Shown: piece after piece, positions 1-64,000 of the stretch
Layout of the letters: the number at the start of each line of letters is the position of its first letter
How positions within the stretch are numbered: position 1 is the first letter of the stretch
Sequence record: MT782071.1
DNA from: Escherichia phage JN02
DNA length: 64,000 nucleotides
Reading direction: 5' to 3' (one strand)
Made by a program: the position numbers and the translations under genes
Notes under the pieces: generated by a model
Seen by the model: the letters and a program-made list of their open reading frames with translations, nothing else
Told to the model about the DNA's origin: nothing
The model's database searches: none

Positions 1-9
1 AATGTTTCC

Positions 10-2223
10 TTATTTGGCCGCTTCCACGGCCTTCATGAATTTAACGATTTGAGCGACCTGTTCTTTAGAAAGAGTACCACGTCGTCCCATGTATTCTGAC
101 ACAATATGATAATTGGTTTCAAATTCAATAACCATTTTATCATCGTTATCGTAAGCATTATCTTTAAGCTTATCGAAAATTTTAGCACACAATTCTAACT
201 TCCTGTTCAGGTCTGTATTAGTAGCACCTGCGAATCGATTCCATCCCCAGCGATTATTTACTGTTGAGAGTTTTGCAAAATCTTTACTGATTTCTTTGTT
301 CTTAGAGCTAAAATACTTACTAAGGAAGTTGAGCTCTTCATTACGAGTAATATGATTCAAATAAGGCTGTGCTCTACGACTTGGTGATACATACTCATCA
401 TAATCTACTTTATCGATTAGCATAATATAGTCGTTAATTGATTTTTCAAACAAACATTCTACTTCACCAAGTTTACGAACTTTCTTAGCAATCTGTGGGC
501 GAACTACAGTGAACTCTTTAATACCTGACAAATCAGCAATACGGGTCAAGAAACCAGAATCATAGTTCAACCAACCTTTATCTGCGTCAAGACATTCAGC
601 ATTAGAACGATTACGAACTATAGCATAACCTTGGATTTCATCAGCTTCACTCGCCGGAATAAAGAGATCTTCTGATACCCAAACATCGTTTTCGTTCTTA
701 AAGAACCGATGAGCACTCGGGGATTTAGGACGAGGCCCATTAGAACGAGTCTTGACTTCAATCCATGGCTTAACGATTTGTAAAAGCTCTGAAGTCTTGT
801 ACATGTTAATGTTATCGCCATCAAAGATAACTTTAAGGCGTTCCAGAAGTTTCATTGCATTTTCGTCTGTAGGGTCAACGAATAGTACGCTTTTACCAAA
901 ACCGCGTGGAACTTTACCGGTTAATTTAACCTCGTCTTTAGACATTTCAATTGAATTAAGAGCTCGCATTAATGGAACGCGTCCCTTAACGTCGTCAATA
1001 ACAATTTCAACGTTTTTAATGTTAATGCCAATCAGGCTGTTAATTGAAATGGTTGATGATGAGCTACCACTTTCACGAATACGACGAAGACGAGGGGATT
1101 CAACGATATCGTATACGATGCCAAGATTACACCACTCAGGTCCCATTTTAAAACGTTTGTACAACTCAGAATAAGTTAGCTGTTCTTTAGAGTATTTCAG
1201 TGATTCAATATTAGACCCAGCCTTTTCCATGTATTTGCGAGCGGTATAGCCAAGAGAATCAATTTCACGGAACACATGGCGTGGGTATTTACAATCAATC
1301 CATTTCTTAGAATCTTCAGCGAACAATTTAGCATCGATTTCTGCAACGCGTTTATGGATATTTGCTACTGTACGTTTATCAAATGACAGTGCTTCGCGAG
1401 ACGGGGCCACATCTAGTTCACCCATAGGGAATTTAATATAAGCTGTAGTGCATCGCGTCATCATCCATGTTTGTTCTTTAATAACACTTCCGATTGGATA
1501 TACAATACCACCATAAACAGCCATGATATTACCACGTTCACCCCATGGAGCTTCCTTGGCCAAATATACATCGTCAAATTCAGGAAAGTATTTGATATCT
1601 TTAACACCACGAACTTCTGCAATGTCACCTAGAGGACGCATAACATATGCAATTTCAGATGCGAACTTTTCAAAATCTTCTGGGTTAACAGGCACAACTA
1701 CTTCAACGCCGGTCCGGTCATCAGGACCCATCTTATCTACGAAGGTTGGCTTAATCTGTGGACCACTGTCATCTTGGTAGATTACGTAACCACGAACTTC
1801 ACCGTTGTGATAAGACGTAAGGTTAAACGTATCAGTATATGCTAATGGAGCTTTAGAGCCGAGTCCGAATCCACCAATGAAATCGTTACTCGATGTTTTA
1901 GTTGAAGCAAAATATGAGTTATAGATTCCTGGCTCTTCGTCATTACCTCGAATGGTGAAATCACTCATACCAGGACCAAAGTCTCGAACTACAAAACGTG
2001 GGTCTAAACGACCTGGAGCCTGAACAATAAACTTATCAGTGCAACCATTAAGAATTTGTCCATCGATACAGTTTGTGATTAATTCACGTACACAAGCCAA
2101 TTCTTTGTTTGTATAAAGGTCATTAGACAAAATCTTATAAACTTTGCTATTGCCTTGAATAGTAAATGCTGTGCTCTTACCGCCTGAACCAATAATCGTT
2201 TCTTTAGCCGTTTCAATAATCAT
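10..2223 (-). CDS. rIIA: rIIA protein (GHKL-type ATPase N-terminus)
   Basis: 737-aa ORF; N-terminus MIIETAKETIIGSGGKS...ELITNCIDGQ resembles T4 rIIA as recalled; sits at the end of the conserved rIIA-39-dexA-dda block. Confidence 0.85.
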   Translation of the reverse strand: MIIETAKETIIGSGGKSTAFTIQGNSKVYKILSNDLYTNKELACVRELITNCIDGQILNGCTDKFIVQAPGRLDPRFVVRDFGPGMSDFTIRGNDEEPGIYNSYFASTKTSSNDFIGGFGLGSKAPLAYTDTFNLTSYHNGEVRGYVIYQDDSGPQIKPTFVDKMGPDDRTGVEVVVPVNPEDFEKFASEIAYVMRPLGDIAEVRGVKDIKYFPEFDDVYLAKEAPWGERGNIMAVYGGIVYPIGSVIKEQTWMMTRCTTAYIKFPMGELDVAPSREALSFDKRTVANIHKRVAEIDAKLFAEDSKKWIDCKYPRHVFREIDSLGYTARKYMEKAGSNIESLKYSKEQLTYSELYKRFKMGPEWCNLGIVYDIVESPRLRRIRESGSSSSTISINSLIGINIKNVEIVIDDVKGRVPLMRALNSIEMSKDEVKLTGKVPRGFGKSVLFVDPTDENAMKLLERLKVIFDGDNINMYKTSELLQIVKPWIEVKTRSNGPRPKSPSAHRFFKNENDVWVSEDLFIPASEADEIQGYAIVRNRSNAECLDADKGWLNYDSGFLTRIADLSGIKEFTVVRPQIAKKVRKLGEVECLFEKSINDYIMLIDKVDYDEYVSPSRRAQPYLNHITRNEELNFLSKYFSSKNKEISKDFAKLSTVNNRWGWNRFAGATNTDLNRKLELCAKIFDKLKDNAYDNDDKMVIEFETNYHIVSEYMGRRGTLSKEQVAQIVKFMKAVEAAK

Positions 2224-2235
2224 ATTTTTCTCTCA

Positions 2236-2436
2236 TCACAAGTTACGTTTAAAAATTTCTGCTACTTCAAGAAGTTCTTCTTTAGTAGCTGTATCGGTTT
2301 GTATTTTATATCGAATTTCTTTAAAGCGTTCTTTAAAGGACTCTGCTGACTCGATATCAAAAAATCTTTGGATAAGCCGGAATTCCCGGAGCACTGCTTT
2401 ATCAAAAAGTTCCAAGTCCACGTTATATGTTCTCAT
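2236..2436 (-). CDS. hypothetical small protein (rIIA.1 position)
   Basis: 66-aa ORF tightly packed between rIIA and the next gene; no recognisable motif. Confidence 0.35.
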   Translation of the reverse strand: MRTYNVDLELFDKAVLREFRLIQRFFDIESAESFKERFKEIRYKIQTDTATKEELLEVAEIFKRNL

Positions 2437-2528
2437 AATATTCTCTTCAGTAGATTCCTAGGGCACTATTACTAAAGACCATATAATCTATCATCTTGTG
2501 TGTAATAGTGCCTCAGGCTATTCAGGAT

Positions 2529-3629
2529 TTACGCTGTGAAGATTTTATCCCACATCGCAACAACTGCATCTCGATTATACTTCTTCCATACTGCTTCAGC
2601 ACGTTTAACTCGAGCTTCGTACGTGTCAGTGAATTCTAATACAGCTTTTGTGTAAAGCGCAACTACTTCTTTCTTAGGAGTAGAGGAATCAATTTCTACA
2701 CGCACAGTATCTGGGTCGTATTCGAATGTCGCATGAGGATAATCCTTAAAAACTAACTGGATTACAGGGACACCTTTAGAGATGGCTTCAATAGAACTAT
2801 TCTCTACCGTACCTGTGTCAGGACACGTATTAATAAGTGCTTTAGCTGTTTTAAGACGTTCCATGATTTCACTGTGTGGAGCATCAATAATAACAGGATA
2901 TTTAGCTGGTGGTGCCCATTTACTAGGACAGTATCCTACACCATTTTCGCCTAGTGCTTTAATCGCTTCAAGAGCAACATCAGTGCGACGCATTTTAGTG
3001 TCATAACGTTGTGCACTAATAATCAAATCAGTCGCCGGAAGAACTTCAGGTTTTTCAGTCAAACAAATAACCGGATAATCTTCGGCTTCAAACAACGGAT
3101 TTGCTCGCCAATAATCATAATCAATTTTGTCAGTCAGACCTGAAGTCATATAACAATATTTGCGTTCAAATTCACGGAAGGCTTTAGTGGGAGCATAACT
3201 CTTACCACCATTCTTATGAATTTGAATAGTCTGATCCCAAATTTGAACAATGCCACGAGATACCGGTTCAAATGGTGTTGCCATAAAATTCTTATGAACT
3301 TTAGAGAGACCTGCGTCTTTAATTGCCTGAACGGTTAGTTTAGTCGGTTCCATAGTAACAACAAAATCGTATTCATGGATGCCGGCTAGTTCAACAATCT
3401 TACGAGCCATAGTATAACTCATACCTAGACTGAATTTAGTCAGATGTCCAACAGGGTGGTGTGTAACTTTCCAGTCACCAAACATGTCATTATCAAAACC
3501 GATATAATCAATATCAGCACCAATAGAAACTAAATATTTCAACACATTTAAATGTACTGCTTCAAGGCCACCTTGTACACGGTCAGGATTAAATGGGACT
3601 GCGCGAGATGGGATAAACATAACTTTCAT
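2529..3629 (-). CDS. GT-B fold glycosyltransferase (GT4-like), candidate DNA sugar transferase
   Basis: 366 aa; N-terminal MKVMFIPS...GGLE and C-terminal TGTVENSSIEAISKGVPVI resemble GT4 donor-binding motifs; occupies the T4 gene 60/mobA position. Confidence 0.6.
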   Translation of the reverse strand: MKVMFIPSRAVPFNPDRVQGGLEAVHLNVLKYLVSIGADIDYIGFDNDMFGDWKVTHHPVGHLTKFSLGMSYTMARKIVELAGIHEYDFVVTMEPTKLTVQAIKDAGLSKVHKNFMATPFEPVSRGIVQIWDQTIQIHKNGGKSYAPTKAFREFERKYCYMTSGLTDKIDYDYWRANPLFEAEDYPVICLTEKPEVLPATDLIISAQRYDTKMRRTDVALEAIKALGENGVGYCPSKWAPPAKYPVIIDAPHSEIMERLKTAKALINTCPDTGTVENSSIEAISKGVPVIQLVFKDYPHATFEYDPDTVRVEIDSSTPKKEVVALYTKAVLEFTDTYEARVKRAEAVWKKYNRDAVVAMWDKIFTA

Positions 3630-3655
3630 AATTAAGCCTTATTAAAATTAAAATG

Positions 3656-3673
3656 AAGCTCCCAAAGGAGCTT
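3656..3673 (-). terminator. stem-loop overlapping gene 39 stop, followed by U-rich tract on minus strand
   Basis: plus-strand agctcc-caaa-ggagct; minus-strand reads hairpin then TCATTTTAATTTT. Confidence 0.35.
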
Positions 3674-5489
3674 AGGACATCCATTCTTTACGAAGTTCTG
3701 AATCATCACCCAACAACATTTCAAAGAGTTCTTTCCAGTTTTCAGGAAGTTTAACTACGTCGTACACAGGGTTCTGAATCATTTCACGATATTCTGACTT
3801 TTCAAGGGAGCCTAATCCCTTGATGTATCGAATACTATGCTTAGGCAGTGTATCTTTAGCTTCTTCATACTCAGCTACAGTATAAAACCATTTTTGAGTT
3901 TTGCCAATTTGTGCAATAATTACAGGCGTTTTAACAAAGCGAATACGTCCTTGTTCAAACAATTCAGGCCAATTACTAAAGAAAGCAAGCAAAGCCGGGT
4001 AAATACTTCCAAGACCGTCATGATCGGCATCGGTCATAATTGCAATATTACGATAGTTCGTATTCTCTGCCTTTTCACCAAGAATAAGACCTGTGATAGC
4101 ACAGATATCAAAGAGCTCTTTGTTCTTCATCATATCAGCATATGACATACCCCAGCTATTCATCACCTTACCACGTAATGGGAATCCACCGTGTAGTTCA
4201 CGGTCACGAACATCAATGAGATAACCAATTGCAGAATCACCTTCTGTTAAGAATAATGTCGTATCTGCATCTTTACCGCATTGGTTAGCTTTAATGTGCT
4301 TATGAACCTTAGCTTTAGTTGCCTTTTTAGCTGCTTTAGTTTCTGCAGCCTTTTCTGCTGCCAATTTACGAGCTAATGCTGCTTCAACAATAGGCATAAT
4401 CAAGGCTTCGTTTTTAAGAAGGGCCTGAGCAATTTTCTTAGCATCTAATTGGATATGATTACGAATATCACCATACGTTGACGTTAAACGTTCTTTAGTC
4501 TGAGAATCAAAACGCATGTTGCTCATGTCTCTAATAAACATCAACATTGTGAGACATTCTTTAACACGAGCTTTAGTGACTTCAATACCCTTATATTTCT
4601 TTTTAATACCGGGCAAAAGATGTTCGCAGATATCATCCATTACACATTCAACATGATGACCACCATTTTTAGTATGGATGTTATTCACGTAAGTTAAATG
4701 ACGGAAGCCATCTGGTGATGTTGTGAATGCTATAGAGACTTTATCATTTTCTTGAATGATGTTATCTTCACCAAATTGTTTAGCAAATCGTTTAAAATTA
4801 CCATCGACCTTTTTACCATTAAATGTGAACTTGATATCAGGATAAACGACTGCCAATGTTTGAAGTCGGTCTAAAGTAATATCTAAATAAATTTGAGATA
4901 AATTATGCTCTTCAAACGAAGAGAAATCAGGAGTGAAGATTACTTTGGTGCCTTTACCTTTAGATTTCTTAGAAGACCATGATTTGTTTTCCATTCCATT
5001 TGAACAGTTAACAGTGATTTCATTTTCGCCATCTGACGTGATGCCTGTAAACAACGTAGAGAAGATATTAGTTAAACTACTCCCGACGCCGTTCATACCA
5101 CCAGTCTTGCGTTCAGAGTCATCACCAAAGTTACCACCGGCCTTTGGAATAGTCCAGGCTGCCACAGGACCAGGAATTTGTTCACCCGTTTGGTCGGTAA
5201 CTAAACCTTGTGGAATACCACGTCCGTTATCTTCCACCGAAACTTGATTATTTTTAATTTGAACATCAATTTTATTTGCAAACTTAAATGATGTACGAAT
5301 AGCTTCATCAACCGAGTTGTCAATAATCTCATCGATTAATTTAACCAGACCAGGAACATATTCAACTTGTTGATATTTACCAAACAAAAAACGCTCGTGG
5401 GCTTCTTTAGCAGAAGAACCAATATACATACCACTACGTTTCTTAATATGTTCTACATCTGACAATACCTTAATTTCATTTTTAATCAT
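3672..5489 (-). CDS. 39: DNA topoisomerase II large subunit, uninterrupted gp39+gp60 fusion
   Basis: 605 aa; GyrB-like N-terminus (MYIGSS...NSVDEA) and C-terminal Toprim (AIMTDADHDGLGSIYP) that in T4 lies in separate gene 60; continuous reading frame. Confidence 0.9.
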   Translation of the reverse strand: MIKNEIKVLSDVEHIKKRSGMYIGSSAKEAHERFLFGKYQQVEYVPGLVKLIDEIIDNSVDEAIRTSFKFANKIDVQIKNNQVSVEDNGRGIPQGLVTDQTGEQIPGPVAAWTIPKAGGNFGDDSERKTGGMNGVGSSLTNIFSTLFTGITSDGENEITVNCSNGMENKSWSSKKSKGKGTKVIFTPDFSSFEEHNLSQIYLDITLDRLQTLAVVYPDIKFTFNGKKVDGNFKRFAKQFGEDNIIQENDKVSIAFTTSPDGFRHLTYVNNIHTKNGGHHVECVMDDICEHLLPGIKKKYKGIEVTKARVKECLTMLMFIRDMSNMRFDSQTKERLTSTYGDIRNHIQLDAKKIAQALLKNEALIMPIVEAALARKLAAEKAAETKAAKKATKAKVHKHIKANQCGKDADTTLFLTEGDSAIGYLIDVRDRELHGGFPLRGKVMNSWGMSYADMMKNKELFDICAITGLILGEKAENTNYRNIAIMTDADHDGLGSIYPALLAFFSNWPELFEQGRIRFVKTPVIIAQIGKTQKWFYTVAEYEEAKDTLPKHSIRYIKGLGSLEKSEYREMIQNPVYDVVKLPENWKELFEMLLGDDSELRKEWMS

Positions 5490-5503
5490 GTTGTCTCCTC
5501 GTT

Positions 5504-5536
5504 ATGAAGGTATTCTATCATCCGAAATCTAAAGCA
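5504..5536 (-). promoter_or_regulatory. MotA-box middle promoter candidate upstream of gene 39
   Basis: minus strand reads TGCTTTA, 12 nt, TAGAAT about 15 nt before the RBS/ATG of gene 39; matches T4 middle promoter architecture. Confidence 0.45.
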
Positions 5537-5538
5537 AA

Positions 5539-5554
5539 AAGGGCCGAAGCCCTT
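5539..5554 (-). terminator. rho-independent terminator after goF-like gene
   Basis: minus strand: GGGC-TTCG-GCCC stem-loop followed by TTTTTGCTTT; overlaps the stop codon. Confidence 0.5.
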
Positions 5555-5978
5555 ATTTAAATTTAATTTTCTGAAGTGCATCAATTGCAGCCAAACGCCC
5601 TTGTTCACTTTTAACTGTAATGACCACATCGCCTGATACGATCACCGAACCATCAACAAATTCTATAGAGCCTTTTTTGAAATCTACAGCTGTATCCGGT
5701 TCCGGAACTTCTTCAAAGAATTTAAATTCTGCACCATAAAGCAGAATATCACCTTGCATACTATGAATAGTTCGGCCGTAATCGCCTACGGCTTCTACAG
5801 CAATAACCGAAACGCCGTAACCAATCATCTCTTCCACAATAAAATCTTTGGACAATAAAGTAGTATGCAGATTAGTATTAAGACGTTTACCAGTCGTATT
5901 AAGAAGTCTCAAGAAATTATCTTCTTGTCCTTTGATAATACGATATTTCTTACCAACTTCAAAACCTTTAAAAGCCAT
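5553..5978 (-). CDS. goF: GoF-like protein (mRNA metabolism modulator), assigned by position and size
   Basis: 141-aa ORF downstream of gene 39, same length as T4 GoF; sequence identity not verified. Confidence 0.4.
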   Translation of the reverse strand: MAFKGFEVGKKYRIIKGQEDNFLRLLNTTGKRLNTNLHTTLLSKDFIVEEMIGYGVSVIAVEAVGDYGRTIHSMQGDILLYGAEFKFFEEVPEPDTAVDFKKGSIEFVDGSVIVSGDVVITVKSEQGRLAAIDALQKIKFK

Positions 5979-5980
5979 AA

Positions 5981-6160
5981 TTAACCCTTCTTAAGTAAGT
6001 CGTAAAAACCACCGTTCACATGTTTAGGAGCAGAAACCCGACGAGTAGACAGACGATGACATTCAGGGCAAACATCGTTTTCTCGTTCAGAAATCCTTTT
6101 AATTTTTTCATATTCATGACCACAATCTTCAGATTGACATTTATAGTCGTATAACGGCAT
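5981..6160 (-). CDS. FmdB-family zinc-ribbon protein (59 aa), below the ORF-track cutoff
   Basis: translation MPLYDYKCQSEDCGHEYEK...CPECH has CxxxxC and CxxC pairs; AAGGAA RBS 6 nt upstream of ATG. Confidence 0.55.
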   Translation of the reverse strand: MPLYDYKCQSEDCGHEYEKIKRISERENDVCPECHRLSTRRVSAPKHVNGGFYDLLKKG

Positions 6161-6162
6161 TA

Positions 6163-6591
6163 TTATTCCTTAAAATGTGCTTTCAACATTTGATACAAAG
6201 ACCATGCCTGGTCGGTATTTTCGATAGTAATCGTCATCACCGGAAATTCAGACAATTCGTCAAGTTCACCAGAATCTTGCTCTTCAGACGCTTGATACGG
6301 ATTTCCAACTTCGTCAAAGAACTCTGCTTCATTCGTAGAGAGCCAGATAAAGTTTTCATCAAGGATATCACCACCTGTTGCGTATCCAACCGTGCCAGTA
6401 GATGTTAAAATTTTAGTAGGACGTCCGAGATGGTCAACATCTAAAATTTTAAAAGGTTCCATGCCAAGACGTCGTGCATAAATCCCATTATCAGTGTGGT
6501 CTTTAATAAACTCTTCTTGGGCCCGTTTATCTATAAATTGGTACCATGAGTTAACGCGGAATTTATTAGCCATTAGTAAGTTTCCTTCCAA
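6163..6591 (-). CDS. hypothetical protein
   Basis: 142-aa ORF, tightly packed, co-directional. Confidence 0.4.
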
Positions 6592-6845
6592 TAAGTTGTA
6601 CCATTTTCAGTGATTTCACGGAAGATGCCATAGATAGGCATTTCGTCACCGAGTTTTTCGTAAACGTAAACCACTTCGGTGTAGCATAAAAATTCGGTCC
6701 AGTTTTTCTGTACAACAACTAAATCAGGATTAAACAGAACATCTTCAAACTCATCGATGTTTGAATCAGTAGTTACGTTTTTAATGATTTGACGTTTCAT
6801 AATATTCTCCTCTTGTTTTGATAGGTCTATAGTATCATAGACCAT
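6573..6845 (-). CDS. hypothetical protein
   Basis: 90-aa ORF; promoter-like element immediately upstream (6818..6848). Confidence 0.35.
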
Positions 6846-6857
6846 AGTTGTTGTACA

Positions 6858-7382
6858 TCATTTTAGCAAAATAAAATCAACTTGTTCTGCCAATGAACGT
6901 CTAAACATTAATTGACAACTTCCGAGGATGAAATCAGGTGCTTCATAGACCGCGATGTAGTATCCTTTAGCTTTCAAGAGTTCAACATCCACCTGGTCAT
7001 CAAACCATGCATAAACCGCGTCAACACTTTCAAATCCAAAATAGAACCCTTTAGCCCAATCTTCACTCAATTCAAATGTGTGCTCAATTCTATAGTATCT
7101 TAAGATATTTTGTTCAAGGAGTTTGTCTTCATTTACTGTAGGACGATTAGGGACATTATAGTTGTCGCCGTGATGGTAGAAGTTACCTGAGAGTATTCCA
7201 TGCTTATCAAGGAACTCCCATGTTTCTTCAGAGTTGTCGGTGCCCGACCAACCGTACGGCGAACGAGGTTCTTTATTCCAAGAGGTTTCCCAAATTCTGA
7301 CGGCTTTACCGTCTTCGATAGCAATTCCTGGTAATGATTCACGTTGAGTACAAAAACTACGTTCTACGCGGTAAACTAACAT
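6858..7382 (-). CDS. hypothetical protein
   Basis: 174-aa ORF with GGAGAA RBS; early promoter cassette upstream. Confidence 0.4.
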   Translation of the reverse strand: MLVYRVERSFCTQRESLPGIAIEDGKAVRIWETSWNKEPRSPYGWSGTDNSEETWEFLDKHGILSGNFYHHGDNYNVPNRPTVNEDKLLEQNILRYYRIEHTFELSEDWAKGFYFGFESVDAVYAWFDDQVDVELLKAKGYYIAVYEAPDFILGSCQLMFRRSLAEQVDFILLK

Positions 7383-7389
7383 ATTATTC

Positions 7390-7437
7390 TCCTCTGGTTG
7401 ATATGGTTATAATATCAAAACCAGAGGAGAAGTAAAC
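7390..7437 (-). promoter_or_regulatory. early sigma70-type promoter with inverted repeat (PeSL-like cassette)
   Basis: minus strand GTTTAC -35, 17-nt spacer, TATTAT -10; inverted repeat cctctggtt/aaccagagg with proximal arm covering the RBS. Confidence 0.5.
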
Positions 7438-7441
7438 AACT

Positions 7442-7861
7442 TTATGCGAAAGCAGCCGGGCTATATTTTTTAATTTGGAATTCAGGAACTACCATGAACT
7501 GTCCAGCGAAAACGATGTTATAAAGCTTAACACCATCTTCTACCCAACGGTCGCTAATAAATCCAGCGATTTGCTTAGTTTTCCACGGCGTTCCATCAGT
7601 TGCCGCAGCAATAGTGAATTCATGGTCTTTTTCAACAGAAACTGATCTGCATAGTCCCCATTTGAACGCTTTTTCTTCTGGTTCAATGAATTGGCTTGAG
7701 ACGTAGCCAATATTACCATTAGCATCACGAACTTTAACTTGGTTACGGCCAAAAACCGGATCACTCACAGAAAGAACTTCAACCAACTTCCCGGCAACTT
7801 TAGAGCGAGAAGCAACAGATACATATACGTAATCACCTGTAGAGAGATTTACAATATTCAT
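7442..7861 (-). CDS. hypothetical protein, member of tandem paralog triplet
   Basis: 139 aa; shares C-terminal motif DRWVEDGVKLYNIVFAGQFMVV with the two upstream ORFs. Confidence 0.45.
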   Translation of the reverse strand: MNIVNLSTGDYVYVSVASRSKVAGKLVEVLSVSDPVFGRNQVKVRDANGNIGYVSSQFIEPEEKAFKWGLCRSVSVEKDHEFTIAAATDGTPWKTKQIAGFISDRWVEDGVKLYNIVFAGQFMVVPEFQIKKYSPAAFA

Positions 7862-7870
7862 AATAATTCC

Positions 7871-8398
7871 TTAAGCTTTACGAGGAGACACATAGCGAGT
7901 GATTTCAGATTCTTTAACAACTCGGAAGTCACCTAAGAATACGATATTGTATAACTTTTCACCATCTTCAACCCATTGGTCACTAATGAAGCCACACATA
8001 ATATCAGTTTTGCTTGGATATCCGTATTCGTCGATGTAATCAAATTCTTTATCGGTCTGGAATTCAACGCCTTTGCAAAGGGCCCATTTAAACTGTGTAG
8101 TAGGCTCAACGATATCGTTTGAAGCAAATTGGACTCGTATATGTTTTTCAAGGAATTTAGGACTTACGTAAGCATACTGGGCATCTTGTCCGCCAAAACT
8201 AGGAATGATTCGAACTTTAACTTCTTTAATACGTCCCATGCCATTTGTGCGAAGTCCGACAACTTCAACCAGACGACCTGCGGCTTTAGACCGGGATGCA
8301 GTTGATACACGTTTAATTTCACCAATAGTAATCATAATTTTTCTCTCTTTGTTTAAGTTGAATTCATTATACTCCATCCATCCTTGGATGTACAACAT
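7871..8398 (-). CDS. hypothetical protein, member of tandem paralog triplet
   Basis: 175 aa; motif DQWVEDGEKLYNIVFLGDFRVV. Confidence 0.45.
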   Translation of the reverse strand: MLYIQGWMEYNEFNLNKERKIMITIGEIKRVSTASRSKAAGRLVEVVGLRTNGMGRIKEVKVRIIPSFGGQDAQYAYVSPKFLEKHIRVQFASNDIVEPTTQFKWALCKGVEFQTDKEFDYIDEYGYPSKTDIMCGFISDQWVEDGEKLYNIVFLGDFRVVKESEITRYVSPRKA

Positions 8399-8934
8399 TA
8401 ATTTAGAATATTAACTACTGCACTACGTGGAACCACACTAAAGTCACCGGCATGAACAACGTTCAGAAGTTCAACCCCGTCTTCAATCCACTGGTCAGTT
8501 ACCCAGCCACTTACCGGTCCAGCGAATGGTCGACGAATTGAAACTGCTTTACACAACAAGTCTGTAGGCTCAATAGGCTTAATCAGAGTACCGTACATAC
8601 AAGCGATATCCATATCAAAGTGGAGACCATCTTTAACAGGTGCTTCTTCAATCAACAGTTCAAAGTCGGTGCTTGGAAGGGCGGTAGTAGAAATTGTACC
8701 GTATGAATTTTTAATTTCTAAGAATAACCAAGGGCCTTCAACTTGTTTGATGAAGTTAACAATAGTGAAACTATTACCTTGAGTGGCACCTAAAATTTCA
8801 CAAAACTTTTCATAAGCTCGCACTGAAGCACCGTACCAGTTGATTTGTTTTTCGTCTTTCAGGATGTAAGTAGCCGTAGTATTGATATTCATAATGTTTT
8901 CCTGTTTGGTTAAGATAGAAAGATTATACTCCAA
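8398..8934 (-). CDS. hypothetical protein, member of tandem paralog triplet
   Basis: 178 aa; motif DQWIEDGVELLNVVHAGDFSVV. Confidence 0.45.
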   Translation of the reverse strand: MEYNLSILTKQENIMNINTTATYILKDEKQINWYGASVRAYEKFCEILGATQGNSFTIVNFIKQVEGPWLFLEIKNSYGTISTTALPSTDFELLIEEAPVKDGLHFDMDIACMYGTLIKPIEPTDLLCKAVSIRRPFAGPVSGWVTDQWIEDGVELLNVVHAGDFSVVPRSAVVNILN

Positions 8935-8954
8935 CCATCCTTGGTTGTAAACTG
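8908..8954 (-). repeat. 46-bp promoter cassette, copy 1 (near-identical to 50301..50346)
   Basis: gttaagatagaaagattatactccaaccatccttggttgtaaactg; minus strand gives GTTTAC -35, inverted repeat caacca/tggttg, TATAAT -10. Confidence 0.6.
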
Positions 8955-8957
8955 GTT

Positions 8958-9635
8958 TTATCGCTGTTTTACACTTAACGGGTCAGGATTCTCAGGGACA
9001 TCTTCAAGGCCAAGCGCATAACGCTGAGCGTATTTTAACATCAAAATATCTTTAGCACAATCATGAATACTATCATGGGCAACGAATCCTTTTAGCGTAC
9101 CCATCGGTAATGGACACATACTTAATCCTCGTGTCAACGAGTAAGCTTCGATTGCCGTACGAATATCGCGTTGAGCCCAGAATTTAACCGGTTCTAATTT
9201 ATCAGTATCAATCTCGGGTTCAAGAACACCTTCATCACGATAGAGGTCACGAATCAAATCGACCAAGATCGGGAAGTCAAAGCTCATACCACGGCACCAC
9301 ATCTGTGATTTCCATTGGTCAACTTTATTAGCTCGGCAATAATCTAAAAAGATTTTAATACCTTCAAGCGTAGTGACATCGTCTTCAGACGGAGCCAAGT
9401 TTTTACGCGCTTCAGCCGATTGTTCTTTCCACCATTTCATAGTGGATTTAGCGAAAACTCGCTTCCCTTTCTGAGAAGCTAAATTAAATTTAATTCGCTT
9501 ACCTCGTTGAACAAGTTCTTCAAATGATTCAACAACTTCAGGGTCGGAATTATATGCAATAACCGCAAGGTCAATAACAGCCGCTTTTGATGTATTGCCG
9601 AATGTTTCAAAATCTATAATAACATCAGTGCTCAT
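8958..9635 (-). CDS. dexA: exonuclease A (DEDD 3'-5' exonuclease)
   Basis: 225 aa; IIDFETFG...AVIDLAVIA and GFVAHDSIHDCAKDILM match T4 DexA as recalled. Confidence 0.85.
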   Translation of the reverse strand: MSTDVIIDFETFGNTSKAAVIDLAVIAYNSDPEVVESFEELVQRGKRIKFNLASQKGKRVFAKSTMKWWKEQSAEARKNLAPSEDDVTTLEGIKIFLDYCRANKVDQWKSQMWCRGMSFDFPILVDLIRDLYRDEGVLEPEIDTDKLEPVKFWAQRDIRTAIEAYSLTRGLSMCPLPMGTLKGFVAHDSIHDCAKDILMLKYAQRYALGLEDVPENPDPLSVKQR

Positions 9636-9644
9636 AATTTTCTC

Positions 9645-10958
9645 TCAAATAAAATGGACGTCAAACCGACCACGAGTTGTGCCAACATACAATAACTGTT
9701 TAGCTAATTCTGAATCGGCATAATGGATACACGGTGTATAAACAAAGGCCGTGTCAACAGACATACCCTGGGCCTTATGGAAGGTTGATACTGGTAGTGC
9801 CTTCACCTTAGTGAACATACGTTTAGCATCCCAGAATTCGCTCCATGGAGCTTTACCACCTTTATTCCAAAATTTGTATGTTTCTGCGGTCTTAGCCAAA
9901 AACAAATTGAATTTATAAAGCTCTTCTTCAGAAGAAATAACCTTTATATCTTCACGGATGTATTCTTCATCATCCCCGTATGTTTCTACTGTAAGATTCC
10001 AGTATCGTATCATATATTCGCCTGAAACACCACGTGCTTTAACGAATGTAGACGTTTCTACAGCATCTCGAATACGAACGAATTGGCCGTTATTGAAAAG
10101 CATTTCGGTCATATTTTTACCATCTAGCTTATACGTCTTAGTAAATGGCTCCTGTAGAACAATGACTTCGTCTTTAATAAATGGTTTTTCTGTTTCAAGA
10201 AGTTTTCGGCGAATAATTGAATTTAACTTGTCCACTGACTTATTTGTGAATGCCATCATTCGATTTTCGAAAAGGTCTTCAGGAGTTTTAACGACGTTAA
10301 AATAGTTCATCATATACGATTTAAGGTCTGTATATCCATGAACACCATGCCCATCAACTACTTTATCGTAAATCCATTTGCCGTTACGAATATCAGTCGC
10401 AACATCAATAATTGGTGCATTGCTACGTTTAACTTCTGTAAGGTTGCATTGCACGAAGTCTTTGTGTGTGAAGAAAGGACTTAGATACGCAGTTGATTCG
10501 CCTGGGTCTACCGGACGAATCTGGCATCGGTCGCCGATGCCAATTACTGTACACCATTTAGGGATACTAGCTAACATTATTTTAAACAGAGAACGGTCGC
10601 ACATTGATGCTTCATCAAATAACAGTACACGACACAAGGCTAAGTCGGGAACCTTTTTCTGTTCAAACAATACGTTTTCTTCGTATGTAGTTGGGTTGAT
10701 TTTAAGAATGCTATGAATAGTCGATGCTTCTTGACCTGCAAGTTTGCTTAGAACCTTTTTAGCGGCATGTGTAGGGGCTGCTAAAATAATACCTGATTCT
10801 CCAGAAGAAATAAGGGCTTCAACGATGAATCTAGTAAGGGTTGTTTTACCTGTACCAGCAGGCCCATTAATAGTTACGTGATGTTTCTTTTCTTTAATAG
10901 CGTTCATAACAACGTTGAAGGCGTTTTTCTGGCCTTCAGTCAAATCATCAAATGTCAT
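9645..10958 (-). CDS. dda: Dda DNA helicase (SF1B)
   Basis: 437 aa; Walker A GPAGTGKTT, strong resemblance to T4 Dda; syntenic. Confidence 0.9.
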   Translation of the reverse strand: MTFDDLTEGQKNAFNVVMNAIKEKKHHVTINGPAGTGKTTLTRFIVEALISSGESGIILAAPTHAAKKVLSKLAGQEASTIHSILKINPTTYEENVLFEQKKVPDLALCRVLLFDEASMCDRSLFKIMLASIPKWCTVIGIGDRCQIRPVDPGESTAYLSPFFTHKDFVQCNLTEVKRSNAPIIDVATDIRNGKWIYDKVVDGHGVHGYTDLKSYMMNYFNVVKTPEDLFENRMMAFTNKSVDKLNSIIRRKLLETEKPFIKDEVIVLQEPFTKTYKLDGKNMTEMLFNNGQFVRIRDAVETSTFVKARGVSGEYMIRYWNLTVETYGDDEEYIREDIKVISSEEELYKFNLFLAKTAETYKFWNKGGKAPWSEFWDAKRMFTKVKALPVSTFHKAQGMSVDTAFVYTPCIHYADSELAKQLLYVGTTRGRFDVHFI

Positions 10959-11266
10959 CGTAAAGTCCCTGCAATTGGAATACTAACAATACGGCCTGTG
11001 TCCAGGATTCGTTGATATAATTTTTGCGTCTCCGCATCTAGTTTAATGTGTTTCATTTCAAGCTTATTAAACCAGAACTTACGCGGAGTTTCGACCATTC
11101 TTAGAACTCCCATTTTTAAATCTGTTTTATACTGTGTTTTCAAAGTATCAAAAACTTTATCTGCAATATCCTTTCTAAAAAATACTGCAGGACGATGCTC
11201 ATCAAGTGGAACCGGGACAGTAAATCCTTCCATATCTCGATAAACTATTGCATATACATAAACCAT
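10955..11266 (-). CDS. hypothetical protein (dda.1 position)
   Basis: 103-aa ORF with 4-nt overlap to dda. Confidence 0.4.
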   Translation of the reverse strand: MVYVYAIVYRDMEGFTVPVPLDEHRPAVFFRKDIADKVFDTLKTQYKTDLKMGVLRMVETPRKFWFNKLEMKHIKLDAETQKLYQRILDTGRIVSIPIAGTLR

Positions 11267-11268
11267 AA

Positions 11269-12015
11269 TTAACCTTTAATCAGTTGGAATAATGATGCGC
11301 TAAGTGGTAGGCCACGTTTCAATTTTAATTTACCAATGAAACCGATCTTTTCAAAACGTTGCAGACCTTGGATAACTTTATCATATGTATCGAAAAGCGA
11401 TTCAGCGTCAGTTAATTTAGTTTTAGTTTTCCAGTCAGAGCCTTTAAGAAGAACGTTGAGTTTAGTAAGTTCATGGCCTTCTGCTTGATGTGAGCCATTA
11501 ATGCGTGCTTTCAAAGCAACAATTCTAAGTTTAGATTCGTTAGATAAAGGTTGATTTTTCATCATGTTCGCCATATGCTTAACACGATTTTCACGTTTTG
11601 CTCGGATTTTTAAAATAGTACCATAAACCTTTTTAATTTGGGCCCATTTCTTCTCGTCGAGATTAAGTTTCTCTACTTTACGGGCAGAAGGATTAGCGAT
11701 ACGTCTTGCAATGACATCACGTTTCTCAATAAGTTCTTCTAATGTTAAATCAGAACGAGCCGTGTTATATTTTTTCTTAACTGGGATAACATTACCTTTA
11801 ATGTAGCCTATATCATTATTAAAACGTTCTAAGGATAATTTCTCACCTTCAACAGAGTTATTGAAAGATTCACCTGAGTAAGCGCAGACCTTTTGATCAA
11901 GAATGTTTTTAAGGTAATTAAAGTCTAAGTTAAAATCCTTAGAGCGTCTCTTCGCAGAAGCTCTGGTGTGGTCAAGACGACGATTGATTTTGTTAATTTT
12001 ATTATTTGATAACAT
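11269..12015 (-). CDS. srd: Srd-like protein (putative sigma factor decoy), by position and size
   Basis: 248-aa basic protein at the T4 srd position; identity not verified. Confidence 0.45.
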   Translation of the reverse strand: MLSNNKINKINRRLDHTRASAKRRSKDFNLDFNYLKNILDQKVCAYSGESFNNSVEGEKLSLERFNNDIGYIKGNVIPVKKKYNTARSDLTLEELIEKRDVIARRIANPSARKVEKLNLDEKKWAQIKKVYGTILKIRAKRENRVKHMANMMKNQPLSNESKLRIVALKARINGSHQAEGHELTKLNVLLKGSDWKTKTKLTDAESLFDTYDKVIQGLQRFEKIGFIGKLKLKRGLPLSASLFQLIKG

Positions 12016-12167
12016 AATATTTTCCTCTGTCTTACGGACGTTAGGTCATTTAGCTGATGGGTCTATAATATCATGCCCTCAGGTAGTGTACACTCTTTTT
12101 TCGTAAAATGCTTTAATTTTTTATGTGTTATAATGGTTCTGAGTTCCATCCGGTTATTCCAATCCAG

Positions 12168-12776
12168 TCAGTAACTGACAATAGACAGATTCCAGATTGT
12201 ATAACGTCCATCTTGAATAATAGAATCTACACGCAGTGTAGTCCCTATAGGGAGCATAAATTCACATTCGTCAGATATAAGTCTAGCATTAGACCGTCTT
12301 GTCGCTTCAGGGAAAGCTCCATTGAACTCACAAGATGGTGCAGCCAGAATCATATTAAGCATATGTTCACGGAAGTTGAAAGCAAATGGTGCATCTTTGA
12401 CGCAGAACATATTAAATGTTCCATAAAAATTATATGAAGCGAAGTTACGTGCTACACCAAACACCGGACTAAAGCTCATTACTCTGTCAAATTTAATAAT
12501 ACTACTAACGCCTTTATCGTCGAGTGTGGCCATAGTTTTCTTAGAGATTCCACGATACATTGTCTCAGGAACAGAAGACGTCCAATTTCTACGAACGATT
12601 GAACTTAACTCCTGTTGAATACAGTCTGGCTTGTTTTCCATACACTGCCAAAGGATGCTTTGTTCATTATCGTTGAATTGACTATCAATTTCGTACTGCA
12701 ATACATCTTGATATTCGGGGTTTTGAGCACGACGAACCATTTCTTCAATTTCACACTCGTTATACGGCATAAACAT
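12168..12776 (-). CDS. modA: ADP-ribosyltransferase, ModA-like
   Basis: 202 aa; YRGI motif; paralogous to adjacent ORF; T4 modA position. Confidence 0.55.
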   Translation of the reverse strand: MFMPYNECEIEEMVRRAQNPEYQDVLQYEIDSQFNDNEQSILWQCMENKPDCIQQELSSIVRRNWTSSVPETMYRGISKKTMATLDDKGVSSIIKFDRVMSFSPVFGVARNFASYNFYGTFNMFCVKDAPFAFNFREHMLNMILAAPSCEFNGAFPEATRRSNARLISDECEFMLPIGTTLRVDSIIQDGRYTIWNLSIVSY

Positions 12777-12833
12777 TTAGGTTTCTCCTATGGTTGATAA
12801 AAGTATAGTATCATCGTCAGTAGAGTTTGTACA

Positions 12834-13415
12834 CTAAAAATTCAACATTTTCAAATGAATGATTTTGTATAACCGAGATAAAGGGTCATATTCTAAGTCT
12901 TCAATTTCCACAATCTCAAATCTAGAGATACCTGAGACCATGTACTCTTGTTCAGATTCAATCATATCTAGGACATCGATACGAGTTTCTTCCATAACAT
13001 GCTTAGGGTTCTTTCCGGCAAGTACAATGTTAACCATGTTTTGATAGTAATCAAAAATGAATGGAGCATTCCTGAGACTAAGAATAGTGTACGTCTGATA
13101 TTCCCATCTCCCAGAGAATTGACGAGCTGTACTGAAATCAGTTGTGAACGATGTTACTCGTCCAGGAGACCAATGGCATCCAACAGAAAGAAGAGAAAGA
13201 CGTTCTACTTCTTCTGGAGTTACACCGCGGTAGAGTTCTACTGGTACTGTAGAAGTCATATGCTTACGAACAAGATGGTCTAATTCATAGTGGAAATCCG
13301 GGTCTTCCTTAGAATCGGTGCAAGCCCAGAGAATGTTTTGTTCTTGGCGGGTGAATTTGCTATCAATCAGATTTGTTAGGTATTCACGTTCTTGAAGTTC
13401 AGATTGACATGTCAT
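12834..13415 (-). CDS. modB: ADP-ribosyltransferase, ModB-like
   Basis: 193 aa; shares QEQNILWAC and YRGV motifs with the ModA-like ORF. Confidence 0.55.
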   Translation of the reverse strand: MTCQSELQEREYLTNLIDSKFTRQEQNILWACTDSKEDPDFHYELDHLVRKHMTSTVPVELYRGVTPEEVERLSLLSVGCHWSPGRVTSFTTDFSTARQFSGRWEYQTYTILSLRNAPFIFDYYQNMVNIVLAGKNPKHVMEETRIDVLDMIESEQEYMVSGISRFEIVEIEDLEYDPLSRLYKIIHLKMLNF

Positions 13416-13631
13416 GATAGACCTCCATTTAAAGATAAGCCTATCATAACACGAGAGGAGGGAATGTAAACTACTTTTTAAGCTTTCCTACTAAAGGACC
13501 ATCAGGACCTGGTTGTTCTAACATGAATAAGGATGCTTTAAAAAGCAATGTCAACCCTTTCACCATTCGATACCATGTCTCAAAGTCTTTTTCCTTGATT
13601 TCTAGTAAGAATTTCTCTTTAAATTTCTCTT

Positions 13632-13820
13632 TCATTTCCATGGACTCCATGGTGGAGGGTCGTCATAATAAGAGGCAAGGTCTTTCAGGGCTTCAACAGG
13701 TAAACTAAAGCCGTGTCGTTGTATAATACTATCTAGTTCATCAACAAGTTCACTACGATGCACTTTAGGAGCCTCAACTTCAGGCTCATCAAACATACTC
13801 ATCAAGTCCATATTATTCAC
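13632..13820 (-). CDS. hypothetical small protein
   Basis: 62-aa ORF, acidic, co-directional. Confidence 0.3.
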   Translation of the reverse strand: MNNMDLMSMFDEPEVEAPKVHRSELVDELDSIIQRHGFSLPVEALKDLASYYDDPPPWSPWK

Positions 13821-14277
13821 CGAGATAAAAACTAGCAGGTTCAGAGAATGTTTCTAGTGCTACGCCTTTTGTCTTAAAAAATTTCCAAATAGCTCGTTGC
13901 AAATGGGTTAAATCTGCTAATGATGTAATAAAGTATTTTTTGGCAAAATACTTATGGTCTCGCTTTTCAAATAAGTCTAAACGCTTTTCTGGATTCACAT
14001 AAACTGCATTTTCCGTAGATTCATAACCTAAGTCCTTTATGCCTTCTTCAAGACTAAACGGGGAATTTTTAGAATGAGTAATAGCTCCAACTCGCTCTAC
14101 ACGAATTTTATAACCTTTAGGAATCTGCAATTTGCAGAATTCTTCTACGATATATTGCGGATTATTTAGGCTTTTGTTAATGAGAATAGCTATTTCTAGC
14201 GGAGTCTTATCTTCTACTGGTATATGTTTAAACGACTTGGCTTCAAGCAAATACATTTTAAATAACATAGCATCCAT
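13813..14277 (-). CDS. hypothetical protein
   Basis: 154-aa ORF. Confidence 0.4.
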   Translation of the reverse strand: MDAMLFKMYLLEAKSFKHIPVEDKTPLEIAILINKSLNNPQYIVEEFCKLQIPKGYKIRVERVGAITHSKNSPFSLEEGIKDLGYESTENAVYVNPEKRLDLFEKRDHKYFAKKYFITSLADLTHLQRAIWKFFKTKGVALETFSEPASFYLGE

Positions 14278-14483
14278 TATAATTTCCTCGATGGTTCACC
14301 CATATAAAGTTTTACAATACGTTCGCCTTCATCTTCGACGAGCTTCTCTTCATGTTTCTGGAATTCTTTAGCCATATTCTCTTCAAGAACATCCAGCCAA
14401 TCTTCTGGTCCGACACCATCGTCCCAGCTTTTAAACCATTTAACTATCTTGTTCATTCGCAGCTCCCTGAGCTTGAACCACAA
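14277..14483 (-). CDS. hypothetical small protein
   Basis: 68-aa ORF; start/stop overlap with neighbours. Confidence 0.3.
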   Translation of the reverse strand: MWFKLRELRMNKIVKWFKSWDDGVGPEDWLDVLEENMAKEFQKHEEKLVEDEGERIVKLYMGEPSRKL

Positions 14484-14776
14484 TCAGAATAACTTGACCC
14501 GGAATCACCAGGCCAAGACGATACGTATGAATGATTATAACTTGAAGAGCTTGAAGCGTTAACCTGGTTTGGTTTTGGACGAACAACTTCTTCCATCATG
14601 CCGTCACCAATGTATTCCCAACTTTTTTCGTGTGTATCAGGAATAGGCATCATACCTTCGCCTGGTTTAACAGCAAACAACTTCTTCAGCATCGTAAGCA
14701 TTAATTGTTCCTCGAACAAAACGAACACCACCGTCATCCCAACGGATTTCGGCATTAAATTTGACGTCTTCACCAT
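14453..14776 (-). CDS. hypothetical protein with Ser/Gly-rich C-terminal tail
   Basis: 107-aa ORF; overlaps the upstream ORF so the true start is probably an internal Met near 14653. Confidence 0.3.
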   Translation of the reverse strand: MVKTSNLMPKSVGMTVVFVLFEEQLMLTMLKKLFAVKPGEGMMPIPDTHEKSWEYIGDGMMEEVVRPKPNQVNASSSSSYNHSYVSSWPGDSGSSYSDCGSSSGSCE

Positions 14777-14894
14777 CCATCATGAATGAGTGTACGACTA
14801 CATCATCATAATATCCAAGACCATATTTCAACGAAACTTCTTGAGCAATCAAAGCACCTAATGTGTTATTGGGTTTAATCCAACGATTTAACAT
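14667..14894 (-). CDS. hypothetical small protein
   Basis: 75-aa ORF with GAGGAGAA RBS. Confidence 0.35.
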   Translation of the reverse strand: MLNRWIKPNNTLGALIAQEVSLKYGLGYYDDVVVHSFMMDGEDVKFNAEIRWDDGGVRFVRGTINAYDAEEVVCC

Positions 14895-14918
14895 ATTGTT
14901 CTCCTCTTGAGTAAGTAA

Positions 14919-14952
14919 GAATATCTTAACATAGTTTTTAGTGGTTGTAAAC
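14919..14952 (-). promoter_or_regulatory. early promoter candidate
   Basis: minus strand GTTTAC followed by weak -10 (TTAAGA/TAAGAT). Confidence 0.3.
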
Positions 14953-14960
14953 TGTAGAAA

Positions 14961-14986
14961 CGAAAAAAGGAATCCCGAAGGATTCC
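14961..14986 (-). terminator. rho-independent terminator downstream of soc
   Basis: minus strand GGAATCC-TTCG-GGATTCC followed by TTTTTTCG. Confidence 0.6.
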
Positions 14987-14995
14987 TTAAATTAT

Positions 14996-15232
14996 TTAAC
15001 CACTTACTGGTGTAGGGGTAAACATTGCAGCGTTCTTAGTTTTCCAAGTTGCTGCATCAGAAACAACATCAGAATAAGCTGCCTTTTCTGATGGAAAGAT
15101 TTGGTAATGAGAATCTGCAATCCGATGTTCGTTTGAATAAATCTCAAACGGAACAGAAACTTCCATACCTTTAACTTCTTTACCTTCACCCGCAGGATGC
15201 GTAAAGGTTTTGATGTTTACATAACCACCCAT
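14996..15232 (-). CDS. soc: small outer capsid protein Soc
   Basis: 78 aa; GYVNIKTF...HYQIFPSEKAAYS matches T4 Soc as recalled. Confidence 0.85.
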   Translation of the reverse strand: MGGYVNIKTFTHPAGEGKEVKGMEVSVPFEIYSNEHRIADSHYQIFPSEKAAYSDVVSDAATWKTKNAAMFTPTPVSG

Positions 15233-15263
15233 AATTAACTCCTTTGTTGTTTAATTACAGGTG

Positions 15264-15271
15264 TATTTATA
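15264..15271 (-). promoter_or_regulatory. late promoter TATAAATA for soc
   Basis: exact TATAAATA on minus strand about 32 nt upstream of soc ATG, with AAGGAG RBS between. Confidence 0.5.
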
Positions 15272-15277
15272 ACTTAA

Positions 15278-15814
15278 TTAGTAACCATTATCCTGACGTT
15301 CAAAGTTGTGTTGGTTTTTCAAGTAGTAAAGTTTAAAGATTTCTTCTGCTGTAAGACCAAGACCCTGGAACATATTCAGAACGAAATGAAGAATATCAAT
15401 CATCTCGAATTTAATTTCAAGCTGGTCTTCAGGAGACAGTTCATCGATACGACGATTTCGATATTCAGCATGTTGTGCTTTCCATGGCTTCCATACAGAG
15501 CTAGCGGCTTTTTCACCATTGCTCATACCACCAAGTGAAGTCAGCAGTTCACGGAATTCATCATCAATATAATCTTTCTGATTACGCAGCCAATCAACAA
15601 CATCGCCGGCAGTGGCCAATTCATCAGGATGTTTGTTATGTTCAGGCTTGTCATTTGCCAGACGAACCTGTAAAGATTTCTGCATATCAAGCATTACCTG
15701 CAGAGGGTCTTTATCTTCGTGAATCAGAGCATTAAAATAAGCTTCTTCTGCTTTATCAACACCAGAAATAAGTTGTGAACATTCGTTAAAGTGTGCCATT
15801 ATTTTTCCTTTCAA
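15278..15814 (-). CDS. 56: dCTP pyrophosphatase (MazG-like)
   Basis: 178 aa at the T4 gene 56 position between soc and 61; call rests on size and synteny. Confidence 0.75.
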   Translation of the reverse strand: MKGKIMAHFNECSQLISGVDKAEEAYFNALIHEDKDPLQVMLDMQKSLQVRLANDKPEHNKHPDELATAGDVVDWLRNQKDYIDDEFRELLTSLGGMSNGEKAASSVWKPWKAQHAEYRNRRIDELSPEDQLEIKFEMIDILHFVLNMFQGLGLTAEEIFKLYYLKNQHNFERQDNGY

Positions 15815-15887
15815 TTCAGTATAAGAGAGTTAATTCTAACATTAATTTTATAAAGCGTAATAAATAATAGGTAACTAAGGAGATATT

Positions 15888-16085
15888 ATGTTTAAACTTC
15901 CATCGTTAATCAACGCTATTAAAGGCAATAAAAAGAAAACTGCTATCGCTGCAATAGTTGTAGGTGGCATTATTTCATGGAACTTCGGGATTGCACCATT
16001 GTTAGTTGCCCATGGTGTTATAGTTCCTTCTGTTCCATTGGATACTGTAGTTGATTTGGCCTTTGCTATTATAGGGCTTGTTTAA
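15888..16085 (+). CDS. small hydrophobic membrane protein (only plus-strand gene called)
   Basis: 65 aa, AIAAIVVGGIISWNFGIAPLLVAHGVIV; strong RBS AAGGAG 7 nt upstream of ATG; convergent with gene 61. Confidence 0.45.
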   Translation: MFKLPSLINAIKGNKKKTAIAAIVVGGIISWNFGIAPLLVAHGVIVPSVPLDTVVDLAFAIIGLV

Positions 16086-17104
16086 ATCTTCGAATAACGA
16101 GATAATCTCATTTTAGCATGCAACCCACTTGAAATATTCTGTTTCATATATTCTAAAATTTCTTGTGGTGTTGCATTTTCTTTCATTACCATATCATTCA
16201 CATCCTTTGATCTCCATGGAGCTCGGTCCCAGAACATGACACGTTCGCCTGCATCAACTAATCGCTTCATGCGAGCTATAGTATCCGGATGCCTAGGTTC
16301 ATTATCCATTACCCATACCCGACGTTCTTTAAATGGTACCACATCTAAATCTATTGAGCCGCCTGTAATAGCGATTGCATTGGGTATGAATAAACTATCA
16401 ATAGGGCCTTCCATTACCCAGACGTCTCCTTCCTTAACACGTTCAACACCATAAATTTTTGTTGCAGACTCAAACGCTTTAATAGTGATATATTTCTGAG
16501 GAGCATCTTTACGAAGTGCACGTCCTTGGAATGACTCAGCCTTCCCGTCTTTATTAAAAATAGGAATCACTAAACGTGGCTCGGGAATCTCTTTCTTATA
16601 CGTACCAGGTTGAATCTTGTTGACCAATTTAGGCCATTCTAATGTGAACCATAATCTGTTCCATGATTCTTTAGGAATGCATCGAGACTTAACATATTTC
16701 ACAATAGGATGCTCTTCAGGCAGCTTGTCAAGACGAGAACAAGACGGCAAAGAATTTATAGTCTTTTTCTCCGGTTCTGGTTTATGTTCAGGAACCTTTT
16801 CAACCTTTGGTTCCATTCTAGCTTTTTCTTTACGAACTTCCATTAGATATTCGCGGTAAAGCTCTTCATCATACTCTTTTAAGTATCCGGAAATTGTATT
16901 GTGGTATTGACAATTATAGCAATGTACATTACCAGGAGTACCGCCATAATACCATCCGCGAGCTTTCATTGCATCTGTCTGAGAGTCGCCACAAACTGGA
17001 CATCGAAATGTTAATTTAAATGTGCTTGAATTATTGATTTGTCTAAAACGAGGTAGGTGAGAAAACGCACGATAAGCAAATTCATTATCTATCCATTCAG
17101 CCAT
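16082..17104 (-). CDS. 61: DNA primase
   Basis: 340 aa; zinc ribbon CPVCGDS...CYNCQ; size and position as T4 gp61. Confidence 0.85.
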   Translation of the reverse strand: MAEWIDNEFAYRAFSHLPRFRQINNSSTFKLTFRCPVCGDSQTDAMKARGWYYGGTPGNVHCYNCQYHNTISGYLKEYDEELYREYLMEVRKEKARMEPKVEKVPEHKPEPEKKTINSLPSCSRLDKLPEEHPIVKYVKSRCIPKESWNRLWFTLEWPKLVNKIQPGTYKKEIPEPRLVIPIFNKDGKAESFQGRALRKDAPQKYITIKAFESATKIYGVERVKEGDVWVMEGPIDSLFIPNAIAITGGSIDLDVVPFKERRVWVMDNEPRHPDTIARMKRLVDAGERVMFWDRAPWRSKDVNDMVMKENATPQEILEYMKQNISSGLHAKMRLSRYSKI

Positions 17105-17143
17105 AGTATTCTCCAGAGGCCTTAAATTAATAAGGCCATCATA

Positions 17144-17638
17144 TCACAACTTATTAATATTTACTTTAATTCGCTTTCTTTTCTTGGAAGGAATTTGTTC
17201 TGGACCTTTATTTACGACTGCACCTGTAGTTGTTCCTGATGCAATAGCTTGAGGACTGCCGCCTGAATCACCAGCAACCATATCCTCAAATAAAGGGAGT
17301 TCTTTAAATATTTCTTTCTGTTGTTCTTCCGTAATGTTATAGCGTGAAGCTACAGCACTCCAGGCGGACATCATTGAGGCCATTCCATTAAGACCTGGAA
17401 CAGTGCTCATCATTCGCTTCATTGAACGAACTGAAGCATGAAAAGGTGTATACGCCGCTTTCTCTTCGGGAGTAGAAGGACGTTTAAGAACACTTCCACG
17501 TTCATCGATGATTTTGGCTTCGTATGCTTTCCATTCGGTAAAAGGTTTTTGCATTAGTCGAATAAACTTATATGCGTAAACAGAATCTATTGCAGTGTTA
17601 ATAATACCCATAGGTACCTCCTGAGTATATTTAATCAA
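17144..17638 (-). CDS. hypothetical protein (61.1 position)
   Basis: 164-aa ORF with basic C-terminus. Confidence 0.4.
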   Translation of the reverse strand: MIKYTQEVPMGIINTAIDSVYAYKFIRLMQKPFTEWKAYEAKIIDERGSVLKRPSTPEEKAAYTPFHASVRSMKRMMSTVPGLNGMASMMSAWSAVASRYNITEEQQKEIFKELPLFEDMVAGDSGGSPQAIASGTTTGAVVNKGPEQIPSKKRKRIKVNINKL

Positions 17639-17828
17639 TTACAAAGATTGCTTTGTCACCATTTATATCTGTGACTTCATATGTAGTGCCTTCATACTGT
17701 GGAATATTCCAAATTACACCATCATTAGCTTTTACGCTAATATGGCATTGGTGTTTTGAAACAACTTCGTAATCTTCAAAACTTGTAAAAACACTAATTT
17801 TAGAACCAGTGCAAATTGCAGTAGTCAT
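17631..17828 (-). CDS. hypothetical small protein
   Basis: 65-aa ORF. Confidence 0.3.
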   Translation of the reverse strand: MTTAICTGSKISVFTSFEDYEVVSKHQCHISVKANDGVIWNIPQYEGTTYEVTDINGDKAIFVID

Positions 17829-17829
17829 T

Positions 17830-18489
17830 TTAACCTCGATTCATAAATGCATTAAATATTTGATCATCAACAGAAATTTCTAATTCGGCTTCAATTGCTT
17901 CAGCCTTTTCTTCAGGTGGTAATTCGTATCCACACACTACAATTTTTTCATCGATATCAAAATATACAGAAGCAATACGATTAATGTTACTTTCAGTTAA
18001 GTCTAAATCAACATCAACATCTTTTTGACCTATACTTAAAGGATAACTAATACGGGTTATTTTATTATCTTTAACAAAGAGTCCACCAACATACTCTGTA
18101 CTACGTTTGAAGTTTACACGTTTCCGAATTGAAAGATATGATACATCTTTACCGTGAGCTCGGCTCATAGGACATAATGAATAACTAGAATAAGAGATGT
18201 CAAATCCTACACCTTCAATATGAGCCAACGTGTCATGAGTAAACCAATTATAATCATATGCCAAATCCATTATATTGTAATATGTGAAAGGCACAGGATT
18301 AACATCATATGTTGTACCTTTAAAATCTGCCCAGGCAACGATTTCGTTATCTTTAACAATTACAAAAATTACACCAATATGATATCCGTTATTATTTTCG
18401 TTCGGCGTTATATTATAACATTGTGCATTAGGAAATTTACCATATTTAAATGGCGCGTTTTTGTGCATATAATAAATCATATTATTCAC
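17830..18489 (-). CDS. hypothetical protein
   Basis: 219-aa ORF. Confidence 0.4.
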   Translation of the reverse strand: MNNMIYYMHKNAPFKYGKFPNAQCYNITPNENNNGYHIGVIFVIVKDNEIVAWADFKGTTYDVNPVPFTYYNIMDLAYDYNWFTHDTLAHIEGVGFDISYSSYSLCPMSRAHGKDVSYLSIRKRVNFKRSTEYVGGLFVKDNKITRISYPLSIGQKDVDVDLDLTESNINRIASVYFDIDEKIVVCGYELPPEEKAEAIEAELEISVDDQIFNAFMNRG

Positions 18490-18775
18490 CTGTGATTTCG
18501 GTTACGATATCTTTGTTATCGAAATTAGGGTCACAATACAAAACATAATTGTACTGCATGATACCGCCAGACTTAAGTTGTTCAACAACTTTATTAACCA
18601 TATTAGGACGGTCTCGTTTAGTGATGTTCATGATATCAGAGAAGATTTGTTGTTCAACATCTTCTTGATCTGCAGTCATTGACCACTCACAGAGGTCTTT
18701 ATCATAACCTGCCGTAACTGGAGCTGGTGCACATGATACTGCAAGTAAGATTGCTGCCAATGATAACTTTTTCAT
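18482..18775 (-). CDS. sp: Spackle periplasmic protein
   Basis: 97 aa; signal peptide plus GYDKDLCEWSMTADQ...SGGIMQYNYVLYCD matches T4 Sp as recalled. Confidence 0.8.
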   Translation of the reverse strand: MKKLSLAAILLAVSCAPAPVTAGYDKDLCEWSMTADQEDVEQQIFSDIMNITKRDRPNMVNKVVEQLKSGGIMQYNYVLYCDPNFDNKDIVTEITGE

Positions 18776-18800
18776 TTTAACTCCTTAGTTGATTTGATAG

Positions 18801-18834
18801 GACTACTATACTATAGTCCATCTATAATGTAAAC
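18801..18834 (-). promoter_or_regulatory. early promoter with inverted repeat
   Basis: minus strand GTTTAC, 17-nt spacer, TATAGT-like -10; IR ggacta/tagtcc. Confidence 0.4.
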
Positions 18835-18838
18835 AAGT

Positions 18839-19087
18839 TTATTCTTTTTCGCGAATAATAATTACTTGTTGAGGCTGCTGAGCAGATTTCTTTTCGGCAA
18901 CGATAGACCAAATTAAAGTTCCAATCCAACCAACCATCGTCCAGTTAAAGAGTAAAGATACAAAGAAGATTGCTGTTGTGCTTTTTGTTCCACGAATAAG
19001 TGCGATTACCCAAGGCAACATGTAAATGATGATTGAACCAATACCTGCGATTAAAACTGCTACTGAACTAGCTACGAATAATTCCAT
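18839..19087 (-). CDS. small integral membrane protein
   Basis: 82 aa with two hydrophobic helices. Confidence 0.4.
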   Translation of the reverse strand: MELFVASSVAVLIAGIGSIIIYMLPWVIALIRGTKSTTAIFFVSLLFNWTMVGWIGTLIWSIVAEKKSAQQPQQVIIIREKE

Positions 19088-19148
19088 GTTAATTTCCTCT
19101 TGATTTGTTATGTTTATAGTATCTTATTTTAACTTTGGCGTAAACCAA

Positions 19149-19517
19149 TTAATTAAATTTGTTTAAACGTTCAATACACTGGACGTAGTTATTTGCGATT
19201 TGTTTCTGGGTAGGCTTTTTACCAGTTGTTTCAACATAGCGAATGAATGCGATTTCAGTAGCCTGTAGACAATGTTCTTTAACGCGTTGTTCTTTTGACA
19301 TAGCTACAGTATCAGAGTCACGATAACGTTGAGCATGGGCATCAGCTTGAATCATTCGATTACCTACAGTAACCGGGTCTTCCACTTCAACTTTAGGTTG
19401 GTCATACTGTTTAACATTCGGATTGTAAATCAATTGGCCAACGTTATTAGGGATAAAGCCATGGGCACCACATCCGGTTAATCCAAATACTATTGCTAAA
19501 GCGATTAATTTTTTCAT
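19149..19517 (-). CDS. putative lipoprotein
   Basis: 122 aa; signal peptide ending LTGC (lipobox-like). Confidence 0.45.
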   Translation of the reverse strand: MKKLIALAIVFGLTGCGAHGFIPNNVGQLIYNPNVKQYDQPKVEVEDPVTVGNRMIQADAHAQRYRDSDTVAMSKEQRVKEHCLQATEIAFIRYVETTGKKPTQKQIANNYVQCIERLNKFN

Positions 19518-19577
19518 TTCAATTTCCTCTGTAGTTGATAGAAAGATAGTAACACAGTATGCGATGCTTGTAAACAG

Positions 19578-19835
19578 CTATTTTAAACTTTTGCGAAATT
19601 TGCGTTTTTCTTGACGAATCTGTCGTTTAGTCGGACGTACAGCAAATTTAACGAAGTCCACTTTGCCGTGTGGAAACTTTTCAGATGCTTCACAGTCCAT
19701 CATTAGTTCCCATCCTTCTAGAATAAGAGCTTTCCATTGTGTAGTTGATGCAAATTCGTATGTTGATGGTTTAAACACAGTTGAATACATATTATCCTCT
19801 GAAATCAGCTTCAAAAACTTTCTCGTCATTAACAA
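19578..19835 (-). CDS. small basic protein, RPTKRQ-tail family
   Basis: 85 aa; C-terminus AVRPTKRQIRQEKRKFRK shared with ORFs at 47106..47285 and 47710..47907. Confidence 0.4.
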   Translation of the reverse strand: MLMTRKFLKLISEDNMYSTVFKPSTYEFASTTQWKALILEGWELMMDCEASEKFPHGKVDFVKFAVRPTKRQIRQEKRKFRKSLK

Positions 19836-19983
19836 ATGCTTTAACTAATGCTTTGTTCACTTCAGCAAGTTGTACCGTAACCCACTCGATTTCTTCGCGA
19901 TCACCTGATAACATGATATCTTTAGTGAACATCTCACCGCTTTTAAACCAACCGATAAAAGTAACTTTAGTTAATTTGCTCAT
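19792..19983 (-). CDS. dmd: Dmd antitoxin (inhibitor of host RnlA/LsoA toxins)
   Basis: start taken at internal Met of the 70-aa ORF; FIGWFKSGEMFTKDI...AEVNKALVKAF matches T4 Dmd as recalled. Confidence 0.7.
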   Translation of the reverse strand: MSKLTKVTFIGWFKSGEMFTKDIMLSGDREEIEWVTVQLAEVNKALVKAFVNDEKVFEADFRG

Positions 19984-20297
19984 ATTTCCTCGCAAAATGC
20001 CCATTCAGCGTGATAAACTGTAGCACCTTTAGTATTATTCATTTGAACTACGTCTACCGGAGAAATTACTCGATAGAGACGTGGTTCACCTCCATAAGAG
20101 CGTGCTGCTCGTCCTGCATAAATCTTTGCTAAACCGATATCTTCAGTAAAGAATACACGATCCAAGTTTTTCTTACGTCCAGTTTCAGACAGAACTCCTG
20201 TTTCCTCAGGAGGACAAAGCATGTTTTCGATGTTAGCTGAACTACTTGAACCGTGATAAAAAATCTTAAATTCTGCTTTACAATCGATGGTTTTCAT
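19980..20297 (-). CDS. hypothetical protein
   Basis: 105-aa ORF with GGAGAA RBS. Confidence 0.35.
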   Translation of the reverse strand: MKTIDCKAEFKIFYHGSSSSANIENMLCPPEETGVLSETGRKKNLDRVFFTEDIGLAKIYAGRAARSYGGEPRLYRVISPVDVVQMNNTKGATVYHAEWAFCEEI

Positions 20298-20300
20298 TTT

Positions 20301-20352
20301 GTTCTCCAGTAGTTGATAGGTCTATAATAACACAACTACTGGAGAAGTAAAC
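20301..20352 (-). promoter_or_regulatory. early promoter with inverted repeat (PeSL-like)
   Basis: minus strand GTTTAC, 17 nt, TATTAT; IR ctccagtagttg/caactactggag with proximal arm containing the RBS. Confidence 0.5.
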
Positions 20353-20727
20353 TTAAAAACGTAATTTAGATATATCTGCGTTGATTTCGCTTTGGTTTGC
20401 GTCGTATGCAATTAAACGAACCGCTTTAGATGGGTCATTCAATGCATAGAAATGATGGAACATTGCTCGAACGATATCACCATTTACGAGTTCTACCTGG
20501 ATAGGAGAACCTTTTTCGAGTTGGAAATGTTCATAAGCTTTGATGGTTCGCAGATAATCAAGTTTTTGATTTCCGGCTCCAACAATTTGTACGATACGTT
20601 TGCCCATGTTTTCCATACGAGATACAATAGTTTTAGGAGCAAGAATAACGTAGGTTGCCAGCGGAGAAACTACTTCAACAGTTGTGTTTTCGGTGATTGC
20701 AGTAAAAATTGCTTGAGACATATTCAT
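20353..20727 (-). CDS. hypothetical protein
   Basis: 124-aa ORF. Confidence 0.4.
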   Translation of the reverse strand: MNMSQAIFTAITENTTVEVVSPLATYVILAPKTIVSRMENMGKRIVQIVGAGNQKLDYLRTIKAYEHFQLEKGSPIQVELVNGDIVRAMFHHFYALNDPSKAVRLIAYDANQSEINADISKLRF

Positions 20728-20740
20728 AGTGTTTTCCTCT

Positions 20741-20786
20741 TGGTTTGTGTAAGTACATCATATCATGCCTAGAGGAAGATGTAAAC
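20741..20786 (-). promoter_or_regulatory. early promoter
   Basis: minus strand GTTTAC, 18-nt spacer, TATGAT. Confidence 0.45.
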
Positions 20787-20789
20787 CCC

Positions 20790-20815
20790 GAAAGGAGACC
20801 GAAGTCTCCTTTTTA
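20790..20815. terminator. stem-loop just after gene 41 stop
   Basis: ggagac-cgaa-gtctcc; the T-run lies on the plus-strand side, so termination of minus-strand transcripts is uncertain. Confidence 0.3.
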
Positions 20816-22258
20816 TTAAAATTTTAACTCATTGGCTAAGCTATCTAGGTCAGCACGTGTTGCTTTGGCTTTACCTACGCGTTCCGTACGATTCACCTCT
20901 GCCTGACGCATCTGAGCACCTGCGTTTTCATTTACTGTGTTAGGTGTGTTCATGCCTTCTTGCTCAATCTCAATCCATTTCTGGTTGCCTTTACGTACAC
21001 CCATCAGGAATTTATTCCACTTATTCTTATCGCCATATCGTGATTTGATTTGTTTGATAAGTTGTTGTTCAGCTTGTGCAAGTTCTTCGGTTTCAATTAC
21101 GGCCAACATGAAATCTGCCGTTGCTGGTAAACCTGCTGATTCTGCAATATCGCTCATGTTCATATCTGAAGCATCCCATGCTGCACGTCCTACTTGAGCT
21201 GCAGTCCATAGAACTGTTTCAGATTCTACTGCTAATGCACGAAGTTCTTCTGCGATAGCTTTAACTAATGTGTAACTATTTTCAGTGTAAACTCTGATAC
21301 GACAAGACCCACAAATACCTAAGTAATCAACCATGATTACAGATGGCACAAAGTTCTTCTTGAGTTTCAATTCATTAAGCAATGCACGGAATGTATTAGC
21401 ATTAGCTCCACCAGTAGGATACTGTTTAACTACTAAACGTCCTAATGTGGATTTTGAACGCCATTTTTCCATCTTGGCTTTATATTCAGCATAAGATACG
21501 TTACCATCATCAATATCATCAAGTGATACGTCAAGCATGTTTGCATCTATACGCTTAGCGCAAACTTCTTCGGCCATTTCCATGGAAATATAAAGAACAT
21601 TATGACCTGTTTGAAGATAATCTGCAGCAAGTGAACAAAGGCCTAAAGATTTACCGACGTTAACACCGGCCATTAAAACGTTTAGTGTACCTGTTTCTGC
21701 ACCGCCTTTGGTGATTTTATTCAAAATGTTTAATTTGAACGGGACCTTACGTGCTTTATTTAGATAAGAAAGCCAGCGTGCTTCGTAGTCTTCCATCCAA
21801 TCATGTCCAACATAACTATCAAACGAAATTGAAAGTGCTTGACGCATAATATCAGGAATAGCTCCTACATCAGGCATTTTCTTGTTACGTTGTTCTGGAG
21901 GTAGTTCAGCATTAGACTGAATCTCAATGATTTTGGATGTAGCATTATACATCGCTTTTTGCTGGACATATTTCTCAGTTTCTTTAACCAGCCATTCGTG
22001 GTCTTCAGGAGTATCAGCCAATTTTTCAATTAGGTCTGAAGTTCCTTTATATTCAGCTTCAGTTAAAGAACTGTTATCTAAAGCCACCTTTAATGCGTTG
22101 ATAGACGGCATTGCATTATATTCGTTAACGTGGCTCTTTATAATTTTAAAGACGTTTTTTGCCGGTCCACGCTCAAAGTAATCAGAATCCATATAAGGCC
22201 AGACCTTAGAAAAATAAGCCTGGTCATATACTAGATGAGACAAAATAATTTCTACCAC
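20816..22258 (-). CDS. 41: replicative DNA helicase (DnaB-like)
   Basis: 480 aa; Walker A GVNVGKS; size and position as T4 gp41. Confidence 0.9.
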   Translation of the reverse strand: MVEIILSHLVYDQAYFSKVWPYMDSDYFERGPAKNVFKIIKSHVNEYNAMPSINALKVALDNSSLTEAEYKGTSDLIEKLADTPEDHEWLVKETEKYVQQKAMYNATSKIIEIQSNAELPPEQRNKKMPDVGAIPDIMRQALSISFDSYVGHDWMEDYEARWLSYLNKARKVPFKLNILNKITKGGAETGTLNVLMAGVNVGKSLGLCSLAADYLQTGHNVLYISMEMAEEVCAKRIDANMLDVSLDDIDDGNVSYAEYKAKMEKWRSKSTLGRLVVKQYPTGGANANTFRALLNELKLKKNFVPSVIMVDYLGICGSCRIRVYTENSYTLVKAIAEELRALAVESETVLWTAAQVGRAAWDASDMNMSDIAESAGLPATADFMLAVIETEELAQAEQQLIKQIKSRYGDKNKWNKFLMGVRKGNQKWIEIEQEGMNTPNTVNENAGAQMRQAEVNRTERVGKAKATRADLDSLANELKF

Positions 22259-22267
22259 GATAACTCC

Positions 22268-22630
22268 TTAAAAGAATTTAAATTTTTTCTTGGTCCGTTC
22301 ATTAAAAGCTTGTTGTACTTGCATTGTAACACATTTTTCAACATGTGGTGCAAGTTCTGCTTTTCTGTCCTGGTCAAGAACTGCAAAGTCCATTACGATT
22401 TTACCATCAACCCAGTCTAGTTTTGTAATATAGACTATATGATGAGAACCATCTTCAAGCGTAATCAGAATCTCTTGAATGACATTTTCCATTGCTGAAC
22501 GGACAATTTTAAGAGATTCATTAAACACTCGTTCTTTGCGAATGTCTTCCCCTTCCGAAGAAGGGGATTCATCAACGATTTCTAGATTTAAATCATCGAG
22601 ATTATTCATCGAAATCTTCCATTTCGTCAA
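22268..22630 (-). CDS. 40: gp40-like protein, by synteny
   Basis: 120-aa ORF between uvsX and 41; N-terminus overlaps uvsX so the start is probably internal. Confidence 0.4.
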   Translation of the reverse strand: MTKWKISMNNLDDLNLEIVDESPSSEGEDIRKERVFNESLKIVRSAMENVIQEILITLEDGSHHIVYITKLDWVDGKIVMDFAVLDQDRKAELAPHVEKCVTMQVQQAFNERTKKKFKFF

Positions 22631-23774
22631 GGTCGTTTTCTATATCTGCTGCAGACGGAGCATCAGAAGTTTTAACCGGAACTTTAGTTGTTGCTTTGCA
22701 ATTAATAAGGTCGTTAACAGCGTCATCAACTTCTTTAATAGAAGAGATAGCACCTAGCTTATATTTAGTTTCAATTGCATCTCGGAAAGGTTTGTGTTTA
22801 AACAATGGTCCCCAGAATTCTACACAATCGGTAGCTTTAGCACGCCATGATTTTTCTTCACGAATCATTTCACCTGTTTCTTCGTCAAGGAATTCACGAG
22901 CATACCAACCGGCTTTAGGCTTAACTACAAAACCAATTTCAGTTGCCATTTCTAACAAGCCACTGAATGGGTCAATACCGCCATCAAAATTAACCGTGAT
23001 TGGGAAAGTAGATTTCTCTTTAACTGTACGAGATTTTTCTGCTTTCAACGTGAAGTCATAACCGGTCAATTCTGTACCTTCTTTAACCTGACGTTTAGAG
23101 ATAAAGAATACAGTGTTAGCAGAGTAAAGAATACCTGTACCACCACCCATAATCTCTTTAGGATATAGACCGCCGATTTCCATTGCTGTATGGTTGATTG
23201 CAACACATGGAATATCTTTAATAGTCAGATAAGGAGTCACAATGCGGAACAGAGATTTAAGTGCCTTAGCACGAGACATATCACCTACAACTTTCTCGTT
23301 CAACGCATCTTCGGTTTCTTTCTTAGATGCAGTATTACCGATTGAATCGATAAAGATAATAACTTTATCACCGCGTTCAATCGCGTCAAGCTGATTAGTC
23401 ATATCAACTTTAAGTTGTTCGACAGATTGAATCGGAGTATGAACTACACGGTCCAAATCAACACCCATTGAACGAAAATAAGATTCTGAAGCACCAAATT
23501 CTGAATCATAGAACAAACAAATTGCATCTTTATATTTCTTCATATATGCTGCAACCATGGTCAGTCCAAACAACGTTTTAAAGTGTTTAGAAGGAGCAGC
23601 AAAAATAGTTAAGCCTGATTGCAACCCGGCATTCAGTGCACCACCTAATGCAATATTCAACATCGGAATACGAGTAGGGACTTCATCACGATTATTAAAC
23701 AGCTTAGACTTAGTCAAGTCTGCAGTCATTTTAGAAGTAGAAGCTTTAATCAGACGAGATTTTAAATCAGACAT
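22602..23774 (-). CDS. uvsX: UvsX recombinase (RecA family)
   Basis: 390 aa; RecA-like core, acidic C-terminal tail; position as T4. Confidence 0.9.
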   Translation of the reverse strand: MSDLKSRLIKASTSKMTADLTKSKLFNNRDEVPTRIPMLNIALGGALNAGLQSGLTIFAAPSKHFKTLFGLTMVAAYMKKYKDAICLFYDSEFGASESYFRSMGVDLDRVVHTPIQSVEQLKVDMTNQLDAIERGDKVIIFIDSIGNTASKKETEDALNEKVVGDMSRAKALKSLFRIVTPYLTIKDIPCVAINHTAMEIGGLYPKEIMGGGTGILYSANTVFFISKRQVKEGTELTGYDFTLKAEKSRTVKEKSTFPITVNFDGGIDPFSGLLEMATEIGFVVKPKAGWYAREFLDEETGEMIREEKSWRAKATDCVEFWGPLFKHKPFRDAIETKYKLGAISSIKEVDDAVNDLINCKATTKVPVKTSDAPSAADIENDLDEMEDFDE

Positions 23775-23873
23775 TGTATTTTTCCATAGGCATCATTATA
23801 TTTTACTCATGTTTAAAAGATAAGACGATTATATACTAAGGGTTATACAGCGTTTAAAACTTTAAACAGGCTC

Positions 23874-24422
23874 TTAACGAGCCCATTTGATAATTTCTGT
23901 AATCAAATTATTACGTTCGCTTGCATTAAATCCTATAACTTTGTTAGCACCATCATGATTAAGTAATTGATATGTTTGGATTTTGTTATGAATTGCAAAC
24001 TCTTCAAAATATGAAATGACTGTATTAAAACCGAATGAAGACAAAGTAATAAGGTCGTCTTCAAAACTTTCAGTCATTTCGTTACGTGTTAAAATAATTG
24101 TGAACACATCATGGGTTTGGCAAAGACGAACATAATCCTGTTCATAAACGTCAAGAACAGAGTCCGCATCTTGTCGAATACGTCCATAAACCCAGTTACT
24201 AATATATCCACGGTCTAACAGATAAATCTTAGTAGGGTCTAAATAATTCAACATCGTTTCGAAACAGCCAACTTCATTTCGAGACTTAACATCGAAACGT
24301 CCATCAACCGTTCGTTTAGGGAAATCAATCTTTACATATCTTTCACTAATTTCCATTATGTCATTAATGAAAGTTGTTTTACCAGCATTATCTGGGCCAT
24401 CTACTAAAATAATTTTAGCCAT
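23874..24422 (-). CDS. P-loop kinase, thymidylate-kinase-like
   Basis: 182 aa; Walker A GPDNAGKTT at N-terminus and LLDRGYIS resembling the TMPK DR(Y) motif; occupies part of the T4 beta-gt locus. Confidence 0.5.
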   Translation of the reverse strand: MAKIILVDGPDNAGKTTFINDIMEISERYVKIDFPKRTVDGRFDVKSRNEVGCFETMLNYLDPTKIYLLDRGYISNWVYGRIRQDADSVLDVYEQDYVRLCQTHDVFTIILTRNEMTESFEDDLITLSSFGFNTVISYFEEFAIHNKIQTYQLLNHDGANKVIGFNASERNNLITEIIKWAR

Positions 24423-24423
24423 T

Positions 24424-25323
24424 TTATTCCTCGATTACGACATCTTCGTATTTAGGTATATTATACGGTGAAGAAATTAAAGCATTAAAGTAGATGAACT
24501 CGCCAAGACCTGGATGGAATACTTCTTCAGGATTTTCGAAATATTGAATCTTCGGCCGTCCTTTAAGAATTTGATAGTACTCAGTTTTAGTTGGTTTAAA
24601 AATTCGAATCAGCGCTTCTTCAGGATACTTATTTCTATCGAAGCTATTATTTGGATCGGTTACATAAAGCGGTTGACCTAATTGAATTGCACATTCAACC
24701 ACTTGTTCAAAACGATAGCACGGGTCACTAATTCGAAATGGATGAAAAATACCATCTAGATGAATAGGAGCCAAATCACCTACAAGACGCTGCATAATGG
24801 AAGGACGTATAACTTTCTGGGTTACGATAATCTTATTACCATCTGCACCTGCGTTAACCAGCACTTCCTTTTGACGTTCATTCAACACAGTAGTTTGAAG
24901 TGAACGATTAACCGACAACATATCAGTTTTTAAGAATTCGTCAATATAAAAACGTGGTTTATTAGGGTCTGCAGTGATATTGAAATTGAATTCTACGTCA
25001 AAAGTGCCGTCATATCCAGTGATATCTGTGATTAGAAAATCACAATCATAATAATCAATTAATGAATCAACCACAAATTCATTTTCAGACCAGAAATATT
25101 TACGAGTGTTATACGCGTTATCTTTATACCATAATGGAACAAACTTAAATTCTGGGAAAAGACGTTCACATTCTTTAATATCAGATGCATTACGTGGATA
25201 TGTAATCACATCACCCGGATTAGCACGGTGCAAATGAAGTTGGAAGTTGCCATCCTTAAGGATAGCATACTCTCCAGTTTCATAAGACCGCATACTCAAG
25301 ATAGGTACGCGGAAAATAGCCAT
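24424..25323 (-). CDS. hypothetical protein at beta-gt locus (candidate DNA-modifying transferase)
   Basis: 299 aa, no motif I recognise; immediately downstream of gene 42 where T4 has beta-glucosyltransferase. Confidence 0.35.
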   Translation of the reverse strand: MAIFRVPILSMRSYETGEYAILKDGNFQLHLHRANPGDVITYPRNASDIKECERLFPEFKFVPLWYKDNAYNTRKYFWSENEFVVDSLIDYYDCDFLITDITGYDGTFDVEFNFNITADPNKPRFYIDEFLKTDMLSVNRSLQTTVLNERQKEVLVNAGADGNKIIVTQKVIRPSIMQRLVGDLAPIHLDGIFHPFRISDPCYRFEQVVECAIQLGQPLYVTDPNNSFDRNKYPEEALIRIFKPTKTEYYQILKGRPKIQYFENPEEVFHPGLGEFIYFNALISSPYNIPKYEDVVIEE

Positions 25324-26039
25324 TAGTCAAGGAATCCTTTAACATAATCAAAATCACGTTCAAACACATGGGCACTTACCATGGTATGAGTATAATCACC
25401 AACTTCTACACCACATTCGTTAGCGATATAATGAAGTAATTTTCCTTGGAGATAAAAATCCAACTGCATAACAACAGCACAGTTCTGAGAACGCATATGA
25501 CAGTGGGTATAAAGCTTACCATCGCGAATATAATAAGTCGCCGAGTCAGTACATGGATATTCAAGCGTTTCGTCCGAATCAAGCAAAGCCTGATCAGAAC
25601 TTTCTAGAATTTGGAACACAACTCTTCGAGAGTTAGGTTTATCTTTAAGTTCTTTTAGAAGAGCTGGTAATTGGGCCGCAATGCGAGGACCATAGAAAGT
25701 GTTGAAGTTCGCCGGCAAAACATCTGATTTTGGTTTAGAAATAAATTTAGCAACGTTAGGATATGCCTTAAAGGCTTCTTCTGCATCAGTTCCGCCAGAA
25801 ATCATAAATTTCCAGAAATCTTCAGCATATTCATAAGAGATGCGGTTAATACGTGGGTCGGTCATTTTGAATGATGATGGAGTGTCAACAACTACTGTCA
25901 TAGACCCAATTTCATTACAACGTCCAATACGAGAATCAGTTACGAATTCCGGGTTTTCTAAAATCTCACGATTGACTGCTTTAAATGCGGATTGAAAATC
26001 TGCGGCTTTAATATATTTCATTGTGTTATGTTTTCCCAT
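25323..26039 (-). CDS. 42: dCMP hydroxymethylase (thymidylate synthase family)
   Basis: 238 aa; YPCTDSATYYIRDGK...MRSQN aligns with the T4 gp42 catalytic-Cys region as recalled. Confidence 0.8.
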   Translation of the reverse strand: MGKHNTMKYIKAADFQSAFKAVNREILENPEFVTDSRIGRCNEIGSMTVVVDTPSSFKMTDPRINRISYEYAEDFWKFMISGGTDAEEAFKAYPNVAKFISKPKSDVLPANFNTFYGPRIAAQLPALLKELKDKPNSRRVVFQILESSDQALLDSDETLEYPCTDSATYYIRDGKLYTHCHMRSQNCAVVMQLDFYLQGKLLHYIANECGVEVGDYTHTMVSAHVFERDFDYVKGFLD

Positions 26040-26080
26040 GTTTACCTCAATACAGTTATTATATACTCAATTCATAAAGC

Positions 26081-26320
26081 TTATTTGAATTTCTTAGCGA
26101 TGTTGATATAACGTAGAGCTTCGGCATCAATACTTCCAAGGACACTATGAAGGAATGCGTCGGCATAGTATTCTAGTTGAACAGGTTCTTTAATCGCTTT
26201 AGCCGCTTTAGTTTCAAACAGGCCCATAAGGGCCTTTTTAAGAATTTGTTCGTTAGTGTTCAGTTTAATAGTCAAAATCTCTTCGTTAAGTTTATAATTA
26301 AAACTTTTTCTAGAAATCAT
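26081..26320 (-). CDS. hypothetical small protein
   Basis: 79 aa; not hydrophobic, so not an Imm homolog. Confidence 0.35.
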   Translation of the reverse strand: MISRKSFNYKLNEEILTIKLNTNEQILKKALMGLFETKAAKAIKEPVQLEYYADAFLHSVLGSIDAEALRYINIAKKFK

Positions 26321-27477
26321 TCCGGGTACCTCAAAGCGTCATCAGAGTTAGTTATATCAATAATAGATATGGAGTTTTCTGCTAACCCGTTTTTAGATAA
26401 TTGACGTTTATAATACCTTTCACAATATGTACACGTTGACCCACAGATTTCATTAGCACAATCGAAATCTGGATGTCTGAACCACCTTTTTTCTAAAAAA
26501 CCATCCAACAAAGAGGTTTCAATATTTACCGTATGTGAAAACTCAGTCTCATTTTCAAGAGTGAAAATAGTCTCTAAAGGCTTCCACAATTCCAACAAAT
26601 TACCTTCAAACTTTTCAGAAGCGTATGCTTCAAGAACTTTCAAAATGTAGTCGGTGCTACCTGTACGTCCTGAAACTTTGAATTGAGTGATACCAATATC
26701 ATTATAAAGTTTCAAATCTTGTGGACGAACAAAACGAGTTCTCAACCAGTTAAATGGGTCTGTATCACGAGCTTTAATACAGTGCTGCATAGGATATCCA
26801 TTTAAGGATTTAGCATCATCAGCTGTAACATCAGTACTATGGAAAATATAGCAAGAGTCACGATAGCTACAATGTGTTGTATACCCTTTACCAGCATTAG
26901 AACAGAACTCATTTACAAGAACTTCAAATATTATATTGTTCTTATTGCAAAACTCTGCTGCACGCTTCAGGAAAGAAACTGAACGGTTCTTATGAATTCC
27001 ACAGCAGACCTTTTTGATATTATACTGGTCATGTAAGTATTTGATTTGAGTTACAGCATCGACATGTAAAATTGTTGAAACTTCAATCTCAATGTCTTTA
27101 TTGACTTCACGAACAATTTCCATAACAACAGGGTTAGCGATAGTAATACGCCATACGCCTATTGACCAAAGATACTGAACATAGTCCTGAATAGCTTTCT
27201 TCTTCCACTCAACTAGTTCTCTTTTTGAACCAGGATTTATCGTGTTGAGTGTATAGTTAAAGCAAATACCTAATTCGTTACAACGTTTAACGTAATCTTC
27301 TAACATCTTTTTGTCAACGTCAGGAAGCCTAAAATCAGGTCTGGCTGCTACAAAAGCCATTTCTCTTGTAGAGCCATATACTTCGTTTATCAAGCTATTA
27401 GGATAAGTTTTATTGAGCTCTACGATTTTATCAAGAAGAGCTAAATCAAAATTCGTTCCGATTTTAAAAGTATTCAT
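26317..27477 (-). CDS. Cys-rich hypothetical protein in sugar cassette
   Basis: 386 aa with clustered Cys (KVCCGIH, EFCSNAG...HCSYRDSC, C-terminal CANEICGSTCTYC); no confident family. Confidence 0.35.
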   Translation of the reverse strand: MNTFKIGTNFDLALLDKIVELNKTYPNSLINEVYGSTREMAFVAARPDFRLPDVDKKMLEDYVKRCNELGICFNYTLNTINPGSKRELVEWKKKAIQDYVQYLWSIGVWRITIANPVVMEIVREVNKDIEIEVSTILHVDAVTQIKYLHDQYNIKKVCCGIHKNRSVSFLKRAAEFCNKNNIIFEVLVNEFCSNAGKGYTTHCSYRDSCYIFHSTDVTADDAKSLNGYPMQHCIKARDTDPFNWLRTRFVRPQDLKLYNDIGITQFKVSGRTGSTDYILKVLEAYASEKFEGNLLELWKPLETIFTLENETEFSHTVNIETSLLDGFLEKRWFRHPDFDCANEICGSTCTYCERYYKRQLSKNGLAENSISIIDITNSDDALRYPE

Positions 27478-27532
27478 TTTTTTGCATCTCGCGTTAATTG
27501 TGCGATGGTTTTTGCAGGTCTTACTTAAATTA

Positions 27533-27934
27533 TTATAGATTCGGTTTATATGATTTAAATGTTTCGAATTCGCCTTTATTCATAAGAGCTTTGAATTCGT
27601 CAGGACGCATAGCTTTGTCGTCGATAATCCAATCATATACTGGTTTATGTGTTAGCAAATTATGGTACTTCAAGCCAATGTTTGCCAAGTTCTGAATAAG
27701 ACTTGGGAGAATGTCAATTGCTATACGACCAGGACCTACTGACTTCATACCGCGAGCAGTGTAAAGCGTTATGGTATGCCCTGCATCATACAGGGCATTA
27801 ATGGCAGATACCATTTCGACGTCTGGTTTGAAGTTCACGTAATCACGATTGTTATTCCACTCTGTTATACAATCATCGACATCAAAACAAAGATTAAGCA
27901 TGTTTTCTACACGGTGCATTAGATTCGTTCCCAT
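27533..27934 (-). CDS. HAD-superfamily phosphatase (small)
   Basis: 133 aa; motif I FDVDDCIT, T/S motif TLYTAR, Lys HKP, motif IV IIDDK; start probably at an internal Met. Confidence 0.6.
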   Translation of the reverse strand: MGTNLMHRVENMLNLCFDVDDCITEWNNNRDYVNFKPDVEMVSAINALYDAGHTITLYTARGMKSVGPGRIAIDILPSLIQNLANIGLKYHNLLTHKPVYDWIIDDKAMRPDEFKALMNKGEFETFKSYKPNL

Positions 27935-29604
27935 TGATGAGTGATATCGCCACCGATTGGACGATAGGAAACACCAGTTTCTTTATCAGTTAGTACCCAT
28001 TTACCAGGATTTTTTGTAATCAGAGTAGCCGTTACAGGTTCTGCTACGTCATAACTAATAGAGCCGTCTTGAAGTACACGGCCCATGTTACGTAATTGCT
28101 TAGTCAGAAGTTCCATACCTTTATAATATGCGGCTACCGCTTTAAGTGGATTATTCTTGAAATAACCACCTAATGCAATCCAGATAATTGCTACAGCCAA
28201 ATGATGATACTCGTTAAATGAACTCATCTTTCCATATTTGTAAATTAATGGATTGATGTTAATAGTCACATTACAAGTTGTTTCGTCAATAGTAAACTGT
28301 CCCCAGGTCGGATTAGCGTTGAATTCATCATAACCTGAAACAGCATAAAGCACTTTAGCTTCATCGTACAATTTTGGCCCGTAAATCTTGGTTTCACCAA
28401 AATATCCACGAGGGTCGATAAACTTGACTTCGCCGTTATCAGTAATCATAGTATTACTGAAGTTCGGGTCACCATGAATAACAGAGTACTGTCCCTGAGA
28501 ACGGTTATGATAACGAATAAGGTGTTCTAAAGCTTGTTTCAACATTGGCTTCAGACGCCCAATCTTAGTGTAGTTCACATGTGTGATTTTACCAAATGAA
28601 TCAATCAATGGTTGAATACTTTCACAACGATCAATAACTTTCGTATAGAATTCTTTAGTGAAATCACGACGAACAGTTTCAGGACTTACAAAATAAGTGT
28701 CTGTGCTGAATTTCAGTGCATCTAAAATTGCATCAACAATTTGCGGACGAGCAAGACTCGATTTGGATTTAATATATTCAAATGCCGGCTTACCTTTAAT
28801 GCGTTCCATTTCAAAGTTATTTTCATTAACAGAAACTAACTGAGGAACTGAATCTGATTTCACTTTAAGATACCATGAAATCTCATCTTTCTGAAGAGCT
28901 CGGCCCTGTTCGGTTAATGCGAATTTAGTTACAGTTTCTTCACCAATTTCAACTGCATTAAAACTACGATTAAGTTCACGAACTTCATGAGCTTTTTCAA
29001 GTTTAGGCATATCACCTAAATCAATTAGATTCATAAGCTCTGATTTATTGAATGCGCCGCTGTAAAGGAATTCTACGAAATCACGTCCTTTGCAGTATTC
29101 ATGAATTTCCTCATCAGTAGAACCCATATAGAATTCCCAGTCTTTGAACTGATAAATTCCTACAACATTACCACCTGTTGAACCTACGTTAGTGATATTT
29201 TCACCGTCGAAATTATATCGACATTCGTCACCCTTAACATAGATTGCGTTAACATTCCAAGACCATGAACCAAAATCAGGAATAATATCACACCAGTTAA
29301 CAATTACATTATGGCCGTCTAAATCTTTATGTAATTTAGCAAGAGCATAAGCAGAACCATACGCTTCATCAACTGTACGAATAGTCACATTGAACCCTTC
29401 TTGCTCACAATAAGCTCGAACAGTTTCAGCAAATTTTGAATGAACTACTACAATAATTTCATCTGCGCCAAGGTCAGAATAAATTGTATACAAATTGCTC
29501 AGAATAGTGTCTTGTTTATAGTTAACAAGCACCTTAGGAATATGATGCGTTATTGGATACAAACGAGTTGCCAGTCCAGCACCAAGAATAACAGCTTTTT
29601 TCAT
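27919..29604 (-). CDS. bifunctional sugar-1-phosphate nucleotidyltransferase / anomeric sugar kinase
   Basis: 561 aa; N-terminal AVILGAGLATRL (G-x-G-T-R nucleotidyltransferase motif); C-terminal VIHGDPNFSNTMI...FIDP (APH/choline-kinase-type catalytic loop). Confidence 0.65.
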   Translation of the reverse strand: MKKAVILGAGLATRLYPITHHIPKVLVNYKQDTILSNLYTIYSDLGADEIIVVVHSKFAETVRAYCEQEGFNVTIRTVDEAYGSAYALAKLHKDLDGHNVIVNWCDIIPDFGSWSWNVNAIYVKGDECRYNFDGENITNVGSTGGNVVGIYQFKDWEFYMGSTDEEIHEYCKGRDFVEFLYSGAFNKSELMNLIDLGDMPKLEKAHEVRELNRSFNAVEIGEETVTKFALTEQGRALQKDEISWYLKVKSDSVPQLVSVNENNFEMERIKGKPAFEYIKSKSSLARPQIVDAILDALKFSTDTYFVSPETVRRDFTKEFYTKVIDRCESIQPLIDSFGKITHVNYTKIGRLKPMLKQALEHLIRYHNRSQGQYSVIHGDPNFSNTMITDNGEVKFIDPRGYFGETKIYGPKLYDEAKVLYAVSGYDEFNANPTWGQFTIDETTCNVTININPLIYKYGKMSSFNEYHHLAVAIIWIALGGYFKNNPLKAVAAYYKGMELLTKQLRNMGRVLQDGSISYDVAEPVTATLITKNPGKWVLTDKETGVSYRPIGGDITHQWERI

Positions 29605-29645
29605 GTTGTGGTCCTCATTGGTAAGTAGGAGTATTGTACACTATT

Positions 29646-29789
29646 CTAGTTAAAGCATTCATACTTTGCTTGTAGTCCAATCATAATCCATCCGATTATG
29701 AGAGTCGGAATCATTACTGGAGCCGTTAAGCTCCAGTAGATAGTCATGACAAGCATCAATAGTAAAAGTCCTATTGTTATTGCTTTCAT
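29646..29789 (-). CDS. small hydrophobic peptide (47 aa), below the ORF-track cutoff
   Basis: MKAITIGLLLLMLVMTIYWSLTAPVMIPTLIIGWIMIGLQ...; ATG overlaps the upstream stop (TAATG). Confidence 0.35.
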   Translation of the reverse strand: MKAITIGLLLLMLVMTIYWSLTAPVMIPTLIIGWIMIGLQAKYECFN

Positions 29790-30421
29790 TATTCGCCTCG
29801 TAACATGGCACCTAGTGCACCACCAGGGTGGAACTTAAGGAAGTCATTAGAGGTAAATCCACGTTCAGACGAAAGGTTGATAGCGAACGTATCGATAAGC
29901 GCTAACAACAATGTAGTAGACATTGTCGGAGCTAAAGAGTTCTCGTCAACTTCTACCGCGATGCCTGTACAGAAAGAGTAATCAAAAAGGGCTTCATTTT
30001 CTTGCGGAATGTCAGGGTTACAATGTAACAGAATCTGTTTAACCTGAGGACGAATCATACGAAGATGTTTAGCAACACCTATCATTTCTTCGGTCTTACC
30101 AGAACGACTAATATGAATCAACACATCATTAGGCGCAATGAATCCTGCATCGCCGTGAGAATAATGCCCGGTGTTCAAGTACATACTCGGGATACCGAGT
30201 GAAGCAAATGTCTCAGAAGCTTTAGTTGCAATATTAGCATTCTTACCAACACCTGTAATAATTACTCGGCTTTCATAATTGCTAAGTCCTGGGCGTCGAA
30301 GAGTTTCTAGAATAGCATTATAACGAGCAGGGTTTTGACTAATTACTTTGGCCATAGCGGCCAAAGAAGAAGCTTGTTTTACGATTGCGTCAATAGCGAT
30401 AGTAATAGGAGTAGTTTTCAT
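29789..30421 (-). CDS. SIS-domain sugar-phosphate isomerase, arabinose-5-phosphate isomerase-like
   Basis: 210 aa; VIITGVGKNANIATKAS, HGDAGFI, ISRSGKTEE and APTMSTT...FLKFHPGGALG match KdsD/GutQ/KpsF SIS signatures. Confidence 0.7.
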   Translation of the reverse strand: MKTTPITIAIDAIVKQASSLAAMAKVISQNPARYNAILETLRRPGLSNYESRVIITGVGKNANIATKASETFASLGIPSMYLNTGHYSHGDAGFIAPNDVLIHISRSGKTEEMIGVAKHLRMIRPQVKQILLHCNPDIPQENEALFDYSFCTGIAVEVDENSLAPTMSTTLLLALIDTFAINLSSERGFTSNDFLKFHPGGALGAMLRGE

Positions 30422-30461
30422 ATTTCTCTCATTTAATTAGTTTACCGTCCATGGTATTATA

Positions 30462-33173
30462 TCAAAAATCGAACATATCGAACAGAGATGCTTTCTTCTC
30501 GTAATCGAGTTTCGCTGCTGATGTGAATCCTTCAAGTGGTTTAATAAATGTCTTCTCAAGGAGAACAGTGTAGTCCATCCAATGAAGTACGTCGTCTTTA
30601 ATTAAATCTGTGATTTCAGTACCAGAAGGCCATGCGATACATTTATCACCGAATGGGTTTCCTTCACGTAAAGGCAGAACATATACTTTTTCACCTTCTA
30701 CAACTTGTGGAGCATCAATATTACCTTTGATAGCCCGGTTATACGTCAGAATTCCACGAATATGGAACGGACATTTAGGACCAGGGAATCCACCTACATC
30801 ATATTTATCAATGTTATTCGCAGAAGATACTGACGCGATGCTAATATAATTCAATTGACGGAATTCTTTTTCAAACTCTTTAAAATATTCTTGTAATGAT
30901 TCTTCACCTTCTTGAAGCATACGACGAATACATTCTTTAAGAGCTTTCTGTACTGCTTTAGGAGTCGAAGATTTCTGCGTTTCGAGACCCATGATTTTAA
31001 GCTTAGGTTCAGCGTAACGAGTACCTTCCATATCCCACACGTTTAATGCATAACGTTTCTTACCAGTCCAGAATCCACCAATACCTTTAGAACCGAGCGG
31101 AGGACCAGCGATAGCTTCTCGGTCCATGAACATTAAGTGTTGTTTATTGTTCATGTATTCACACATTTCACGGAAACCTCTATCAATAGCTGGTTCCATA
31201 CGTTCACGTGCAAACTTATCTAAGAAGTCTACCCAATGGTTGGTATCACGGAATTTAGATTCACCAACCTTATCGATAATTTTATCAGCAGATACGTAAA
31301 TAGAGTCTGTATCACCATAAAGAACGAAAGCTTCTCCTTCTGTACCACAAACTTCATTCAGATATTCATTAACTTTACGTTCAATCCACTGTAAAGCCAT
31401 TTGACCAAATGTTGTGATTGCAGTAGCATTACGCAAATCATAATAACGGAACCATACGTTACCAAGTGCACCATAAAGCGAGTTGATAAGCAATTTACGG
31501 TTAATTTGTGCAGTCATACCTGCAACTTCAGTACGTTGAGCTCTGAACAACATTTCATTAAGAGATTTAGCAGACAACTTTTTAATCTTTTCTTTAATCT
31601 CGTCAGTGAAGTCGAAACGATAATCAACATCTAATGGTTCGTCAACAGAAAGATTAGGATTATGCAATGCCTCTTTAATTATTTCACCGTTACGTTGAGC
31701 TGCAAGCATATAACCTTTATGTTCTTTACGTTGATTAAAGACCTTAGTGATTTCAGTTGGAACTACACCGTCACGGTCTTTATAATACATCATGCCGTTA
31801 GGAGAGCAACTGTACACATCTGAAGGACGTTCAGCAACAGCGTTAATATAATCATGCAGTGGAGCTACTTTAAACGTTCCTGCTATTGTTTCTGGGCTAA
31901 TATTCACTTGGCGAATAATACTTGGATACAGAGATGTGAGGTCGAAGCTCATCACATATTTGTATCGATTTGGGATAGGTTCCTTAACAAAAGCACCAGG
32001 ATAAGGTTGAACCGGGTGAGAACGACCTTGTGGAATCACCTTGTTTTGCTCTTTAAGGCTATTAAAAATAATAGCATCCCATGTTTTAATTGGGCTAAAC
32101 ACAGATTGAATCTGTATCTTAGCATAATAACCCATGTCCAAGCTCAAGTTAATGAACTGACGTTTACCATCAATTTGTAATACACGATACACGTCGATAA
32201 TGTTATAAGAAATATATCGTTGGTGATTGCTTTCACGAAGCTTAGAAATAGGGCCGTCATATTTCAGTTTACCGACGTTCAATTCAAATTCTGAAATGTA
32301 ATCCAGAGAATACGACGGTTGATTAGTAAAAGAGAATTTTTTGTAAAGGTCAATGTAATCAAGAACAGAGATACCGAACAATGTAATGATTTCACGAGAA
32401 CCATACATGTTTTCGATAACTTTAACACGAGTTTTACGATGTGGTGATAAACGTTTCGCAGTAGATTCGCCAAAAATATTCTTGATTCGGTTATACACAT
32501 ATGGAATATCAAATGACTCAACGTTCCATCCGGTTAAAATGACAGGAGTTTTCTGTTGCCAGAAGTTGAGATATTCCATCAACAATTCTTTTTCGTTATC
32601 GAACGGCATATAAATGATTTTATCGATAATTTCGGATGGAACTTCATCACCACCTTGTTCTTGAAGCTTAGCCGCAATTTCGATAGACCATTCTTCCACA
32701 TTACCGTATGGAGAATTCAAAAGGTCAAATACGTAGAACCTGTCGTCAATTGAGTCATAATGGGTGATAGCATCAATTGGATGTTTTGCTTGTGACGGCT
32801 CAGGGAACCCATCCGGAGATGTTACTTCGATGTCGAAGTTAGCCACACGAATTTTTGTATGGTCGTATTTGATTTCATAGTTATAAGTGTCAGACAAATA
32901 CGCCAATTTGAAATCGTCCATGCCAAGTGCTTCAAGTCCGATATCTTCCATGCGTTTAATCCATTGGGAGGCATCACGCATATTGGCGAACAACTTACGA
33001 GTACACGGCTTACCGTAGATATCGAAATATTTCGTAGCCTGACTTTCTGGACAATGAGCAAACAGTGATGGTTTATATTCTACTTCACGAGTACGTTCAC
33101 GGCCATTAGAATCGATGTAACGTTCAAAAATTGAATCACCAATCTGTTCAACCGTTAAGTAAAATTCTTTCAT
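30462..33173 (-). CDS. 43: DNA polymerase (family B) with 3'-5' exonuclease
   Basis: 903 aa; matches the RB69 gp43 sequence as recalled (MKEFYLTVEQIGDSIFERYID...), with Asp at both exonuclease positions; YGDTDS motif. Confidence 0.97.
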   Translation of the reverse strand: MKEFYLTVEQIGDSIFERYIDSNGRERTREVEYKPSLFAHCPESQATKYFDIYGKPCTRKLFANMRDASQWIKRMEDIGLEALGMDDFKLAYLSDTYNYEIKYDHTKIRVANFDIEVTSPDGFPEPSQAKHPIDAITHYDSIDDRFYVFDLLNSPYGNVEEWSIEIAAKLQEQGGDEVPSEIIDKIIYMPFDNEKELLMEYLNFWQQKTPVILTGWNVESFDIPYVYNRIKNIFGESTAKRLSPHRKTRVKVIENMYGSREIITLFGISVLDYIDLYKKFSFTNQPSYSLDYISEFELNVGKLKYDGPISKLRESNHQRYISYNIIDVYRVLQIDGKRQFINLSLDMGYYAKIQIQSVFSPIKTWDAIIFNSLKEQNKVIPQGRSHPVQPYPGAFVKEPIPNRYKYVMSFDLTSLYPSIIRQVNISPETIAGTFKVAPLHDYINAVAERPSDVYSCSPNGMMYYKDRDGVVPTEITKVFNQRKEHKGYMLAAQRNGEIIKEALHNPNLSVDEPLDVDYRFDFTDEIKEKIKKLSAKSLNEMLFRAQRTEVAGMTAQINRKLLINSLYGALGNVWFRYYDLRNATAITTFGQMALQWIERKVNEYLNEVCGTEGEAFVLYGDTDSIYVSADKIIDKVGESKFRDTNHWVDFLDKFARERMEPAIDRGFREMCEYMNNKQHLMFMDREAIAGPPLGSKGIGGFWTGKKRYALNVWDMEGTRYAEPKLKIMGLETQKSSTPKAVQKALKECIRRMLQEGEESLQEYFKEFEKEFRQLNYISIASVSSANNIDKYDVGGFPGPKCPFHIRGILTYNRAIKGNIDAPQVVEGEKVYVLPLREGNPFGDKCIAWPSGTEITDLIKDDVLHWMDYTVLLEKTFIKPLEGFTSAAKLDYEKKASLFDMFDF

Positions 33174-33233
33174 TTAATTTCCTTTAGACGAGTTATTGTC
33201 TTTTGTTTGTTGATGAACTTATTATACTCCAAA

Positions 33234-33249
33234 TGGGACCGAAGTCCCA
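33234..33249 (-). promoter_or_regulatory. RNA hairpin in gene 43 leader (candidate translational operator)
   Basis: tgggac-cgaa-gtccca between regA stop and gene 43 start; T4 gp43 is known to autoregulate via a leader hairpin. Confidence 0.35.
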
Positions 33250-33254
33250 TTGCT

Positions 33255-33632
33255 TTAATTACCAATTGTATATTTTGCTTTCAAAGTCCAGTCATCTTTC
33301 TGTTTAAAAGAGATAACACGGAAGTTATTAGTAAGGCCAAACAGATCTTCACGAGCAGAGTCTTCAATAACAATCAATCCCCAGTCTTCAAGCAACTGAG
33401 CAATCGAATCACGTCGCTGATAGTCTTCACCATCAATATCAACCTGACGTCCGTCCATACGCAGCATTTCTTTAAAGTGGACGATATAGTACTTACCTTG
33501 CTTTTGGAGGATATGACAAGACTGGTAAAGGACTTTATCCTTGTTATTAGCGATGCCCATACGGGTCAAAGTCTCTTTGACTTTCAGAAAATCTTCAGGG
33601 TTCTTCAATTTAATTTCAATCATTTTTACCAT
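33255..33632 (-). CDS. regA: RegA translational repressor
   Basis: [30 protein letters not shown]...[13 protein letters not shown] matches T4 RegA; true start likely the internal MIEIKL (about 33623). Confidence 0.9.
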
Positions 33633-34189
33633 TCCAATGCTAATTTTTTAAATTGTTTTTGTTCTTTCACATTTTTTGTAACTTCTTTGAGAAACTCATC
33701 AGTGACCATGGCCTTCAGTTCTTTAAGGACTATTGGCAACTTGTTATTTTTTTCAAGGAGCCGCTTATACTCAGTAGCATCATTCATGTTGATTGTGTAA
33801 TGTTTCATCAACAGTTTGATAACTAGTAACTCTGAAGTGTCTTCGACTAGTTTAGCCCATTTAGAGAATCGACGACCACGCGGAATTGCCGCCATCATAT
33901 AGTTGAAGTGCGCTTCATCACTTAATTCAGAACCGACTAAGTTCATCATGTAAACAGCTGGCATACATTCTGGGAACTGGGATAATGAGTTCTCAACCAT
34001 AAATTTTGAGTAGTCGACCTGAGCAATTGACATAGGTTTCTTTTCATTAATAGCATTAATGATTTTAAAGAATTCATTCTCAGGTTTTTCTTTAAACATA
34101 TCAGCACATTTTTGAATCGCATCAGCGTCATTAGACTTCCATGCAATTTGGTGCTCGTTAAGCTGGACGTCATCATCGAATAAGTTCAT
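33626..34189 (-). CDS. 62: clamp loader small subunit
   Basis: 187 aa; [11 protein letters not shown]...[21 protein letters not shown] matches T4 gp62 as recalled. Confidence 0.9.
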
Positions 34190-34190
34190 A

Positions 34191-35153
34191 TTATTTCCAA
34201 GTCAATTCGCAGGTCAGTTGAAGAAGCATATACATAACATGTAATTCAATATTACTTGCTAATCCATGAAACTTATTGTTTTCGCCTGCAATTTCATAAA
34301 GCGAAATAATACTTTTACCAGGTGCAACTTGGTCATAACATTCAGAAACTAATTTATCGATGAACCATGAATAATCTGCGGCATATTTTGGAGCTAATGC
34401 ACGAAGCTGTTTGATATCTTTGTTCTTCATTGCTTCGATAACATCAGAGACTGTGCCACGGTCATTAGTTACGATAGACAAAATACCAGCATCAAGAACA
34501 CCTTTAGACGAGTACTGGTCTAATTGACCAATTGTGCGACGAAAGTCCGGGAAGTTCTTTTTAACCAGAGCTGCAACAACTTTCATATCAGCGATTTCGA
34601 TATTTTCATTCTTACAGATTTCAACCATACGATGAATCATTTTCTTCATCATCGAGATTTTATCTTCTTCGGTTGGACGTCCGAATTCGATAACTCGACA
34701 ACGACTACGTAATGGTTCAATAATTCCATCGATGTTGTTAGCAGTAATAACAATAGAGCAGTTACTAGAGAATTCTTCCATAAACGTACGAAGGTGACGT
34801 TGTGATTCGGCGAGGCCACTACGGTCAAATTCATCAATAACAATAACTTTAGGCTTACCTTCCATTGAGACTGAACGAGCGAATGCGGTTAACGGTCCCC
34901 GCACAAAATCAATCTTACAATCAGAACCGTTGACGAACATCATTTCGGCATTGATATCATTACATAATGCTTTTGCTACGGTTGTTTTACCTGTACCAGG
35001 AGAAGGAGAGTGCAAAATAATATGAGGAAGTTTTCCTTTAGATACTAAAGACTTGAATGTTTCATGGTCATACGCAGGCAGAATACATTCGTCAATGGAA
35101 GAAGGACGATATTTCTGTTCTAGAATGTGTTCTTTGGAATTGATAGTAATCAT
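34191..35153 (-). CDS. 44: clamp loader large subunit (AAA+)
   Basis: 320 aa; Walker [11 protein letters not shown], Walker B VIVIDEFD. Confidence 0.9.
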
Positions 35154-35228
35154 GTAATTTTCCTCATTATCATTAAACTGGAGGATTTCTCCTCCATAAT
35201 CGTATCACAATAAACGTAAAGCTTTGAC

Positions 35229-35930
35229 TTAGAAGTCGTGAGTAGAATCGGCTTCCATCGCAATAACATAACTTACTTGAGAGCTTTCAAACTTGGCTGC
35301 AACTTTATCACCAGCTCCCCACAACATTACTTTATAGTTACCTGGCTGGATTTTCATATTAGCCATATTGATTACGAAGTTAAAATTGTTAGAACCATCA
35401 TAATCGGTAAGAGTCAAAGAATACTTAGGACGAGTTAATCCAGAATCTTCAACTTTATTGTAGCCATTGATAACAATTTTACCATCTTTATTTGTAATAG
35501 CAATTGTATCAATTTGAAGACCACGTGAAACTCGAAGCAATTGTTGAAGGTCTTCAGCTTTAATTTCAGTAATCACGGAAGCCACTGGGAATTGAATTGG
35601 CTTATTAGGAAAAACAATGGTGCTCTTGTCAGCGGCAGGCCAATAAACTGTGGAACGTGTATCTGCAATTTTAATATTGCCATCGGTGTGCATTGAAATT
35701 TCAGCATCATCAGACACTAGACTCAAAATGCTTAAGAAGCTATTCAAATCATAAAGTGCTACGTCAAAATCAATTTCATCAGAGATATTTGCTTCCGCAT
35801 AAGTGGTGCCATTAACTGCACGAGTCATAATAAATTTACCTTGACTCAGCAGAATGCCGGAGTTAATAGAGGCAAAGTTTTTCAGAATAGCGATAGTATC
35901 TTTAGACAGTTTCATTTTATTTCCTTTCAA
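35229..35930 (-). CDS. 45: sliding clamp
   Basis: about 228 aa from the likely start MKLSKDTIAIL (about 35915); position and size as T4 gp45. Confidence 0.85.
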   Translation of the reverse strand: MKGNKMKLSKDTIAILKNFASINSGILLSQGKFIMTRAVNGTTYAEANISDEIDFDVALYDLNSFLSILSLVSDDAEISMHTDGNIKIADTRSTVYWPAADKSTIVFPNKPIQFPVASVITEIKAEDLQQLLRVSRGLQIDTIAITNKDGKIVINGYNKVEDSGLTRPKYSLTLTDYDGSNNFNFVINMANMKIQPGNYKVMLWGAGDKVAAKFESSQVSYVIAMEADSTHDF

Positions 35931-35957
35931 GACAATTCAAAGTTTATAACAAATTTA

Positions 35958-36374
35958 TTATGCAGCAACCATCTGCTTTTTAATAGCTTCAGGCAGTGAT
36001 TCAATATATTCTGGAATTTTAGAAGCAACAATTTCGCCAGCTGCAATTAGTTGTTCGTCGGCATCAACACAGTAGAGATCTTCCAGACGCTCAGAACCAT
36101 CTTTATCAAGAACGATTTTTCCGCCGGCTTCAATAGAATCTTTATAGTGCTTACGCATCAGATGAATCCACATATCAGATACATCGTTATCAATAAAACC
36201 ATAAATCATAAAACGAGTTTCTTGTGGCAAAGATTGGAGTTTTTTAGCACTTACATCATCACAATGCAGGACCCATGCTTTACGAACACGATTATGGTTA
36301 TGTGGGTTAGCGTCAGTACGGATAGAAGTAACTTTCAGATCAGCAGCAGTGAAACCTTTAGCAGTAGTAAACAT
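35958..36374 (-). CDS. rpbA: RNA polymerase-binding protein RpbA-like, by synteny
   Basis: 138-aa ORF between 45 and 46. Confidence 0.45.
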   Translation of the reverse strand: MFTTAKGFTAADLKVTSIRTDANPHNHNRVRKAWVLHCDDVSAKKLQSLPQETRFMIYGFIDNDVSDMWIHLMRKHYKDSIEAGGKIVLDKDGSERLEDLYCVDADEQLIAAGEIVASKIPEYIESLPEAIKKQMVAA

Positions 36375-36386
36375 ATTATTTCTCTC

Positions 36387-36587
36387 TTATTCGTAGAAGT
36401 CGGTAACTGTCCATGCGGAATTGCGATTAGACATTATTCTATTATACTCATCTTTAAAAGCAGATTTGAGCATTTGTTCAGTAACAATATGTTCTTCACC
36501 TGAAAACGTATTGGTCAAAACATATTTTTTAATTTCAGGGACAACGAGAAGATGTTGACCGGTTGAATACTCCATGATGTTCTCCAT
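36387..36587 (-). CDS. hypothetical small protein
   Basis: 66-aa ORF. Confidence 0.3.
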   Translation of the reverse strand: MENIMEYSTGQHLLVVPEIKKYVLTNTFSGEEHIVTEQMLKSAFKDEYNRIMSNRNSAWTVTDFYE

Positions 36588-36629
36588 TTAATTTGATGTG
36601 GTCATTATAACCACATCATGTTAAAGCGT

Positions 36630-38318
36630 TTATGAAACAGTCATTACCGTAAATCGTCCAACTTTGCTCATCTGAAGATGTTGTCCATAACGTTGAGGGT
36701 CATGGTCTCGATGAGAGATAATAAACACATTAGTATTTTGTAAACTTCCAAGAATGGTATCTATAGCCTTAACAGCCTCAGAATCAACAGCGCCATCAAA
36801 AACCTCATCAAGAATCAGAGTGTTGATTTTAACGCCAGAGACCTTTTCAGCAATATCTCGCCATGTAAACAACAATGCGATATCGATACGCGCTTTTTCG
36901 CCTTGACTAAATGAAGCATAACTAAAATCTTCACGACCACGTGATTTTATAGATTCATTGAATTCTTCGTCAATAGAAAACACGTAATCGGCTTCCATGA
37001 TTTTAAGATAATGGTTAATCTGCTTGTTGAACAGAGGCACATATTTTTTAATGATAGCACCTTTAATACCAGAATCTTTTAACATATCTGTGATAATACC
37101 ACGATGGTATTTTTCAAGAACGATATCCGATTTTGTTTTAATGATTTTATCAAGTTCTTTTTGAAGCAAAGCTATCTCATCGGCATGGTCGATAAATTCC
37201 GCCGAGGCTTGTTCTATTGCAGCTTTAACTTTCTTAGCTTTATCAATAGTGGCAATCATTGCTTGTTTCTTGGTACGAATATCAGATGCAAGGTCCTGTT
37301 TAGTCTTAACATTAGCTCTATATTCGTCCACTAGGACACTCAGATTATCTCTGTGACATGTAAGTTGCTCGAATGAGTGATTACATTCGTGAAGCTTATT
37401 GGTAATCTTAGAGACAATAGGATCACCCTGGTGCAACTGTGATGCACAAGTAGGACATGTACCACCATCATGATACATCTTAATAACTTTGTTATATGAG
37501 TCAATTTTAGATTTAATCAAGAATGCTTCTTGTCCGATCTTGTTGAACGCCTCAGTAGGGTCTTCATCAAGAACGATATTAAGTAGTCGCTCATTAGCTT
37601 CTTCGATTTCTGCTTTTAATGAACGAGCTTCTTTGGCTAGGTCGTCATACATATTCTGTAGACGCGCTACATTATCACCAGATAATTTCTTTTGACGTTC
37701 GATATTCTCGTTATAAATCTTAATTTGTTGGATAACACCATCTTTCTTGGCATCGAGAACTTGTCCCTGGGAATTAAGTTCTCTAACTTGAGACTTATTG
37801 ATTTTATCCATTTCAGCGAGTGTGCCGACTTCTAAAAGGTCTTCGACAAGTTTTCTACGAGCAGGGGTGCTAAGAGCCATGAAAGGGGTATACCCTGCCG
37901 TCCCAAGCACAACGATTTGTTTAAAAGACGCGTATGACATTCCGATGCTACGTTCAAATTCTTCTTGGAAGTCACGACTGCTGGCAGATTCATCAAGACG
38001 AACACCGTCAACGGAGATTTCGAAAATATTGGGCTTTTGGCCACGTTTAATGAAGTATTTTTTACCATCGAATTCCATCCAAAGCTCAACTAAGAGCTCT
38101 TTCTTGTTCGTGCTATTAATGATTTGCCCTTTCTTAACATCACGAAATGGTTTACCGAAAAGTCCGAAAGTAATGGCTTCTAACATCGTAGATTTACCAC
38201 CACCATTTTTACCAGTGATTAATGTCTTTTGGACTTTATCTAATTGGATGTCAATAGGATTCCCACCTACCGACATGATGTTTTGATAACGAACACGATT
38301 TAATTTAAATGATTTCAT
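36630..38318 (-). CDS. 46: recombination endonuclease subunit (Rad50/SbcC-like ATPase)
   Basis: 562 aa; Walker A GKNGGGKST, coiled-coil middle, CPTC zinc hook, C-terminal LILDEVFD. Confidence 0.9.
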   Translation of the reverse strand: MKSFKLNRVRYQNIMSVGGNPIDIQLDKVQKTLITGKNGGGKSTMLEAITFGLFGKPFRDVKKGQIINSTNKKELLVELWMEFDGKKYFIKRGQKPNIFEISVDGVRLDESASSRDFQEEFERSIGMSYASFKQIVVLGTAGYTPFMALSTPARRKLVEDLLEVGTLAEMDKINKSQVRELNSQGQVLDAKKDGVIQQIKIYNENIERQKKLSGDNVARLQNMYDDLAKEARSLKAEIEEANERLLNIVLDEDPTEAFNKIGQEAFLIKSKIDSYNKVIKMYHDGGTCPTCASQLHQGDPIVSKITNKLHECNHSFEQLTCHRDNLSVLVDEYRANVKTKQDLASDIRTKKQAMIATIDKAKKVKAAIEQASAEFIDHADEIALLQKELDKIIKTKSDIVLEKYHRGIITDMLKDSGIKGAIIKKYVPLFNKQINHYLKIMEADYVFSIDEEFNESIKSRGREDFSYASFSQGEKARIDIALLFTWRDIAEKVSGVKINTLILDEVFDGAVDSEAVKAIDTILGSLQNTNVFIISHRDHDPQRYGQHLQMSKVGRFTVMTVS

Positions 38319-38569
38319 ATGTATTCTCTTCGAATGAAGTCCTCTACATATTTTAACATGTCATCTCTATCAGCAAAATATTCATCTAGTTCTGCATACA
38401 TAACAACACCTGGTGCGTACTCACAGGTAACATACATTGTTCCAAAGAAACGAGGAGTTGATTCCTCGTAATTCTCAGTCCATTCAACGATACCAATATA
38501 ACCGTCGCCAATACTAAATTCATGACGATGGATTTCATAGTCAGTCTTCGTCATTATACGCATCCTCAA
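38315..38569 (-). CDS. hypothetical protein
   Basis: 84-aa ORF. Confidence 0.35.
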   Translation of the reverse strand: MRMRIMTKTDYEIHRHEFSIGDGYIGIVEWTENYEESTPRFFGTMYVTCEYAPGVVMYAELDEYFADRDDMLKYVEDFIRREYI

Positions 38570-38798
38570 TACACGCTTCAGCCATTTTAAGAATAGAGCC
38601 AGGAGTATCGTTGTCCATTATATTAAAGCTAAATTCAATGGCCCAGTCGGTGCAGACATGAACTGCTTTAACTTCATTGCCTTCAACGCGTAATGGCTCA
38701 ATCCAATACTTGATAGTGTTCTCGAATCCATCATCATCTTTAACGTCCATTTCAACTTCAAGCCTGAGTCCAGCATTGTTAAATTCATCTAAAGTCAT
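38541..38798 (-). CDS. hypothetical acidic protein
   Basis: 85-aa ORF. Confidence 0.35.
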   Translation of the reverse strand: MTLDEFNNAGLRLEVEMDVKDDDGFENTIKYWIEPLRVEGNEVKAVHVCTDWAIEFSFNIMDNDTPGSILKMAEACIEDAYNDED

Positions 38799-39814
38799 TG
38801 TGTTGCCTCAATATAAAGTTCGTTGGAATATTTGACCAGCGCTTCTCTGTCTTCGTCTGAGATATCTGGAATCGCATCAATATATTCTTTAATGATATCT
38901 TGAAGTGATTTAATCTCGATTTCCTGGTCGTCATCAGATTCAACACTGTTATCAACTTTAGAAACCATACGAAGAGAGTGAACTACTTTTTCAAGTTCAG
39001 ATTCAAACTTAGTCAACTCTGAATCAATTTCTGATACTATAACACGTACGGCTAGATTAGTATAATCAGAATAATTGATTTTGCCTTTAAACGGATAAGT
39101 GATTCGTCGATGCCATGTTGTTTCATTAGGAATAAATTCCATACGTTCAACATCAGTGTCAAATACCCAGAATCCTCGAGGGTCGTTCTCATCACCTGCA
39201 GTAAGGGTCCATGGTGTCCCAATATATTTGACGTTAGCAGCTTCAGAGATTGTGTGGAAGTGGCCGGACCAGACTTGTTTATAGGTCTTTAAGAAATCAG
39301 GTTCAAGCCCATGAGACTTCATTCCTTTATAGAAATAAAAGCCATTCAGTTCCCAGTGCCCAACACAATACGCGGCGGAAGAAGTCTTGATGTGCTCTAA
39401 GATTTCACCTGTATTTTCTTCACACATCCATGGAACGATATCAATCAGACATCCGTCAAAATCTACAGTAGTTGGATGCTCGTAAATAGTAAAGTTTTCA
39501 AATTGAGTTAACAATTCAGAAACAGTGTTAGGTGTTATTGTATTCTTAAACGCCATGTCATGGTTTCCTATCGTGACATGAACGTGAATGCCTGCTTTAG
39601 AAATCATATCAACGATTTCACGATTGAATTCCATTGTACGATGTGTTATTGCTTTACGGACGTCAAACCAATCACCGTACTGAATCCAAGTTTTAATCCC
39701 ATGTTTCTTAGAGTATTCAATTGCTTGACGAATACCATCACGTTGAATATCTTGAACCCATGGGTCGTCTTGTTTGACTCCGATGTGGAAGTCGCCTAAG
39801 TGCAAAATTTTCAT
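38795..39814 (-). CDS. 47: recombination nuclease subunit (Mre11/SbcD-like phosphoesterase)
   Basis: 339 aa; MKILHLGDFHIG and GNHD metallophosphatase motifs. Confidence 0.9.
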   Translation of the reverse strand: MKILHLGDFHIGVKQDDPWVQDIQRDGIRQAIEYSKKHGIKTWIQYGDWFDVRKAITHRTMEFNREIVDMISKAGIHVHVTIGNHDMAFKNTITPNTVSELLTQFENFTIYEHPTTVDFDGCLIDIVPWMCEENTGEILEHIKTSSAAYCVGHWELNGFYFYKGMKSHGLEPDFLKTYKQVWSGHFHTISEAANVKYIGTPWTLTAGDENDPRGFWVFDTDVERMEFIPNETTWHRRITYPFKGKINYSDYTNLAVRVIVSEIDSELTKFESELEKVVHSLRMVSKVDNSVESDDDQEIEIKSLQDIIKEYIDAIPDISDEDREALVKYSNELYIEATQ

Positions 39815-39828
39815 ATTATTTCCTCATT

Positions 39829-39861
39829 AGTTAATTCATTCTATCATCCGTTTATAAAGCA
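39829..39861 (-). promoter_or_regulatory. MotA-box middle promoter candidate for gene 47
   Basis: minus strand TGCTTTA, 11 nt, TAGAAT; same CGGATGATAGAAT core as the element upstream of gene 39. Confidence 0.45.
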
Positions 39862-39888
39862 AAAAAAAAAGGAACTCCGAAGAGTTCC
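39861..39888 (-). terminator. rho-independent terminator
   Basis: minus strand GGAACTC-TTCG-GAGTTCC followed by a T10 run. Confidence 0.65.
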
Positions 39889-40100
39889 TATCCACATAGT
39901 ACGCCGTACAGAGGCTCATTTGAACTTTTAAATCGAATGGGCTTGTATGTAATAGTTCCTTCGGCTTTAGCTTTATCATAAGACTCTTTAAAACGTCTCA
40001 TTCTTTCTGCTTTGCCTTTACGGATTTTATCGAAATTTTCAGAAGTCGGGATGTTCGTCATGCATAAGCACCTCTCAGAAAATACCTAAATCGATTTCTC

Positions 40101-40322
40101 TCATCGTTTCCACCATTTCTTAACTTGAAATGAATCAACCCACACGAGTTGTTTTGGGTCTGCCTTTACAATAGGCGGACAAATTTCTGTAATAGAACCG
40201 TCATGATATTCCTTTTCAGAAATTTTAACACAAAGAGGACCTCCCAATTTAAGGGTGAACCCTGCGTTCAGATTAAGACGTTTAAACTTTGTTTGAACTA
40301 GCGCCATTAATGATGTCCTCAA
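40101..40322 (-). CDS. hypothetical small protein (alpha-gt locus)
   Basis: 73-aa ORF. Confidence 0.3.
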   Translation of the reverse strand: MRTSLMALVQTKFKRLNLNAGFTLKLGGPLCVKISEKEYHDGSITEICPPIVKADPKQLVWVDSFQVKKWWKR

Positions 40323-40605
40323 TAGCCTGACGAGTAGTAATCCACTGGATTTTAATTAACTTGTCATTATATGGTTGTCGTAGAATATCCCGAGATTTCT
40401 TAATAGCATATTCGTAAGCTTCGAAGTTATTTTGAATTGCTGCTTCTTGAGCATGAGCATAAAGACGGTTTAGTTCAAAACGATTCTTTTTAAGAATCTT
40501 TTCGGATTTTTTACGTGCTTCAGCTTCATTTTTCTTTTGGATTTCTTGTAGCATTTTAGCTACTGCATCTTCTGCTTCTTTATTTTCAATAATCTCGGTA
40601 GTCAT
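40282..40605 (-). CDS. hypothetical protein (alpha-gt locus)
   Basis: 107-aa ORF, coiled-coil-like. Confidence 0.35.
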   Translation of the reverse strand: MTTEIIENKEAEDAVAKMLQEIQKKNEAEARKKSEKILKKNRFELNRLYAHAQEAAIQNNFEAYEYAIKKSRDILRQPYNDKLIKIQWITTRQAIEDIINGASSNKV

Positions 40606-40606
40606 A

Positions 40607-40900
40607 TTATCTCATTAAATTAAAATAAAAACGTCCATCCTCTTCAATACAGAACTCGTACTCAACTGGAGTCCCGTTTATCGAAAATGACACGTCATGT
40701 GGGTTCAAAGGGTCGATGTCAAAATTAATTTTAAATTCACGACCCAACAGTTTTACCAAATAAGGGATTGCTTCGTCAAAAGGTTCTTCTAAGTAGTTAG
40801 AGATGTCAATTGTCATCCTCATATAAAAAATCCAAACTAGGTGAATCGCTAACAACTTCCTTCTTTTCAGCCCCAGGAGCTTTATAAGCGGATTCTTCAT
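40607..40900 (-). CDS. hypothetical small protein
   Basis: 97-aa ORF; N-terminus overlaps gene 55 so the start is probably internal (about 40820). Confidence 0.3.
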
Positions 40901-41363
40901 AATGCGTCATTTTATCGTAGATGTCTTGAATAAACGTTTCATCTACCAACGCTACCATATCATCGTCATGACTGTCGTAGACATTATGAACGAAGTAACT
41001 ATATTTCTTTGCAACTTCCTTACGTTCTTTTTTGATACGTTGGACAAAAGCATTAAAACAAGCTCGAGTTATGTATGCATGTGGGTTATTGTACTTAGTT
41101 TCGTCGAAATTATGAAGTCCCTTAATAGAGGCTTCAATCCCATCTGCAATCATCTCCTGCTTCCAAGACTGGGTATATCCTGAAAAGTTGAAACGTTTGG
41201 ACAGGCCTTCGGCGATAAGCATAATTGCTAAACCGATGGTATCATTCTGACGAATAATTTTGTTTGGGTCTTTATTATTTAAGAGCTCCTTTTTCCACTC
41301 GATTATAGCGGCGAGAAGCTCTTTATTATTCACATAGTTATTTTTAGGTTTTTGTTCAGTCAT
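40806..41363 (-). CDS. 55: late transcription sigma factor
   Basis: 185 aa; [16 protein letters not shown]...[38 protein letters not shown] matches T4 gp55 as recalled. Confidence 0.92.
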
Positions 41364-41399
41364 AAGTACCTCTTAGCTCAATTCATAGGTCTATTATAT

Positions 41400-41428
41400 C
41401 ATAATATTTAGAGACCTATCTTAAAGCA
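41400..41428 (-). promoter_or_regulatory. MotA-box middle promoter candidate for gene 55, embedded in inverted repeat
   Basis: minus strand TGCTTTA followed 12 nt later by an A/T-rich -10; IR aggtct/agacct. Confidence 0.35.
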
Positions 41429-41435
41429 CGAGATA

Positions 41436-41705
41436 CTATCGGAGCAAACAATAAGCCTGAAACACTTTTTCCATTAAACGTTTGAACTCATGGATATCGA
41501 TATAAAGCTCAGTAAGTCCGGCATTATAAAGAAAATCTAAAAAGTTCTCATGTGTTTCGTTATAGTCGCCTTCGTTTAATTGAGATACATGAGTTTCCCA
41601 AAAACCAACACCTTTAACGAATGGAAAATACGTGACTTTCATGTATTCGTCAACATAAAATTCGCCCAGCTTTTCTTCAGTTATACTGATTCGAGTTAAT
41701 TTCAT
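41436..41705 (-). CDS. hypothetical protein
   Basis: 89-aa ORF. Confidence 0.35.
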   Translation of the reverse strand: MKLTRISITEEKLGEFYVDEYMKVTYFPFVKGVGFWETHVSQLNEGDYNETHENFLDFLYNAGLTELYIDIHEFKRLMEKVFQAYCLLR

Positions 41706-41929
41706 TCTAGTTCCTTTGCTGCTTCAAGAGCAGCATCCAACGAATCAAATTGGTCAACGAAATCGATATTCAACGCATCGTCAGCCGTAGTATATAGCCA
41801 CCATTGTTTGAATTCATATTCTAGGATAAATCCAAGCCCTTCAATCTGAGAAAGACCTAGACTATTTGTACCAACTTCGTAACCAGCTAGACGCAGGTCA
41901 TTAATCAAAGTTTCTGTTAATATGCTCAT
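41702..41929 (-). CDS. hypothetical acidic protein
   Basis: 75-aa ORF. Confidence 0.35.
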   Translation of the reverse strand: MSILTETLINDLRLAGYEVGTNSLGLSQIEGLGFILEYEFKQWWLYTTADDALNIDFVDQFDSLDAALEAAKELE

Positions 41930-42258
41930 TTTACCGCCTTAACAATTTTCAGGTCAACGAATTTTTTCTTACGTTGATTTTTCATACGACGGATAGTCTT
42001 TTCAGAGATTTCATGTTTCTGATAAGCTTTAGATTCAACACCAAATGCAGCAACGTCAAATTCAGAAAGAATATATTGTACTAGAATTTCACGAATAGAA
42101 TTACGTCCAATTTTCTGGTCGTGTTTTTGCATGATTTCATAAAGACGGAATTCCCACGCGTCAAGGACTTGAGGAGTAACAATATTGCCGGATTCCAGAA
42201 GAGCAGCAACTTTATCGAAAGCGAAAGAATTAACTACGTTTTTGATTTTAGTAGACAT
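41926..42258 (-). CDS. hypothetical protein
   Basis: 110-aa ORF. Confidence 0.35.
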   Translation of the reverse strand: MSTKIKNVVNSFAFDKVAALLESGNIVTPQVLDAWEFRLYEIMQKHDQKIGRNSIREILVQYILSEFDVAAFGVESKAYQKHEISEKTIRRMKNQRKKKFVDLKIVKAVK

Positions 42259-42324
42259 ATTATTTTCCTCGGTTATTTTATTATCCGATGAGAGAATTAT
42301 ACTCTGCTCTCAAGAGTTTGTATA

Positions 42325-42564
42325 CTATTTTTTAAGCATGAAAAGTAAGTAATTTGTATCACGTGGAGTAATATCAACACCCATATCAAAGATGCCTTTA
42401 TAGATTGGGTATTTGTTTTCGGTTGTATCGAAGCTGAAACTATTTCCATCACAACTAACAGTAATAGCATCTGTTAAAATGTCATACTCAATCCTAACAA
42501 TTGAATCCCCAATTTTAACGTCGAGGTGTTTTTTGAATTTGATAAAATCTAATTCTTGGGCCAT
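42325..42564 (-). CDS. hypothetical protein
   Basis: 79-aa ORF. Confidence 0.35.
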   Translation of the reverse strand: MAQELDFIKFKKHLDVKIGDSIVRIEYDILTDAITVSCDGNSFSFDTTENKYPIYKGIFDMGVDITPRDTNYLLFMLKK

Positions 42565-42619
42565 GATATTTTCCTCAAGTTGATAGGAAGATAATATGTC
42601 TTCCTATCGTTGTACATTA

Positions 42620-42832
42620 TTAACCGAACTTTTTAGCGCCTTTCCAGCCTTCGTACATAGCTGCGCAAGTCAATAGCACAGCATGTTGACATTCTTTGTA
42701 TTTGTAAATCCAGAACCAACGTAAAAAGTCTTCGTCCTCAACACCGTTGAGTTTCATATTGGCAAAGAATTCGGCACGTTCTTCACGAAGTTGCCATGAC
42801 ACAATATTTTCAGGATTCATTTTGTGTTCCAC
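42620..42832 (-). CDS. hypothetical protein
   Basis: 70-aa ORF. Confidence 0.3.
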   Translation of the reverse strand: MEHKMNPENIVSWQLREERAEFFANMKLNGVEDEDFLRWFWIYKYKECQHAVLLTCAAMYEGWKGAKKFG

Positions 42833-43044
42833 GCCCCATTTTCATCGATGAACTTAATCCAGTCATTTACAGACCATTTAGTTGTATCACCCTTTGGATT
42901 AACATTTAAAGTATATAATCCCTGCTTAAAAAGCATTCGTTTGATATTCATAATTTCCTCAACTGTAACGATAACATTCGTTAGCTTTACGTTTGGCTTC
43001 AGTATGAGAAGTATTATAATCATAATCTTCTTTACTGTAAACAT
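42817..43044 (-). CDS. hypothetical protein
   Basis: 75-aa ORF. Confidence 0.3.
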   Translation of the reverse strand: MFTVKKIMIIILLILKPNVKLTNVIVTVEEIMNIKRMLFKQGLYTLNVNPKGDTTKWSVNDWIKFIDENGAWNTK

Positions 43045-43279
43045 CTTTTTTCAACTTACGAACTTCTTTGCGGAGTTGTCGATTCATTTCGTTCTTGACT
43101 TCAGAATCAACGCCTTTCATACGTTTCCACTTATCAGAGCGGAATATGTTTTCAACCATGTCTTTGTGGCTAACACCGTCAGGAGCTTTACGTTTACCAA
43201 AATAGTCGTAATCACGAACTTTCAAATCTTTACGACGATACGTTTTACCCATAAGTACCTCAGAGGTTGATTGATACAA
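42959..43279 (-). CDS. hypothetical basic protein
   Basis: 106-aa ORF, Lys/Arg-rich. Confidence 0.3.
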   Translation of the reverse strand: MYQSTSEVLMGKTYRRKDLKVRDYDYFGKRKAPDGVSHKDMVENIFRSDKWKRMKGVDSEVKNEMNRQLRKEVRKLKKDVYSKEDYDYNTSHTEAKRKANECYRYS

Positions 43280-43628
43280 TGCGTTTGATAAAATTCACTT
43301 CACTTACTGAAAGGTCTTTAAGACCGATTGATTCTAAACGCTGAGTAAGCGTCAACATTGGGATATAGTCCCAATGTGTTTTAGACGTTTGGTAAGTACG
43401 GACGCCATTAGCAATTTCAACGTTCAAATCGGAAATGGTAATGAATATCAGACGTTCGTTGTTTACATTAAGAGTTAGAACAACTTTCTTTGAATCTAAA
43501 CTAATCATTTTGTTTTCCTCTATAGTAGATGGTTTAATCTTAACACATCTATTGAGGATGTAAACTGTTTTATGAAAATATTTTCGATTTGAGAGGGGCA
43601 CAAGGAGATAGTGAAGTGAAGATTCCAA
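43260..43628 (-). CDS. hypothetical protein
   Basis: 122-aa ORF. Confidence 0.35.
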   Translation of the reverse strand: MESSLHYLLVPLSNRKYFHKTVYILNRCVKIKPSTIEENKMISLDSKKVVLTLNVNNERLIFITISDLNVEIANGVRTYQTSKTHWDYIPMLTLTQRLESIGLKDLSVSEVNFIKRIVSINL

Positions 43629-43673
43629 TGGATTATATTAGAAATGAGATAAAGAAGACCAGGCGGCACCTGG

Positions 43674-43982
43674 TCAATCTTCTATGATATCAGAGTCATA
43701 TCCTAATGAAATCAAGGACTTTTTAAACTCTGCAATATTCTTTTGTTTCTTATCATTTAAAAATATGACAGGATAACGAATATTAAGTGAAGTGAATCCT
43801 GCACGTTTAGCAAGAGATACGATTAAAGGACGGTCATATTCAATCTTACCATTATTAGTGAGGACTTTATAAAATGTATAAGGAGCATTGAGCTCCTTTA
43901 AAAGTTTTGTAACAGTATAACATCCTGGACAACGTCCTACTTCTTCAGGGATGCCATAGATTTCAATCTTGTTGTGTTCCAC
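43674..43982 (-). CDS. nrdH: glutaredoxin-like protein NrdH
   Basis: 102 aa; CPGC active-site motif near N-terminus; upstream of nrdG/nrdD. Confidence 0.7.
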   Translation of the reverse strand: MEHNKIEIYGIPEEVGRCPGCYTVTKLLKELNAPYTFYKVLTNNGKIEYDRPLIVSLAKRAGFTSLNIRYPVIFLNDKKQKNIAEFKKSLISLGYDSDIIED

Positions 43983-43984
43983 AA

Positions 43985-44221
43985 TTATTCCTTGCCAAGA
44001 ACAGAATTCAGTTTATTAGTAATTTTGTCCAAACGTTCATTGAATTCGTTGGAGGATAAACCCTTTTCCGGAGAAATTAAACTAATCACGAAAAATACAA
44101 CAGTAAAAGGAATAAGGAAAATAGCTCCAACTGCCATAAACAAAAAGAACGTTACAGTTGTAAGAAAATCAGCTAAACCTTTACGAAATTTATACATATT
44201 TACCCTTAATTGATTAACCAA
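43985..44221 (-). CDS. small membrane protein
   Basis: 78 aa with two hydrophobic segments. Confidence 0.35.
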   Translation of the reverse strand: MVNQLRVNMYKFRKGLADFLTTVTFFLFMAVGAIFLIPFTVVFFVISLISPEKGLSSNEFNERLDKITNKLNSVLGKE

Positions 44222-44311
44222 ACATTGATAAACACTAAACTATATTGGGAATAAAATTCTGGACCAAAATGAAAAATCATATCATTTATAGTATCCATAA
44301 TGTAATTCAAT

Positions 44312-44782
44312 TTAATCATGTTTCCACACCCCATCGGTATTTGACCAAAGTCGCTGATTATCTGATCCTCGCCACAGTTTTTTGGTCGGAAGATTTTTCT
44401 CATACTTCCCATCAATAATAACATCAACATATTTAAGCATTTCTAGTTGTTTAATATCTTCAAATTTATATCCTGTCCACAACCAAATGCTTTTATTGGG
44501 ATAAAGATTTTTTACTGTTTGAACAATGCAATGAACAACATCTCGGTTATCAGGATAGAGCGGGTCTCCTCCAGTTATAGTTAATCCTTCTATATAATCA
44601 TTATTCAAACATTCAATTAATTGTTCCAGTGTTTCACCAGTGAATGGAACGCCATTTCTAGCGTTCCATGTTGATTTATTATAACACCCTTCGCATTTAT
44701 GCAAACAACCTGTAACGAAAAGAACGACCCTGCATCCAGGGCCATTCACAAAATCGCAAGGATAAAATCTATCATAATTCAT
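44312..44782 (-). CDS. nrdG: anaerobic ribonucleotide reductase activating protein (radical SAM)
   Basis: 156 aa; CLHKCEGC cluster motif. Confidence 0.85.
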   Translation of the reverse strand: MNYDRFYPCDFVNGPGCRVVLFVTGCLHKCEGCYNKSTWNARNGVPFTGETLEQLIECLNNDYIEGLTITGGDPLYPDNRDVVHCIVQTVKNLYPNKSIWLWTGYKFEDIKQLEMLKYVDVIIDGKYEKNLPTKKLWRGSDNQRLWSNTDGVWKHD

Positions 44783-46596
44783 TGGTGTTTAACCCTATGC
44801 ATGATTTCTTTATTTTTGCCGAGATTAAATCCGCGTTCGTTCGGATTTCCCAAATAACCACAAGTTCTTCTTATTGTGTTCATCTTTTTAGGATCAGTTT
44901 CTCCACAAATAGAACAAACAAATCCATTTTCGGTAGGAGTCATTTCATGGGTACTTCCACACGTAAAACATTTATCTACTGGCATATTAACACCAAAATA
45001 ATCTAAATGTTGTGCAGCATAATCCCATACAGCCTCAAGACCTTTTAAGTTATTTTTCATATCAGGAAGTTCAACATAAGAAATGTGTCCACCTGTCGCA
45101 ATGAAATGATATGGGGCTTCGCGAGAAATCTTTTCAAACGGAGTAATATTTTCTTCTACTGAAACATGGAAACTATTAGTGTACCAGCCTTTATCAGTAA
45201 CATCCTTTACACTTCCATATTTTTCGGTATCAAGTTTACAGAAGCGATAACAAAGGTTTTCAGCGGGAGTAGAATACAAGCTAAAAGCAAAACCAGTTCT
45301 TTCAGTCCACTGCTTAAGACGAGCATTCATTTTAGTCAAAATTTCCTGTCCAATATCACGACCGACAAGAATATTCAATTCGTGAATTCCAATGTATCCC
45401 AAAGACACTGAACTTCTGCCGTTTTTAAATAACTCAATTATATCGTCATCAGGTTTAAGACGAACCCCGAATGCACCTTCTTGGTAAAGAATAGGAGCAA
45501 CAGTTGCTTTAACACCCTTTAAAGAACTAATTCTACACATCAAGGCTTCAAAACACAAATCCATTCGTTCATTGAACAATTCGGCAAATTTCTGTTCATT
45601 GAATTGTGTTCCAATATAAGAATCTAACGCAATACGAGGAAGATTCAGTGTTACAACGCCAAGATTATTACGTCCATCAAGAATTTCATTACCAGTCGAA
45701 TCTTTCCATACGCTCAAGAAACTACGGCAACCCATTGGAGAAACAGGAATAGATGAACCGGTGATAACTTTATTATTCTTAACTGAAATAATATCAGGAT
45801 ACATCCTTTTGCTTGCACACTCTAGAGCAAGCTGCTTAATATCGTAGTTCGGGTCGTCTTTATAAAGATTGACACCCTCTTCAACGAACATAACAAGTTT
45901 AGGGAAAATAGGAGTTATTCCATCACGACCAAGGCCTTTAATTCGGTTTTTAAGAATTGCCTTCTGAATAATTCGTTCAGTCCAGTCAGTTCCAGTACCA
46001 AATGTAATTGTTACAAAAGGCGTTTGTCCGTTTGAACTAAAGAGAGTATTTACTTCATATTCATAAGCTTGGAATGCGTCATAGACATCTTTTTCTGTTT
46101 TAGATTGGGCATAATTCAACGCATCAGCGATTTGCCATTTTTCTGCATCCTCAATATGTTTTGCATAGGTGCGTTTAACATAAGGAGAAAGTACTTTATC
46201 TACATTAGCAAAAGTCGTTCCGCCGTACTGATGTGAAGCAACCTGCGCAGTAATTTGTGCCATAATTGCAGTAGCAACGCCAATCGATTTAGGCGTTTCA
46301 ATTTGAGCATTACCTAGCTTAAATCCTTTTTCAAGCATTCCTTTTAAATCTACTAAACAACAATTAGTAAATGGAAGAGCAGGGGAATAATCAATATCGT
46401 GGAAATGGATAATTCCGCTTTCATGTGCTTTCATAATAAAAGACGGGACCATATTTTTGGCAATGTGCTTAGACACAATACCAGCCATAAGGTCCCGTTG
46501 AGTTGGAAAAACACGAGAATCTTTATTAGCATTCTCGTTCAAAAGATCTTTATTAGTTTTATGAATTAATCCTTCAATTTCTTTTTCAATTTTCAT
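44779..46596 (-). CDS. nrdD: anaerobic ribonucleoside-triphosphate reductase (glycyl radical enzyme)
   Basis: 605 aa, uninterrupted; C-terminal Zn ribbon CFTCGS...CSICG and glycyl radical motif RRTCGYLG. Confidence 0.92.
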   Translation of the reverse strand: MKIEKEIEGLIHKTNKDLLNENANKDSRVFPTQRDLMAGIVSKHIAKNMVPSFIMKAHESGIIHFHDIDYSPALPFTNCCLVDLKGMLEKGFKLGNAQIETPKSIGVATAIMAQITAQVASHQYGGTTFANVDKVLSPYVKRTYAKHIEDAEKWQIADALNYAQSKTEKDVYDAFQAYEYEVNTLFSSNGQTPFVTITFGTGTDWTERIIQKAILKNRIKGLGRDGITPIFPKLVMFVEEGVNLYKDDPNYDIKQLALECASKRMYPDIISVKNNKVITGSSIPVSPMGCRSFLSVWKDSTGNEILDGRNNLGVVTLNLPRIALDSYIGTQFNEQKFAELFNERMDLCFEALMCRISSLKGVKATVAPILYQEGAFGVRLKPDDDIIELFKNGRSSVSLGYIGIHELNILVGRDIGQEILTKMNARLKQWTERTGFAFSLYSTPAENLCYRFCKLDTEKYGSVKDVTDKGWYTNSFHVSVEENITPFEKISREAPYHFIATGGHISYVELPDMKNNLKGLEAVWDYAAQHLDYFGVNMPVDKCFTCGSTHEMTPTENGFVCSICGETDPKKMNTIRRTCGYLGNPNERGFNLGKNKEIMHRVKHQ

Positions 46597-47066
46597 TTTA
46601 AACTCTTTCTAAGCTGCTTTTTGAATGAAGCTATTAATTGTGTTTTGGTATCAGATTCATTATATTCAAATCCTCTTTGAAGCATCTCGGCCATCATTTC
46701 CTCTTTACCTAGTCTTGAGAACTCTTTAGTTTTGTCTGGAACAAAATTAGGATGGATATTATTATCAGAATAATCTTGTTTCAAATAAGCAAGAAGAGCT
46801 TCAAGCCATTCGAGGTAGTCGACATCACGTCCTTTAAGACCGGAACGGTTGAACTTATGCTTCATTTGACCTTCTGCTGCATTGCACAGATTACAGAGTA
46901 ACCCACGAACTCTACCTGCTTTTGGCCCGTTTAATTCGTGGTCGTGGTCAAGATGGTTACCTTGAACATCAGGGTCTAATTCACGGTGGCAAATAGGACA
47001 CTTACCGTTCTGTGCATCATAAAATTTTTGTTTTTCTTCTTTATATTTTGCGCCTGATAATAACAT
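46593..47066 (-). CDS. 49: endonuclease VII (Holliday junction resolvase)
   Basis: 157 aa; CPICHRELDP...HLDHDHELNGPKAGRVRGLLCNLCN matches T4 endo VII as recalled. Confidence 0.93.
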   Translation of the reverse strand: MLLSGAKYKEEKQKFYDAQNGKCPICHRELDPDVQGNHLDHDHELNGPKAGRVRGLLCNLCNAAEGQMKHKFNRSGLKGRDVDYLEWLEALLAYLKQDYSDNNIHPNFVPDKTKEFSRLGKEEMMAEMLQRGFEYNESDTKTQLIASFKKQLRKSLK

Positions 47067-47095
47067 GATAAACCCTTACCTTAAATAGATAAGGG

Positions 47096-47103
47096 TATTT
47101 ATA
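47096..47103 (-). promoter_or_regulatory. late promoter TATAAATA upstream of gene 49
   Basis: exact TATAAATA on minus strand about 30 nt before gene 49 ATG. Confidence 0.45.
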
Positions 47104-47105
47104 AT

Positions 47106-47285
47106 TTAGTAAACGTTATAAAAGTCTCGATGAAAACGTTTATATTGACGAATCATTCTTTTAGTAGGACGTGTTACCGAAATGATTGAAGTCCTCATGT
47201 TCGGATTGTTTGGAGCACCAATTATAACAAATTTCCAAGATTTTTGACCGTTTGTTCTTTCGCCAAAAAATAATGCAGTTTTCAT
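47106..47285 (-). CDS. small basic protein, RPTKR-tail family (59 aa), below the ORF-track cutoff
   Basis: MKTALFFGERTNGQKSWKFVIIGAPNNPNMRTSIISVTRPTKRMIRQYKRFHRDFYNVY; same C-terminal motif as 19578..19835 and 47710..47907. Confidence 0.4.
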   Translation of the reverse strand: MKTALFFGERTNGQKSWKFVIIGAPNNPNMRTSIISVTRPTKRMIRQYKRFHRDFYNVY

Positions 47286-47294
47286 AATAAGCCC

Positions 47295-47846
47295 TTAACT
47301 TAAACGTCTTTCTAAATATTCAATGTATTCCGCTGCGGCTTGCATCAGATTACCTTCATAACCGTCATTATTTTCTTGGGCGGCTAATTTAGCTAAAGCA
47401 TAAGAAATACGTTCACCTTCGAATTCGCCAAGTCCACTGCCACAAACTACTTGGTCAATTTCTTCGAGTTCATCTATTGAATGGGATTCCCAGAAGCACC
47501 AAAGAGAAGTATCACGGTCATAGATGCAAAGTTTCTCACCTGTGTTCAACATCACTTCGATAATGCCATGGTCGCCATAACCATCTTCGGTAGTAGTACC
47601 AATTACCTTGACGATTGTTCCTTTCTTTAATTCAGGAAACTTGTCTTGTAGTTCTTCGTCTTCTTTAACAATCTTGAACCATTTACCGCGAGTTTCAGAA
47701 ATATTCATATCAATATCCTCTATAAAAGTTACGATGAGAACGTTTAGCTTTGCGAAGCTGACGTTTAGTAGGACGAACTGTAAATGGTTGTCCAGAGAAA
47801 AAATTCGGATCGGTTTTAATAAGCAAATACCAATCATGTTTGCCAT
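47295..47846 (-). CDS. hypothetical acidic protein
   Basis: likely real start at the internal MNISETRG (about 47708) with GAGGA RBS; the N-terminal 46 codons of the ORF look non-coding. Confidence 0.4.
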   Translation of the reverse strand: MANMIGICLLKPIRIFSLDNHLQFVLLNVSFAKLNVLIVTFIEDIDMNISETRGKWFKIVKEDEELQDKFPELKKGTIVKVIGTTTEDGYGDHGIIEVMLNTGEKLCIYDRDTSLWCFWESHSIDELEEIDQVVCGSGLGEFEGERISYALAKLAAQENNDGYEGNLMQAAAEYIEYLERRLS

Positions 47847-47907
47847 TTTTTAATAAACGGTACAATAATTTAACTTGCATAATAATCTCTTCCCATTTCC
47901 ATATCAA
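47710..47907 (-). CDS. small basic protein, RPTKRQ-tail family
   Basis: 65 aa; C-terminus TVRPTKRQLRKAKRSHRNF. Confidence 0.4.
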   Translation of the reverse strand: MIWKWEEIIMQVKLLYRLLKNGKHDWYLLIKTDPNFFSGQPFTVRPTKRQLRKAKRSHRNFYRGY

Positions 47908-48008
47908 TTAATTCATTTATTGAAGGCTCATCATAACATGTTTCTTCGTCGTTGTAAACTGTTTCGACGTCTGGCTCGACTGTCTCCCAGCGCGCCAAAT
48001 ACCACGGT

Positions 48009-48365
48009 TTAACCCCGGAGTTTATTGAGCTCTTCATAATCAATCCAGGATTCTAGCCCTGAAGGCAGGTCACATTCAATGTTCCACAGAAGCTCTTCAA
48101 TGGCTTGCAGGCGATTATATTCTTCAACGGTAATGGTAACCATTGGTGCAACCGGTTCTGCCTTTTTAACCATCATATCGTTCATCAGGACGTAAAGGTC
48201 ATCACGAACGACAGTGTCGTTCCAACCCCATGATTTGGCTTCGTAAGCTAATGATGAAGGGAGCACATTTAAAACTTCAATAATAGTTGGAGCATCAGGA
48301 CCAAGTTCATTGGCACAAACTTCGTATACATCTTGGAAATCTTTAAGATTTAATGAATATGTCAT
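48009..48365 (-). CDS. hypothetical acidic protein
   Basis: 118-aa ORF. Confidence 0.35.
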   Translation of the reverse strand: MTYSLNLKDFQDVYEVCANELGPDAPTIIEVLNVLPSSLAYEAKSWGWNDTVVRDDLYVLMNDMMVKKAEPVAPMVTITVEEYNRLQAIEELLWNIECDLPSGLESWIDYEELNKLRG

Positions 48366-48643
48366 TTAAAATATTCTCGTAGTTGGTCAAATCCACCAAT
48401 ATGACTTCCATCAGGAGCAAACACTTGAGGCATAGTCAATCCGACTTGTGATTCACGTCCAAGCTTAACCAGAAGCTCAGCAATTTTCTCATCATCGAAC
48501 ACACCTTTTTCTGGCATAACATTAATGAATTCGAATGGCTGTTTCTTAACAGTCAGCAATCGTTTCGCATTATCACAATAAATGCATTTATGAATAGTAG
48601 AGTCATACCCGTACACTTTAAACATTATTTTTCCTTTCATCAA
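48362..48643 (-). CDS. nrdC: glutaredoxin/thioredoxin NrdC
   Basis: MFKVYGYDSTIHKCIYCDNAKRLL...GGFDQLREYFK matches T4 NrdC as recalled; start probably at MFKVYGY. Confidence 0.88.
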   Translation of the reverse strand: MMKGKIMFKVYGYDSTIHKCIYCDNAKRLLTVKKQPFEFINVMPEKGVFDDEKIAELLVKLGRESQVGLTMPQVFAPDGSHIGGFDQLREYFK

Positions 48644-49031
48644 TTAAATATGCAACGCCAAATACAATACATGTAATAAAACCTGTGATACAGATAGAAA
48701 CCAACAACACTGTACCAAAGAACCAAATCAAGTTATCTTTAGTAGTTTGTTTGATATCCATCTCACGAATTTCTATAGCTATCGTATCACCTTTATTCAG
48801 AAGCGTATAAAATGATGGAGATACACGCCTGTCAAAAACTCGTCCTTGCTCATCTTTATAGACTGCAATAAATTCTAATTTAGAATATTTTCCTGTAGAT
48901 TGGCCTGAGATTAATTCCACTACCTCCACAGGAATTACTTTAGTTTCCATGTAAGTATTCTGGCTGTTCCAAATGAATGGAATAATAGCAAAAACTAAAG
49001 CTGCGATAAAACAACGAAGGCTATATCTCAT
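48618..49031 (-). CDS. membrane protein
   Basis: 137 aa; N- and C-terminal hydrophobic helices. Confidence 0.4.
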   Translation of the reverse strand: MRYSLRCFIAALVFAIIPFIWNSQNTYMETKVIPVEVVELISGQSTGKYSKLEFIAVYKDEQGRVFDRRVSPSFYTLLNKGDTIAIEIREMDIKQTTKDNLIWFFGTVLLVSICITGFITCIVFGVAYLIDERKNNV

Positions 49032-49336
49032 TATAATGTTCTCTCAAATTTGTGGAAGCATTTACGGCATTTCAATTTCAAGTTATCAGTAGTCCAGTTA
49101 ACCAGTTGGACTTGGATAGTTCCACATTCCGGGCATGGATGTTTTGCTGCCGATTTGGCAGCATTTTCACGTCGTTCAACCATTTTCATGATTTCGTTCC
49201 ATACCGGAGGAACGAACTCTTCTTCACCGTGGATTTTATCTCGCTGAACAAATTCAATCTTTGAACTATCGTCAATAAACTTAACCAAGCCATGATTAGT
49301 GCTCATATCAATATCCTCTAAAAGACGTAGTTTCAT
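49031..49336 (-). CDS. zinc-ribbon protein
   Basis: 101 aa; CPECG...CRKC. Confidence 0.4.
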   Translation of the reverse strand: MKLRLLEDIDMSTNHGLVKFIDDSSKIEFVQRDKIHGEEEFVPPVWNEIMKMVERRENAAKSAAKHPCPECGTIQVQLVNWTTDNLKLKCRKCFHKFERTL

Positions 49337-50286
49337 TATAACACCTCAATGGCATTTCGTAAACCATCCGCTTTTGCATTCAGAGCTTTTAATGATTTAG
49401 TTTGTTCTGCAATCTGGGCTTCGACTTCTTTCAGACGAGATTTGAGATATTCGCGTTCTTCTCTTAAGTTATCAACTTTTTCTACTTTAGGTTCTTTAAT
49501 AGACTTAGGTTTATACGTATTAGGGTTCTTCAGCTTAATTTTAATACGAGAACTGAATAACATTGAACCGTTATCTTCGGTTTCGTCATACATTTCTACT
49601 ACGTCCATGATTTTTAACATCATACGAAGTTTATAAGACAGCGAACGAACGGTTTTGTTGTGCTTATTAATTTCTTCGGCTTTCATTGTACCGAGATTAC
49701 GTGAGTAGTAATAAGGAACCTGGATATCAATTGACAATGATGCGTTACCATTGCCAGTTGGTTTGAATACTGCAGTAACCCAATCCTTAACATGAACCGT
49801 ATTTGTACGGTCATCGCCGCCTGTGAATAATTTACGTGAATGTTTAAAAAGCATATTCACTTGGTTATTGAATTCACACGCAAATTTATCAGCAAATTTA
49901 GTTTCAGGAATGGTAGATAACCAATCAGCTAAATGAGTCTTTTTAACATCGTTAATAATAGTAAATTCAACCAAATCAGTTTTAGATGTCACAGATTTAA
50001 TAAAGCTTGGCTTCATAAAGTTTTTAATGTTATCACGAGCCACAGTAGAAGATAATAAACGAGAACGTTTAAACCATTGAAGCAGCGTCCCTAATGAATG
50101 AGAATACGCATTCTGAGTATCTTTACAGATATGATTTTCTTGACCTGTGTATGTACCAAAATCTCTAAGAATACCACTTACTACATTTCGGTGTGGAACA
50201 TCAAATCCTAATGAACCGGAAGCACGTTGGGCATGAACGTTAGCGATAAGACCTGCAAAATAATCAATGTAATGTGAACGTGTCAT
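49336..50286 (-). CDS. hypothetical protein with C-terminal coiled coil
   Basis: 316 aa; C-terminal heptad-rich segment LREEREYLKSRLKEVEAQIAEQTKSLKAL. Confidence 0.4.
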   Translation of the reverse strand: MTRSHYIDYFAGLIANVHAQRASGSLGFDVPHRNVVSGILRDFGTYTGQENHICKDTQNAYSHSLGTLLQWFKRSRLLSSTVARDNIKNFMKPSFIKSVTSKTDLVEFTIINDVKKTHLADWLSTIPETKFADKFACEFNNQVNMLFKHSRKLFTGGDDRTNTVHVKDWVTAVFKPTGNGNASLSIDIQVPYYYSRNLGTMKAEEINKHNKTVRSLSYKLRMMLKIMDVVEMYDETEDNGSMLFSSRIKIKLKNPNTYKPKSIKEPKVEKVDNLREEREYLKSRLKEVEAQIAEQTKSLKALNAKADGLRNAIEVL

Positions 50287-50300
50287 AATATTTTCCTCTC

Positions 50301-50346
50301 GTTAAGATAGAAAGATTATACTCCAACCATCCTTGGTTGTAAACTG
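50301..50346 (-). repeat. 46-bp promoter cassette, copy 2 (near-identical to 8908..8954)
   Basis: same 46-mer gttaagatagaaagattatactccaaccatccttggttgtaaactg; early promoter with inverted repeat. Confidence 0.6.
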
Positions 50347-50348
50347 AT

Positions 50349-51284
50349 TTATGGTTTTAATGCATTCATTGCGTTAAAAAGTTTAGAGTACTGCAACTGG
50401 AGCTTGGTAACTACTTGTTGAGCATCACGAAGCTTAGCTTGTGCTTTGTCAAGTTCAACAGACAGTTGGTCCATAGTGGCCTTGATTTGATTATAATAGT
50501 AATCTTCGGCAGGAAGAAGACCGTTAGAGATTTCCAGTTTAGTCGACGGTGAAGTGTATATAGATGGAGCAGTAAAATATGCACCTAGAACTTCAGCATT
50601 GCCAATTGGGGTTGCAGTAATTGACGCTTCGAAATTTGCATTTTCCTTTTTAAGATTTTGATAGTATTCAGAGTCTTTGTGCCACCATGGCGCAGGAACC
50701 TTTTTACCAATAGATACACGGGCCTGGATAGCGATATGGCCCTTATTCTTGATAGGGTTGATAATATTAAGCTCACGAGAATAAATTGCTTTAATCTGGT
50801 GAATATTATCACCTAACACTTCCAACGCTTGGTGGAATACACGAGCAACGTTATCATTCTTAGGTTTATACGTAAGAGTGAACTCGTTCTCACTGATAAC
50901 CATGATTTCTAACTTATCGTAAGTATATTTCAAATGTTTCATGTTAATTGCTTGAGGACGAATACGAGAAGCAATGGCCATCAGATTGTTAAGGTTATTC
51001 CGGAACTGCTTAGCGAAATATTGTCCTTCACCGCCAATACAAAAATTACGAAGTTTCTGTTTGGCTAATAAACGGCTGAACTCACCATTTTTAATGAACT
51101 CTTTAACGGGTGTGTTAGTAACGCATTCAAATTGAGTAAACTTACGAGAAGTAATCCCATAATATGAACAGATTTCCTCAATCTCTTCAGGAGTCTTTAC
51201 AGGCATACGGATAGGATTAGGACCTGGAGTATATGCGTTCGAGGTAAATTCTTTGATAAGTTCTCTACGTGTAATAAAAGCCAT
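50349..51284 (-). CDS. hypothetical protein with C-terminal coiled coil
   Basis: 311 aa; C-terminal MDQLSVELDKAQAKLRDAQQVVTKLQLQ. Confidence 0.4.
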   Translation of the reverse strand: MAFITRRELIKEFTSNAYTPGPNPIRMPVKTPEEIEEICSYYGITSRKFTQFECVTNTPVKEFIKNGEFSRLLAKQKLRNFCIGGEGQYFAKQFRNNLNNLMAIASRIRPQAINMKHLKYTYDKLEIMVISENEFTLTYKPKNDNVARVFHQALEVLGDNIHQIKAIYSRELNIINPIKNKGHIAIQARVSIGKKVPAPWWHKDSEYYQNLKKENANFEASITATPIGNAEVLGAYFTAPSIYTSPSTKLEISNGLLPAEDYYYNQIKATMDQLSVELDKAQAKLRDAQQVVTKLQLQYSKLFNAMNALKP

Positions 51285-51310
51285 TTTATATTCCTCATGT
51301 TGAAAAATTT

Positions 51311-51340
51311 ATTATACTCCAACCATCCTTGGTTGTACAT
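51311..51340 (-). promoter_or_regulatory. early promoter with inverted repeat (variant of the 46-bp cassette)
   Basis: attatactccaaccatccttggttgtaca; minus-strand -35 GTTGTACA-like, -10 TATAAT. Confidence 0.45.
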
Positions 51341-52335
51341 CATTCCTTAAGAAGTTTTACTACCTGAATAAGATTAGCTCGTTCTGTTTTATTTTTACTG
51401 TTTAAGCCTGCTAATCGTGAGATTTCATCGTCAGTCTGTTGAATAGTTACATTAAGTTCGTTAATCAAAGCTTCAAAGTATTTGATTTGCTCAGCATGTT
51501 TTGATTCAAATTTCTGAACCGGAATAACGTCTTGGTTCAGTTCATCAATAAGGTCTTTAAGAGCATCTTCTTGGTTGATATCATATTCAACTTCTTTTAT
51601 TTCTTCAACGAGCTCGTCTTTATATCTAACGTCTTTTAGTCCTGGAGCTGGTCCTGAAATCTCTTCTTTAAGAGTACAAACATATACATTACGGTATCTA
51701 ATGCCGTCTCGCTTGATATCAACTTCGTCAATAAATCCACAATGTTTAAGTCCAGAGCCGATTATGTCAAAATATCCTTGACGTTGTCCTTCAAACGTTA
51801 CACGAACTACTAAGACAGTTTTGCCACCAACCTTTTGAAGCTCACATTTATAAAAGTCTGTTGAACCTGAATAACGTGGATGAGTTTTAAAGTTCATCTG
51901 ACGATCTAGGCCCATTTGTAAGCGTGCTGATACGGCCATAAAACGTGTTTGGTTCTCGTTAAGATGAGCAACAATCCGTTTCAAAGGCATTTTACCCTGT
52001 TCACGACCGAACAAATCAGTACGTCCTAGATTACGCAGGATGTTGTTAGAGTTAATCATCGACAGAACGTTAAGTTTATTCAGCGCGCTGAAGATTCCAT
52101 CGGCCATTGATTTTCCGTAACCTTTACACGCTTTAATAAGCGCTCGCGGTAGATTAGTATAGATTTCAGACGGCATATGAAAATCAAATTTACTAGTCAA
52201 TAATTGATGAACTTGGATAGCAATTTGCTCATAATTAAGTGCTCTGCGATCGTTATGGTCTTTAAACCACACTTTAATCTGTGAAGCACATAAACCGTTA
52301 ATTTCATGTTTTACCGCATCAGATGTAATGCTCAT
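51340..52335 (-). CDS. hypothetical protein with C-terminal coiled coil
   Basis: 331 aa; C-terminal IKYFEALINELNVTIQQTDDEISRLAGL. Confidence 0.4.
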   Translation of the reverse strand: MSITSDAVKHEINGLCASQIKVWFKDHNDRRALNYEQIAIQVHQLLTSKFDFHMPSEIYTNLPRALIKACKGYGKSMADGIFSALNKLNVLSMINSNNILRNLGRTDLFGREQGKMPLKRIVAHLNENQTRFMAVSARLQMGLDRQMNFKTHPRYSGSTDFYKCELQKVGGKTVLVVRVTFEGQRQGYFDIIGSGLKHCGFIDEVDIKRDGIRYRNVYVCTLKEEISGPAPGLKDVRYKDELVEEIKEVEYDINQEDALKDLIDELNQDVIPVQKFESKHAEQIKYFEALINELNVTIQQTDDEISRLAGLNSKNKTERANLIQVVKLLKE

Positions 52336-52397
52336 AACTATTTCCTCAGATTGAATTGGAACTCAGAACCATTATAACCCGTCCTTGGGTAAAGCGT

Positions 52398-52925
52398 TTA
52401 TGCGTGAACCGTCTTTAAACGTTCTTCAAATTTCCGAAGAGTACTAATACGTTCTGCTTTCTGTTTTGTATAGTTTGCAATACGTTCTGAAGTGAGAGCG
52501 TATCGTTCATTTACTGTTTCTTTCATGAAGTCAGGGATTTCACGAGAAGCTTTAATTTCATCAAACTTATCGAGTACTGCCTGGTCTTCAGCGATTAAAT
52601 TTTCGTACATCTCGATATCTTTCTTGATAAACTCGATATCTTCCTGGGTTACTTTGGATAAACGAGATGCTTTATCCTTTTTGTACTGCTCGTTAGTTTC
52701 ACGAGACCAGAATAATGTACGTTTTTTGTTAGTGTTTTTGTAGACTTCCACAATTCCAACTGAATCGATGATAACAATCCAATTCCAACGAGATTTGAAA
52801 ATCTGACCTCCGTCCACGGTAATCTCGTTACCATAAGCAACGTCATTAAAGAACTTGCTTTGTGCTTCAGATTTAAATTTACCGTCGTTATAATTTACCA
52901 GGTTGAAAATATCTTTAGCGTTCAT
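52398..52925 (-). CDS. hypothetical protein
   Basis: 175-aa ORF with GGAGGT RBS. Confidence 0.4.
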   Translation of the reverse strand: MNAKDIFNLVNYNDGKFKSEAQSKFFNDVAYGNEITVDGGQIFKSRWNWIVIIDSVGIVEVYKNTNKKRTLFWSRETNEQYKKDKASRLSKVTQEDIEFIKKDIEMYENLIAEDQAVLDKFDEIKASREIPDFMKETVNERYALTSERIANYTKQKAERISTLRKFEERLKTVHA

Positions 52926-52930
52926 GTTTT

Positions 52931-52981
52931 ACCTCCAGTAGTTGATAGGTCTATAATAACATAACCATAGACCTTGTAAAC
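52931..52981 (-). promoter_or_regulatory. early promoter with inverted repeat around -10
   Basis: minus strand GTTTAC, spacer, TATTAT; IR aggtctat/atagacct. Confidence 0.45.
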
Positions 52982-52983
52982 AA

Positions 52984-53271
52984 CTAAAAGAAACTTTTTT
53001 CGGTATTTTTTCCACTGAACCAAACCGACTTCGGGACTTTCTGTAATTTTTCGGATTTAAGTTTCTCTTCCTGTTCTTTCTTATATGCATCCTTGTCGTA
53101 CTGGAACAACTCTAGGGCATTCTTTTGCAGACGGTCTAAGGTAATTAAGGCTTTAGTTTTTCCTTTCAAGGAAGAGTCCTGGCGAACCTCCTCGCTATAT
53201 TGCATCGTAGAACTAACCATACGATGAGCATACAGTTCAACTGCGGCTTTAATTTTTTGCATAAAATCCAT
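52984..53271 (-). CDS. hypothetical protein
   Basis: 95-aa ORF. Confidence 0.35.
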   Translation of the reverse strand: MDFMQKIKAAVELYAHRMVSSTMQYSEEVRQDSSLKGKTKALITLDRLQKNALELFQYDKDAYKKEQEEKLKSEKLQKVPKSVWFSGKNTEKSFF

Positions 53272-53409
53272 AACATATCCTCTTTGATTTGTACACCATT
53301 ATTTTTAAATATTTCTATGCCCTCAGTAGGTTCCTGGTGTCCTTCTTTGAGGTAAGCCATATGATTATTCATCTTTATGGCTTTTGTTACCTCAGAACTT
53401 CCTATAAGC

Positions 53410-54411
53410 TTATTTCAGTAAAGTTACTTCAGAGATTTCCTCCCAACCATCTTTATCAGTTGAAATAAAATCTGCTACATAAAGAGCCGTACGTAATGAT
53501 ACGTTGCGAAGACGAGATACGTTAGCCTTCATCCAGGACAATGCTTTATACGTTTCTGCATCTGTCAGACCACGTTTCTGCATCATGTCAGTAGATAATA
53601 TTACATCTTCAACTCGAACCATAATCTCTTCATTAGAGTGTACTCCAAGGTCGAGATACACTGAACGAGATACTAAAGCTTGAAGGTGTGGAGCAAGCTT
53701 CGAACCGCGTTCTAACTCTTTATCGATATCAACGTTTGTAATGAAAACGATAGTACCTTCAAACTCAAATTCTTTATCAATACCCTTATCATCGAGATAA
53801 GATGACGCAGTGCTCCAACAAACTTTGCGTTTATCTCCGGTATCTAATGCTGCTTTAAGAAGGTTCAAGATGTCCATATCTGAGAATACGTCAACGTCGT
53901 CGATTAAGAGAACGCTATCTGCATCACGGTTGAGCCAAAGTTGTTCGTAAAGGCCAATACCAGAGATTTTACCATTAATGCTTTTGTATTTGATGAAACC
54001 ATTATCGTTAGCATTATTAAGTGCTTTATCCAGAGAATACGTCTTACCAATACCAGCTGCACCTGAAATAATGAGTGAACGAATTTTGCCATCGATAATG
54101 CCATTCGTCATCATGTTCATTACTTTAAAGCGTTTGTTGATACGAGTTTTCATATCTTCAGTGCTTTCAACAACTGCAACTGGTGATGTCTCAACTCCTT
54201 CCATTACGATGTCTGATTTGAAGACCCATACTCCACGTTCAGAACCATCAATCATAACGAAAATTTTACCATCACCTAAGTGGGAACATTCAGGATTAAG
54301 CTTTGCCGGGAACCAGGTCTTTGTAGCAACATAAGAACCAGAGATTTCGTTATTACGATAGATACCTTTTTTGATTTGAACGTTGAACATTTTATTCTCC
54401 AATTTACTCAT
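53410..54411 (-). CDS. P-loop ATPase (AAA-like)
   Basis: 333 aa; Walker A GAAGIGKTY, Walker B VLLIDDVD. Confidence 0.5.
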   Translation of the reverse strand: MSKLENKMFNVQIKKGIYRNNEISGSYVATKTWFPAKLNPECSHLGDGKIFVMIDGSERGVWVFKSDIVMEGVETSPVAVVESTEDMKTRINKRFKVMNMMTNGIIDGKIRSLIISGAAGIGKTYSLDKALNNANDNGFIKYKSINGKISGIGLYEQLWLNRDADSVLLIDDVDVFSDMDILNLLKAALDTGDKRKVCWSTASSYLDDKGIDKEFEFEGTIVFITNVDIDKELERGSKLAPHLQALVSRSVYLDLGVHSNEEIMVRVEDVILSTDMMQKRGLTDAETYKALSWMKANVSRLRNVSLRTALYVADFISTDKDGWEEISEVTLLK

Positions 54412-54508
54412 TTCGTTTCGATAGGTCTATAATAACATATCCTAAAAGCATGTACACTACTTTTTAAAAATATTTTAACCCCCTAAAGGGACCCGAAGGT
54501 CCCCATAT

Positions 54509-54775
54509 TTACTTATCGCACTTAGCAACATAATTAGGCATATCACAGAATACGGAGCGAGTAACTACTCGTCCCTTTGACCATGCTTCAGTTGCTTGTC
54601 CAGCCGTGCTATTAATATAGCTTGATTTAATGTTCTCAATACCCTGAGAATGTGATGCATTTACAGAACCATTAGAAGGTCCAGAAGACTGGTTACCACC
54701 AGCTCCTGCACCCGTGGTAGCACCAACAGAGAATGCCATCATTACTGCGAATAAACCAATTACTAATTTTTTCAT
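54509..54775 (-). CDS. secreted/periplasmic small protein
   Basis: 88 aa with N-terminal signal peptide MKKLVIGLFAVMMAFSVGA. Confidence 0.4.
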   Translation of the reverse strand: MKKLVIGLFAVMMAFSVGATTGAGAGGNQSSGPSNGSVNASHSQGIENIKSSYINSTAGQATEAWSKGRVVTRSVFCDMPNYVAKCDK

Positions 54776-54806
54776 ATTTACCTCAAGTTAAGGGTTATTT
54801 ATCTAC

Positions 54807-55796
54807 TTATTTATAGTAAGAATTATGATTTTCGAGATAGACTTGTTCAAGGAAGTCATCCCAGAAACTCATATCTACTTTTTGTTGCATACCGTTCTTG
54901 GCAGCTTGTTCTGACGCATGTTCAACTTGGTCAACGATATCTTCTAGGAATTCTTGTACAGTTTTAAACGTATGTTTACCAAGCTTAACATCAAGAATAA
55001 ATGGAGCATCCTGAAGTGGGTAAACCAGGTCGCCTGTTTTGTAAATTTCTAATAATTGAAGTCCACCACGACATGCATGACTCAATGCTTTCCAGTCAAT
55101 ACCTTCATTAGCTTCTGCCTTACGAGCACGTTCGCCATAGTTCTCTTCTAGTTTAACAAGGATGGCATTGAACTCTTTATTGGTTAACGTGTCTTGGAAT
55201 TTACGGTCCAACAGATTATAGAATGTTTGCTTACCTGTTTTCTCGTTTTCGGTTTCAACCCATGAAGCAAATTCACCTACAGGCAGAACATTCTTCATAT
55301 GTGATAAACGAATTACTGCACCATTATCAAAGTATTGTCCCCATTCATTAGAACGTTTAAGGGCTTGACGAAGAATAGCCAGTCGAGAACCCTTGACACC
55401 ATATTTAGAAGCTTGCTTACGGACATACCCTAAATAAGATTTCATGTTAGTGGTATAGAAGCGAGACCTGTTATCTTGAATATACTTCCATACATCAGGC
55501 AAATCAGATTTAACTACTAGACTTTGTGGAGTGTGAAGCATATCTAATGCGACTGTTTCACCATCTGCAGCTAGTTTAAAGAAATATTTGAGACTATACA
55601 ACTCATGGTCAACGTCGTCTTTTGTGTTCTTAGAAGACGTGTTATTCGTGTTCTTGCTCATATGTTCTTTAACGTTACCGGTCAAGATATCACGAGCATG
55701 AGGGACGTAAATTTCTTTAAAATCGACGTCCGATTCAGGAGTAGACGTTCCATAAAGGTGACTACCAAAGTAGCCTTTCATAATTGTTTTCATCAT
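54807..55796 (-). CDS. predicted nucleotidyltransferase (Pol-beta superfamily)
   Basis: 329 aa; N-terminal GSHLYGTSTPESDVDF resembles the hG[GS]...D-x-D nucleotidyltransferase motif. Confidence 0.45.
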   Translation of the reverse strand: MMKTIMKGYFGSHLYGTSTPESDVDFKEIYVPHARDILTGNVKEHMSKNTNNTSSKNTKDDVDHELYSLKYFFKLAADGETVALDMLHTPQSLVVKSDLPDVWKYIQDNRSRFYTTNMKSYLGYVRKQASKYGVKGSRLAILRQALKRSNEWGQYFDNGAVIRLSHMKNVLPVGEFASWVETENEKTGKQTFYNLLDRKFQDTLTNKEFNAILVKLEENYGERARKAEANEGIDWKALSHACRGGLQLLEIYKTGDLVYPLQDAPFILDVKLGKHTFKTVQEFLEDIVDQVEHASEQAAKNGMQQKVDMSFWDDFLEQVYLENHNSYYK

Positions 55797-56266
55797 TTAG
55801 CCTTATATTCAAGAGTAGGACAGATTTTTTCTTTACGAGCTTTAAGGTATTCACCTATTAATGATTTCTTACGTTCAATAGGCTCAAGTCCATTTTTAAT
55901 TCGTTCTTGGTTTTGTGCAATGAGCTCAATTTCTTTATAATATTTTCTGTCGTTATATTTGTCTAACAACCAAGACGGGCCAATTACCAACCCGGTAGCA
56001 ATAAAAGCCATGACTGCTACCATTAAAATGCCTACGCCAATTGAGGCCGGAACTAATGTCCATAGACTGCTAAAAACAAAGAATCTAGTTAAAAATTCCT
56101 GGCCAATGATTACGACTGCTGCTAAAATAGCAAATCCAATAATTGAAACAGCCAATACTGGGATTAACGTTTTCCAAAAATAAGCACACAACGTTTTCGG
56201 ACGATTCCATGTACTATTGAACATGGCATAAATTTTAAAGTGCCAAGAGTTTTCATTGATAATCAT
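55793..56266 (-). CDS. integral membrane protein
   Basis: 157 aa; multiple hydrophobic helices. Confidence 0.4.
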   Translation of the reverse strand: MIINENSWHFKIYAMFNSTWNRPKTLCAYFWKTLIPVLAVSIIGFAILAAVVIIGQEFLTRFFVFSSLWTLVPASIGVGILMVAVMAFIATGLVIGPSWLLDKYNDRKYYKEIELIAQNQERIKNGLEPIERKKSLIGEYLKARKEKICPTLEYKAK

Positions 56267-56275
56267 AATAATTCC

Positions 56276-56818
56276 TTATTTCAAAGTCGGGATAATAGAA
56301 TCAAGATAAGCTTTAAGAGCAACTGCTTCATTTTTGTCTAATGTAATGATATGTTGACGAAGGTCGTCAATTTGGCGAATAACTACGACATCACCGTCTT
56401 CATAAGAAGGATTAACTCCCAGGACTGTTGTATAATCAGGGCGGTCCTGATTTGTAATAAAAGCATTACGGCATTTAGCCCATTGAAGTTTGGCCTTTTT
56501 GGCTGTTTCAGATTCCATGAATTCTTTCACTTTAGCGACGAATGTTTTCCAATTATTAATAGAAAAACATTCGTCTTCAGTTTCGATATTAACCCCACTA
56601 TAAAGTCCGTGATAAAAACGAACTTGAAGGTCTTCATTAATGTTAATTACAGATGCATGGCCGGGTGGATTGAGTTTCAAAATCTTGTCCAGTTCCATAG
56701 GAAGAATAGTGACCGCATCATCTTCTTGTGTCAGAACATACACATGGCCACGTTTTTCGATACATAAATCACCAAACAACTCGGTCGTTTCAATTACAGT
56801 TTTCATATTATTCACCAA
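56276..56818 (-). CDS. hypothetical protein
   Basis: 180-aa ORF; likely start at the internal MKTVIE Met. Confidence 0.4.
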   Translation of the reverse strand: MVNNMKTVIETTELFGDLCIEKRGHVYVLTQEDDAVTILPMELDKILKLNPPGHASVININEDLQVRFYHGLYSGVNIETEDECFSINNWKTFVAKVKEFMESETAKKAKLQWAKCRNAFITNQDRPDYTTVLGVNPSYEDGDVVVIRQIDDLRQHIITLDKNEAVALKAYLDSIIPTLK

Positions 56819-56987
56819 TTAAAGTTTCGACAAAATTCACCAAAGCATTCTGGCAAGCATCAACCTGATTTTCATAAAAGTCTACGTTATCATTTACCGC
56901 ATGATAAGCTACATCATTCAAATCTGAATCGGCTTCACGTAAGTCATGGATAAGGTCCATCAATTTATTAGCTTGTTCACGGGTCAT
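56808..56987 (-). CDS. hypothetical acidic small protein (about 58 aa), below the ORF-track cutoff
   Basis: MTREQANKLMDLIHDLREADSDLNDVAYHAVNDNVDFYENQVDACQNALVNFVETLIGE. Confidence 0.3.
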   Translation of the reverse strand: MTREQANKLMDLIHDLREADSDLNDVAYHAVNDNVDFYENQVDACQNALVNFVETLIGE

Positions 56988-57151
56988 TTTACCATACTCG
57001 TTTCAATAAGATTCACTATGCCGTTTACCATGTTATAAGTAAACATCGGATAATTGTATTGTACTACAACATAAGCGATAAGCAAAAGTTTCATTTTGTT
57101 CTCCATTTGTTTTGGTAGGATTACTATATCATAGACCTACCAAGACGTAAA

Positions 57152-57442
57152 CTACCGATTGTGTTTTAAAATGCTATAAAGAGCTTCTACTTGGCTTGCA
57201 TCCAGGTAAATAACATCATCATCTTGCTCAATGGAAATCCCACCAGTATTACCTGCAACAAAATTACATTCGCATACTTCAACTGGGCGGTATACGTCAC
57301 CAACTGGATGCTCAGGTTCCAGAACAATCACACCATTTTCAAAATTACCACTTGGGTCATACAACATTACAGTTTCCTCGCTAACCATGAAAAGAATAAA
57401 CCAATTAAAACAGGCCCTATAGCCATTGTTAACCAAGCCCAA
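57152..57442 (-). CDS. hypothetical protein
   Basis: 96-aa ORF. Confidence 0.35.
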   Translation of the reverse strand: MGLVNNGYRACFNWFILFMVSEETVMLYDPSGNFENGVIVLEPEHPVGDVYRPVEVCECNFVAGNTGGISIEQDDDVIYLDASQVEALYSILKHNR

Positions 57443-57458
57443 GGTTCAAGATAGTAAA

Positions 57459-57650
57459 TCATCTCATGCTCCTGTGCCAACAGTTTCTTGGTTCACGTTT
57501 AAAAATTTCATCACGCATTGATTGACAACCAACACAAAACATCACTACCATATCATCTTCAGCGCTTTCAGGTAAAAGTTCAAGTACACCGTCTTCAGAT
57601 TTTCCAGTATAATCGTAAAGCATAATATCCTCACATAATCTCGTTAACAT
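57459..57650 (-). CDS. hypothetical Cys-containing small protein
   Basis: 63-aa ORF. Confidence 0.3.
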   Translation of the reverse strand: MLTRLCEDIMLYDYTGKSEDGVLELLPESAEDDMVVMFCVGCQSMRDEIFKREPRNCWHRSMR

Positions 57651-57849
57651 ACATTTGCAATTCGGTGTGGGCTTCGGCCATCTTTTTCATAGCTCTGTTA
57701 ATGTCGATGTCTCCATCTTCGCAACCATGAGCATTTTCCCAATCAGACACCGCATTAGCGTACTCTTCAATCAAAAACATCAACTTAGAAATCTTTTCTT
57801 TACGTGTCATAACGTTCTCCTCTAGTAAGTAAAGACTACTATAACACAA
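57631..57849 (-). CDS. hypothetical small protein
   Basis: likely start at the internal MTRKEK (57810) with GAGGAGAA RBS, since the promoter cassette 57811..57866 overlaps the annotated N-terminus. Confidence 0.35.
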   Translation of the reverse strand: MCYSSLYLLEENVMTRKEKISKLMFLIEEYANAVSDWENAHGCEDGDIDINRAMKKMAEAHTELQMYVNEIM

Positions 57850-57875
57850 CCTGAGGAGAAGTAAACTGCTAAATG

Positions 57876-57905
57876 CAAAAAAGCCCCAACCGTAAGGAAG
57901 GGGCT
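57876..57905 (-). terminator. rho-independent terminator downstream of rI
   Basis: minus strand AGCCCC...GGGGCT stem followed by TTTTTTGCATTT. Confidence 0.55.
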
Positions 57906-57911
57906 AGTAAA

Positions 57912-58214
57912 TTAGATAGATGTAGGCTCTAATTTTATTTTCATGAACTCGGCAAATTGTCTGGCAGTTTTTATGCCTTGTTCATGACATTCAAATGCAT
58001 CGTCACAGGGGCTATTTTTGTAATGCTTTGCCATATACTTATAGAATTTTTCAGAATTCTCGACATTTTGAATTTCAAACAAAGTATATACGTTTTTAAT
58101 CCCTGATTCCATAAAGTTATCAAAATATGGGTCGGTGTACGCAGTACCAACGTTAGGAGTTGTTGCTGCAAAAAACCCCAGCATCGCCATGACAGCTATC
58201 GCTCTTAAGGCCAT
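57912..58214 (-). CDS. rI: lysis inhibition regulator RI (antiholin)
   Basis: 100 aa; signal-anchor then DPYFDNFMESGIKNVYTLFE...PCDDAFEC matches T4 RI as recalled. Confidence 0.8.
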   Translation of the reverse strand: MALRAIAVMAMLGFFAATTPNVGTAYTDPYFDNFMESGIKNVYTLFEIQNVENSEKFYKYMAKHYKNSPCDDAFECHEQGIKTARQFAEFMKIKLEPTSI

Positions 58215-58226
58215 ATAGGCCTCCTG

Positions 58227-58439
58227 TTAATTTTGGCCAGTATTTATTTTTCGCCTTTGGACGGCCTTAACATCTGTGAGGTATTTTTCCAGCTTGCGCT
58301 TGCGTGTATAATCAGCTTTAGAACCAGTTTGACGGATATCCTCGTTTAAATGAGAAATAGAATGTCCTAATTCTCTTCGGATTTCATCCAATTGGGTTAC
58401 AGTAAGATTACGAAGTTGTCTTTCGTTTAATTGCTGCAT
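58227..58439 (-). CDS. hypothetical protein (rI.1 position)
   Basis: 70-aa ORF. Confidence 0.35.
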
Positions 58440-58466
58440 ATATACCTCTTGGTTAGATATTAGTAT

Positions 58467-59048
58467 TTATAACAACCCTGTCAAATCATTCCAATGCTTC
58501 CGGCATAATGACACGTATCTATCGGTATCACCAATTTCAATTTGACTGCCATCTGTAATTGGAAGTCCGTCTTCCGTGACTCTAGCTACCATTGTGGCCT
58601 TTTTACCACAATGACAGACACCTTTAAGTTCAACAAGCTTATCGGCAATAGCCATTAATGCTTGAGAACCTTCAAATAGATTACCTTTAAAATCTGTTCG
58701 TAGTCCATATGCCATTACCGGCACATTGTATACGTCAACAATACGACTAAGTTGATACACCTTTTCAGTAGTTAAGAACTGAGCTTCGTCAACAAATACA
58801 CAATGAATATCCTTTTGTGCCGCAGCCCATTTATAGAATTCAAAGATATCCATGTCTTTTGTAATTATATTGGCGTCCTGACGAATACCAATACGAGAGA
58901 CTATTTCACCTTTTGAATCGCGAGTATCAATAGCCGGTTTAAGAACTAATACACCCATGCCACGTTCTTTATAGTTATGTGCGGCAGTAAGTAATGAAGC
59001 AGACTTACCAGCGTTCATAGCGGCATATGTAAAAATTAAACTAGCCAT
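58467..59048 (-). CDS. tk: thymidine kinase
   Basis: 193 aa; P-loop AAMNAGKS, C-terminal zinc ribbon CHCGKKAT...CRKHW. Confidence 0.9.
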   Translation of the reverse strand: MASLIFTYAAMNAGKSASLLTAAHNYKERGMGVLVLKPAIDTRDSKGEIVSRIGIRQDANIITKDMDIFEFYKWAAAQKDIHCVFVDEAQFLTTEKVYQLSRIVDVYNVPVMAYGLRTDFKGNLFEGSQALMAIADKLVELKGVCHCGKKATMVARVTEDGLPITDGSQIEIGDTDRYVSLCRKHWNDLTGLL

Positions 59049-59057
59049 AAGAGTCCC

Positions 59058-59240
59058 TTATAGTGAATTCACGTAGTCAATGAGTTCTTGTTCTTTCCTG
59101 TCAAATGATTCCATCAATGCTTGATATTCTTCATCTGTTAAAGGAGCATATTCATCGTACGCATTGGTGGCTGCTTGCTCATCCAATAGGTCATGAATAA
59201 GTTCAAACAGTTTAGCTTTCTCTTCTTTAGTTAATTTCAT
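59058..59240 (-). CDS. hypothetical acidic small protein
   Basis: 60-aa ORF. Confidence 0.3.
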   Translation of the reverse strand: MKLTKEEKAKLFELIHDLLDEQAATNAYDEYAPLTDEEYQALMESFDRKEQELIDYVNSL

Positions 59241-59464
59241 TTAGGTTCACCTTCTTTAACGAAATCTGGGTAAGGGTAAAATCCTGAGTAAAACCCTTCA
59301 CCTTTATGATTGCTACAACCTTTGTTCGAACAGTAACACCAATAATCAAAATCACAAGCCATTTCGTCATTGCATAAAGCAAAAACTACAGGCCATTCGC
59401 ATTTTTCGCATTTAGCACCTGTAAGAATTTTTGTTTGACTCATAGCCATGTCACCTTTAAGCAA
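59237..59464 (-). CDS. Cys-rich small protein
   Basis: 75 aa; CEKCEWP...CYCSNKGC. Confidence 0.35.
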   Translation of the reverse strand: MLKGDMAMSQTKILTGAKCEKCEWPVVFALCNDEMACDFDYWCYCSNKGCSNHKGEGFYSGFYPYPDFVKEGEPK

Positions 59465-59667
59465 TATTCTTCTACATGTTGTTTACGGCCTTTCTTATCA
59501 ATAAAGGTATATTCAACGAATGTTCCGATGTAGTCTTTATCTACATCATGTGGACTATTAATTGGACATTTGGTACGACAAATGCGTTCCCATTGACGAA
59601 TAATTACTGCCTTATTCTTTGGGTCATATGGATGTGGATAATGTATATTCATAATAATGGTTCCCAA
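59440..59667 (-). CDS. hypothetical small protein
   Basis: 75-aa ORF. Confidence 0.3.
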   Translation of the reverse strand: MGTIIMNIHYPHPYDPKNKAVIIRQWERICRTKCPINSPHDVDKDYIGTFVEYTFIDKKGRKQHVEEYCLKVTWL

Positions 59668-60146
59668 TCAACAATCACAATTTCTAGTTTAGTGGAATAC
59701 GTATCTAAAATCTCTTCGATGACATCCCAGTTTCCACCACCAATACCTGCACCAATTCTTGGCATATAAATTACAGGCTTTGTTATCTTATTCTTTCCGA
59801 ATTCATTTAATTCTATTATACAATTCATTAAAGCAGAGTACTCAAAATTAGGTCCCGGCTCAAACTGCGTATAAAGATTAAAGCAATAAGCTTTATGGGT
59901 CTTAAAATATTTTTCATAAACCGAATAAGTCCCGAGTTTAGACTCGTCTCCGAATTCGGTTTGAAGTTTATCAGCTTCCAGAATTTTTGGATAAGCCTTT
60001 GCTAATTGTCCTGCCACACCGGCGCCCATTGTATGAAAACAATTACACCCATGAGCGATATTATTACCTTTAGAAAACAGGGCGACAATATCGCCCTTGA
60101 TATAGTTTTTAATCACTTGCTGCAAGTCCTCTATTATAAGAGTCAA
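59649..60146 (-). CDS. macro-domain protein (ADP-ribose binding/processing)
   Basis: 165 aa; NIAHGCNCFHTMGAGVAGQL resembles the macro-domain glycine-rich ADP-ribose-binding loop. Confidence 0.5.
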   Translation of the reverse strand: MTLIIEDLQQVIKNYIKGDIVALFSKGNNIAHGCNCFHTMGAGVAGQLAKAYPKILEADKLQTEFGDESKLGTYSVYEKYFKTHKAYCFNLYTQFEPGPNFEYSALMNCIIELNEFGKNKITKPVIYMPRIGAGIGGGNWDVIEEILDTYSTKLEIVIVDWEPLL

Positions 60147-60456
60147 CTAGACGGTCCACCATAGAATTGCATGCTGCCTTATCTTTAGGTTCCGCCACCG
60201 AGCATTCTAATATTTGCCATTTTTTATAGTATCTTTTAATTAAGGTAGACGCCTTGAACCTACTAGACGCCCCATCTTTTTCTCCGTCTTTATACGCATA
60301 TAACAATTTTTGTGAAAAATCTACTTTACACTCTTGACTTTGACCACAATAATCAGACGCCGTTCTGTTTGTATACTCCGTTATATCAGTGTATGTAGTA
60401 TTAGCAAGAGCGTTAAATGAAACCAAGCCAACTATTAAAGCCAACATTTTGGTCAT
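60109..60456 (-). CDS. secreted small protein
   Basis: 115 aa; signal peptide MTKMLALIVGLVSFNALA, several Cys. Confidence 0.4.
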   Translation of the reverse strand: MTKMLALIVGLVSFNALANTTYTDITEYTNRTASDYCGQSQECKVDFSQKLLYAYKDGEKDGASSRFKASTLIKRYYKKWQILECSVAEPKDKAACNSMVDRLVDSYNRGLAASD

Positions 60457-60995
60457 TCTTTTATTTCCAGTAGTTTATTTGATTTAAGGTAATTGGCCTT
60501 TTCTAGGACTTCAGAAGCATATTTACTTCCAGCACTTGTCTTCCATCCCGCATTATATGAGGATATAGCTTTTCTTATATCCCCATTATGTATATTTAAC
60601 CAATAAGAAAATTCGATATAAGCCCATCTAGCTGAATTAGACCGCTTAGATAGCATTTTCTTAATTTGGGCATCAGTCATATTATAACCAAGCTGGTTAA
60701 TTCGTGCCCTCATTGTTGGTAGATAATTTTGGAACATTCCATACGCATGGTGACCTTTCTTATCTTTAAGATTAATACCGGCAGATGATTCCTGCCATAG
60801 TATTGCGGCCATTATGTACCCAAGTCCTTTCTTATGCATATTTTCATGCGTTTTAAATTTTCCGTCCTTAGAAAACTGTTCCCCAAACTGATAAGCATAA
60901 TTCAAGTTATCGAGTTGGACATTACTAAAAGTATGCTCGGAGCTATGTGCTGATAATGAAAGAGCAAATAGACCAGCGAGTAGTGCTTTTCTCAT
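60453..60995 (-). CDS. periplasmic lytic transglycosylase-like protein (SLT domain)
   Basis: 180 aa; signal peptide; ILWQESS...YGMFQ resembles the SLT catalytic-Glu motif. Confidence 0.5.
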   Translation of the reverse strand: MRKALLAGLFALSLSAHSSEHTFSNVQLDNLNYAYQFGEQFSKDGKFKTHENMHKKGLGYIMAAILWQESSAGINLKDKKGHHAYGMFQNYLPTMRARINQLGYNMTDAQIKKMLSKRSNSARWAYIEFSYWLNIHNGDIRKAISSYNAGWKTSAGSKYASEVLEKANYLKSNKLLEIKE

Positions 60996-61003
60996 GTTTA
61001 CCT

Positions 61004-61462
61004 CTAGATTTTAATCACTGCTTTAGAAGCTTTTCCTGGTAGTCGTTTACTGTTAATAATAGCCATTCTGCATTGAAGAGTCTTCATTTTGAATGCTGGA
61101 TTTTCGCGACAGACTGTGAGTCCTAACCAAAGATTTCCATCAGTTATTTCTAAACGGCCTGGGCGATATTCGACGCCTTCGACAAAATCTTCATCAACAT
61201 CTGGACGTGCCGGCATTGATAAAAATTCTGCAACTTCTTTAACATGATTTTTTACTTTACGAAATAATTCAAAAACGTAGTTCTCATCTATTTCTCTCTG
61301 GATGGCACGATCTAAGAGATGTTGAGAATACTTGATATGAAAGCCTGGTAGTCCAAGAGACTTTGCAGCATCTTTTATACCGGCATTTATTTTGCGGAAC
61401 TCCGTTTCAAAGATTCGACGGAGTTTATTACGGCGGATAAAAACGTCTGAATTGATAGTCAT
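61004..61462 (-). CDS. regB: RegB site-specific endoribonuclease
   Basis: 152 aa; size and position as T4 RegB. Confidence 0.75.
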   Translation of the reverse strand: MTINSDVFIRRNKLRRIFETEFRKINAGIKDAAKSLGLPGFHIKYSQHLLDRAIQREIDENYVFELFRKVKNHVKEVAEFLSMPARPDVDEDFVEGVEYRPGRLEITDGNLWLGLTVCRENPAFKMKTLQCRMAIINSKRLPGKASKAVIKI

Positions 61463-61470
61463 TTTGATTT

Positions 61471-61519
61471 CTCCTCTAGTTGACAGGTCTATAGTAACAC
61501 AACTAGAGGAGAAGTAAAC
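61471..61519 (-). promoter_or_regulatory. early promoter with inverted repeat (PeSL-like) upstream of regB
   Basis: minus strand GTTTAC, spacer, TACTAT; IR ctcctctagttg/caactagaggag, proximal arm contains the RBS. Confidence 0.5.
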
Positions 61520-61860
61520 TACTCTTTGAAAGGAATTAACTTTTTAACTGCTTTAGATACTTCGTCACGAACCTGGTGGAAGTTCTTGAGCTGTTCAAGG
61601 CGTTGTTCGTAATACGCAATCTCATCTTCTTCAAGACAATCGTCAGCGTCTTCTTTCAGATATGCCTTGTACTCATTAAAGAGGGCCCATAGGCGATTCT
61701 CAAAGTCATCAAGGCTTTGAATTTTCTTGTGCTTCGGAACAAGGCCAAAAGGATTGCTTTCAGTTATGCGTCGAGATGCTTCATAATGAGTTCCAAAGCC
61801 TGATAGGATTTGAGCCATTAGTATTTTTCCTCTGGTTGAAATACCGCACGACAAGCCCAC
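61519..61860 (-). CDS. hypothetical protein
   Basis: 113-aa ORF. Confidence 0.35.
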
Positions 61861-62231
61861 ATACTAGCTTCCTTTAGGCGTTCTTTAGCACAGTTCAATT
61901 GGGACAAAGCCATCAGAGCTTCAGGAGTATTTGCTGATAATGCTTCTTCTGCCAGGGCGTCTAGAATAAGTCCTAAACGAACTTCAGCATCTTTAATAGC
62001 GTTCACTTTACCGATTTTATCATCGGTATGCGGCTTGTAGCCTTTGATGTCTTCAATCGACATAAGGAATTTCCTCATCGGTGGCAAGGTCATATTCGAC
62101 CAATTGGATAGGCTCATTAATACCATATCCGCGTACAGTGATATCAGTTGACGGATATTTTCCAGTAATATCACCCGTTCTAAATGCTTCAATGAATGAT
62201 TGCTCGCCTGAGCAACTAAACCAGGCGGCAA
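61818..62231 (-). CDS. hypothetical protein
   Basis: 137-aa ORF overlaps the upstream gene; probable true start at the internal MSIEDIKG (about 62063). Confidence 0.35.
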
Positions 62232-62277
62232 AACATTTTAAAACATCTTCAGACCCTTCTATAATCAATTTAGCCAT
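62053..62277 (-). CDS. hypothetical acidic protein
   Basis: 74-aa ORF. Confidence 0.35.
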   Translation of the reverse strand: MAKLIIEGSEDVLKCFAAWFSCSGEQSFIEAFRTGDITGKYPSTDITVRGYGINEPIQLVEYDLATDEEIPYVD

Positions 62278-62639
62278 TATAGACTCTCAGTAAAGGTACG
62301 AGCGATAACGTCGCGTTGCTGTTCCGGAGTCAGAGAGTTAAAGCGAACTGCATAACCGGATACACGGATGGTCAGCTGCGGATATTTTTCTGGATGCTTA
62401 ACTGCATCTTCCAGAGTTTCGCGACGCAGAACGTTAACGTTCAGGTGTTGACCGCCTTCAATTTTAACTTTAGGTTGATGTTCAATTTCAATTTCACGGG
62501 CATTCAAACCGTAGAAAATTTCTGGGTCTACAATAGCGTCTTCTTTAAAAGTCTTAGAGACAATAATCCGGGCTTGAGTACCGTCTTCAAAATAAATAGT
62601 GCCTTTATGTGCACCTTCAAGAATTTGATATACTTTCAT
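62277..62639 (-). CDS. glycyl-radical cofactor protein (GrcA/YfiD-like)
   Basis: 120 aa; C-terminal [25 protein letters not shown] is the pyruvate formate-lyase type glycyl radical signature. Confidence 0.6.
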
Positions 62640-62645
62640 ATAACC

Positions 62646-63002
62646 TCAATTAGAAAATAAATTTATCCAAGTTTTTTCTTTAATCAAAAATGGGTCGGAA
62701 TTAAACGCCATTAAACTTTGAGTGATTAATCCCTTAAATGGCCCATCAATAAATTCCATTTTGAAATGCGGAATACTAGTCATTAACCGTGTATTAGGAG
62801 CAGTACAAAGAACATGCTGCCCTGCGAACGGACCTTTAGTCAAACGATATCGTTTAGGTTTAAAATGGTAGATCTCGTAATTTTCTACAAGAGCCCTTTT
62901 ATTGCATACTGGGCTGTTATAACAATACTCAAAAACTTCAATAGTGGTCATCATTGCATTCCAATCACAAAAAATTGAGGACGAGCAATACCGCCGATGC
63001 AA
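62646..63002 (-). CDS. hypothetical protein
   Basis: 118-aa ORF; probable start at the internal MMTTIEV. Confidence 0.3.
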   Translation of the reverse strand: MHRRYCSSSIFCDWNAMMTTIEVFEYCYNSPVCNKRALVENYEIYHFKPKRYRLTKGPFAGQHVLCTAPNTRLMTSIPHFKMEFIDGPFKGLITQSLMAFNSDPFLIKEKTWINLFSN

Positions 63003-63526
63003 TATTTGCTTTTGCAGCAGTACTGTACTGATTTAATATGGACATTGTAAATCTTATCCATATCAGGAGCTTTAATAGGCTCGTCAATTATATACAGAAT
63101 ACGAGAAAGCGTTAATCCACGGAATTTAGAACCTTCATTGCCAATAAAACTACGGACAGAATCAGTAAATAAACGGAATCGAATATCGTCGCTAGAATAA
63201 CGTGAAAATTCTTTTTCAATGTTGCCAGCAGAAATTTTAGCATAAGCTGAAGTATTAGAAAGAACAATAACTGTTCCACCGTCATACAGCCAATTAGCAG
63301 CAAAGTTAGTCACAGCAATTGATTTACCTGATTGTCTGCCACCGTCTAAACGAAGTGTACAGTACTGCTTGAGTACGTCTTCAAATGGTGGGACATAACC
63401 GTTCTTACAAATTTCTTCTACTCTAGCATCAGAATGGTGTGTAAAAGCATTCATCAGGGATAGATAAGGTCCGGTTAAAAATGTTCTCATATTATTTCTC
63501 TTAAGGTTTGGGCCATTCCGTGGCAC
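62951..63526 (-). CDS. hypothetical protein
   Basis: 191-aa ORF; probable start at the internal MRTFLTGP (about 63490). Confidence 0.35.
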   Translation of the reverse strand: MPRNGPNLKRNNMRTFLTGPYLSLMNAFTHHSDARVEEICKNGYVPPFEDVLKQYCTLRLDGGRQSGKSIAVTNFAANWLYDGGTVIVLSNTSAYAKISAGNIEKEFSRYSSDDIRFRLFTDSVRSFIGNEGSKFRGLTLSRILYIIDEPIKAPDMDKIYNVHIKSVQYCCKSKYCIGGIARPQFFVIGMQ

Positions 63527-63662
63527 ATGTTATGTCCTTCGACTCGCTATGTAAACCCATTACCGCATTGCGCTCGACCTTATTACAGGTTGGAAAAGGT
63601 ACATCACTCAGAGGACTCGACGTTCATGAGGAGAGGTTGCGTTTCCCTTTATTAGGCAAGAA

Positions 63663-63992
63663 TTATACTCTAGGCTTTTGAGCTTGTTTGGTATTGGATT
63701 CCCATGCGGCTTTGGTAATTTTGTTAGCGGCATAACCAAAGGCATTAGATAGAACACCTTTAGAGTTGAATACATCCAATCCAATAAGTACACCGGCTGT
63801 GTTAAATTTAGGAGCAAAGTACGCATTAGTTTTAGAAAGAGCTTTTTTCAATTCAGGGTCTTGAACCAAGCCATCAAAAATGCCTTTACTATTTACTTTA
63901 TATGTTACTTTGGGATTTTTACCTTCTTCGATAGCAGCTTTCTGTTCCGCAGATAATGTAACTTCAGTGATAAACTCTTGATATGTTTTCAT
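63663..63992 (-). CDS. internal head protein with capsid-targeting N-terminus
   Basis: 109 aa; N-terminus MKTYQEFITE resembles the T4 internal-protein targeting sequence; Lys/Ala-rich. Confidence 0.55.
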   Translation of the reverse strand: MKTYQEFITEVTLSAEQKAAIEEGKNPKVTYKVNSKGIFDGLVQDPELKKALSKTNAYFAPKFNTAGVLIGLDVFNSKGVLSNAFGYAANKITKAAWESNTKQAQKPRV

Positions 63993-64000
63993 TTTGTTCC

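What the first reader, a model, noticed from the sequence alone, without database searches (positions are those of the whole stretch)
49336..52335. Three consecutive ~315-aa genes with divergent N-domains and C-terminal coiled coils
ORFs of 316, 311 and 331 aa lie in tandem, each ending in a heptad-rich coiled-coil segment. Two of them (50349..51284 and 51340..52335) start right after a copy of the repeated early-promoter cassette, at 50301..50346 and 51311..51340. The arrangement suggests a diversified family of early effectors with a common oligomerisation module.
Basis: inference. Interest (0 to 1): 0.45.

Follow-up and report, generated by a model that had tools for sequence, protein, structure and literature searches.

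The report
Tandem NrdC.3/.5/.6 phage paralogues
Three neighbouring genes of a T4-like coliphage are very distant copies of one ancestral gene, each ending in a coiled-coil helix; one of them belongs to the family whose T4 member is known to switch off a bacterial anti-phage defence (Dsr1), so the other two are plausible but unproven counter-defence genes.

Summary
The three ORFs are real, conserved, purifying-selected genes on the MINUS strand of a Mosigvirus (RB69-like) genome. They are the counterparts of T4 nrdC.3 (W316, 57% id), nrdC.5 (W311, 23% id, Pfam DUF7235 E=4e-113) and nrdC.6 (W331, phrog_2257). BLASTP sees no similarity among them, but profile-profile comparison, bridging proteins from distant T4-like genera, and iterative HMM searches (with and without the C-terminal 65 residues; zero false recruits among ~340 unrelated ORFs) unite NrdC.3/.4/.5/.6 in one superfamily with a common full-length plan: helical N-domain with two motifs, beta-beta-alpha-beta-beta domain, variable linker, C-terminal heptad helix. 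Coiled-coil propensity is strong for W316 and W311 and moderate for W331. T4 nrdC.5 is experimentally an anti-Dsr1 gene (Srikant 2022), so an anti-defence role is the best-supported function; it is inferred, not shown, for these three. No solved structure or cellular homologue exists. New members of known families; the superfamily link is a modest new insight.

The parts
49336..50286 (-). W316: 316-aa orthologue of T4 NrdC.3 (36.2 kDa, pI 9.5); PHROG 1435, the family that also holds T4 NrdC.4
   Evidence: ORF; 57% id to T4 NrdC.3, E 2e-121; E 3.5e-5 to NrdC.4; phrog_1435 E 2e-105; only 4 hits in 1.84e9 representatives; dN/dS ~0.10
50349..51284 (-). W311: 311-aa divergent member of the NrdC.5 family (Pfam DUF7235 / phrog_2351), the family of the T4 anti-Dsr1 protein
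   Evidence: DUF7235 E 4e-113, 378 bits vs cutoff 30; T4 NrdC.5 DUF7235 E 5e-126; 23% id over 300 aa to T4 NrdC.5; RB69 homologue annotated NrdC.5; function of T4 nrdC.5
51340..52335 (-). W331: 331-aa member of the NrdC.6 family (phrog_2257; homologues carry precomputed PF26899); N-terminal 150 aa and C-terminal 55 aa conserved with T4-type NrdC.6, middle part diverged/expanded
   Evidence: phrog_2257 E 3e-125; 38% id over 127 aa to T4 NrdC.6; alignment; 108 homologues; AF2 model pLDDT 71
50301..50346 (-). PeSL-type early promoter cassette upstream of W316: GTTTAC-(stem-loop CAACCA AGGA TGGTTG)-TATAAT, 17-nt spacer; 46 nt identical to the copy at 8907-8952
   Evidence: TTTACA-17-TATAAT, 11/12; hairpin -6.9 kcal/mol; definition in PMC2839356 and PMC4122927
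51311..51339 (-). PeSL-type early promoter cassette upstream of W311 (TGTACA-17-TATAAT, same stem-loop); its -35 overlaps the TGA stop of W331
   Evidence: (10/12)
52371..52399 (-). MotA-box-like middle-promoter site upstream of W331: AAACGCTTTA, 13 nt (with inverted repeat ACCC/GGGT), TATAAT
   Evidence: sequence; consensus (a/t)3TGCTTtA, 12+/-1 bp from -10, PMC2988021; PmSL variant described by Comeau 2014. Consensus match only, not tested
49345..49488 (-). W316 C-terminal heptad helix, aa 267-314 (a: V R L I L A I; d: K L L V Q L L L)
   Evidence: (tail matches a generic coiled-coil protein, E 3.6e-6)
50355..50510 (-). W311 C-terminal heptad helix, aa 259-310 (single 51-residue helix, pLDDT 76-87)
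51346..51495 (-). W331 C-terminal helical hairpin, aa 281-307 and 313-330 (heptads interrupted at AGLNS)
50017..50076 (-). Superfamily motif 1 in W316 (WFKRSRLLSSTVARDNIKNF, aa 71-90); equivalents: W311 aa 63-81 (51042-51098), W331 aa 84-103 (52027-52086)
49804..49896 (-). Superfamily motif 2 in W316 (F..F..N...L....R.L..GDDR, aa 131-161); equivalents: W311 aa 89-115 (50940-51020), W331 aa 120-146 (51898-51978)
   Evidence: (same helix aligned in all three profile comparisons)

Best explanation
The three genes are paralogues of one fast-evolving, phage-restricted protein superfamily (T4 NrdC.3/NrdC.4/NrdC.5/NrdC.6) that occupies a fixed slot between nrdC.10 and nrdC in T4-like phages. Each encodes a ~36-kDa cytoplasmic protein with the same plan: helical N-domain carrying two conserved motifs, a small beta-beta-alpha-beta-beta domain, a variable low-complexity linker, and a 45-50-residue amphipathic C-terminal helix. 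Proposed mechanism (inferred): the proteins are made before replication from their own promoters (PeSL early promoters for W316 and W311; a MotA-type middle promoter plus read-through for W331), the C-terminal helix drives oligomerisation, and the divergent globular part binds and neutralises a host anti-phage defence protein; W311, as an NrdC.5/DUF7235 member, would act on a Dsr1-type SIR2 NADase or a variant of it, while W316 and W331 would act on other, unknown targets. The PeSL cassettes that flank the genes provide homology for recombination, which explains why copy number and alleles differ between phage genera. Shown: gene reality, family membership, superfamily homology, heptad/helix tails, cassette identity and position. 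Inferred: timing of expression, oligomerisation, anti-defence activity and targets.
For: Homology: NrdC.3 vs NrdC.4 hhalign 97.8%, E 7e-13; NrdC.4 vs NrdC.5 88.6%, E 2.6e-6; deeper profiles NrdC.3/4 vs NrdC.5 74%, E 2.8e-5 and vs NrdC.6 41%, E 2.9e-4, always aligning the same helix motif. Bridges: the single 324-346-aa gene in the syntenic slot of Serratia X20, Enterobacter id4496 and Klebsiella UTI-K4 is the top hit of the NrdC.5, NrdC.6 and NrdC.3/4 profiles respectively (E 1e-7, 2e-6, 4e-5), and X20~UTI-K4 BLASTP E 2e-7, X20~T4 NrdC.5 E 1e-5. Iterative hmmsearch in 394 ORFs converges from two different seeds on the same 52 proteins with no unrelated ORF, and does so again (51 proteins) after deleting the last 65 residues of every sequence. 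Structure: same order of secondary-structure elements in the W311 and W331 models; Foldseek hit lists of both overlap (Mineola 326 aa, fPS-65 308 aa, Aeromonas 65.2; adjacent Ac42 genes). Function: T4 nrdC.5 in trans restores plating of a deletion mutant on E. coli carrying dsr1 (PMC9391042). Arms-race-like pattern: W311 22% and W331 32% identical to Tequatrovirus counterparts while flanking NrdD, NrdG, gp49, NrdC.8, NrdC.10/.11 are 79-100%; copy number varies (.6/.5/.4/.3 in Tequatrovirus.6/.5/.3 here.6/.5/.4 in Dhakavirus-like) and alleles are exchanged between genera; W311 has the highest dN of the locus yet dN/dS < 1. Promoters and PeSL.
Against: Only T4 NrdC.5 has a tested function, and W311 shares just 23% identity with it, so the target may differ. 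Nothing is known for NrdC.3, NrdC.4 or NrdC.6. The mechanism of Dsr1 inhibition is unknown (no later paper found). The NrdC.6 link rests on weak individual scores (hhalign 41%) and on iterative searches in a small local database; the W311 model is poor (pLDDT 47) and global TM-scores of the Foldseek matches are low (0.2-0.5). Oligomerisation was not modelled. dN/dS gives no gene-wide sign of positive selection. Promoter assignments are consensus matches; the number of promoter-like sites in the region equals the shuffle expectation (22 vs 21.7).
Confidence: 0.55

Rival explanations
1. The proteins are accessory host-takeover or housekeeping factors unrelated to immunity (for example modulators of a host enzyme, nucleoid or membrane process); the anti-Dsr1 effect of T4 NrdC.5 is a special case or indirect.
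For: No function is known for NrdC.3.4.6; no similarity to any known anti-defence protein or any solved structure; purifying selection throughout; basic pI 8.1-9.5 would also suit nucleic-acid or membrane association.
Against: The only experimental datum in the superfamily is counter-defence; extreme divergence next to conserved neighbours, variable copy number and dispensability in the laboratory host are typical of host-range/anti-defence genes.
Confidence: 0.25
2. The paralogues do not act independently but assemble through their similar C-terminal helices into one hetero-oligomeric complex.
For: Tails are positionally equivalent, end in the same L..A..LK pattern and align in register better than reversed decoys; the genes are always adjacent.
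Against: The set of paralogues differs between genera and distant phages have only one copy; T4 NrdC.5 alone supplied in trans is enough against Dsr1, although other paralogues may still have been present in that phage; tail similarity is not significant on its own.
Confidence: 0.15
3. Three unrelated ORFan genes that merely share a convergent coiled-coil tail (no common ancestry).
For: Pairwise BLASTP among the three finds nothing (E >= 0.23); direct hhalign of the window clades alone is insignificant (C5 vs C6, C3 vs C6).
Against: Profile links, bridging proteins and convergence of iterative searches persist after the tails are removed, with no false recruits and without recruiting the heptad-tailed NrdC.8 family; shared secondary-structure order.
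Confidence: 0.05

Closest known systems
T4 NrdC.5 (Pfam DUF7235, phrog_2351), the anti-Dsr1 counter-defence protein of Srikant, Guegler and Laub 2022
   Same: W311 matches DUF7235 end to end (E 4e-113), sits at the same position between the nrdC.6-like and nrdC.3/4-like genes, has the same length class and the same C-terminal P-x-E-x-[YW]-[HY] ... Q..KL..A..ALK helix.
   Different: Only 23% identical to the tested T4 protein; restricted to Mosigvirus at >80% identity; lacks two insertions of the T4 protein; activity against Dsr1 not tested.
T4 NrdC.3 and NrdC.4 (phrog_1435), uncharacterised early-region proteins
   Same: W316 is the NrdC.3 orthologue (57% id, full length); NrdC.3 and NrdC.4 align end to end with invariant FK.SRLLS, GD.R and M[DE].VE motifs.
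   Different: The window has no NrdC.4; the W316 allele is closer (77-79%) to the NrdC.3 of some Tequatrovirus-like phages than those are to T4's own.
T4 NrdC.6 (phrog_2257 / PF26899), uncharacterised
   Same: W331 shares the N-terminal 150 aa (38% id) and the C-terminal PV...KH..QI.YF...helix module.
   Different: Middle ~120 aa diverged and longer in W331; the T4 reference protein itself has lost the C-terminal helix.
PeSL / PmSL cassettes of T4-type phages (Arbiol 2010; Comeau 2014)
   Same: Strong sigma70-type early promoter TTTACW-N17-TAYWAT with a stem-loop between -35 and -10, repeated, intergenic, flanking variable genes of a hyperplastic region.
   Different: Described for RB49/phi1, T4/PST and KVP40/nt-1; the Mosigvirus stem-loop sequence (CAACCA AGGA TGGTTG) is its own variant; terminator activity and recombination not tested here.
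DSAD1, the phage inhibitor of DSR2 (SPbeta-like phages)
   Same: Functional analogy only: a phage protein that blocks a SIR2-domain NADase defence by direct binding (PMC10981675 and related).
   Different: No sequence or fold similarity was found or sought specifically; different defence (DSR2 vs Dsr1), different phage group; mechanism of NrdC.5 unknown.

Membership tests
Pfam DUF7235 (NrdC.5 family) | Score above the curated gathering threshold of PF23882 over the full model | tested here: met
   W311: 378 bits vs cutoff 30, model 1-307/307; T4 NrdC.5 420 bits; W316 and W331 do not match
Pfam DUF7235 (NrdC.5 family) | Syntenic position between the nrdC.6-type and nrdC.4/.3-type genes | tested here: met
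   Same order in Tequatrovirus, Mosigvirus and Dhakavirus-like loci
Anti-Dsr1 counter-defence proteins (function of T4 NrdC.5) | Restores phage growth on cells expressing dsr1 | not testable with these tools
   Shown only for T4 nrdC.5 (PMC9391042); W311 is 23% identical
PHROG 1435 (NrdC.3/NrdC.4) | Full-length profile match | tested here: met
   W316 E 2e-105, 1-316 on 1-333/334; T4 NrdC.3 and NrdC.4 in the same PHROG
PHROG 2257 / PF26899 (NrdC.6) | Full-length profile match | tested here: met
   W331 E 3e-125; all 108 homologues carry precomputed PF26899; PF26899 itself is absent from the local Pfam copy, so not scored directly
NrdC.3-.6 superfamily (proposed here) | Common ancestry of the N-terminal and middle domains | tested here: met
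   hhalign, bridging proteins (82, 83), tail-less iterative search converging on 51 proteins with no false recruit (85)
NrdC.3-.6 superfamily (proposed here) | Same three-dimensional fold | tested here: inconclusive
   Same order of secondary structure and overlapping Foldseek hit lists, but W311 model pLDDT 47, W316 not modelled, TM-scores 0.2-0.5
Coiled-coil proteins | Continuous heptad repeat with hydrophobic a/d over at least 4 heptads in a predicted helix | tested here: met
   W316 and W311: ~7 heptads, score equal to GCN4/tropomyosin, 0/500 shuffles; helix in AF2. W331: weaker, interrupted. Score is ad hoc, not a standard predictor
Coiled-coil proteins | Actual oligomerisation through the helix | not testable with these tools
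   No multimer prediction available (structure jobs exhausted); needs SEC-MALS or cross-linking
PeSL cassettes | Early promoter consensus TTTACW-N17-TAYWAT | tested here: met
   TTTACA-17-TATAAT (50343..50315) and TGTACA-17-TATAAT (51339..51311) (consensus)
PeSL cassettes | Associated stem-loop, possibly between -35 and -10 | tested here: met
   6-bp stem, 4-nt loop, -6.9 kcal/mol, z -2.3; kept by compensatory changes in other copies (definition)
PeSL cassettes | Repeated, intergenic, next to variable genes | tested here: met
   Four copies in the window, 0 expected; flank the most divergent genes of the locus
PeSL cassettes | Promoter and terminator activity; recombination between copies | not testable with these tools
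   Shown for phi1/RB49 elements only (PMC2839356)
T4 middle (MotA-dependent) promoters | MotA box (a/t)3TGCTTtA 12+/-1 bp upstream of TAtaaT | tested here: met
   AAACGCTTTA-N13-TATAAT at 52399..52371, 9/10 box positions; activity not tested
Thioredoxin (database label on many homologues) | Thioredoxin fold / CxxC motif / Pfam thioredoxin match | tested here: not met
   No thioredoxin family hit for any of the three; label is propagated from the gene name nrdC.x

The most novel reading that the evidence does not exclude
The NrdC.3/.4/.5/.6 superfamily, present at one syntenic slot throughout the T4-like phages (Tevenvirinae and Acinetobacter Twarogvirinae), is a single adaptable inhibitor scaffold: a conserved helical and alpha/beta core that is re-tuned in each paralogue to bind a different host defence sensor or NADase, held in an oligomer by the C-terminal coiled coil, and shuffled between phages as promoter-flanked (PeSL) cassettes. 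W316 and W331 would then be inhibitors of defence systems not yet matched to any phage counter-measure.
Probability: 0.3. Interest if true: 0.65.

Novelty: new member of a known kind. Interest (0 to 1): 0.4.

Why it matters
T-even phages are the main workhorses of coliphage therapy and of defence-system research, yet most genes of their hyperplastic regions have no function. Tying NrdC.3, NrdC.4 and NrdC.6 by common descent to NrdC.5, the only member with a phenotype (anti-Dsr1), turns four families of 'hypothetical proteins' (often mislabelled thioredoxin) into a short, testable list of candidate counter-defence genes, and suggests that differences in this locus contribute to host-range differences between Tequatrovirus, Mosigvirus and Dhakavirus phages. 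It also gives a concrete example of PeSL-flanked gene cassettes carrying paralogues of one family.

Full report
WHAT THE WINDOW IS. The region is 97-99% identical to Mosigvirus (RB69/JS09-like) coliphages such as GADS24 and phage Ec2-ASingh. All genes between about 44 and 56 kb run on the minus strand. Upstream and downstream genes are the T4 nrdD, gene 49, pin, nrdC, nrdC.2, nrdC.7, nrdC.8, nrdC.10 (AAA ATPase-like) and nrdC.11 (RlaP-type nucleotidyltransferase) homologues.

THE OBSERVATION. ORFs of 316, 311 and 331 aa lie at exactly the given coordinates, each preceded by GAGG 6-9 nt before the ATG. They are present in more than 130 sequenced phages at full length and evolve under purifying selection within Mosigvirus (dN/dS 0.05-0.30), so they are real genes. 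I call them W316 (49336..50286), W311 (50349..51284) and W331 (51340..52335).

Coiled coil. No standard predictor was available, so I scored 28-residue windows against an explicit heptad matrix in all seven registers, with controls. GCN4 and tropomyosin score 25.7 and 25.0, T4 lysozyme 10.8. W316 (aa 267-314) scores 23.0 and W311 (aa 263-310) 23.3, each about 5 sd above 500 shuffles of the same protein and never reached by a shuffle. W331 (aa 281-308) scores 18.5 (z 2.4, 7/500). Among 71 minus-strand ORFs of at least 100 aa in the window they rank 1st, 3rd and 5th; rank 2 is the Rad50/SMC-like gp46, a true coiled-coil protein. The registers are continuous over about seven heptads with L/I/V/M at a and d in W316 and W311. 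AF2 predicts one 51-residue helix (259-309, pLDDT 76-87) in W311 and a helical hairpin (281-307, 313-330) in W331. In an exhaustive search of 1.84 billion proteins the only non-orthologous hit of W316 is a generic coiled-coil protein matching aa 268-310 only. So the claim holds well for two genes and moderately for the third. Oligomerisation itself was not tested.

Promoter cassettes. The 23-mer ACCAAGGATGGTTGGAGTATAAT occurs exactly at 50315-50337, 51311-51333 and 8923-8945, and with two mismatches at 8366-8388, against 0 expected. With GTTTAC/TGTACA 17 nt upstream of TATAAT these are the best sigma70-type matches on the coding strand of the region (11/12 and 10/12). Because the genes are on the minus strand, the copy at 50301-50346 lies between the stop of W311 and the start of W316, and the copy at 51311-51340 between the stop of W331 (which it overlaps) and the start of W311. 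W331 has no early cassette: its upstream region reads AAACGCTTTA, 13 nt, TATAAT (52399..52371), a 9/10 match at permitted spacing to the MotA-box middle-promoter consensus (a/t)(a/t)(a/t)TGCTTtA placed 12 +/- 1 bp from TAtaaT (PMC2988021). All of this is consensus matching; the total count of promoter-like sites in the region is what shuffles give (22 vs 21.7), so only the position, strength and exact repetition of these sites carry weight.

The cassette is a known element. Arbiol et al. 2010 (PMC2839356) and Comeau et al. [quoted passage not shown] The window's cassettes fit: the spacer holds CAACCA-AGGA-TGGTTG (-6.9 kcal/mol, z -2.3), which is kept as CATCCA...TGGATG in the copy at 8366 and as ACCC...GGGT upstream of W331.

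WHAT THE GENES ARE. Against T4: W316 is NrdC.3 (57% identity, full length, E 2e-121); W311 matches NrdC.5 (23% over 300 aa, E 8e-8); W331 matches NrdC.6 in its N-terminal half (38% over 127 aa, E 1e-18). Family libraries agree: W311 and T4 NrdC.5 both match Pfam DUF7235 end to end (E 4e-113 and 5e-126) and phrog_2351; W316, T4 NrdC.3 and T4 NrdC.4 all fall in phrog_1435; W331 and NrdC.6 in phrog_2257, whose members carry a precomputed PF26899. Synteny is conserved but the set varies: Tequatrovirus has nrdC.8-.7-.6-.5-.4-.3-.2, the window's clade nrdC.8-.6-.5-.3-.2-.7, and a Dhakavirus-like clade nrdC.8-.6-.5-.4-.2.

ARE THE THREE RELATED? BLASTP among them finds nothing. Profile methods do. 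(i) Local hhalign: NrdC.3 vs NrdC.4 97.8% (E 7e-13, 209 columns); NrdC.4 vs NrdC.5 88.6% (E 2.6e-6, 216 columns); NrdC.3 vs NrdC.5 58.7%. With deeper alignments, NrdC.3/4 vs NrdC.5 73.9% (E 2.8e-5, 191 columns), NrdC.3/4 vs NrdC.6 40.7% (E 2.9e-4, 85 columns), and the very weak NrdC.5 vs NrdC.6 alignment picks the same helix (N...L[LM]A.[AG].R[IL]) that the other two comparisons align. (ii) Bridges: using the widely conserved NrdC.10 as anchor (1303 phage records) I fetched the locus from Klebsiella, Enterobacter, Acinetobacter, Aeromonas and Serratia T4-like phages. In three of them the slot holds one 324-346-aa gene. The Serratia X20 protein is the top hit of the NrdC.5 profile (E 1e-7), the Enterobacter one of the NrdC.6 profile (E 2e-6), the Klebsiella one of the NrdC.3/4 profile (E 4e-5), and by BLASTP X20 hits the Klebsiella protein (E 2e-7) and T4 NrdC.5 (E 1e-5). 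(iii) An iterative hmmsearch at E < 1e-3 in a pool of 394 ORFs from all loci converges, whether seeded with NrdC.5 or with NrdC.3+.4, on the same 52 proteins: all 8 NrdC.3, 12 NrdC.4, 14 NrdC.5, 14 NrdC.6 and four bridge proteins, with none of about 340 unrelated ORFs and none of the heptad-tailed NrdC.8 proteins. (iv) After deleting the last 65 residues from every sequence, seeds NrdC.3+.4 and NrdC.6+Enterobacter again converge on one set of 51. The relationship therefore sits in the N-terminal and middle domains and is not an artefact of coiled-coil composition. (v) Structure: the W331 model (pLDDT 71; N-domain 81-92) and the weak W311 model (pLDDT 47) show the same order of elements: helices, beta-beta-alpha-beta-beta, disordered linker, C-terminal helix. 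Foldseek against viral models finds, for W331, 300-335-aa proteins of Acinetobacter, Enterobacter, Klebsiella and Pectobacterium T4-like phages (E 1e-7 to 2e-4, 12-16% identity) and a 308-aa Tequatrovirus protein of NrdC.3 length (E 1.7e-3); the W311 list shares several of these and hits the gene adjacent to one of W331's hits in phage Ac42. TM-scores are low (0.2-0.5), as expected for two domains on a flexible linker, so I count this as supporting, not proving. A representative alignment shows the shared plan and two motifs, [FL][KR].S[RG].L[SA]....A...L[KR]N[FY] and F..F..N...L....R.L..GD.R; their window coordinates are in the parts list.

The tails alone: among NrdC.3-.6 they align in register up to the C-terminus and score above reversed-sequence decoys (for example NrdC.3 vs NrdC.5 22.2 vs 13.9), but no pair is significant (best E 5e-4). 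The common tail is best explained as inherited with the rest of the protein.

HOW FAST THEY CHANGE. Against Tequatrovirus counterparts the locus reads NrdG 100%, NrdD 98.5%, gp49 89%, NrdC.8 85%, NrdC.10 and NrdC.11 79%, but W316 57-79%, W331 32% and W311 22%. Some Tequatrovirus-like phages carry an NrdC.3 allele 77-79% identical to W316 yet only 60% to T4's, which points to exchange between genera. Within Mosigvirus W311 has dN 0.04-0.05, 4-10 times that of NrdD or NrdC.10, at dN/dS 0.17-0.30. The families are confined to T4-like phages: no cellular homologue, no solved structure.

FUNCTION. The only experimental datum is for T4 nrdC.5. A T4 clone that had lost it in a compensatory deletion could not plate on ECOR17 or on MG1655 carrying the ECOR17 dsr1 gene, deletion of dsr1 restored plating, and nrdC.5 expressed alone from a plasmid restored it too; the authors call nrdC.5 an uncharacterised early gene (Srikant et al. 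2022, PMC9391042). I found no later mechanistic work. From this, from the hyperplastic-region setting, and from the divergence pattern, the best-supported reading is that the superfamily supplies prereplicative counter-defence proteins, with W311 the candidate for a Dsr1-type target and W316 and W331 for unknown targets. Direct binding and a role of the coiled coil in oligomerisation are inferences, by analogy with DSAD1 and DSR2. Rivals are listed separately; the 'unrelated genes with convergent tails' rival is essentially excluded.

VERDICT. These are new members of known, mostly uncharacterised T-even families; the union of NrdC.3/.4/.5/.6 in one superfamily is, as far as the searchable literature shows, not stated elsewhere, and is a moderate insight. 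Interest 0.4.

Noticed in passing
L001:12067-12894 (T4 nrdC.6) vs L004:10999-11886: The T4 reference NrdC.6 (275 aa) ends in LIFLFNNMMMKFSDYLD and lacks the C-terminal helix module (NISIQQYDDEIFRLSGL...LLKS) kept by 295-aa relatives in other Tequatrovirus-like phages; looks like a frameshift or truncation in the laboratory T4 sequence.
   Followed up: partly
L004:12948-13980: In this Tequatrovirus-like contig nrdC.4 is split into two overlapping ORFs of 193 and 158 aa, each about 97% identical to the halves of T4 NrdC.4: a frameshifted, probably inactivated copy.
   Followed up: no
L004:14033-14962 and L005:14031-14960: These Tequatrovirus-like phages carry an NrdC.3 allele 77-79% identical to the window's Mosigvirus W316 but only 60% identical to T4 NrdC.3, which indicates exchange of this gene between genera.
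   Followed up: partly
window 48618..49031 (-): The nrdC.7 homologue (predicted membrane protein, 41% id to T4) lies downstream of nrdC.2 here, whereas in T4 it lies between nrdC.8 and nrdC.6: a local gene transposition inside the hyperplastic region.
   Followed up: no
window 8366-8388 and 8907-8952 (-): Two further copies of the PeSL cassette about 41 kb away; the one at 8923-8952 is identical over about 46 nt to the copy upstream of W316, and the one at 8366 keeps the palindrome through a compensatory change (CATCCA...TGGATG).
   Followed up: partly
window 49335..49363 (-): A further strong early-promoter-like site (TTTACG-17-TATAAT with TG) lies inside the last codons of W316, just upstream of the overlapping nrdC.2 start (49336).
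   Followed up: no
GenBank records: Homologues of NrdC.3 to NrdC.11 are widely annotated 'thioredoxin', although none has a thioredoxin domain; the label is propagated from the locus name nrdC.x. One record calls the NrdC.4 homologue 'coil protein'.
   Followed up: yes
L015:12296-14129, L016:12835-14685, L019:12226-14140: In Klebsiella, Enterobacter and Serratia T4-like phages the slot holds a well conserved ~260-aa gene (65-72% identical between genera) followed by a hypervariable 324-346-aa superfamily member (28% identity over 111 aa at best). The ~260-aa gene was not recruited by the superfamily profile.
   Followed up: partly
L017:10051-18224 (Acinetobacter phage Ac42): Ac42 has several ~260-350-aa genes in this region, including adjacent 348-aa and 318-aa genes (p119, p118) whose lengths match the BFVD hits of W311 and W331; only the 348-aa one was recruited by sequence profiles. 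Suggests independent tandem expansion in Twarogvirinae.
   Followed up: partly
window 52398..52925 (-) and 52984..53271 (-): The next genes upstream (NrdC.8, 175 aa, 85% identical to T4; NrdC.9-like, 95 aa) also have heptad-rich C-terminal parts, but NrdC.8 shows no relationship to the superfamily (tail alignment at decoy level; never recruited).
   Followed up: yes
window 53410..54411 (-) and 54807..55796 (-): The NrdC.10-like AAA ATPase and NrdC.11-like RlaP-type nucleotidyltransferase form a pair conserved across T4-like phages of Escherichia, Klebsiella, Vibrio, Acinetobacter and Aeromonas (1303 records for NrdC.10); function unknown.
   Followed up: no
window 47295..47846 (-): The Pin (Lon-inhibitor) homologue is called as 183 aa with an odd hydrophobic N-terminal extension; T4 Pin is 161 aa and the match covers 141 aa, so the true start is probably an internal ATG.
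   Followed up: no

What the first reader, a model, noticed from the sequence alone, without database searches (positions are those of the whole stretch)
59649..60146. Macro-domain protein next to the tk cluster
A 165-aa ORF has a macro-domain-like glycine-rich loop (GCNCFHTMGAGVAG). Macro domains bind or hydrolyse ADP-ribose derivatives. In a phage that also encodes ModA/ModB ADP-ribosyltransferases, this could reverse or edit ADP-ribosylation, or degrade ADP-ribose-derived signalling molecules used by host defenses.
Basis: partly seen in the sequence, partly recalled or inferred. Interest (0 to 1): 0.5.

Follow-up and report, generated by a model that had tools for sequence, protein, structure and literature searches.

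The report
T-even phage macrodomain Tk.4 (AdfM)
This gene is the counterpart of phage T4 gene tk.4 (adfM), a small ADP-ribose-removing "macrodomain" enzyme that was recently shown genetically to protect T4 from the bacterial DarTG2 defence, so the finding is real but already explained.

Summary
The ORF is real and it is a macrodomain. Pfam Macro scores above its curated cut-off. The AlphaFold2 model has pLDDT 95.6, and its best PDB matches are TARG1, Poa1p, BT1257, DarG and SCO6735. The true CDS is probably 155 aa, not 165: GTG at 60116 to the stop at 59649.

The window is a Mosigvirus-like T-even phage. The gene is the syntenic orthologue of T4 tk.4: order vs-tk.4-tk.3-tk.2-tk.1-tk, 129 of 154 residues identical, no gaps. 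Close relatives already annotate it as "macro domain protein".

A 2025 preprint (HIDEN-SEQ) found tk.4 to be the single T4 gene needed on a DarTG2 host and named it adfM. The most likely mechanism is removal of DarT2-added ADP-ribose from thymidine in phage single-stranded DNA.

One detail I did not find stated in the papers I read. The catalytic lysine of DarG (K80), TARG1 (K84) and phiKZ AdfM is an invariant glutamine here (261 of 261 relatives). SCO6735, a proven thymidine-ADP-ribose hydrolase, has the same substitution.

Reversal of ModA/ModB marks and degradation of signalling molecules are not supported. Low novelty.

The parts
59649..60116 (-). Most likely CDS of the tk.4/adfM orthologue: 155 aa, GTG start, TGA stop, a single macro domain.
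   Evidence: Relatives annotate 468 nt as 'macro domain protein'. T4 Tk.4 starts at the equivalent codon. 129 of 154 residues are identical to T4 Tk.4 with no gaps. Pfam Macro. AF2 pLDDT 95.6.
60117..60146 (-). Ten-codon upstream extension of the maximal ORF (TTG start). It is probably not translated and lies inside the 3' end of vs.
   Evidence: In T4 the equivalent frame carries a TAG immediately before the ATG. tblastn to T4 and most relatives covers only residues 11-165.
60127..60131 (-). Shine-Dalgarno-like GAGGA, 10 nt upstream of the GTG start. It is conserved in T4 (CGAGGA).
   Evidence: Read directly from the sequence.
60009..60053 (-). First ADP-ribose-binding loop, H22-G-C-N25-C-F-H-T-M-G-A-G-V-A-G36 (155-aa numbering). 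N25 aligns with TaqDarG N22 and phiKZ AdfM N23.
   Evidence: Alignments. DarG N22A and phiKZ N23A reduce activity. Family conservation: N25 259/261, C26 260/261, H22 251/261, G33 260/261.
59865..59879 (-). Motif N80-L-Y-T-Q84. Q84 occupies the position of the catalytic Lys of TARG1 (K84), DarG (K80) and phiKZ AdfM, and of Gln85 of SCO6735.
   Evidence: Profile and MAFFT alignments. Q84 261/261, Y82 261/261, N80 260/261. SCO6735 Q85A/E is inactive.
59727..59762 (-). Second glycine-rich (diphosphate-binding) loop, P119-R-I-G-A-G-I-G-G-G-N-W130. G126 sits where TARG1 has D125.
   Evidence: Alignments. DarG G117/G119/G121 contact ADP-ribose. G122 and G124 are each 259/261.
60109..60456 (-). Upstream neighbour vs (valyl-tRNA synthetase modifier). 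Its stop overlaps the tk.4 start by 8 nt (GTGATTAA).
   Evidence: PHROG 1256, 1.7e-35. Sequence read. T4 annotation.
59440..59652 (-). Downstream neighbour tk.3 (DUF7202). Its ATG at 59652 overlaps the tk.4 stop (ATGA), which suggests translational coupling within a tightly packed gene run.
   Evidence: Pfam DUF7202, 2e-38. Sequence read. Relatives annotate 213 nt with a 4-nt overlap.

Best explanation
The gene is the orthologue of T4 tk.4, renamed adfM (anti-DarT factor, macrodomain). It encodes a free-standing 155-aa macrodomain of the ALC1-like class (TARG1/DarG/SCO6735).

Proposed mechanism. When the phage infects a cell carrying the DarTG2 toxin-antitoxin defence, the DarT2 toxin ADP-ribosylates thymidines in single-stranded phage DNA, which blocks replication. 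The phage macrodomain binds the ADP-ribose-thymidine adduct and hydrolyses the N-glycosidic bond, releasing ADP-ribose and restoring the base. It acts as an 'orphan antitoxin' that needs no contact with the toxin.

Chemistry. It probably follows the SCO6735 model rather than the DarG/TARG1 model. The position of the catalytic lysine holds an invariant glutamine, which would position the substrate for water-mediated cleavage.

What is shown and what is inferred.
- Shown here: the fold, the orthology, an intact ADP-ribose pocket, and Gln in place of Lys.
- Shown by others on the 84%-identical T4 protein: it is genetically required against DarTG2.
- Inferred: enzymatic removal of thymidine-linked ADP-ribose by this protein, and the Gln-dependent mechanism.
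For: Fold:
- Pfam Macro above the gathering score.
- AF2 pLDDT 95.6.
- Foldseek PDB matches TARG1, Poa1p, BT1257, DarG and SCO6735, all at probability 1.0, TM 0.67-0.81.

Orthology:
- Gene order regB-vs.1-vs-tk.4-tk.3-tk.2-tk.1-tk, as in T4.
- 129 of 154 residues identical to T4 Tk.4, no gaps, every signature residue the same.

Function of the orthologue:
- tk.4 was the single significant hit of a T4 transposon library on a DarTG2 host, and a clean knockout sensitised T4 to DarTG2 (bioRxiv 10.1101/2025.11.20.689424).

Plausibility of the chemistry:
- The only NCBIfam and PADLOC hits are to DarG, macro part only.
- The residues that contact ADP-ribose in TaqDarG have conserved counterparts: N8/D9, N22/N25, V31/V34, Q34/Q37, T79/T83, G117/G122, G119/G124, G121/G126.
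- phiKZ AdfM, a distant relative (hhalign probability 96%), removes DarT2-added ADP-ribose from DNA in vitro.
- SCO6735 has Gln at the catalytic position, removes thymidine-linked ADP-ribose faster than DarG or TARG1, rescues DarT toxicity, and is dead as Q85A/E.
- Q84 is invariant in 261 of 261 relatives.
- One relative fuses this macro type to a NADAR domain, the guanosine-ADP-ribose eraser fold of AdfN.
Against: - I found no biochemical test of T4 Tk.4 or any close relative in the library. The preprint itself only says enzymatic removal 'seems likely'.
- The genetic evidence is one preprint, on T4, with one DarTG2 system at 30 C in minimal medium. The protein here differs at 25 positions.
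- It lacks the DarG/TARG1 catalytic lysine.
- It also lacks the 5-residue-longer 'mobile loop' and the K34/K89 residues that the SCO6735 study linked to DNA activity. The SCO6735 mechanism therefore cannot simply be transferred.
- SCO6735 also inhibits DarT by direct interaction, so protection without hydrolysis is conceivable.
- Family-specific invariants (D49, Y82, C26) have no assigned role.
Confidence: 0.75

Rival explanations
1. A Poa1p-like ADP-ribose-1''-phosphate phosphatase, the source of the 'phosphatase' annotation. It would clear a small-molecule by-product of RNA repair or splicing rather than act on DNA.
For: - PHROG 335 is labelled 'phosphatase', and several GenBank records use that name.
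- Yeast Poa1p is among the best sequence and fold matches: 1.5e-8 and TMq up to 0.81.
- The H-x-C-N-C motif is shared almost literally with Poa1p (IHSCNCNGSWGGG versus AHGCNCFHTMGAG).
- Poa1p also has Asp at the family-invariant D49 position.
- PDB entries exist for Poa1p H23A and S30A mutants. These align with H22 and T29 here (titles; alignment).
Against: - ADP-ribose-1''-phosphate comes from the Tpt1/KptA 2'-phosphotransferase route. T4-type tRNA repair (Pnk plus Rnl1) does not use that route (established knowledge), and no KptA was seen next to the gene.
- This role does not explain the DarTG2-specific phenotype of T4 tk.4.
- Many macrodomains show weak Appr-1''-pase activity in vitro without it being their role (established knowledge).
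Confidence: 0.08
2. One reading: the macrodomain reverses or edits ADP-ribosylation (or RNAylation) placed by the phage's own Alt/ModA/ModB enzymes on host proteins.
For: - Two Mod-like ADP-ribosyltransferase ORFs are in the same window.
- An arginine-specific macrodomain exists (Legionella MavL; PMC10951314, title seen), so the chemistry is not impossible for the fold.
Against: - The nearest characterised relatives act on Glu/Asp esters and thymidine adducts, not arginine.
- The gene is about 46 kb from the mod genes and is not co-located with them.
- T4 tk.4 was picked up as conditionally essential only with DarTG2.
- No evidence for this role was found in any paper searched.
Confidence: 0.04
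3. The first reader's idea, part 2, also predicted by comparative genomics: it degrades soluble ADP-ribose-derived immune signals or by-products (for example Thoeris-type cyclic ADPR isomers or His-ADPR), possibly in addition to DNA repair.
For: - Iyer et al. 2022 argued that phage Macro, NADAR, Nudix and DUF4326 domains co-occur and process diffusible ADPr derivatives.
- Relatives of this macro type are fused to NUDIX (P0242) and to DUF4326 (P0206, P0250).
- One fusion protein also gives a weak ThsA_Macro Pfam hit.
Against: - There is no experimental link.
- The NADAR partner in these predictions turned out to be a DNA guanosine-ADP-ribose eraser (AdfN). This weakens the soluble-signal reading for the whole set.
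- The one phenotype known for tk.4 is against a DNA-modifying system.
Confidence: 0.08
4. Non-catalytic protection: the protein binds DarT2 or the ADP-ribosylated DNA and blocks the toxin without hydrolysing the adduct.
For: - It lacks the DarG/TARG1 catalytic lysine.
- Catalytically dead SCO6735 Q85A still inhibits DarT in vitro.
- Other anti-DarT factors (AdfA, AdfB) appear to act by binding.
Against: - Absolute conservation of active-site positions (Q84, N25, Y82, D49, glycine loops) over 261 diverse relatives is what an enzyme shows, not a toxin-specific binder.
- It has no counterpart of DarG's C-terminal DarT-binding domain.
- TaqDarG-macro K80A alone did not inhibit DarT.
Confidence: 0.05

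Closest known systems
T4 Tk.4 = AdfM (anti-DarT factor, macrodomain), bioRxiv 10.1101/2025.11.20.689424
   Same: Same gene in the same place (vs-tk.4-tk.3). Same length (155 aa). 84% identical without gaps, with all conserved motifs identical.
   Different: 25 substitutions. GTG start instead of ATG, and an 8-nt rather than 4-nt overlap with vs. The host phage is Mosigvirus-like rather than Tequatrovirus. Protection against DarTG2 has not been tested for this allele.
DarG antitoxin macrodomain of DarTG2 (PDB 5M31/5M3E/5M3I; NCBIfam NF048014)
   Same: Same fold and ADP-ribose pocket (TM 0.74). It is the only NCBIfam and PADLOC hit. The Asn (N22/N25) and Thr (T79/T83) are conserved.
   Different: About 20% identity. 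No C-terminal DarT-binding domain. Scores 31.9 bits against a cut-off of 250. The catalytic Lys80 is replaced by Gln84. Not encoded next to a darT gene.
SCO6735 of Streptomyces coelicolor (PDB 5E3B) and BT1257 (PDB 2FG1)
   Same: Free-standing ALC1-like macrodomains with Gln at the catalytic-lysine position (Q85/Q84) and a His and Asn in loop 1. BT1257 is the best PDB sequence match. SCO6735 removes thymidine-linked ADP-ribose and rescues DarT toxicity.
   Different: 22-28% identity. The phage family lacks the 5-residue-longer mobile loop and the K34/K89 residues. It has its own invariants: D49, Y82, C26.
phiKZ gp104 AdfM (Cell Rep 2026, PMC13309987)
   Same: A phage-encoded single macrodomain that counters DarTG2, with in vitro DNA de-ADP-ribosylation shown. 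The conserved Asn (N23) equals N25 here.
   Different: Only about 20% identical. It belongs to the DarG-like, Lys-containing branch (FPTKDNW) and is imported into the phage nucleus. The two 'AdfM' proteins are probably independent recruitments of different macrodomain subgroups.
Human TARG1/OARD1 (PDB 4J5R/4J5S)
   Same: Top Foldseek match. Profile E=3.7e-16. Same loop lengths around the catalytic position. TARG1 also removes thymidine-linked ADP-ribose.
   Different: The K84/D125 dyad is absent here (Q84/G126).
Yeast Poa1p, ADP-ribose-1''-phosphate phosphatase (PDB 6LFQ-6LFU)
   Same: Highest TM score (up to 0.81). Shares the H-x-C-N-C...G-x-G motif and the Asp at position 49.
   Different: Poa1p acts on a small-molecule phosphate ester. 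Its residue at the Q84 position could not be placed: the pairwise alignment puts Ser there, while the profile alignment of the N-terminal fragment ends at Thr83. No link to a Tpt1/KptA pathway is seen here.

Membership tests
Macro domain (Pfam PF01661) | Profile score above the curated gathering score over most of the domain | tested here: met
   28.1 bits against 22, profile positions 2-117 of 118.
Macro domain (Pfam PF01661) | Three-layer alpha/beta/alpha fold with a central mixed sheet | tested here: met
   AF2 model pLDDT 95.6, pTM 0.91, with six or seven strands and five helices. 123 PDB matches at E<=0.001, and all 50 listed are macrodomain structures or enzymes designed on that fold.
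Macro domain (Pfam PF01661) | Two glycine-rich loops lining the ADP-ribose cleft, plus a conserved Asn and an N-terminal Asp/Asn for adenine | tested here: met
   N25, G31-x-G33, G122-x-G124-x-G126 and D9 align with the ADP-ribose-contacting residues of TaqDarG. All are conserved across the family.
Macro domain (Pfam PF01661) | Binds ADP-ribose | not testable with these tools
   Needs ITC, thermal shift or a co-crystal.
T4 Tk.4 / AdfM orthologous group | Full-length high identity and conserved position between vs and tk.3 | tested here: met
   129 of 154 identical, no gaps. Gene order as in T4.
T4 Tk.4 / AdfM orthologous group | Required for phage growth on DarTG2-carrying hosts | not testable with these tools
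   Shown only for T4 itself.
DarG antitoxin (NCBIfam NF048014 equivalog) | Score at or above the equivalog cut-off | tested here: not met
   31.9 bits against 250.
DarG antitoxin (NCBIfam NF048014 equivalog) | C-terminal DarT-binding domain after the macrodomain | tested here: not met
   The protein is 155 aa and matches only profile positions 4-146 of 338 and 4-145 of 329.
DarG antitoxin (NCBIfam NF048014 equivalog) | Catalytic lysine (TaqDarG K80) | tested here: not met
   Gln84 at that column in three independent alignments.
DarG antitoxin (NCBIfam NF048014 equivalog) | Encoded next to a darT toxin gene | tested here: not met
   The neighbours are vs and tk.3 (DUF7202).
TARG1-type hydrolases | Lys84/Asp125 catalytic dyad | tested here: not met
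   Q84 and G126 at the aligned positions.
SCO6735/BT1257-type (Gln-type) ALC1-like macrodomains | Essential Gln at the catalytic-lysine position | tested here: met
   Q84 aligns with SCO6735 Q85 and is invariant in 261 of 261 relatives. That it is essential is shown only for SCO6735.
SCO6735/BT1257-type (Gln-type) ALC1-like macrodomains | Mobile loop five residues longer than in TARG1/DarG | tested here: not met
   The Q84-to-Y93 spacing equals that of TARG1. SCO6735 and BT1257 carry 5-6 extra residues (the definition is).
Poa1p-type ADP-ribose-1''-phosphate phosphatase | Sequence and fold similarity, including the His and Ser/Thr of loop 1 | tested here: inconclusive
   E=1.5e-8, TM up to 0.81, H22 and T29 aligned. 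These residues are also shared with non-phosphatase relatives, and the Poa1p paper could not be read.
Poa1p-type ADP-ribose-1''-phosphate phosphatase | Phosphatase activity on Appr-1''-p | not testable with these tools
   Needs an enzyme assay.

The most novel reading that the evidence does not exclude
The T-even Tk.4/AdfM family would be a third mechanistic subgroup of thymidine-ADP-ribose erasers. It combines Gln at the catalytic position (as in SCO6735) with the short loops of TARG1/DarG, and adds its own invariant Asp49, Tyr82 and Cys26.

It would have been recruited by phages independently of the Lys-type phiKZ 'AdfM'. Its substrate range may go beyond DarT2 adducts, for example to other nucleic-acid ADP-ribose linkages or soluble ADPr derivatives. 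That is hinted at by fusions to NADAR, DUF4326 and NUDIX.
Probability: 0.25. Interest if true: 0.45.

Novelty: already known. Interest (0 to 1): 0.2.

Why it matters
For genome annotation, the practical outcome is a better name. This gene, and thousands of PHROG 335 'phosphatase' or 'hypothetical' entries in T4-like phages, should be read as tk.4/adfM: a macrodomain ADP-ribosylhydrolase and anti-DarTG2 factor by orthology.

For the field, the modest point of interest is mechanistic. The T-even AdfM does not carry the lysine that defines DarG/TARG1 catalysis. It carries an invariant glutamine, as SCO6735 does. The two phage proteins now both called AdfM (T4 and phiKZ) therefore belong to different macrodomain branches and probably use different chemistry.

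That matters for choosing inactive-mutant controls: Q84 or N25, not a lysine. It also matters for judging how broadly such erasers protect phages used in therapy against ADP-ribosylating defences.

Tried and rejected
- **The 165-aa reading from TTG at 60146.** Rejected in favour of GTG at 60116, because T4 has a stop codon in that upstream frame and relatives annotate 155 aa.
- **Filing the protein as a DarG family member.** Rejected. It is far below the equivalog cut-off, has no C-terminal domain, no catalytic lysine and no darT neighbour.
- **Transferring the TARG1 Lys/Asp mechanism.** Rejected. Both residues are absent.
- **A general RNA-ADP-ribose eraser.** Unlikely. CmdTAC, which ADP-ribosylates mRNA, still defends strongly against wild-type T4, which carries tk.4. 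This is an inference, not a test.
- **A regulatory hairpin at codons 7-13** (AGGGCGATATTGTCGCCCT, 60079-60097; also flagged as terminator-like). In a 91-nt context the fold is only z=-1.76 against shuffles. The sequence is coding and conserved as protein, so I did not pursue it.
- **Sigma-70 promoter scan around the gene.** It gave fewer sites than shuffled sequence (10 against 12.9) and was uninformative.
- **Literature searches for a biochemical assay of T4 Tk.4.** Nothing beyond the HIDEN-SEQ genetics.
- **The Poa1p structural paper.** Not in the library.
- **Residue distances in the AF2 model.** I could not measure them, for example whether D49 faces the active site, because model coordinates are not exposed to the scripting tool.
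Full report
**1. The observation**

The ORF listing returns a 165-aa ORF at 59649..60146 on the minus strand, starting at TTG. It contains the quoted GCNCFHTMGAGVAG.

It is not a chance motif:
- Pfam Macro (PF01661) matches nearly end to end at 28.1 bits, above the curated 22-bit cut-off.
- PHROG 335 matches at 7.7e-67.
- phmmer against PDB sequences finds macrodomains only: BT1257 at 6e-11, yeast Poa1p at 1.5e-8, and SCO6735, TARG1 and DarG between 1e-5 and 1e-3.

**2. The true gene boundaries**

The window is 97-99% identical at the DNA level to Mosigvirus-type T-even phages such as O157 typing phage 3 and Shigella phage JK42. Those records annotate a 468-nt 'macro domain protein'. That corresponds to a start at the GTG at window 60116.

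The T4 sequence has ATG at exactly this position, the same GAGGA ten or eleven bases upstream, and a TAG in frame immediately before it. The ten extra codons of the maximal ORF are therefore not conserved coding sequence.

The CDS is most likely 59649..60116 (155 aa). Its start overlaps the stop of vs (GTGATTAA), and its stop overlaps the start of tk.3 (ATGA). The gene sits in a tightly packed, probably translationally coupled run: regB - vs.1 - vs - tk.4 - tk.3 - tk.2 - tk.1 - tk. That is the T4 order.

**3. Identity**

The protein is 129/154 identical to T4 Tk.4, without gaps. tblastn finds relatives in 2,799 phage records. They are annotated variously as hypothetical protein, phosphatase, macro domain protein, O-acetyl-ADP-ribose deacetylase or Tk.4.

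**4. Fold**

An AlphaFold2 model built on 61 homologues has mean pLDDT 95.6 and pTM 0.91. Foldseek against the PDB returns TARG1, Poa1p, BT1257, T. aquaticus and M. tuberculosis DarG, the T. africanus DarTG fusion and SCO6735. All are at probability 1.0 with TM 0.67-0.81. Viral and archaeal macrodomains follow.

**5. What is known about the orthologue**

A bioRxiv preprint of November 2025 (10.1101/2025.11.20.689424) screened a T4 transposon library on E. coli carrying DarTG2.
- tk.4 was the single significant hit.
- A clean deletion made T4 sensitive to DarTG2.
- The authors renamed the gene adfM and suggested it removes ADP-ribose from DNA, by analogy with DarG and with the NADAR protein AdfN. 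AdfN (T4 30.3) does this for DarTG1.

DarT2 ADP-ribosylates thymidine in single-stranded DNA, at the second T of a TNTC motif. DarG's macrodomain reverses this.

A separate 2026 paper gave the same name, AdfM, to phiKZ gp104. It showed in vitro removal of DarT2-added ADP-ribose, reduced by N23A.

I found no biochemical assay of T4 Tk.4 or a close relative.

**6. How it probably works**

The TaqDarG residues that contact ADP-ribose are listed. In the alignments they have conserved counterparts here:

| TaqDarG | This protein |
|---|---|
| N8 | D9 |
| N22 | N25 |
| V31 | V34 |
| Q34 | Q37 |
| T79 | T83 |
| G117 / G119 / G121 | G122 / G124 / G126 |

The binding pocket is therefore intact.

The catalytic residue differs. 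TARG1 K84, TaqDarG K80, MtbDarG and phiKZ gp104 all have Lys after the conserved Thr (ITK, PTK). This protein and T4 Tk.4 have Gln84 (YTQ). TARG1 D125 corresponds to Gly126. Three alignments agree on this: the profile against PDB, MAFFT and hmmalign.

K80A and K84A kill DarG and TARG1. So the lysine mechanism cannot apply here.

SCO6735 and BT1257 also have Gln at this position. For SCO6735 this is documented (PMC9411070):
- Gln85 is structurally equivalent to K80/K84.
- Q85A and Q85E are inactive.
- It rescues E. coli from DarT.
- A water-mediated mechanism was proposed, with Gln positioning the substrate.

A Gln-type macrodomain is thus a proven thymidine-ADP-ribose hydrolase. This makes the enzymatic reading of Tk.4 credible despite the missing lysine.

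**7. Family-wide conservation**

A profile search of 1.84 billion representatives finds 18,089 relatives at E<=1e-3 and 1,172 at E<=1e-30. In 261 collected members:
- Q84, D49 and Y82 are invariant (261/261).
- C26 and N80 are each 260/261, and N25 is 259/261.
- H22 is 251/261 (Gln in 9 of the other 10).

This pattern is that of an enzyme active site.

The family differs from SCO6735/BT1257. It lacks their longer mobile loop and the K34/K89 residues. D49, Y82 and C26 are its own, although Poa1p shares the Asp.

**8. Fusions**

Among the longer relatives:
- One carries this macro type followed by NADAR and DUF4326.
- One carries DUF4326 plus Macro.
- One carries Macro plus NUDIX.

Macro-NADAR in one chain would combine the thymidine-eraser and guanosine-eraser folds. 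This fits a DNA de-ADP-ribosylation role. It also fits the older prediction that these domains process soluble ADP-ribose derivatives.

**9. Rivals**

- **Appr-1''-p phosphatase.** The 'phosphatase' label comes from Poa1p-type activity. The similarity is real, but no Tpt1/KptA context exists and it does not explain the DarTG2 phenotype.
- **Reversal of ModA/ModB marks.** This is chemically unlikely for this macrodomain class. Those marks are arginine-linked (established knowledge), whereas the class acts on esters and thymidine. The Mod-like genes lie about 46 kb away.
- **Degradation of immune signals.** Untested.
- **A purely binding mode.** Conceivable, because dead SCO6735 inhibits DarT. 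It is disfavoured by the invariant active-site positions and by the absence of a DarT-binding domain.
- **A general RNA-ADP-ribose eraser.** CmdTAC, an mRNA ADP-ribosyltransferase defence, still blocks wild-type T4. This argues against that role.

**10. Membership**

The protein is a member of the macro domain superfamily and of the Tk.4/AdfM orthologous group. It is not a member of the DarG equivalog family: 31.9 against 250 bits, no C-terminal domain, no Lys, no darT neighbour. It works like DarG in outcome, but probably like SCO6735 in chemistry.

**11. Verdict**

The finding is real, correctly recognised as a macrodomain, and already explained by orthology to T4 tk.4/adfM. The only addition here is the note that the T-even AdfM is a Gln-type enzyme, distinct from the Lys-type phiKZ AdfM and from DarG. 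Novelty is 'already known' and interest is low (0.2). Confidence in the anti-DarTG2 hydrolase explanation is 0.75. The remainder is spread over a Poa1p-like phosphatase role, signal degradation, non-catalytic inhibition and Mod-mark reversal.

Noticed in passing
window 12168-12776 and 12834-13415 (- strand): Two adjacent Mod-like ADP-ribosyltransferase ORFs (202 and 193 aa), only 30-38% identical to T4 ModA/ModB. The neighbouring srd is 68% identical. These enzymes have diverged much faster than their surroundings.
   Followed up: partly
window 17830-18489 (- strand): Homologue of T4 gp61.2 (AdfA, the anti-DarTG1 factor), 65% identical. The same window therefore carries a second anti-DarT gene. 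Whether this allele is the active or the inactive (RB69-like) form was not examined.
   Followed up: partly
protein P0250 (472 aa), P0206 (302 aa), P0242 (247 aa): Relatives of the Tk.4-type macrodomain occur as fusions: Macro + NADAR + DUF4326, DUF4326 + Macro, and Macro + NUDIX. The Macro-NADAR fusion would combine the AdfM-like and AdfN-like eraser folds in one chain.
   Followed up: partly
window 60079-60097 (- strand); T4 locus L001 about 3020-3040: A perfect 8-bp stem with a 3-nt loop (AGGGCGAT-ATT-GTCGCCCT) lies at codons 7-13 of tk.4. It is conserved in T4 and was flagged as terminator-like. The 91-nt context folds only marginally better than shuffles (z=-1.76).
   Followed up: partly
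window 60453-60995 (- strand): The vs.1 homologue (180 aa) has a signal-peptide-like N-terminus. It gives a sub-threshold match to the SLT lytic transglycosylase domain (18.8 bits against 21.3, E=1.3e-3). PHROG 600 has no assigned function, and some GenBank records mislabel it as RegB endoribonuclease.
   Followed up: no
window 62277-62639 (- strand): A 120-aa ORF at the position that close relatives annotate as 'autonomous glycyl radical cofactor GrcA'. This is the T4 vs.6 position.
   Followed up: no
Tk.4 family alignment: Asp49, Tyr82 and Cys26 are invariant or nearly so in 261 relatives. They are absent from DarG, TARG1 and SCO6735, and Asp49 is shared only with yeast Poa1p. No role is assigned to them.
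   Followed up: partly

Follow-up and report, generated by a model that had tools for sequence, protein, structure and literature searches.

The window analysed here, a 64,000-nt stretch of Escherichia phage JN02 (MT782071.1), belongs to a T4-like Mosigvirus, and the 1.8 kb around the gene described below are 96–98% identical to many T4-like Escherichia phages, with O157 typing phage 3 (Mosigvirus) as one relative matching this segment. The ORF listing of the window contains a 120-aa open reading frame with an ATG start at 62277..62639 on the minus strand (ATG at 62637-62639, TAA at 62277-62279), which confirms the 120-aa frame placed there by an earlier sequence-only reading that had left the strand unstated; its assignment as a vs.6 / grcA-like coding sequence draws on this listing, on profile and PDB matches and on synteny. 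As read from the sequence, a GAGG Shine-Dalgarno element lies 4 nt 5’ of the ATG (62644..62647, minus strand) and is overlapped by the TGA stop codon (62646-62648) of the upstream neighbour, a vs.7 homolog at 62646..62954 on the minus strand that was recognised by tblastn with T4 Vs.7 and by the annotation of relatives, and that has no Pfam match. At the other end, the TAA of vs.6 shares one base (TAATG) with the ATG of the downstream vs.5 homolog (62053..62277, minus strand; placed by T4 mapping and by relatives’ annotation). With these tight junctions, and with all of its neighbours on the same strand, the gene is thus packed into a polycistronic unit. A scan of positions 61400-64000 returned eight sigma-70-like sites where 7.0 are expected by chance, and showed no convincing promoter directly upstream.

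Mapping of T4 proteins on the window reproduced the T4 gene order vs.8-vs.7-vs.6-vs.5-vs.4-vs.3-regB. The annotation of Mosigvirus NC_041863 and of T4 NC_000866 puts vs.6 between vs.7 and vs.5, upstream of vs.4, vs.3, regB, vs.1, vs, tk.4 and tk, and the locus in the window is, as in those two records, the tk-denV early region; Pfam searches identified RegB, an Acb2/Tad1-type Vs.4 and a macro-domain Tk.4 among the neighbours. T4 Vs.6 (Y06I; NP_049730.1) has the same length as the ORF product, 120 aa, occupies the same position next to vs.7 and vs.5 and upstream of regB, and is 92.5% identical to it at both the amino acid and the nucleotide level. Nine substitutions separate the two proteins, eight of them N-terminal and the remaining one at residue 73 (arginine in the window, histidine in T4). 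We identify the ORF, by synteny, as the Mosigvirus ortholog of T4 vs.6 (Y06I); in RefSeq the T4 and Mosigvirus orthologs carry the name ‘autonomous glycyl radical cofactor GrcA’. A phage GrcA-like gene is in itself already known, as the T4 vs.6/Y06I family, with biochemistry dating from 2001 and wide annotation, and when T4-like genomes were compared in 2006, vs.6 was entered as a Gly_radical ORF conserved in 6 of 6 genomes (PMC1524935).

Profile and structure matches show that the frame did not arise by chance, and they bear out the assignment of the protein to the stand-alone GrcA/YfiD-like type that the sequence-only reading had made. NCBIfam TIGR04365 (GrcA; InterPro IPR011140) matched residues 18-120 with E = 5.9e-47 and 159.1 bits, which falls below the 170-bit equivalog cut-off, an operational threshold and not a biological feature, because the N-terminal half of the phage protein is shorter and divergent. 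PHROG 1209 (phrog_1209), the profile of the T4 Vs.6 group, was matched along the entire protein (E = 7.4e-62, ORF residues 1-120 on profile positions 1-121), Pfam Gly_radical was matched with E = 2e-18, and E. coli GrcA in PDB 6OWR with E = 2e-42, ORF residues 61-120 being 100% identical to GrcA residues 68-127. The glycyl-radical signature that had been claimed is present as the motif RVSGYAVRF, and it contains Gly95 (codon GGT, 62355..62357, minus strand), which alignment to 6OWR and to the PFL structures 1CM5/1H16 predicts to be the glycyl-radical site: the conserved glycine is kept, aligned to Gly102 of E. coli GrcA and to Gly734 of PFL. Through the identity of residues 61-120 to 6OWR, the ORF product also has the structured C-terminal half equivalent to PFL 693-759; a single-sequence AlphaFold2 model of the ORF had a mean pLDDT of 45 and was too poor for use. 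E. coli GrcA/YfiD (P68066; 6OWR; TIGR04365) is likewise a stand-alone protein, of about 14 kDa, with the same C-terminal 60 residues. The ORF differs from it in being phage-encoded, seven residues shorter and only weakly homologous in the N-terminal half, and in lying in a phage operon, whereas E. coli grcA lies in ung-grcA-eamB.

Homology to PFL C-termini, the absence of which would have counted against the assignment, was found as well, with 49 of 64 residues identical to E. coli PflB 696-759 and E = 3e-26 for 1CM5/1H16. At the same time, PFL models and structures are matched by the ORF over their last 64–66 positions only; in the case of TIGR01255 (PFL), the match covers profile positions 679-744 of 744 and scores 89.6 bits against a cut-off of 994 bits. 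We therefore rejected a full-length glycyl-radical enzyme of the PFL/TdcE type as an identity for the ORF, which shares with PflB the motif round Gly734 but is only 120 aa long, without the ten-stranded barrel and the catalytic pair Cys418/Cys419. Lacking the PFL barrel, the protein is misnamed in those phage records that label it ‘pyruvate formate-lyase’. The short GrcA2 and GrcA3 families (NF008341 and NF038360; 78–80 aa) have the radical domain in common with the ORF (E = 1.4e-27 and 4.9e-31, respectively) but do not have its N-terminal half of about 60 residues, and the ORF scores 95.5 against a cut-off of 145 for the first and 106.6 against 158 for the second.

Taken by homology and by analogy with its characterised relatives, the ORF very probably encodes a phage autonomous glycyl-radical cofactor of the GrcA/YfiD type that would repair O2-cleaved host PFL. 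What we contribute to this reading is the homology, the conserved glycine, the identity of the radical domain to that of host GrcA, the synteny and orthology with T4 vs.6 and the purifying selection described below; for the activation by the PFL activase and for the rescue of PFL after cleavage we rely on the literature on Y06I and YfiD. Only two ‘spare part’ proteins have been validated, YfiD of E. coli and Y06I of T4 (PMC8683613). According to the account of Wagner et al. 2001 given in that paper, PFL activase installs the radical on both YfiD and Y06I, and both restore the activity of O2-cleaved PFL, Y06I having been shown to do so in vitro, so that the rescue of oxygen-damaged PFL by a GrcA-type protein, which the earlier reading had brought up for the E. 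coli homolog, is reported for the T4 ortholog too. Intermolecular transfer of the radical from GrcA Gly102 to PflB Cys419 has been described in vivo (PMC12338860). In YfiD, residues 61-127 adopt the same fold as PFL 693-759, consisting of a beta strand, the Gly loop and a helix, while residues 1-60 are disordered and help binding to cleaved PFL and activation (PMC8683613).

On this basis, the following course of events can be proposed. Translation of vs.6 would take place on a polycistronic phage transcript and in close coupling with vs.7 and vs.5. Once active PflB of the host has been cut by oxygen at Gly734, the phage protein would bind the cleaved enzyme and the host activase PflA would put a radical on Gly95, with the C-terminal 60 residues (beta strand, Gly loop and helix) replacing the lost radical domain of PFL. 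The radical would then pass to Cys419 of PflB, which could again turn pyruvate into acetyl-CoA and formate. No phage PflA was found in the window, so that the mechanism would depend on the host activase and require a host adapted to anaerobic growth. The benefit, as we infer it, would be that the supply of energy and acetyl-CoA is maintained in micro-oxic hosts, for example in the gut, and that formate continues to be made for the phage enzymes NrdD/NrdG. The searchable literature yielded no report of an in vivo phenotype for a phage vs.6 mutant.

The anaerobic ribonucleotide reductase is indeed encoded in the window, with the class III enzyme NrdD at 44779..46596 (minus strand; Pfam NRDD 2.7e-170, Gly_radical 1.2e-25) and its radical-SAM activase NrdG at 44312..44782 (minus strand; Pfam Fer4_12 1.4e-48, Radical_SAM 6.4e-07). 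The sequence-only reading had set the GrcA-like gene alongside NrdD/NrdG; both genes are present, and on the same strand, but they are not adjacent to it. As they lie about 15.7 kb from vs.6, a connection would be a functional one and not one of a shared operon. Most class III RNRs use formate as their reductant, and formate is the product of PFL (PMC4390871); it is through this compound that the two systems may be linked in vivo. NrdD is itself a glycyl-radical enzyme and has its own activase in the window, which raises the question of whether the ORF might be a spare radical domain for phage NrdD and not for host PFL, all the more since PMC1524935 had guessed at a role of vs.6 in nucleotide metabolism from the common Pfam domain. 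Direct comparison of the ORF with the window’s NrdD by BLASTP, however, gave nothing significant (the best E was 2.6, and outside the glycyl region), and the resemblance is instead to the host GrcA domain (60 of 60 residues) and to PflB (49 of 64). The T4 ortholog is, moreover, reported to complement PFL (via PMC8683613), and we consider service to NrdD highly improbable.

The two halves of the protein have different relationships with the host, and we describe the N-terminal half (codons 1-60; 62460..62639, minus strand) before the C-terminal one. Its composition is phage-like, with a GC content of 0.34 and a GC3 of 0.22, and its nucleotide similarity to E. coli grcA is at chance level (27–53% per 30-nt bin). 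At the protein level, it shows 14 identities over the 41 residues that align with E. coli GrcA 27-67, the two sequences being alignable from residue 18–21 on, and the half is seven residues shorter than that of YfiD. Among phages it is better conserved, with amino acid identities of 87% to T4 and 70% to Klebsiella phage pKp20, and in the comparison with T4 we obtained a dN of 0.062, a dS of 0.349 and a dN/dS of about 0.18. Purifying selection acts on vs.6. Given that YfiD's N-terminal half matters for binding and activation, either the gating of repair or the affinity for cleaved PFL could differ in the phage protein.

The same observations might be read in another way, with the phage protein acting as a decoy or regulator whose divergent N-terminal half binds PFL or titrates PflA and so shuts down or re-routes host fermentation. 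The N-terminal half is exactly the part that differs from YfiD, in identity as well as in length, it corresponds to the part that in YfiD governs how cleaved PFL is bound and how efficiently activation proceeds (PMC8683613), and its conservation among phages under purifying selection speaks for a phage-specific function. A pure decoy, on the other hand, would not need a radical domain identical, glycine included, to that of the functional host protein, and the T4 ortholog, at 87% identity in this very half, is reported to restore PFL activity (via PMC8683613). We regard a decoy or regulatory role as unlikely, and repair of PFL by the phage protein as the preferred reading.

The C-terminal half of the protein is encoded by codons 61-120 (62280..62459, minus strand), a stretch that combines the glycyl-radical domain with a block of host-like DNA, as defined by its identity to E. 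coli grcA. Here the GC content rises to 0.49 and GC3 to 0.42, and these 180 nt are the most GC-rich of the whole window (0.494, against a mean of 0.372 with an SD of 0.036). Identity to E. coli grcA is 100% at the amino acid level and 96.1% at the nucleotide level, with seven synonymous and no non-synonymous differences, most of them in the last three codons. When the whole window was compared by megablast with 5,426 complete E. coli genomes, positions 62269-62461 were the sole match, present in every genome; window positions 1-50000 had no match in any of them. The edges of the similarity are abrupt: identity to E. coli is 40–45% just upstream of codon 61 and 22–27% directly past the stop codon. 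T4 vs.6 shares this chimeric build, an AT-rich 5’ half joined to an E. coli-like 3’ half, and its 3’ half is even closer to E. coli grcA at the nucleotide level, with three differences (98.3% identity), although its radical domain matches E. coli GrcA at 59 of 60 residues and that of the window at 60 of 60. The gene is a sharp compositional chimera, phage-like in the 5’ half and E. coli-like in the 3’ half.

A 183-nt block resembling E. coli grcA, with sharp edges and identities of 93–99.5%, was found in about 640 Tequatrovirus and Mosigvirus genomes, and vs.6 forms a local peak of similarity between these two genera. Used as a query against phage records, the E. coli block matched 638 of them at no less than 95% identity, led by phage OES_C-2 with 99.5%, and, after a gap, 300 at 80–90% and 564 at 60–80%. 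Synonymous divergence in the block is small: dS from E. coli is 0.17 for the window and 0.046 for T4, against 0.36 between E. coli and Citrobacter and 1.0 between E. coli and Salmonella over the same block, and against values from 0.6 to saturation between the window and T4 in the flanking phage genes, where nucleotide identity is 55–84%. The identical 60 residues are encoded in 12 other host species among the loci listed, at 84–93% nucleotide identity to E. coli (Citrobacter, 92.8%), with the exception of another Escherichia species, at 98.9%. We further defined nine E. coli-diagnostic sites, all synonymous, at which the E. coli base occurs in no more than 25% of 41 other Enterobacteriaceae; the window and T4 both agree with E. 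coli at 9 of 9 of these, compared with 2 of 9 for Klebsiella phage pKp20. These comparisons point to a recent and specific origin of the 3’ half of Tequatrovirus and Mosigvirus vs.6 in Escherichia grcA.

Two other accounts of the synonymous identity were considered and set aside as unlikely. Convergence through codon optimisation would have to produce it in a block over which E. coli and Salmonella themselves have diverged to a dS of about 1.0, and would have to yield specifically the bases peculiar to E. coli while leaving the 5’ half of the same mRNA at a GC3 of 0.22. Transfer from phage to host is at odds with the E. coli block itself, which is related to its enterobacterial counterparts as vertical descent would predict and is host-like in composition. 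As to how host sequence entered the phage gene, the edges of the block coincide with the domain border and with the stop codon, which are the limits of the prior coding homology, and this fits homologous gene conversion. We tentatively propose, as a reading to which we would give a little short of an even chance, that the radical-domain half was recently overwritten by host grcA through homologous recombination during infection, probably more than once. Alternatively, grcA could have been captured once and the whole gene then spread from phage to phage, and the choice between a single capture and repeated conversion is not proven either way. If conversion is what happened, the phage N-terminal half may evolve separately from the domain it is joined to, and may adjust the manner or the timing of PFL rescue. 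In the literature searched, no paper takes up the question of phage vs.6 being a chimera or of host origin, although absence there is no proof of novelty.

Klebsiella phage pKp20 (Jiaodavirus) has a GC-rich 3’ half, with a GC3 of 0.60, on an orthologous N-terminal half, and both pKp20 and the Slopekvirus Matisse encode the E77L/K81E variant that is typical of GrcA of the Klebsiella/Salmonella type, so that Klebsiella phages have at least one more, independent block of host type. The corresponding host sequence is less closely matched. Among 80 grcA loci listed, with K. pneumoniae not included, the best host match to the pKp20 block was Pseudocitrobacter at about 92%; the 3’ block of Klebsiella sp. 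grcA found no phage record above 95% identity and 17 at 90–95%, and the Salmonella block found three records at 90–95%. Host tracking at the nucleotide level was thus not demonstrated outside E. coli with the Klebsiella sp., Salmonella and Pseudocitrobacter comparisons. The distant copies of the gene in Matisse and JC03 have only about 83% nucleotide identity, yet encode 60 of 60 host-type residues.

By tblastn, homologs were detected in 1,587 of 50,697 phage records, many of them annotated as GrcA, and they range over several Straboviridae genera, T5-like Demerecviridae and some jumbo phages. The proteins of T5-like phages (Demerecviridae, e.g. Spc35), Krischvirus JSE, Karamvirus and Aeromonas phage 44RR2.8t have the same architecture and motif and fall in the same family, with about 50–77% amino acid identity to the ORF, but their 3’ halves are 69–75% identical to E. 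coli grcA at the nucleotide level and contain no near-identical host block. The T5-like copies and those of the other genera also have other genomic surroundings, such as tRNA clusters.

A 3’ half that is 96–99.5% identical to E. coli grcA at the nucleotide level and host-like in composition looks recently acquired, and one could ask whether vs.6 is simply a passenger, a piece of host grcA picked up recently and without a role in the phage. The gene, however, has an intact frame, a Shine-Dalgarno element and coupled neighbours, and its wide distribution across Straboviridae genera and T5-like phages is hard to reconcile with a passenger. None of the seven nucleotide changes that set the 3’ half apart from E. 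coli alters an amino acid, and the full set of host-type residues is retained in Matisse and JC03 at a lower nucleotide identity. In addition, the T4 protein is active in vitro, as related in PMC8683613. A functionless passenger is, in our estimation, very improbable, and we retain repair of host PFL as the very probable function of the gene.

For annotation, these results mean that records in which the gene product is labelled ‘pyruvate formate-lyase’, ‘acetyltransferase’ or ‘hypothetical’ are wrong or uninformative. The route from PFL repair through formate to phage NrdD, which we infer, offers an in vivo logic that may be of interest to specialists. T-even phages carry a spare part for a host fermentation enzyme together with an anaerobic nucleotide reductase of their own, a combination that fits life in the gut, where oxygen fluctuates. 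The host-identical 3’ block of vs.6 is at the same time a clean natural case of host chromosomal sequence entering a virulent phage at a protein-domain border and, if the conversion reading is true, it would mean that a strictly lytic phage of the T4 type maintains the match between an auxiliary protein and the enzyme of its host.

The 193-bp grcA block at 62269-62461, which covers the second half of the GrcA-like gene vs.6 and is near-identical to E. coli grcA DNA, was the sole megablast-level match when window positions 1-64000 were compared with 5,426 complete E. coli genomes; outside this interval, the 64-kb window gave no megablast-level match to those genomes. NrdD, NrdG and Tk are also encoded in the window and have host counterparts, yet their genes lack such a match to E. 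coli DNA.

Among the E. coli-type blocks, the vs.6 allele of the Tequatrovirus Escherichia phage vB_EcoM_Nami (locus L096, 321-683) is the outlier, with 92.9% nucleotide identity to the E. coli sequence. Near the radical site, non-synonymous changes give LTSRVSGY in place of LTIRVSGY, and the allele also reads HLHVNV in place of HLNVNV; weaker selection on the gene or errors in the sequencing could account for these changes.

Other phages carry grcA-like genes in different settings and lengths. In Aeromonas phage 44RR2.8t.2 (L089, 589-957) and the T5-like Salmonella phage Spc35 (L090, 601-969) the gene lies inside or beside the phage tRNA gene cluster rather than in a vs/regB region. Longer variants occur in phage JSE (L091, 592-1008; 138 aa), where a homing endonuclease gene directly follows vs.6, and in Providencia phage PR1 (L092, 322-813), where the protein is annotated as 163 aa from a GTG start and has a long, unrelated N-terminal extension. 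Phage records variously name the vs.6 gene 'pyruvate formate-lyase', '2-ketobutyrate formate-lyase', 'putative acetyltransferase-related protein', 'ribonucleotide reductase subunit', 'endoribonuclease' or 'hypothetical protein'; among the names given, the evidence agrees only with 'autonomous glycyl radical cofactor'.

Two bacterial loci stand out among the matches listed in our search of genome contigs. One contig bears the name of a Firmicute, 'Vagococcus sp. WN89Y', yet has an enterobacterial-type grcA that is 91% identical to that of E. coli; the assembly was probably contaminated or given the wrong label. In Klebsiella sp. WOUb02, grcA sits on a 275-kb replicon labelled as a plasmid.

Two genes downstream of vs.6, the vs.4 homolog (61818-62060, minus strand) matches the Pfam Acb2/Tad1 hairpin domain (E = 4.1e-17), a family of anti-defence cyclic-nucleotide sponges. 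The ORF listing starts vs.4 at a TTG at 62231, giving a product longer than the T4-based protein, while alignment to T4 suggests the shorter 80-aa form. The tk.4 homolog (59649-60116, minus strand) matches a macro domain (PF01661, E = 2.2e-06); T4-like records label tk.4 'phosphatase'.

At the nucleotide level, the window matches T4 very unevenly around the vs.8 homolog (62950-63610): internal stretches of vs.8, such as 63258-63468, are 90-100% identical to T4, and vs.7, vs.5 and vs.3 contain stretches at 30-50%. This alternation of high and low identity is typical T-even mosaicism.
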